Assembly: GCA_027031765.1 (NCBI GenBank)
Contig: JALVPN010000194.1
Span: 1 to 6,446 of the forward strand
Length of the DNA: 6,446 nt
Origin: Promethearchaeota archaeon
Lineage (GTDB): Archaea > Asgardarchaeota > Thorarchaeia > Thorarchaeales > Thorarchaeaceae
Direction of reading: 5' to 3'
This document shows positions 1 to 6,446 of the stretch, piece by piece. Positions within the stretch are counted from its first letter, which is position 1; every line of letters begins with the position of its first letter. Both the position numbers and the translations under genes were made by a program. The notes under the pieces are model-generated. The model searched no databases, had not been told where the DNA came from, and saw nothing but the letters and a program-made list of their open reading frames with translations.

Positions 1-563
1 TCTAAGACTCTCCAGGGCTCATCGGATTGACGCACGGCGTCGAGCACGGCCCCAAGCATGTCTCTTGAACCACGCACCTCTGGCCAGCCGCTCACCACCC
101 ACAGCACCCTCCATGGCCCGTCACACTCTCGGATGGCACAGGCAACTGCACCGAGTACTTCTCTTGAGCCACGCACCTCTGACCAGCCGCTCACTGCCAA
201 CAGCACTCTCCAGGGCTCGTCAGACCCACGGACTGCCTGTGCTAACCGTGGTGCGGCCGCCTCCACCGCGAGGAGCACATCCTGAGAGTCATGTGCCTCA
301 GGCCAGCCCCTCACCGCCCACAGGACTCTCCAAGGTCGGCCATCTGTACGGACTGCGCCGGCAACAGCAGCCAGGACTTGCGGTGAGCGGCGCACCTCGT
401 GCCAGCGACCCACTGCCTCCAGCACTCTCCACGGCTCGTCGGACTCGCTGACGGCAGCCGCCACCCTCGACACGCTATCAGCTACGGCGTGCTGCACGTC
501 CTCAGACTCTGCGAGAGGCCCACAGCGTGAGACTGTCCCGAGCAGCCGCCACACATCCGGGTC
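1..563 (-). repeat. Coding tandem repeat array (33- or 40-aa helical units) of the STAND protein
   Basis: Units: 563-444 DPDVWRLLGTVSRCGPLAESEDVQHAVADSVSRVAAAVSE (40); 443-345 SDEPWRVLEAVGRWHEVRRSPQVLAAVAGAVRT (33); 344-225 DGRPWRVLWAVRGWPEAHDSQDVLLAVEAAAPRLAQAVRG (40); 224-126 SDEPWRVLLAVSGWSEVRGSREVLGAVACAIRE (33); 125-27 CDGPWRVLWVVSGWPEVRGSRDMLGAVLDAVRQ (33); 26-1 SDEPWRVL (partial). At DNA level, 61-113 matches 160-212 at 47/53 bases with a 99-bp offset. Confidence 0.95.
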
Positions 564-2561
564 GTGTCTTGTCGACCAGCGGATTAGCCGGGCTGCGAAG
601 TGTACGACCACCTCTGACAGGCCCGGCCCAGAGGTGGCCTGCTGGGACTGTACCTTCAGGGCATGTCCACACCGGGACAGTTCGCGGGCAAGGGTCACGT
701 GTGGTAACTTCACCCTCCTCATGTCCCCGCGTCCATCATCGACCAGTTCGCCCCACTGTATGAGGTGGGTGCAGGCATTGTACACAGCCCGTTTCAACTC
801 GCGCTCCCCGAACTCGTCCGGGTCTGTGAACACATGTCCTCGCTCCTCTGCGCAGAGCTGGGCCACGAACCGGACAGGCACCCAGATATCAGCAGTACCC
901 AGTGCAGCGATGCTCTCCAAGACTAGTTGCAGCAACATTCTCTTCTCGCCGTCTTCGGCTCCCACGAGGCCGGAGAACGAGTCCTGTTCCGCCAGACTGG
1001 AGAGCCGTGCGAGTACCGATTGCTGGTCGAGTCCGTGCTCATCACGCTCACCGTAGTAGTACCTCCGGATCTCCGAACATATGTCGATGTCCTCGGTCCT
1101 GGTCTCCCGCTCCAGTCCGCGGAGCGCGAACGACAGCAGCCACAGGCTGTGCCTGCACTTCTCCGCCAGTACCCTCTCCATCTGTTGCAGGTGTGCCCTG
1201 TCCGTCTTCTCTCCGAAGGCCGCGACGATACCAGAGACCGCCTCACTGAACTCCTCCTCTTCCAGCCGAATGACGTGGAGCAGTGGACGGCCGCTCTCCG
1301 CACCTGCAATGCCTTCAACCACTCTACTGACAGCACCGTCTGGGTCGTCAGTCGTCATCCTTACAAGGAACAGGAAGTCCGGCCTCGCCACACCGGTCAG
1401 CCCCGGGTACTCAGTCTGTGAGTCCCAGGCACGCGACTGTCTGAGGTTCATGTACACCTCTCTCAGCTTGTCCGGTGCCACATGTACATTGTCGAGGATG
1501 AAGAGGGCACGGGCATTCTCATCGTTCTCGTTGTTGCGCAGGTACCGCACAAGATCCACCAGGTCATCTGCTATGTGTGAGGGGTCATGTCCCATGAAGT
1601 CAACGTAGTACACGGGCGCACCCCGCTCCAAGACTCTCCTGAAGCCGAGGATGAGGGCGAGGGTGGTCTTGCCTGCACCAGCCTTTGCAACAATGAGCTG
1701 CATGTTTGACCTGGTACGGAACCCCTCCTCAACCGCTTTGAGCAGACGTTCCCGTGGGTAGTAGTAGTCATTGAGGAGGTCGACCCACATCGGGTGTGGA
1801 CGCCTGAAGAACGTCGGTGTGACAACACGCCTCCTGTCCAGTGGGAGACTGTCGAACGATTCGATACCCTCATTGACTGCCCCTGCCAGCACATGGAGGT
1901 AGTTGTCGAGGTTGAGGACACGTGGTAGTAGTGAGAACGTGCGTGGGGTCTCTGCGGCCACGGCAGAGGGCCTGAACAGGACTTCTCTGATGTACTCGAA
2001 CATCCCACGTAGTCCACGGATCTGCCCTTGGGTGGCGAGTACGGCCTGGTATATGTCGGCAGTGGATGCCCTGACAGCCACAGTCCTGGCCAGCCTCGCC
2101 TCCAGCTCCTGGGCCACCCGCTCCGCGAGGACACGGTCGTCGAAGCCTGCGCTGACCAGCAGCCCGACCACAGTGTCTGCGAAAGGCTTCTGACCAGAGA
2201 GGTCCATGCGGACTTGTTTGGCGGACTGACGTATCTGCCGGGGCAGACCCTCAAGGACTCTCCACTGTTCGGGGTCAAGACCGAGCTGCTGTGCGACATC
2301 AGCTGCAAGGGCCTTCGTTGCCTGCATGGCCTGCCGTTCATCCCAGTGGCCCCGTATGTGATGGGCAACTCTCGACAGGATGTCTGGCACCCCGGCGGGC
2401 GCAGCACCGGGTAGAAAGGCCCCAGCTGTACGCACGAGCATGGAAACAGTGCCCTTGAGTGCGTCAAGGGTTTCAGCGGATGTGGCCGCAAGCCACAGCT
2501 TAGAGAAGAGGGCGCGGAATGCTCCTAGAGGGCCCTGGCCAAATGGTTGTACTACACCCAT
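1..2561 (-). CDS. NLR-like STAND-class P-loop NTPase (helical N-terminal domain + NTPase/helical/winged-helix module + C-terminal helical repeats); 3'-truncated by the window edge
   Basis: Hand translation from ATG 2561 (in-frame TAG just upstream at 2576-2574; alternative ATG 2441) is open to base 3: MGVVQPFGQGPLGAFRALFSKLWLAA... Motifs: FFRRPHPMWVDLLNDYYYPR (1811-1752); Walker A LIVAKAGAGKTT (AKAGAGKTT 1688-1662, fits [AG]x4GK[ST]); Walker B ALFILDNVH (1508-1482); sensor-1-like FLFLVR (1376-1359); helical-domain KCRHSLWLL (1160-1134); winged-helix-end KLPHVTLAREL (710-678). Repeats follow from 563. Not in the ORF track because no stop lies inside the window. Confidence 0.9.
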   Translation of the reverse strand, partial: MGVVQPFGQGPLGAFRALFSKLWLAATSAETLDALKGTVSMLVRTAGAFLPGAAPAGVPDILSRVAHHIRGHWDERQAMQATKALAADVAQQLGLDPEQWRVLEGLPRQIRQSAKQVRMDLSGQKPFADTVVGLLVSAGFDDRVLAERVAQELEARLARTVAVRASTADIYQAVLATQGQIRGLRGMFEYIREVLFRPSAVAAETPRTFSLLPRVLNLDNYLHVLAGAVNEGIESFDSLPLDRRRVVTPTFFRRPHPMWVDLLNDYYYPRERLLKAVEEGFRTRSNMQLIVAKAGAGKTTLALILGFRRVLERGAPVYYVDFMGHDPSHIADDLVDLVRYLRNNENDENARALFILDNVHVAPDKLREVYMNLRQSRAWDSQTEYPGLTGVARPDFLFLVRMTTDDPDGAVSRVVEGIAGAESGRPLLHVIRLEEEEFSEAVSGIVAAFGEKTDRAHLQQMERVLAEKCRHSLWLLSFALRGLERETRTEDIDICSEIRRYYYGERDEHGLDQQSVLARLSSLAEQDSFSGLVGAEDGEKRMLLQLVLESIAALGTADIWVPVRFVAQLCAEERGHVFTDPDEFGERELKRAVYNACTHLIQWGELVDDGRGDMRRVKLPHVTLARELSRCGHALKVQSQQATSGPGLSEVVVHFAARLIRWSTRHDPDVWRLLGTVSRCGPLAESEDVQHAVADSVSRVAAAVSESDEPWRVLEAVGRWHEVRRSPQVLAAVAGAVRTDGRPWRVLWAVRGWPEAHDSQDVLLAVEAAAPRLAQAVRGSDEPWRVLLAVSGWSEVRGSREVLGAVACAIRECDGPWRVLWVVSGWPEVRGSRDMLGAVLDAVRQSDEPWRVL
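678..1811 (-). other. STAND NTPase module (nucleotide-binding domain, helical domain, winged helix)
   Basis: Order and spacing of Walker A (K298), Walker B (D357-N358), sensor-1 Arg (R401), helical segment and terminal His (H621, position analogous to the NB-ARC MHD / NACHT winged-helix His) match STAND architecture. Residue numbers are counted from ATG 2561. Subfamily not determined. Confidence 0.75.
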
Positions 2562-3007
2562 GCCTGTCCAACACTACCAGTCAACATGTATCAGACCGCT
2601 GACCGATAGTCATCAGATATGTGTTCCGGCTGCCCATGGTCAGGACGGGGCGCCCCGGCGTCCAGATAGGCGGTGCTCCTCTCGGTCCTCACGGCAATGT
2701 ATCAGCAACACCAGCATCTATTGGGAGCGGGAGGAGAGGACCGGGCCGGTACAGGTAGCACGCATGGGTGACCCACACGCATCAACGAGCGCAACGAGCG
2801 CCGGGGAGCCCGGTGGTGGTCGGGAGGGCTGCCTATTGTACTGTGGGACATGCACCTAGCACGGTATGGCGTGGCCCGTCAGGTCAGTCCAGTGCTACGT
2901 CTCTCGTGTCCGGCGGCCACTCGTGCAGGATTTCGTGGACATCGGGACATCACGGGCCGGCAGTCACAAGCCCTACGGTCACTGTCAAAGAGAGGGCATG
3001 GGCCACC

Positions 3008-3050
3008 AAGAATAAGTGTGCCGGGGGACTGGGTACTACACTATTGAGGT
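3008..3050 (+). promoter_or_regulatory. Possible archaeal-type promoter (purine-rich/AT box AAGAATAAG, 3008-3016) and Shine-Dalgarno-like GAGGT (3046-3050)
   Basis: AT-rich box about 35-45 nt upstream of ATG 3052 in otherwise GC-rich DNA. GAGGT lies 1 nt before ATG 3052 and 7 nt before in-frame GTG 3058. The match to a TATA consensus is weak. Confidence 0.3.
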
Positions 3051-3051
3051 A

Positions 3052-5118
3052 ATGACTGTGGACACGATACGTCGCGTCACAGCCCTGTTCACAGTGTGCA
3101 TCTTTGTCGTCAGTGCATGCCCACTCGTTGTTACGGGTGCTGTGACTGTTGTCAGGAATGACATGGACCTTGAAGACACGGGCATATCGCTGGTGGAGCT
3201 GGTGCCCGACGCCAACCTCACCCTCGAGCAGGGGACAGCTGTCAGGAGTGGCTCGGGCGAGTTCTCTGCGGTATGGGGGACGGCGGACGGAGACCACTAT
3301 GTGGACCTCACGTTCACGCACGAGGCCGGCACAGAGCTCGACTTCAACGAGTCCACCGGGACGTACCAGGACATGGTGTACGTATACGAACAGTGCGAGT
3401 GGACAAGGGAGGAGTTGCCGGACCGTGTCAAGTTGGAGCTGGACTTTGGGGTGGCATTCTCGGACGACTTCGTGACGGGCTGGGACAACCCCGGCTGGAG
3501 TTCCGTGTATCCGCTCTCAGTGTCCGTGTCAGCATGGTGTGTCGACGCCTCGGGGAACTGGAACGAGTTGTTTCATTCGGGGCCGCCCTATTACCAGTCG
3601 GACTCGGGAGAGCCCATTGTGACGACCAGGAAGACAGGACTGACATACTCACAGGTCGTTGACTGTTTTGGTGGGATGGTCGAGGACGACGCGGGCCACC
3701 AAGAGGATGCCAACGACACGTTCACTGTCGTAGTCGGCCTGACACTGACACACTACTTCTACAGGCTGCCAGTGGGCGGCGACGAACCATGGCGCCATGT
3801 CAACGGTTCTGTCACCGTAAGGCTATCGAGGGTGTCCTTCGAGGCATTCACAATAGACCCTGACGCGGCCCCTGCACGGCTGGACCCGACACTAGTAGTG
3901 ACAGCACCCTCGGACGGCTCCCGGTTCTATCCGAGCATCGCAGTTGACAGTGGGCACTCGTTCTATGCAGCGTCATATTCCACATCCACTGACCCTGCAT
4001 CGCCACGACTTGTGAAGTGGTCAGCCAATGGAGACGTGGAGTGGCAACGCCCCATATGTCAGCAGTCCTATGATTTCGTGCGTGTGCTGTCCGTTGGCAA
4101 CAGGATATGTACTGTCGGCGGGATCCGCCACCACGGTGAGGACAACGCCCACATCGTGCTCCTGACGGTCTGGGACACTGAGGGTACGATGACCGCCAAC
4201 ACTACGGTCGAGCTGGAGGGTTCACCACTGGCCTTCCTCGACGCCGCTGCGGACGCTGCAGGACATCTGTGGGTGCTGGCGGCCGAGACCTCAGGTCAGA
4301 CACTCACCCCGCTGATACTCGGGGTCGACATGTCCGGTCAGGTGGTGCATACTGGACAACTGGACGACTTCCCCGTCCAGCTTGCGGTCTCTGCGGATGG
4401 GACACTCGTCCTCCTCATGCCAGACAGGGTCGATGCCTACAACTCTGAGCTCCAGCACCTGTGGTCTGCAGACACACACGGCATGGTCGCATCTGCTTCT
4501 GTCGACCCATCTGGCAACGTGTATGCAATAGGACGGCCGTATGAGGACGATGTGCCACTGCTCCCAGACAGGGGGTTCTCACTGCTCCGACTGGTCTCTG
4601 AGGGGCAGGCGGACTGGCTCTCTGTGACACGGCAGACCATCGGGGACAGACATGGTGACACTGCCACCAGTGACCTGTCATGGGCTGTTGGCAGGCCGGT
4701 GCATGCCGCATTTGCAGCCCCCGCAGTGGGTACCTGCATGGCCCTTGTCATCGGGGAATACCTAGAGTACTCCGCGCTTGTCAAGTTCAACGCGAGCGGG
4801 CGGCTCGTGCAGTCGTACTCCCTCGGCCACATATCCGACATGCTCAGCGAGTACAGCCCAGGTACTCCTGTCGGGCTCGCTGTTGCGCCTGACGGACTCG
4901 TGTACTTGGCCTGGCCGACGCAGGTCATCGCCCTCGACATCGGACTGACGGGAGGCGGTACTGGGACGACCGGGACACTCCTCGTGGTCGCGGTGTCGGC
5001 GGTGGGCGTTGCAGCAGTTGCCGGGGCGGCGGTGCTCTATGTACGTCGGAAGCGCAGCACAGTGCCGGCCATCCATGGCCCTGCTGCCACACCGGGTGCC
5101 GGCGCAGGCCCCCAGTGA
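3052..5118 (+). CDS. Secreted, C-terminally membrane-anchored cell-surface protein (about 688 aa): signal peptide, uncharacterised beta-rich domain, beta-propeller, TM helix, short cytoplasmic tail
   Basis: N-terminus MTVDTIRR-VTALFTVCIFVVSACPLVVTGA is basic then hydrophobic. Propeller-blade motifs lie in about 3900-4950 (SIAVDSGHSFYAA, LVKWSANGDVEWQ, DAAADAAGHLWVL, QLAVSADGTLVLL, SASVDPSGNVYAIG, LVKFNASGRLVQS, GLAVAPDGLVYLA). A G/T linker precedes the TM helix LLVVAVSAVGVAAVAGAAVLYV (4978-5043) and RRKR (5044-5055). Start at 3052 or 3058 is preferred to GTG 3016. Confidence 0.9.
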   Translation: MTVDTIRRVTALFTVCIFVVSACPLVVTGAVTVVRNDMDLEDTGISLVELVPDANLTLEQGTAVRSGSGEFSAVWGTADGDHYVDLTFTHEAGTELDFNESTGTYQDMVYVYEQCEWTREELPDRVKLELDFGVAFSDDFVTGWDNPGWSSVYPLSVSVSAWCVDASGNWNELFHSGPPYYQSDSGEPIVTTRKTGLTYSQVVDCFGGMVEDDAGHQEDANDTFTVVVGLTLTHYFYRLPVGGDEPWRHVNGSVTVRLSRVSFEAFTIDPDAAPARLDPTLVVTAPSDGSRFYPSIAVDSGHSFYAASYSTSTDPASPRLVKWSANGDVEWQRPICQQSYDFVRVLSVGNRICTVGGIRHHGEDNAHIVLLTVWDTEGTMTANTTVELEGSPLAFLDAAADAAGHLWVLAAETSGQTLTPLILGVDMSGQVVHTGQLDDFPVQLAVSADGTLVLLMPDRVDAYNSELQHLWSADTHGMVASASVDPSGNVYAIGRPYEDDVPLLPDRGFSLLRLVSEGQADWLSVTRQTIGDRHGDTATSDLSWAVGRPVHAAFAAPAVGTCMALVIGEYLEYSALVKFNASGRLVQSYSLGHISDMLSEYSPGTPVGLAVAPDGLVYLAWPTQVIALDIGLTGGGTGTTGTLLVVAVSAVGVAAVAGAAVLYVRRKRSTVPAIHGPAATPGAGAGPQ

Positions 5119-5165
5119 CGGGGACGGCTGACGGGCTGCACACAGCATAGTACCATGGCACAGGC

Positions 5166-5205
5166 GAGCAGAGCAGGTCAGAGCAGAGTAGAGTGGAGTG
5201 GAGTG
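5166..5205. repeat. Degenerate pentanucleotide microsatellite, 8 units
   Basis: GAGCA GAGCA GGTCA GAGCA GAGTA GAGTG GAGTG GAGTG in the 104-bp gap between two convergent stop codons. Confidence 0.85.
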
Positions 5206-5222
5206 TAACGGGGCAGCGCGGG

Positions 5223-6446
5223 TCACAGGCCGCGTGCCCTCATTGCTGCCTGGACTGCAGGGTGACGGAGGACTTCGGGCCAGCCGACCAGACTGTCCAC
5301 GATATGGTCGGGTCTGAGGGCCTTCCTTATGGCAGAGGATATGCGCTGCACAGCACGCCAAGCAGCAGCCACCACGTCCTCAGACTGTTCCAGCTCGGGC
5401 CACCCGGAAACGGCACCGAGGACCTCCCACGGCCGGGGTGACCACTCAATAGCGAGGGCTACCCGTGGCGCACACTCGAGCACTGCACTACGTATTGCCA
5501 CTGAGTCCCGAGTCCCGGGCCAGTCCTTCAGCAGGGCGAGCACATGCCATGGCCTGTCTGACTGTCGCAGCACCTCGGCGACTGCAAGGAGGATGTCCTC
5601 TGACCCGCATAGTTCCGGCCAGTTGGAAACGGTCGCGACCACCTCCGACGGCCTGTCCGACCCCCGGATGGCCTCTGCCAGCTCTGGCGCTCTGCTGGCC
5701 ACAGCACGGGACACCGTTTCAGACTCCCGGATGACAGGCCACTCCAGGAGTGTCCGCAGCAGCCGGTACGGGTCGTCAGACTGGCGTATCGACTCTGCAA
5801 CCCGGGACAGGCTGTCGGTGACCGCGTTGCACACCATTTCGGAGTGCTGTACACCAGGCCACTTTGACACGGCCTCGAGCACGCCACACGGGTCATCAGA
5901 GATACGGACAACATCCGCCAGTGCACTGAGCACCTCTGTTGACCAGCAGACCCATGAGTACCCGGACATCACGGAGAGGGCCTCGTAGGGGGGCTCTGCA
6001 ATGCGGACGGAGTCTGCCAGCGCACAGAGCACCTCGGACGACCTCTGCGCCTCGGGCCAGTCCTGCAGCACTTCGAGTATGTCACCGATGTCCGGAGACC
6101 GACGGATGAGGGCGGCCAGCGAACTGAGCACTTCATCAGACCCGCGGAGCTCAGGCCACCTGGAGAGGGCCCTCAGTATCTCCACTGGTCTGTCAGACAC
6201 CACGACTGCACGGGCCACCTGTGGAGCAGCCCCGGTCACGGCCCTACGGAATGCACCCGAGTCGGACAGGCCGGGCCACCCGGACAGGACGCGCAGCACC
6301 TCCCACGGTCTGGCTGAGTGGCGCACTGCACTGGCCACTGCAGACCTTATCTCCTCAGAACTCAGCAGCGACGGCCACTTGGCCACAGCGGACAGCACAC
6401 CTTCCAGCTCGTTGTCGGCACTACGTATTGATTCTGCTATCCGGGG
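5223..6446 (-). CDS. C-terminal part (407 aa visible) of a helical-repeat protein sharing the STAND protein's repeat; 5'-truncated by the window edge
   Basis: The frame of the supplied 5223..6398 ORF stays open to 6446 (PRIAESIRSADNELEG precedes VLSAVAKW), so GTG 6398 is not the start. Stop TGA at 5225-5223. The whole visible sequence is the SD.PW.VL..(V/L)S.WP....S..V..AVA..(I/V)R repeat. Confidence 0.9.
   Translation of the reverse strand, partial: PRIAESIRSADNELEGVLSAVAKWPSLLSSEEIRSAVASAVRHSARPWEVLRVLSGWPGLSDSGAFRRAVTGAAPQVARAVVVSDRPVEILRALSRWPELRGSDEVLSSLAALIRRSPDIGDILEVLQDWPEAQRSSEVLCALADSVRIAEPPYEALSVMSGYSWVCWSTEVLSALADVVRISDDPCGVLEAVSKWPGVQHSEMVCNAVTDSLSRVAESIRQSDDPYRLLRTLLEWPVIRESETVSRAVASRAPELAEAIRGSDRPSEVVATVSNWPELCGSEDILLAVAEVLRQSDRPWHVLALLKDWPGTRDSVAIRSAVLECAPRVALAIEWSPRPWEVLGAVSGWPELEQSEDVVAAAWRAVQRISSAIRKALRPDHIVDSLVGWPEVLRHPAVQAAMRARGL
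5226..6446 (-). repeat. Coding tandem repeat array, 11 units plus a partial unit
   Basis: Unit starts (lengths in aa): 6422 (35), 6317 (40), 6197 (33), 6098 (33), 5999 (33), 5900 (40), 5780 (40), 5660 (33), 5561 (40), 5441 (40), 5321 (32, terminal). With 8 leading residues these sum to 407 aa. Confidence 0.95.

Follow-up and report, generated by a model that had tools for sequence, protein, structure and literature searches.

Repeat-sensor STAND NTPases, among them Apaf-1 and CED-4, plant NB-ARC NLRs, animal NACHT NLRs, Avs and bNACHT proteins, MalT, and the protein of known structure 6mfv, share one order of parts and carry sensors built from LRR, TPR, WD40, or ankyrin repeats. Fungal NLRs of the HET-E/D/R type have WD40, ANK, or TPR arrays of highly conserved repeats with hypervariable sites. 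NLR-like STAND receptors figure centrally in discussions of the origin of eukaryotic innate immunity, and surveys of the defense systems of Asgard archaea depend on existing profiles (PMC11291487). SKWP repeats are described from the effectors XopAD (Xanthomonas and Pseudomonas), RipS1-8 (Ralstonia), and Mlr6331 and Mlr6361 (Mesorhizobium); such arrays in rhizobial and pathogen effectors are predicted to be PPR-like, and RNA binding has been speculated (PMC13667924). The locus described here presents a new combination, a STAND core joined to a repeat class hitherto known only from plant-associated bacterial type III effectors.

The window, which is the whole stretch of 6,446 nucleotides analyzed, belongs to an Asgard archaeon related to the Thorarchaeota, as a first-pass annotation made from the sequence alone had supposed in calling it archaeal. 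The stretch is contained in one sequencing run of hydrothermal-vent DNA, and no RNA run is listed with it. On the minus strand, gene A (3..2561; open reading frame and translation, 853 aa in the window) has its C terminus beyond the left end of the contig, and the C-terminal 407 aa of gene B (5223..6446; open reading frame and translation) belong to a reading frame that goes on past a scaffold gap. The window ends at this gap of 10 N (positions 6447-6456 of contig C194), and the contig extends to position 9411, where gene C (7291..9411, minus strand) runs off it with its N terminus. The distance of 2.7 kb between genes A and B given by the first-pass annotation is correct (2,662 bp from the gene B stop to the gene A start); the interval is not intergenic, being occupied by a plus-strand gene (3052..5118) that is convergent with gene B and divergent from gene A. 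No Rfam match was found on the whole contig, and no tandem-repeat array was detected at the DNA level, at which the units are too diverged. We read the locus, with reasonable though limited confidence, as an Asgard STAND switch with a SKWP-type solenoid sensor (gene A), neighbored by two genes (B and C) that are not such receptors and by an unrelated gene in the middle.

Gene A encodes a helical N-terminal domain (aa 1-240; 1842..2561, minus strand) followed by a P-loop NTPase that includes a helical and a winged-helix domain; the repeats set in at about aa 665. Its homologs in related genomes (1,010 to 1,231 aa) keep the parts in this order, and the family architecture closes with a conserved C-terminal cap after the repeat array. 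The motif PTFFRRPHPMWVD precedes the P-loop (aa 249-261; 1779..1817, minus strand, coordinates checked), and its residues P249, F252, R253, P255, H256, W259, and D261 are invariant in seven homologs. The same seven homologs leave G295-T300 unchanged in Walker A (AKAGAGKTT with K298, aa 292-300; 1662..1688, minus strand) and D357, N358, and H360 in Walker B (ALFILDNVH, aa 352-360; 1482..1508, minus strand), where the AF2 model places a beta strand at residues 353-357. Structure alignment, Foldseek, and invariant residues together delimit the nucleotide-binding, helical, winged-helix, and arm module (aa 241-660; 582..1841, minus strand), which includes SLWLLSF (1128..1148) and LPHVTLA (687..707), both on the minus strand and with residues invariant across the seven homologs. 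The repeat sensor (3..581, minus strand) comprises at least five to six units of 33 or 40 aa before it is ended by the contig edge; unit HMM matches (periods of 32-42 aa) give the consensus SDEPWrVLxAVsgWPEVRxSxEVLaAVaxAvRe.

Gene A is a genuine tripartite STAND protein, and motifs, model, and fold matches agree with the order of helical N-domain, STAND NTPase, and repeats that had been read from its translation. The STAND signatures GxxxxGK[ST] and hhhhD appear as GAGKTT (295-300) and FILD357, and the protein has both an N-terminal domain, here helical, and a C-terminal sensor, here a solenoid array after the arm. The AF2 model of aa 1-690 has a mean pLDDT of 62, with most of the NTPase part at 70-90, and it shows strands and helices arranged as in a P-loop core. 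Its best Foldseek matches are Apaf-1, CED-4, and the NRC4, Sr35, and ZAR1 resistosomes (E values of 4e-7 to 6e-5). VIA-align recovers the succession of nucleotide-binding, helical, and winged-helix domains, at moderate model confidence, with Z scores of 13.3 for the TPR-sensor STAND 6mfv, 12.7 for the NB-ARC of NRC1, 12.6 for Apaf-1, MalT, and SAMD9, and 11.6 for NLRC4. These STAND alignments cover 285-330 residues, those other than the NLRC4 one spanning model residues 205-690 and mostly starting from about 250, while AAA+ clamp loaders can be aligned along just some 200 residues. EfAvs5 is a further fold match (Z score, 10.5).

The profile comparison that the first-pass annotation proposed for this gene passed no Pfam or PADLOC threshold. 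The only Pfam signal on gene A, nSTAND5 (PF25199; 22.4 bits, E value of 1.2e-4), lies below the gathering cutoff of 34; its relatives score 17-31 bits, and only the distant member P0019 reaches the cutoff (35.0 bits), so that the family is a divergent neighbor of nSTAND5/nSTAND3 rather than a demonstrated member. Subthreshold nSTAND5 and nSTAND3 (PF20720) matches are the sole Pfam families that recur on the NTPase region of the family. NACHT (PF05729) and NB-ARC (PF00931) do not match gene A at E values up to 1, and NACHT matches one distant relative under its cutoff (1.2e-3). No PADLOC Avs or NLR model matches the family members searched, and mad8 matches five of seven members weakly (1.8e-4 to 1.1e-6). 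The only PDB match to a sequence profile of the STAND module is a designed P-loop protein. The family departs from the known repeat-sensor STAND proteins in that its sequence matches none of the NACHT, NB-ARC, Avs, and MalT profiles, as well as in its Walker B of the form hhhhDN with a single acidic residue, the conserved FFRRPHxxWxD ahead of the P-loop, an N-domain of no known family, and a SKWP-type ARM-like solenoid where those proteins use LRR, TPR, WD40, or ankyrin sensors.

The N-domain is all helical in the model at low pLDDT and is a candidate effector or adaptor. An alignment of 12 members has no significant Pfam or PDB sequence match, and Pfam scans of the same members gave subthreshold and inconsistent hits (LTXXQ in three, CARD in one at 3.6e-3, and DarT in one). 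The Atlas yields a weak lead to the NACHT N-terminal helical domain NNH2 (score, 0.86), and a Gly/Ala-rich hydrophobic stretch at about aa 35-55 has transmembrane-like hydropathy in some members only. We considered a death-fold or pore-forming N-domain and found it unsupported, given the inconsistent Pfam hits, a PDB profile search with nothing significant, and NNH2 as the only lead.

The repeats of genes A and B are a short form of the XopAD/RipS SKWP repeat with an ARM-like fold. They are not TPR, WD40, LRR, or ankyrin repeats, none of which had been obvious to the first-pass annotation, and the class that it took to be unfamiliar is a known one. Four tests agree on the likeness, which is found by HMM, by tblastn, by shape, and with an HMM of single units that match in register. 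Gene B matches the NCBIfam XopAD/skwp model at 3.8e-14 and PRK09169 at 4.2e-8; its 51 bits against NF041399 (cutoff, 2000 bits) come from profile positions 461-814 of 2133, the repeat region only, and do not reach the full XopAD/skwp effector architecture. Annotated xopAD genes on 16 Pseudomonas plasmids were recovered by tblastn (best E value, 2e-7), and XopAD heads the results when the Atlas is searched by shape with the solenoid. An HMM built from archaeal units alone recovers 17 XopAD units at the exact 42-aa spacing (E value of 4e-12; 32 bits versus at most 5.5 bits in 200 shuffles). Among 46 archaeal units, W14 is present in 42 of the 44 scored and P15 in 33, and gene B contains a literal SKWP or AKWP. 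The archaeal and effector repeats have in common the ...aLSxWP(D/E)... turn, an A-rich last helix, and an alpha-solenoid (archaeal model; PMC13667924). They differ in period, which in the archaeal arrays is 33 or 40 aa, frequently in alternation, rather than about 42 aa, owing to a first helix that is shorter by three residues; the archaeal proteins also have no type III secretion context and no RdRP-like or RelA/SpoT-like module, and their host is an archaeon.

The AF2 model of gene B (pLDDT of 92.6 and pTM of 0.80) is all helical with three helices per unit. Foldseek relates this solenoid to importin-alpha and beta-catenin (E value of 2e-5, at a TM of only 0.2-0.42), the Atlas relates it to ARM/HEAT clusters (TM of 0.5-0.6), and the Pfam Arm profile (PF00514) does not match the repeat. 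The solenoids are net acidic, with D+E versus K+R at 13.8% versus 10.8% in gene B and 15.4% versus 8.2% in gene C. In Thorarchaeota proteins this type of repeat is joined to an Arf-family GTPase domain (Arf at 37.6 and 40.8 bits; cutoff, 22.3), and it forms repeat-only open reading frames of about 740 aa in four relatives, including better assemblies. Since it occurs both fused to Arf-like GTPases and alone in this lineage, it is a general interaction module and no marker of immunity.

The 688-aa product of the gene between A and B (3052..5118, plus strand; ATG at 3052, preceded by GAGGT) is acidic, with an N-terminal signal or transmembrane segment and a C-terminal transmembrane anchor (Kyte-Doolittle maxima of 2.5 at both termini). 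No Pfam, PADLOC, or NCBIfam family matches it, and its Atlas score of 0.78 is uninformative. Two paralogs lie on contig C211 and one on C13, none adjoining STAND or repeat genes. It is a membrane-anchored protein unrelated to genes A and B, and probably lies at the cell surface.

The gene A family is small, quick to duplicate, multicopy, patchy, and modular in its sensor. The paralog count suggested by the first-pass annotation gave four STAND copies in the host genome, 60-71% identical and each cut inside the repeats at a contig end, which indicates that the assembly is unreliable in such stretches. Of 41 related genomes, 7 have the STAND module. The relative G004 has a tandem pair of 66% identity with whole-unit insertions or deletions between the copies, and on contig C156 a STAND gene starts 370 bp past the end of a STAND-type repeat gene. 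The paralogy that had been proposed is borne out for the gene A family by the four copies, the tandem pair, and C156, but genes A and B are not a pair of receptors. Some 60 bases are nearly identical between the final repeat unit of gene A and the one that opens C156, after which the two diverge; no exact end overlap joins C194, C156, C134, and C74. In the homolog of the genome G006, the solenoid is replaced by a WD40 propeller. A word-index homolog search with gene A residues 1-660 returned nothing, whereas an exhaustive profile search found 13 cluster representatives at E values of 1e-30 or below among 1.84 billion proteins. The closest named members looked up are all labeled hypothetical, and the family has so far been seen only in Asgard archaea, its few named matches being Thorarchaeota and Promethearchaeota.

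Between repeat units, replacements gather at a few positions that recur from unit to unit. Across six neighboring units, eight positions account for 99 replacement versus 13 silent pair differences, and the other 25 positions account for 95 versus 83; these positions were picked from the same data as were counted, and so the contrast is descriptive rather than a test. Near-alike units that differ at a few positions, variable unit number, and clustered paralogs are common to this family and fungal NLRs; the repeat fold, the NTPase clade, and the domain of life are all different. Lineage-specific paralog expansion and a modular sensor are likewise shared with the repeat-sensor STAND NTPases at large.

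By analogy with these proteins, an NLR-like sensor role for gene A is plausible. As we infer from Apaf-1, MalT, Avs, and the NLRs of plants and animals, the solenoid would keep the NTPase closed and ADP bound. A ligand, in all likelihood a protein, would dock on the variable face of the solenoid (unit positions 6, 9, 12, 13, and 17-21) and free the closed state; nucleotide exchange would then drive oligomerization, gathering the N-terminal helical domains as the output. Sensing viruses or other conflict is, in our tentative judgment, the likeliest role, and its main rival is a nonimmune switch. The defense-island neighbors anticipated by the first-pass annotation were not found: no conserved partner or defense genes are shared across the four family neighborhoods examined, where housekeeping or metabolic genes surround the family member in G011 and that on the contig of P0013, and NurA/HerA occur in G004 only. 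An antiviral role is therefore something that we infer rather than read from the gene context. A stronger and doubtful proposition is that of an Asgard-specific innate-immune-type receptor family, in which a hypervariable SKWP-type armadillo solenoid would take the role of LRR, WD40, TPR, or ankyrin repeats and would diversify by unit turnover and tandem duplication, like eukaryotic and fungal NLRs.

Gene A could instead be a nonimmune switch or scaffold of Asgard cell biology, its solenoid being a general protein-protein module, with the STAND proteins, Arf-like fusions, and lone solenoids all engaged in endogenous signaling or in membrane or cytoskeleton regulation. We regard this as rather unlikely, even though the Arf-family fusions in Thorarchaeota, the lone solenoids of about 740 aa in four relatives, the neighborhoods without defense islands, and an N-domain in which Pfam and PDB searches recognize no toxic effector domain all point toward it, as does the general expansion of alpha-solenoids reported for Asgard proteomes (bioRxiv 10.64898/2026.10.28.762692). 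The patchy distribution even inside one family (7 of 41 genomes), the lineage-specific paralog expansions, the replacements concentrated at few unit positions, and the sensor exchanged for WD40 in one relative are features expected less of core machinery than of conflict genes. A different ligand is envisaged if the solenoid reads RNA modularly, like OPR, PPR, and PUF proteins, each unit having a few positions that set specificity, with the STAND protein as an RNA-triggered switch. The PRK09169 match of gene B is relevant here, because this model has been used to mark octotricopeptide (OPR) tracts and SKWP motifs are drawn beside OPR motifs (PMC7729196), and so are the PPR-like prediction for effector SKWP arrays (PMC13667924) and the variation between units at the fixed positions 6, 9, 12, and 13 on one helix face. 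Yet the solenoids have the net acidity noted above, which is not typical of repeat proteins that bind RNA, their best PDB folds are peptide-binding ARM proteins rather than PPR or PUF, and RNA binding by SKWP repeats is itself mere speculation in the literature; we consider RNA reading improbable.

The remaining alternative concerns gene B, which the first-pass annotation took for a second STAND receptor. Its observation that the two genes carry the same repeat on the same strand is correct, since the 407 aa of gene B in the window consist wholly of this repeat type (about 11 units and a C-terminal cap ending in ...HPAVQAAMRARGL). It had also stated that its reading would fall if this gene had no NTPase and was unlinked in function, and the sequence beyond the gap bears out the first half of this clause. 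Upstream of the gap, about 190 aa of repeats lead back to an ATG at contig position 7120, about 27 aa ahead of the first unit; then follow 140 bp of noncoding sequence and the stop of gene C. Repeats beginning so soon after the ATG indicate that gene B has no NTPase module. Gene B would be a full STAND paralog if the scaffold gap concealed an NTPase, or if contigs rich in repeats had been wrongly joined here. The assembly does not fix the true length of the 10-N gap, no contig of the vent run or other public contig bridges it (nor does any contig of the run bridge the 7122-7161 stretch), and the STAND paralogs of the host all break in repeats. Against this, the gap flanks are both in-frame repeat and compatible with one 40-aa unit (...AVSSAI / PRIAESIR...), the NTPase is N-terminal to the repeats in every homolog and never within them, better-assembled relatives have repeat-only open reading frames, and the units of genes B and C are 35-40% identical to those of gene A, compared with 52-64% among STAND paralogs. 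We judge a concealed NTPase very improbable. Gene B thus encodes a SKWP-type solenoid that stands alone and is not a STAND receptor. Gene C, whose N terminus is off the contig, is all repeats over its visible 707 aa and is not a receptor of the gene A kind. The low unit identity also leaves unsupported the idea that genes B and C donate repeat cassettes to receptors.

A window that stops at a scaffold gap can thus make a repeat-only neighbor look like a second receptor. The gene A family escapes detection by PADLOC and Pfam. Its possession of the SKWP class gives a second, independent context for asking what SKWP repeats bind, and the Arf-like GTPase fusions raise the possibility that the SKWP-type repeat serves Asgard cells as a recognition module in general. 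If the immune-receptor reading is true, the SKWP repeats of plant-pathogen type III effectors would be part of a prokaryotic module for ligand recognition of much greater age, to which Arf-like GTPases would also be connected in the organisms most closely related to eukaryotes.

An ORF scan showed that three long open reading frames occupy the 6,446-base window, where GC content is ∼57 to 66% throughout. Gene A (3..2561, minus strand, 853 aa) is open at the left end and gene B (5223..6446, minus strand, 407 aa inside the window) at the right end, while a middle gene lies on the plus strand (ORF 3016..5118), with a likely ATG start at 3052 that is preceded by GAGGT and gives a 688-aa product. 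The window stops at a 10-N scaffold gap (6447-6456) in contig C194, a scaffold of 9,411 bases within a metagenome-assembled genome of 2.95 Mb in 229 contigs. Genes for a eukaryote-type actin (445 bits) and for an EAP30/ESCRT-II protein scoring over its cutoff are present in this genome, and the named homologs carry Candidatus Thorarchaeota or Promethearchaeota labels. The host is therefore an Asgard archaeon of the Thorarchaeota neighborhood, and the "probably archaeal" origin given in the first-pass annotation was right. The sole public sequencing run containing the DNA is a hydrothermal-vent metagenome.

The predicted structure identifies gene A as a STAND NTPase. Among family profiles, Pfam returned only a subthreshold match to nSTAND5 (22.4 bits versus a cutoff of 34), PADLOC a weak match to mad8, and NCBIfam nothing useful. 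The AF2 model of residues 1 to 690 has a pLDDT of 62 overall, with values mostly of 70 to 90 over the NTPase part. A Foldseek search with this model placed Apaf-1, CED-4, and plant resistosomes at the top, closely followed by ORC/Cdc6. VIA-align tells STAND proteins and clamp loaders apart, as 285 to 330 residues were aligned with the former, spanning model residues 205 to 690 (most from ∼250), and just ∼200 with the latter. The STAND Z scores were 13.3 for the TPR-sensor protein 6mfv, 12.7 for the NRC1 NB-ARC, 12.6 for Apaf-1, MalT, and SAMD9, and 11.6 for NLRC4. When gene A was aligned with two paralogs plus four homologs found in relatives, invariant motifs emerged in all seven sequences, including a pre-P-loop motif (PxxFRxPHxxWxD), Walker A (GAGKTT, with the lysine K298 already singled out by the earlier reading), Walker B (hhhhDNxH), R401, SLWLxSF, and LPHxTLA. 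The last motif falls within a predicted winged helix, and its invariant histidine is possibly the counterpart, by analogy, of the NB-ARC MHD histidine. The N-terminal 240 residues are helical and matched no family; from their position, we infer that they form the output domain.

Each repeat unit spans 33 or 40 aa, and the two lengths frequently alternate. In 46 units of the host genome, conservation falls on S1, P4, W5, V7, L8, V11, W14, P15, S20, A26, and V27, and variability is highest at positions 6, 9, 12, 13, 19, 21, and 29. The 407-residue model of gene B (pLDDT, 92.6; pTM, 0.80) is a solenoid built of three-helix units, with importin-alpha and beta-catenin as its best PDB matches. Four separate tests connect the archaeal repeat with the SKWP repeat found in XopAD/RipS effectors. 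In NCBIfam, the XopAD/skwp model matches it at 3.8e-14 (PRK09169 at 4.2e-8); tblastn reaches xopAD genes annotated on Pseudomonas plasmids, with E values as low as 2e-7 and ∼95% of the query covered; the Atlas shape search lists XopAD first; and an HMM built from archaeal units alone picks out 17 units in one Pseudomonas XopAD, spaced at exactly 42 aa (32 bits, whereas none of 200 shuffles exceeded 5.5 bits). The repeat is thus not an unknown one: the first-pass annotation correctly set it apart from TPR, WD40, LRR, and ankyrin repeats, but its description as unfamiliar does not hold. The common core is the ...aLSxWP(D/E)... turn, and literal AKWP and SKWP occur in gene B. Relative to the effector unit, the archaeal one is shortened by three residues in the first helix. 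The xopAD gene of a Pseudomonas amygdali plasmid (L027 1913-9307) contains extremely regular, near-identical 42-aa units, whereas those of the archaeal stand-alone solenoids are far more diverged. SKWP arrays have been described as alpha-solenoids of unknown function and likened to OPR/PPR repeats, with RNA binding speculated (PMC7729196; PMC13667924). Weak matches to the repeat (E values of 3.5e-5 and 2.2e-4) were also seen in ORFs of 632 to 697 aa elsewhere in the host genome (G000:C50:12397-13620).

Gene B had been proposed as a second receptor, and it is not one. Past the gap, ∼190 aa more of repeats continue on the same strand, and the ATG at C194 7120 lies just ∼27 residues ahead of the first recognizable unit. 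Public contigs do not span the gap. It may be a misjoin, but this would require an NTPase within a repeat array, an arrangement seen in no homolog. Upstream of the ATG are 140 bp of noncoding DNA and then the stop codon of gene C (C194 7291..9411, minus strand, outside the window), which has repeats throughout its 707 aa on the contig. Its C-terminal cap, HPAVRDALRARGL, is common to gene B and the STAND-type genes, and its contig end aligns with the N-terminal part of gene B. Units of genes B and C are 35 to 40% identical to those of gene A, versus 52 to 64% among the repeats of STAND paralogs. Repeat-only ORFs of 739 to 781 aa, in which an NTPase was not detected, are present in four related genomes (G008, G009, G015, and G023). 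A third arrangement, in which about eight SKWP-type units come after a GTPase domain of the Arf family, was found in a protein of the related genome G012 and in a Thorarchaeota database protein. These Thorarchaeota fusions (L017 277-2505 in G012:C17; P0160 and P0161) are ∼740 aa long with Arf over the Pfam cutoff, and one is annotated as "ADP-ribosylation factor-like protein." Such a union of an Asgard small GTPase with an armadillo-like solenoid may deserve separate study. Because STAND, repeat-only, and Arf-GTPase proteins share the repeat, it is a module found across the lineage in at least three architectures.

The host genome carries four STAND paralogs (on contigs C194, C156, C134, and C74) with 60 to 71% identity, each cut at a contig end within the repeats. 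On C156, 370 bp separate the terminal part of a STAND-type repeat gene (2-1141) from the start of the next STAND gene (1512-3803), which has the same orientation, so tandem STAND-STAND pairs are probably present in this genome. Over its first ∼60 bases, C156 is near-identical to gene A's last unit, beyond which the two sequences diverge. Two complete STAND-solenoid genes stand in tandem in the related genome G004 (G004:C6; L009 9221-15977), 66% identical and differing by whole-unit indels. Of 41 related genomes, 7 carry the STAND module and 12 the repeat, all within one family. A profile search of 1.84 billion cluster representatives found 261 proteins at E values of ≤1e-3 and just 13 at ≤1e-30, and the unit HMM detected the repeat in 6 of the 148 best profile matches scanned. 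In a 1,424-aa protein of another relative (G006:C41; L011 443-4717), the gene A-like N-domain and NTPase module are retained and a WD40 propeller replaces the solenoid. Among six neighboring C156 units, positions 6, 9, 12, 13, 17 to 19, and 21 show 99 replacement versus 13 silent pair differences, compared with 95 versus 83 at the other 25 positions, a contrast that is descriptive rather than a test because the eight positions were picked after seeing the same data.

No partner gene is kept across the four contexts examined: neighbors are peptide-binding proteins and NurA/HerA in G004; MetRS, HMG-CoA synthase, and thiolase in the related genome G011; arginase, MFS, and redox genes on the contig of database protein P0013; and two proteins without a Pfam match on C134. 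The STAND gene therefore behaves as an autonomous unit at varied sites, which fits single-gene NLR-like systems, and these contexts lend no support to defense-island neighbors. In G004:C6, the NurA-like and HerA-like genes lie ∼4 to 8 kb upstream of the tandem pair. The middle gene of the window (3052-5118, plus strand) encodes an acidic 688-aa protein that has a hydrophobic signal/TM segment at its N terminus and a C-terminal TM anchor with RRKR after it; its C-terminal half resembles beta-propeller blades by eye, and no family match was found in Pfam, PADLOC, or NCBIfam. Paralogs on C211 (two copies) and C13 (28 to 34% identity over the N-terminal half) lie away from both STAND and repeat genes.

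Judging from its architecture, its fold, and the way it has evolved, gene A is very probably a ligand-gated STAND switch with the solenoid as its sensor. A viral ligand, or a role in immunity, is a more tentative proposal, and the main competing explanation is an endogenous signaling or scaffolding role tied to the GTPase fusions. RNA sensing in the manner of OPR repeats is possible but disfavored by the net acidic character of the solenoids and by their ARM-like fold matches. NLR-type systems have already been reported in Asgard archaea by a survey (PMC11291487), and the kind of system is therefore known; what is new is an NTPase clade beyond current profiles, its SKWP-type sensor, and the link of effector repeats to archaeal receptors.

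What the first reader, a model, noticed from the sequence alone, without database searches (positions are those of the whole stretch)
5226..6446. Two-length (33/40 aa) helical repeat used like a binary alphabet, with a covarying residue
Seen: 14 of the 15 complete non-terminal units across both genes are exactly 33 or 40 aa (one is 35). The long form carries a 7-residue insert in the second helix (e.g. AV-TGAAPQV-A, AV-ASRAPEL-A, AV-LECAPRV-A, AV-EAAAPRL-A, AV-TDSLSRV-A). The order differs between genes: left 40,33,40,33,33; right 35,40,33,33,33,40,40,33,40,40,32. Position 19, just before the invariant Ser20, is D/E in 5 of 7 long units (all 4 AP-insert units) and in 0 of 7 33-aa units (G,G,G,G,R,R,W). 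Inference: the insert is about two helical turns, so it keeps helix register. The two forms are distinct modules older than the split between the genes, and their order could tune solenoid curvature and so ligand shape.
Basis: partly seen in the sequence, partly recalled or inferred. Interest (0 to 1): 0.72.

Follow-up and report, generated by a model that had tools for sequence, protein, structure and literature searches.

The report
Two-length helical repeat, archaeal solenoid family
This stretch encodes part of a rare archaeal helical-repeat protein whose units are either 33 or 40 residues long, the long form carrying a 7-residue extension of its second helix; the order of short and long units is kept like a bar code in distant relatives, but the suggested covarying residue does not hold up.

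Summary
The two-length repeat is real and is a property of the whole family. In the window every complete unit is 33 or 40 aa. A scan that allowed any spacing from 28 to 50 gave 33 aa 113 times and 40 aa 88 times in 35 independent database relatives, and 34 aa never.

The long form is the short form plus one heptad. In AlphaFold models all 7 long units have the second helix extended and split; all 8 short units have one 13-residue helix.

The short/long order is identical at 18 array positions in six ~725-aa orthologues that share only 19-26% identity. It differs between paralogues in this genome.

The position-19 acidic covariation (5/7 vs 0/7 in the window) does not replicate: 39/103 vs 36/130, p=0.12.

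The arrays are acidic alpha-solenoids with an ARM/HEAT-like fold. They resemble the 42-aa SKWP repeats of XopAD/RipS effectors, but that link shows only in this GC-rich genome's proteins. They occur fused to Apaf-1/NLR-like STAND NTPases (the left gene), fused to an Arf GTPase, or alone.

The family is nearly confined to one archaeal taxonomic family. Its function is inferred, not shown. The scan has noted SKWP-like arrays in other genomes, but not this 33/40 family.

The parts
5226..6446 (-). C-terminal 407 codons of a repeat-only gene (stop at 5223-5225). Tail of a long unit, then 10 complete units (S L S S S L L S L L), then a 32-aa C-terminal cap. The gene is interrupted by the N-gap just right of the window.
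   Evidence: AlphaFold pLDDT 95.2
6417..6446 (-). Residues 1-10 (PRIAESIRSA): end of a long unit whose start lies beyond the scaffold gap.
6318..6416 (-). Unit 1, short (33 aa)
   Evidence: H14-21, H25-28, H31-43
6198..6317 (-). Unit 2, long (40 aa), insert TGAAPQV
   Evidence: second helix split: H64-72 + H74-83
5901..6197 (-). Units 3-5, three short units (33 aa each); unit 5 has a degenerate W-P turn (GYSWVCWS)
5661..5900 (-). Units 6-7, two long units (40 aa each)
   Evidence: H203-211 + H213-222; H243-250 + H253-262
5562..5660 (-). Unit 8, short (33 aa)
5322..5561 (-). Units 9-10, two long units (40 aa each)
   Evidence: H316-324 + H326-335; H356-364 + H366-375
5226..5321 (-). C-terminal cap unit (WPxV..HPxV..A..RG-L), conserved at the end of family members
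3..563 (-). Repeat array of the left gene (L S L S S, then a partial unit), cut by the contig end. It probably continues on contig C156:2-1141.
564..2561 (-). Left gene: helical N-terminal region plus Apaf-1/NLR-like STAND P-loop NTPase, upstream of the array
3016..5118 (+). Intervening 700-aa gene with a hydrophobic C-terminal segment and no family match. Not a conserved neighbour of the repeat genes, so not counted as part of the system.

Best explanation
The region is the larger part of a repeat-only gene of about 630 aa. It belongs to a rare family of acidic alpha-solenoid proteins found almost only in one archaeal taxonomic family. The basic unit is 33 aa: an 8-residue helix A, a 4-residue W-P-E-L turn, an N-cap residue (Ser here) and a 13-residue helix B. 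The unit exists in two discrete states, without or with one extra heptad (V-x-x-[S/R]-[A/V]-P-[R/D]) in helix B. The heptad lengthens helix B by about two turns and kinks it. The rest of the unit is the same in both states. The order of short and long units is an inherited, position-specific feature. It stays unchanged in orthologues whose sequences have drifted to about 20% identity, and it is altered by whole-unit indels and S/L switches in paralogues. Inferred: the long units fix the overall shape of the superhelix. The array acts as a protein- or peptide-binding scaffold of the ARM/HEAT type. It sits in the sensor position of NLR-like STAND NTPases such as the left gene, and also forms free-standing ~630-725-aa proteins such as this one.
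For: Bimodality: own genome 33 x22 and 40 x22. In database relatives, with any spacing 28-50 allowed, 33 x113, 40 x88, 34 x0 and 36-38 x7. Insert position and consensus. Heptad hydrophobic pattern. Structure: P0001 model pLDDT 95.2, pTM 0.85; repeat part of the P0002 model pLDDT about 90 or higher. All 7 long units have a split helix B and all 8 short units a single one. Bar code: unit starts fall in the same alignment columns, and class is identical at all 18 resolved positions in six proteins of 19-26% identity (two pairs 42-43%). The third gene of the contig and the right gene map collinearly, with unit indels and S/L switches. The NTPase class shares the prefix L S x S S L. Fold: Foldseek top hits are importin-alpha, beta-catenin and designed ARM proteins (E about 2e-5, TM 0.30-0.44). 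ESM-Atlas neighbours are HEAT, ARM and a XopAD cluster (TM 0.5-0.58). Context: the left-gene model matches Apaf-1, CED-4, plant NLRs, MalT and Avs5. Relatives are fused to nSTAND-like NTPases or an Arf GTPase. Acidity: pI 4.5-5.8 in 32 of 36 arrays, net charge negative in 34 of 36 (-1 to -47).
Against: No ligand, partner or phenotype is known. The geometric effect of long units was not measured, because no coordinates were available. The kink is a model feature built on shallow alignments (23 and 13 rows). Conserved helix lengths among orthologues are expected for any conserved fold, so the bar code shows constraint but not a specific role. Structural neighbours found without Foldseek are mostly RNA-handling helical-repeat proteins, which points to a different ligand class.
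Confidence: 0.6

Rival explanations
1. The array is an OPR/SKWP-type nucleic-acid (RNA) reader in which units contact successive nucleotides, as proposed for SKWP effectors and organellar OPR/HPR/PPR proteins. Long and short units would adjust the spacing along the RNA.
For: NCBIfam XopAD/skwp hits for P0001 (E 3.8e-14) and P0004 (6e-12). tblastn of P0001 finds 21 plasmid records; all 13 of the 15 listed records with an annotated feature under the match carry xopAD/skwp genes. The shared motif (S-x-W-P-D/E) is in phase. VIA-align top hits are RESC subunits, mitoribosomal helical-repeat proteins, Puf5 and FASTKD4 (Z 9-13.7). The literature links SKWP to PPR/OPR-like RNA binders (PMC13667924, PMC7729196).
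Against: The arrays are acidic (pI 4.5-5.8 in 32 of 36; net charge down to -47), whereas the XopAD repeat region is neutral (pI 7.5). Known RNA-reading solenoids are basic (established knowledge). The Z values lie within the noise stated for helical repeats. The XopAD model finds none of 8 low-GC family members. No Pfam PPR, PUF, FAST or DUF1601 hit at E<=1.
Confidence: 0.12
2. The short/long order is a fast-varying 'binary alphabet' that diversifies ligand specificity among NLR-like immune sensors.
For: The order differs between the paralogues of this genome. The family is patchy and expanded in some genomes. It is fused to STAND NTPases. S/L transitions look random (SS18 SL26 LS25 LL19, p=0.20).
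Against: Within orthologous groups the order is invariant at about 20% sequence identity, the opposite of a diversifying character. No covarying specificity residue was found. The last unit before the cap is long in 10 of 12 complete C-termini, which suggests architecture rather than code.
Confidence: 0.13
3. The heptad is a tolerated neutral indel with no functional meaning. Only multiples of 7 survive because they keep the helix register.
For: Outside the insert, short and long units are indistinguishable. S/L switches occur between paralogues.
Against: The position-specific conservation in orthologues at 19-26% identity argues against neutrality. The insert has a conserved consensus of its own: hydrophobic 27 and 31, R/S 30, P/D 32.
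Confidence: 0.1
4. The pattern is an assembly artefact of collapsed or chimeric repeats in a metagenome-assembled genome.
For: Contigs break inside arrays (C194 left end, C156, C134, C74), and a 10-N gap sits inside the right gene.
Against: The same two lengths occur in 35 independent database clusters. The neighbouring paralogue is found letter for letter on an independent ENA contig. The frames are open throughout.
Confidence: 0.02

Closest known systems
SKWP repeats of XopAD/RipS type III effectors (NCBIfam NF041399; Ralstonia, Xanthomonas, Pseudomonas, Mesorhizobium)
   Same: Tandem helix-turn-helix units with an in-phase S-x-W-P-[D/E] turn after helix A. There is array-level sequence similarity and an Atlas structural neighbour (TM 0.51). 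The 42-aa SKWP unit has a helix-breaking N-D-R-G stretch in the same general region of the second helix as the split in the long form (about 3-4 positions further on), so the long form resembles it most (inference).
   Different: SKWP units have one length: 42 aa in 16 of 17 intervals in a Pseudomonas xopAD gene, and about 42 aa in the literature (PMC13667924). Here there are two lengths, 33 and 40. There are no RdRP-like or pyrophosphokinase modules, no type III secretion context, and the host is an archaeon. The score is 51 bits against a cut-off of 2000. The similarity shows only for the GC-rich members, so composition may contribute.
Armadillo (ARM) and HEAT repeat solenoids (importin-alpha, beta-catenin, designed ARM proteins)
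   Same: Best Foldseek matches (probability 1.0, E about 2e-5) and Atlas neighbours (TM 0.46-0.58). The units are about 40 aa with a short helix plus two longer ones. The arrays are acidic; importin-alpha, by comparison, binds basic peptides (established knowledge).
   Different: No Pfam Arm or HEAT hit at E<=1. Global TM is only 0.30-0.44 with rmsd above 10 A, so the superhelix differs. ARM and HEAT arrays do not show a quantised two-length unit.
PLS-class pentatricopeptide repeat proteins (P 35, L 35-36, S 31-32 aa motifs)
   Same: A precedent for a helical-repeat family built from discrete length variants placed in a defined order (established knowledge). A designer PLS-type PPR appears among weak structural matches.
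   Different: No sequence relation. PLS variants differ throughout the motif and alternate in P-L-S triplets. Here the two forms differ only by one heptad and follow no periodic order. PPRs are basic RNA readers, and these arrays are acidic.
Prokaryotic STAND/NLR-like NTPases with C-terminal repeat sensors (Apaf-1/NB-ARC, MalT, Avs, nSTAND families)
   Same: The left gene and at least three paralogues have an N-terminal helical region, a P-loop NTPase and a repeat array. The model matches Apaf-1, CED-4, NRC3, Sr35, MalT and Avs5. There are weak nSTAND_NTPase5/nSTAND1 Pfam hits.
   Different: The sensor-position repeats are this 33/40 family rather than TPR, WD40, LRR or HEAT. The Pfam scores are below cut-off. 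The window's right gene has no NTPase at all.

Membership tests
XopAD/SKWP (RipS) repeat effectors | Tandem units carrying an S-K-W-P motif at a fixed phase | tested here: met
   S-x-W-P-[E/D] is present in the window's arrays (W14 81-85%, P15 59-66% in this genome) and is in phase with the SKWP consensus. In low-GC relatives W14 and P15 drop to 20-30%.
XopAD/SKWP (RipS) repeat effectors | Uniform unit length of about 42 aa | tested here: not met
   The units here are 33 or 40 aa. A Pseudomonas xopAD gene has 42 aa x16 and 45 aa x1.
XopAD/SKWP (RipS) repeat effectors | Whole-protein match to NF041399 above its cut-off, including the RdRP-like and pyrophosphokinase modules after the repeats | tested here: not met
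   51 bits against a cut-off of 2000, covering profile positions 461-814 of 2133 only. The protein ends with the 32-aa cap unit that follows its last full unit.
XopAD/SKWP (RipS) repeat effectors | Type III-secreted protein of a Gram-negative plant-associated bacterium | tested here: not met
   The genome has an archaeal SSU rRNA (750 bits). The family is found in 20/43 genomes of one archaeal taxonomic family and 1/157 elsewhere in the phylum.
Armadillo repeat (Pfam PF00514) | Sequence match to the Arm profile | tested here: not met
   No Arm hit at E<=1 in Pfam-A.
Armadillo repeat (Pfam PF00514) | Three-helix units of about 42 aa stacked into an ARM-type superhelix | tested here: inconclusive
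   Foldseek probability 1.0 and E 2e-5 to importin-alpha and beta-catenin, but TM 0.30-0.44 and rmsd above 10 A. Long units have extra helical segments and short units do not.
HEAT repeat | Sequence or fold match to HEAT arrays | tested here: inconclusive
   No Pfam HEAT hit at E<=1. Atlas TM 0.46-0.57 to HEAT clusters.
OPR/HPR/PPR/PUF RNA-binding helical repeats | Profile match (PPR, PUF, FAST, RAP, DUF1601), and structural match standing above background | tested here: inconclusive
   No Pfam hit at E<=1. VIA-align Z 9-13.7 to RESC, mitoribosomal repeat proteins, Puf5 and FASTKD4, within the range the tool reports for unrelated helical repeats.
OPR/HPR/PPR/PUF RNA-binding helical repeats | Net basic array suited to binding nucleic acid (established knowledge) | tested here: not met
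   pI 4.5-5.8 in 32 of 36 arrays; net charge negative in 34 of 36, down to -47.
STAND (NB-ARC/NACHT-like) NTPases (left gene only) | P-loop NTPase core with helical and winged-helix domains, followed by a repeat array | tested here: met
   AlphaFold model with a beta-alpha-beta core at residues 271-433. Foldseek top hits are Apaf-1, CED-4, NRC3, Sr35, MalT and Avs5 (E 1e-6 to 1e-4). Pfam nSTAND_NTPase5 scores 22.4 bits, below its cut-off of 34.

The most novel reading that the evidence does not exclude
A discrete heptad 'switch' in helix B is a heritable structural code. The bar code of short and long units sets the pitch and curvature of an otherwise uniform solenoid, and paralogues change their ligand-binding shape by flipping units between 33 and 40 aa rather than by changing surface residues. 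The family would also be an archaeal branch of the SKWP/OPR-type repeat superfamily, so far known from bacterial effectors and eukaryotic organelles. The genome may be Asgard-like: it has 28 Arf-model GTPase matches.
Probability: 0.15. Interest if true: 0.7.

Novelty: new variant of a known kind. Interest (0 to 1): 0.5.

Why it matters
Helical-repeat proteins usually vary in unit length loosely (HEAT) or not at all (SKWP, TALE core, designed ARM). This natural family differs: one unit toggles between two exact lengths by a single heptad, and the order is conserved at about 20% sequence identity. That makes it a clean system for asking how unit length sets solenoid shape, which is useful for repeat-protein design. 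It also defines a previously undescribed sensor-position repeat for archaeal NLR-like STAND NTPases. It may extend the SKWP-type repeat, known from plant-pathogen effectors, to archaea. The practical lesson for annotation is that these arrays break short-read assemblies, so unit counts in this genome are minimum values.

Tried and rejected
- **Word-indexed protein search.** The search for homologous proteins with P0001 at similar lengths returned nothing. Longer and shorter proteins were not searched with that tool. The exhaustive HMMER search found 36 clusters.
- **Locus scans.** Two related-loci scans of genome contigs (P0001, P0009) returned nothing, so the organism could not be named. A paper search for the sample accession found nothing.
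- **Sequence search of PDB chains.** Nothing meaningful.
- **ESM-Atlas feature search.** Scores were at most 0.78 and uninformative.
- **PADLOC.** Only marginal hits: mad8 for the NTPase at E 2.6e-4, ZorC for P0001 at 0.004. Not used.
- **Single-unit profile comparison of S or L with SKWP.** Not significant (hhalign E 0.03-0.16). The relation rests on array-level matches only.
- **Middle gene as a partner.** Rejected. Relatives of P0003 exist in 25/30 genomes of the family, but where both were located they lie on other contigs or hundreds of kb from the repeat genes.
- **Joining C194's left end to C156.** About 60 nt are identical and then the sequences diverge, with no exact overlap. The join is plausible and fits the bar-code prefix of P0005 and P0010, but it is not proven.
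- **Search for any residue outside the insert that marks long units.** None passes correction or replicates between data sets.
- **Inter-repeat twist and curvature.** Could not be measured, because the tools return no coordinates.

Full report
**What is in the window.**
- The window is positions 1-6446 of a 9411-bp contig (C194) of a 2.95-Mb archaeal metagenome-assembled genome.
- It holds three genes.
  - 3..2561 (minus strand): 853 codons, running off the contig end.
  - 3016..5118 (plus strand): 700 codons.
  - 5226..6446 (minus strand): 407 codons, open at its 5' end.
- The window ends at 6446 because a run of 10 N follows at 6447-6456.
- Beyond the gap, in another frame, lie 221 more codons of the same gene. 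They have a start codon and an N-terminus like that of the neighbouring paralogue.
- In a family alignment the two pieces end and begin at adjacent columns, 220 and 221. The right gene is therefore one gene of about 630 codons broken by a scaffold gap of roughly zero length.
- A third repeat gene lies at contig 7291-9411. Its full 724-aa form (P0004) occurs letter for letter on an independent ENA contig.

**The observation.**
- I anchored units on the Trp of the W-P turn.
- The right gene has intervals of 33,40,33,33,33,40,40,33,40,40 and a 32-aa cap.
- The left gene has 40,33,40,33 and one more complete 33-aa unit.
The first ten residues (PRIAESIRSA) are the tail of a long unit cut by the gap, and a normal 33-aa unit follows.
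- A unit HMM run over the whole genome finds eight open reading frames with the repeat. Intervals are 33 x22 and 40 x22, with single cases of 32, 34, 41 and 42 and two of 66, which is 2 x 33.
- Four of these frames are close paralogues of the left gene, and all are cut by contig ends. The arrays evidently break the assembly.

**Is the two-length pattern a family property?**
- An exhaustive HMMER search of 1.84 billion representative proteins found only 36 clusters at E<=1e-3.
- I made a position-weight matrix of unit positions 1-26, which are common to both forms, and chained hits allowing any spacing from 28 to 50 with no preference.
- The database relatives gave 33 x113, 40 x88, 39 x11, 32 x7, 35 x7, 42 x7, 41 x6, 43 x5, 34 x0 and 36-38 x7.
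- The distribution is sharply bimodal in proteins that share 15-29% identity with the window's genes.

**What the two forms are.**
- The short consensus is S-D-E-P-W-x-V-L-x-A-V-x-x-W-P-E-L-R-x-S-x-E-V-L-x-A-V-A-x-A-V-R-E.
- The long form is the same with V-x-x-[S/R]-[A/V]-P-[R/D] inserted after position 26.
- Hydrophobic positions 23, 27, 31, 34/35 and 38 continue the 3-4 stripe, so the heptad keeps register.
- The AlphaFold model of the 407-residue piece has pLDDT 95.2 and pTM 0.85.
  - Every short unit is an 8-residue helix, a 4-residue turn and one 13-residue helix.
  - Every long unit has the last helix split into 9 + 10 residues, with a break of one or two residues near position 30.
- The left-gene model repeats this in 2 long and 3 short units. 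The totals are 7/7 and 8/8.
- Outside the insert the forms cannot be told apart.
  - No shared position passes a corrected test or replicates between the own-genome and database sets.
  - A unit's nearest neighbour has the same class no more often than chance, 74/131 against 65 +/- 6.

**Position 19.**

| Data set | D/E in long units | D/E in short units | p |
|---|---|---|---|
| Window | 5/7 | 0/7 | 0.021 |
| Other arrays of this genome | 4/15 | 3/17 | 0.68 |
| Database relatives | 35/88 | 33/113 | 0.13 |
| Pooled out of sample | 39/103 | 36/130 | 0.12 (odds ratio 1.6) |

- These counts are; one search gives the same picture with HMM anchors.
- Long units with Pro32 are no better, at 10/32 out of sample.
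- Position 19 was picked after the fact from about 33 positions. I read the window pattern as chance, with at most a weak trend.
- Position 20 is Ser only in this genome. Relatives have N, D, S or H, the usual helix N-cap residues.

**Order of the units.**
- Adjacent classes are independent: SS 18, SL 26, LS 25, LL 19, p=0.20.
- The order is nevertheless not free.
- In a MAFFT alignment of six ~725-aa repeat-only proteins from different 50% clusters (19-26% pairwise identity, two pairs at 42-43%), unit starts fall in the same columns.
- The class is identical at every resolved position: L S S S L S S L L' S S L S L L L S L, then the cap.
- The contig's third gene and the right gene map onto this frame collinearly. 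They differ by losses of whole units and by S/L switches at columns 339, 488-575 and 655.
- The NTPase-fused class shares the prefix L S x S S L among the left gene (with its probable continuation on C156), P0005 and P0010.
- The last unit before the cap is long in 10 of 12 complete C-termini.
- So the order is an old, position-specific architecture that changes between paralogues. It is not a rapidly shuffled alphabet.

**Fold and relatives.**
- Pfam gives no repeat family at E<=1.
- NCBIfam gives the XopAD/skwp effector family for P0001 (E 3.8e-14, 51 bits against a cut-off of 2000) and for P0004 (6e-12).
- tblastn of P0001 against 72,556 plasmids finds 21 records. Of the 15 listed, 13 have an annotated feature under the match, and in every case it is a xopAD/skwp gene.
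- A Pseudomonas xopAD gene has KWP anchors spaced 42 x16 and 45 x1. The known family is monomorphic.
- An HMM of its 42-aa unit hits this genome's arrays (E 1e-7) and no reversed or shuffled decoys.
- Neither that HMM nor the NCBIfam model finds any of eight low-GC family members. Shared Ala/Arg/Leu-rich composition may therefore help the match, and I rate true homology to SKWP at about even odds.
- Foldseek ranks ARM proteins first, with low global TM.
- The ESM Atlas gives HEAT, ARM and XopAD clusters at TM 0.5-0.58.
- An aligner independent of Foldseek ranks RESC subunits, mitoribosomal helical-repeat proteins, Puf5 and FASTKD4 first. Their Z values are within the stated noise for helical repeats.
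- The papers read link SKWP to PPR/OPR-like RNA binders (PMC13667924, PMC7729196).
- The arrays here are acidic: pI is 4.5-5.8 in 32 of 36, and net charge is negative in 34 of 36, down to -47. The XopAD repeat region has pI 7.5. This favours protein or peptide ligands over nucleic acid.

**Context and distribution.**
- The left-gene model matches Apaf-1, CED-4, plant NLRs, SAMD9, MalT and Avs5.
- Relatives carry weak nSTAND Pfam hits, and one is fused to an Arf-family GTPase above the Pfam cut-off.
- The intervening 700-aa gene has relatives in 25/30 genomes of the taxonomic family. Where both were located, these lie on other contigs or far from the repeat genes, so I do not count it as part of the system.
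- With a family profile the repeat proteins are found in 20/43 genomes of the window's taxonomic family and in 1/157 other genomes of the phylum.
- The genome has an archaeal SSU rRNA, 28 matches to the Arf model and a sub-threshold profilin-like match.

**Verdict.**
- Shown: a quantised 33/40 unit, an insert of exactly one heptad, and a conserved order.
- Model-based: the split helix in long units.
- Not supported: the covarying residue.
- Inferred: a scaffold or sensor function, and any effect of unit order on curvature.
- This is a new variant of a known kind, an SKWP/ARM-like solenoid. It is of moderate interest for repeat-protein architecture and for archaeal NLR-like systems.

Noticed in passing
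contig C194:6447-6456 (just right of the window) and C194:6457-7120: A 10-N scaffold gap splits the right gene. The N-terminal 221 codons lie beyond it in another frame, and the family alignment suggests almost nothing is missing.
   Followed up: yes
window 3016-5118 (+): A 700-aa protein with a hydrophobic N-terminal stretch, a hydrophobic segment followed by RRKR near the C-terminus, and no Pfam, NCBIfam or PADLOC match. Relatives are in 25/30 genomes of the taxonomic family, often as tandem pairs of 520-570 aa, and are not linked to the repeat genes.
   Followed up: partly
G000 contig C74:1-1725 (L027): One NTPase paralogue carries a perfect fourfold tandem 'GERDERRPD' insertion inside the helical domain after the NTPase core.
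   Followed up: no
G000 contigs C134, C156, C74 and window 3-2561: Four 66-69% identical STAND-NTPase-plus-repeat paralogues, each cut by a contig end inside its array. The left end of C194 and the start of C156 share about 60 identical nucleotides and may be one gene.
   Followed up: partly
P0006 (database relative, 735 aa): The same 33/40 array is fused to an Arf-family small GTPase (Pfam Arf 37.7 bits, above cut-off), preceded by an unassigned ~115-residue N-terminal region. This is a second kind of NTPase partner for the repeat.
   Followed up: partly
whole genome G000: 28 matches to the Arf GTPase model in a 2.95-Mb archaeal genome, plus a sub-threshold profilin-like match on C110. This fits an Asgard-type lineage.
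   Followed up: partly
G101:C311:3188-4252: The only hit outside the window's taxonomic family (E 2.7e-75, a 364-aa fragment on a short contig of an 80%-complete genome). It could be a mis-binned contig or a gene transfer.
   Followed up: no
window 1-6446, plus strand over the repeat genes: Long open frames antisense to the repeat genes (for example 5329-5988 and 6001-6444). They are Ser/Thr/Arg-rich mirror frames of a GC-rich repeat and there is no evidence that they are genes.
   Followed up: no
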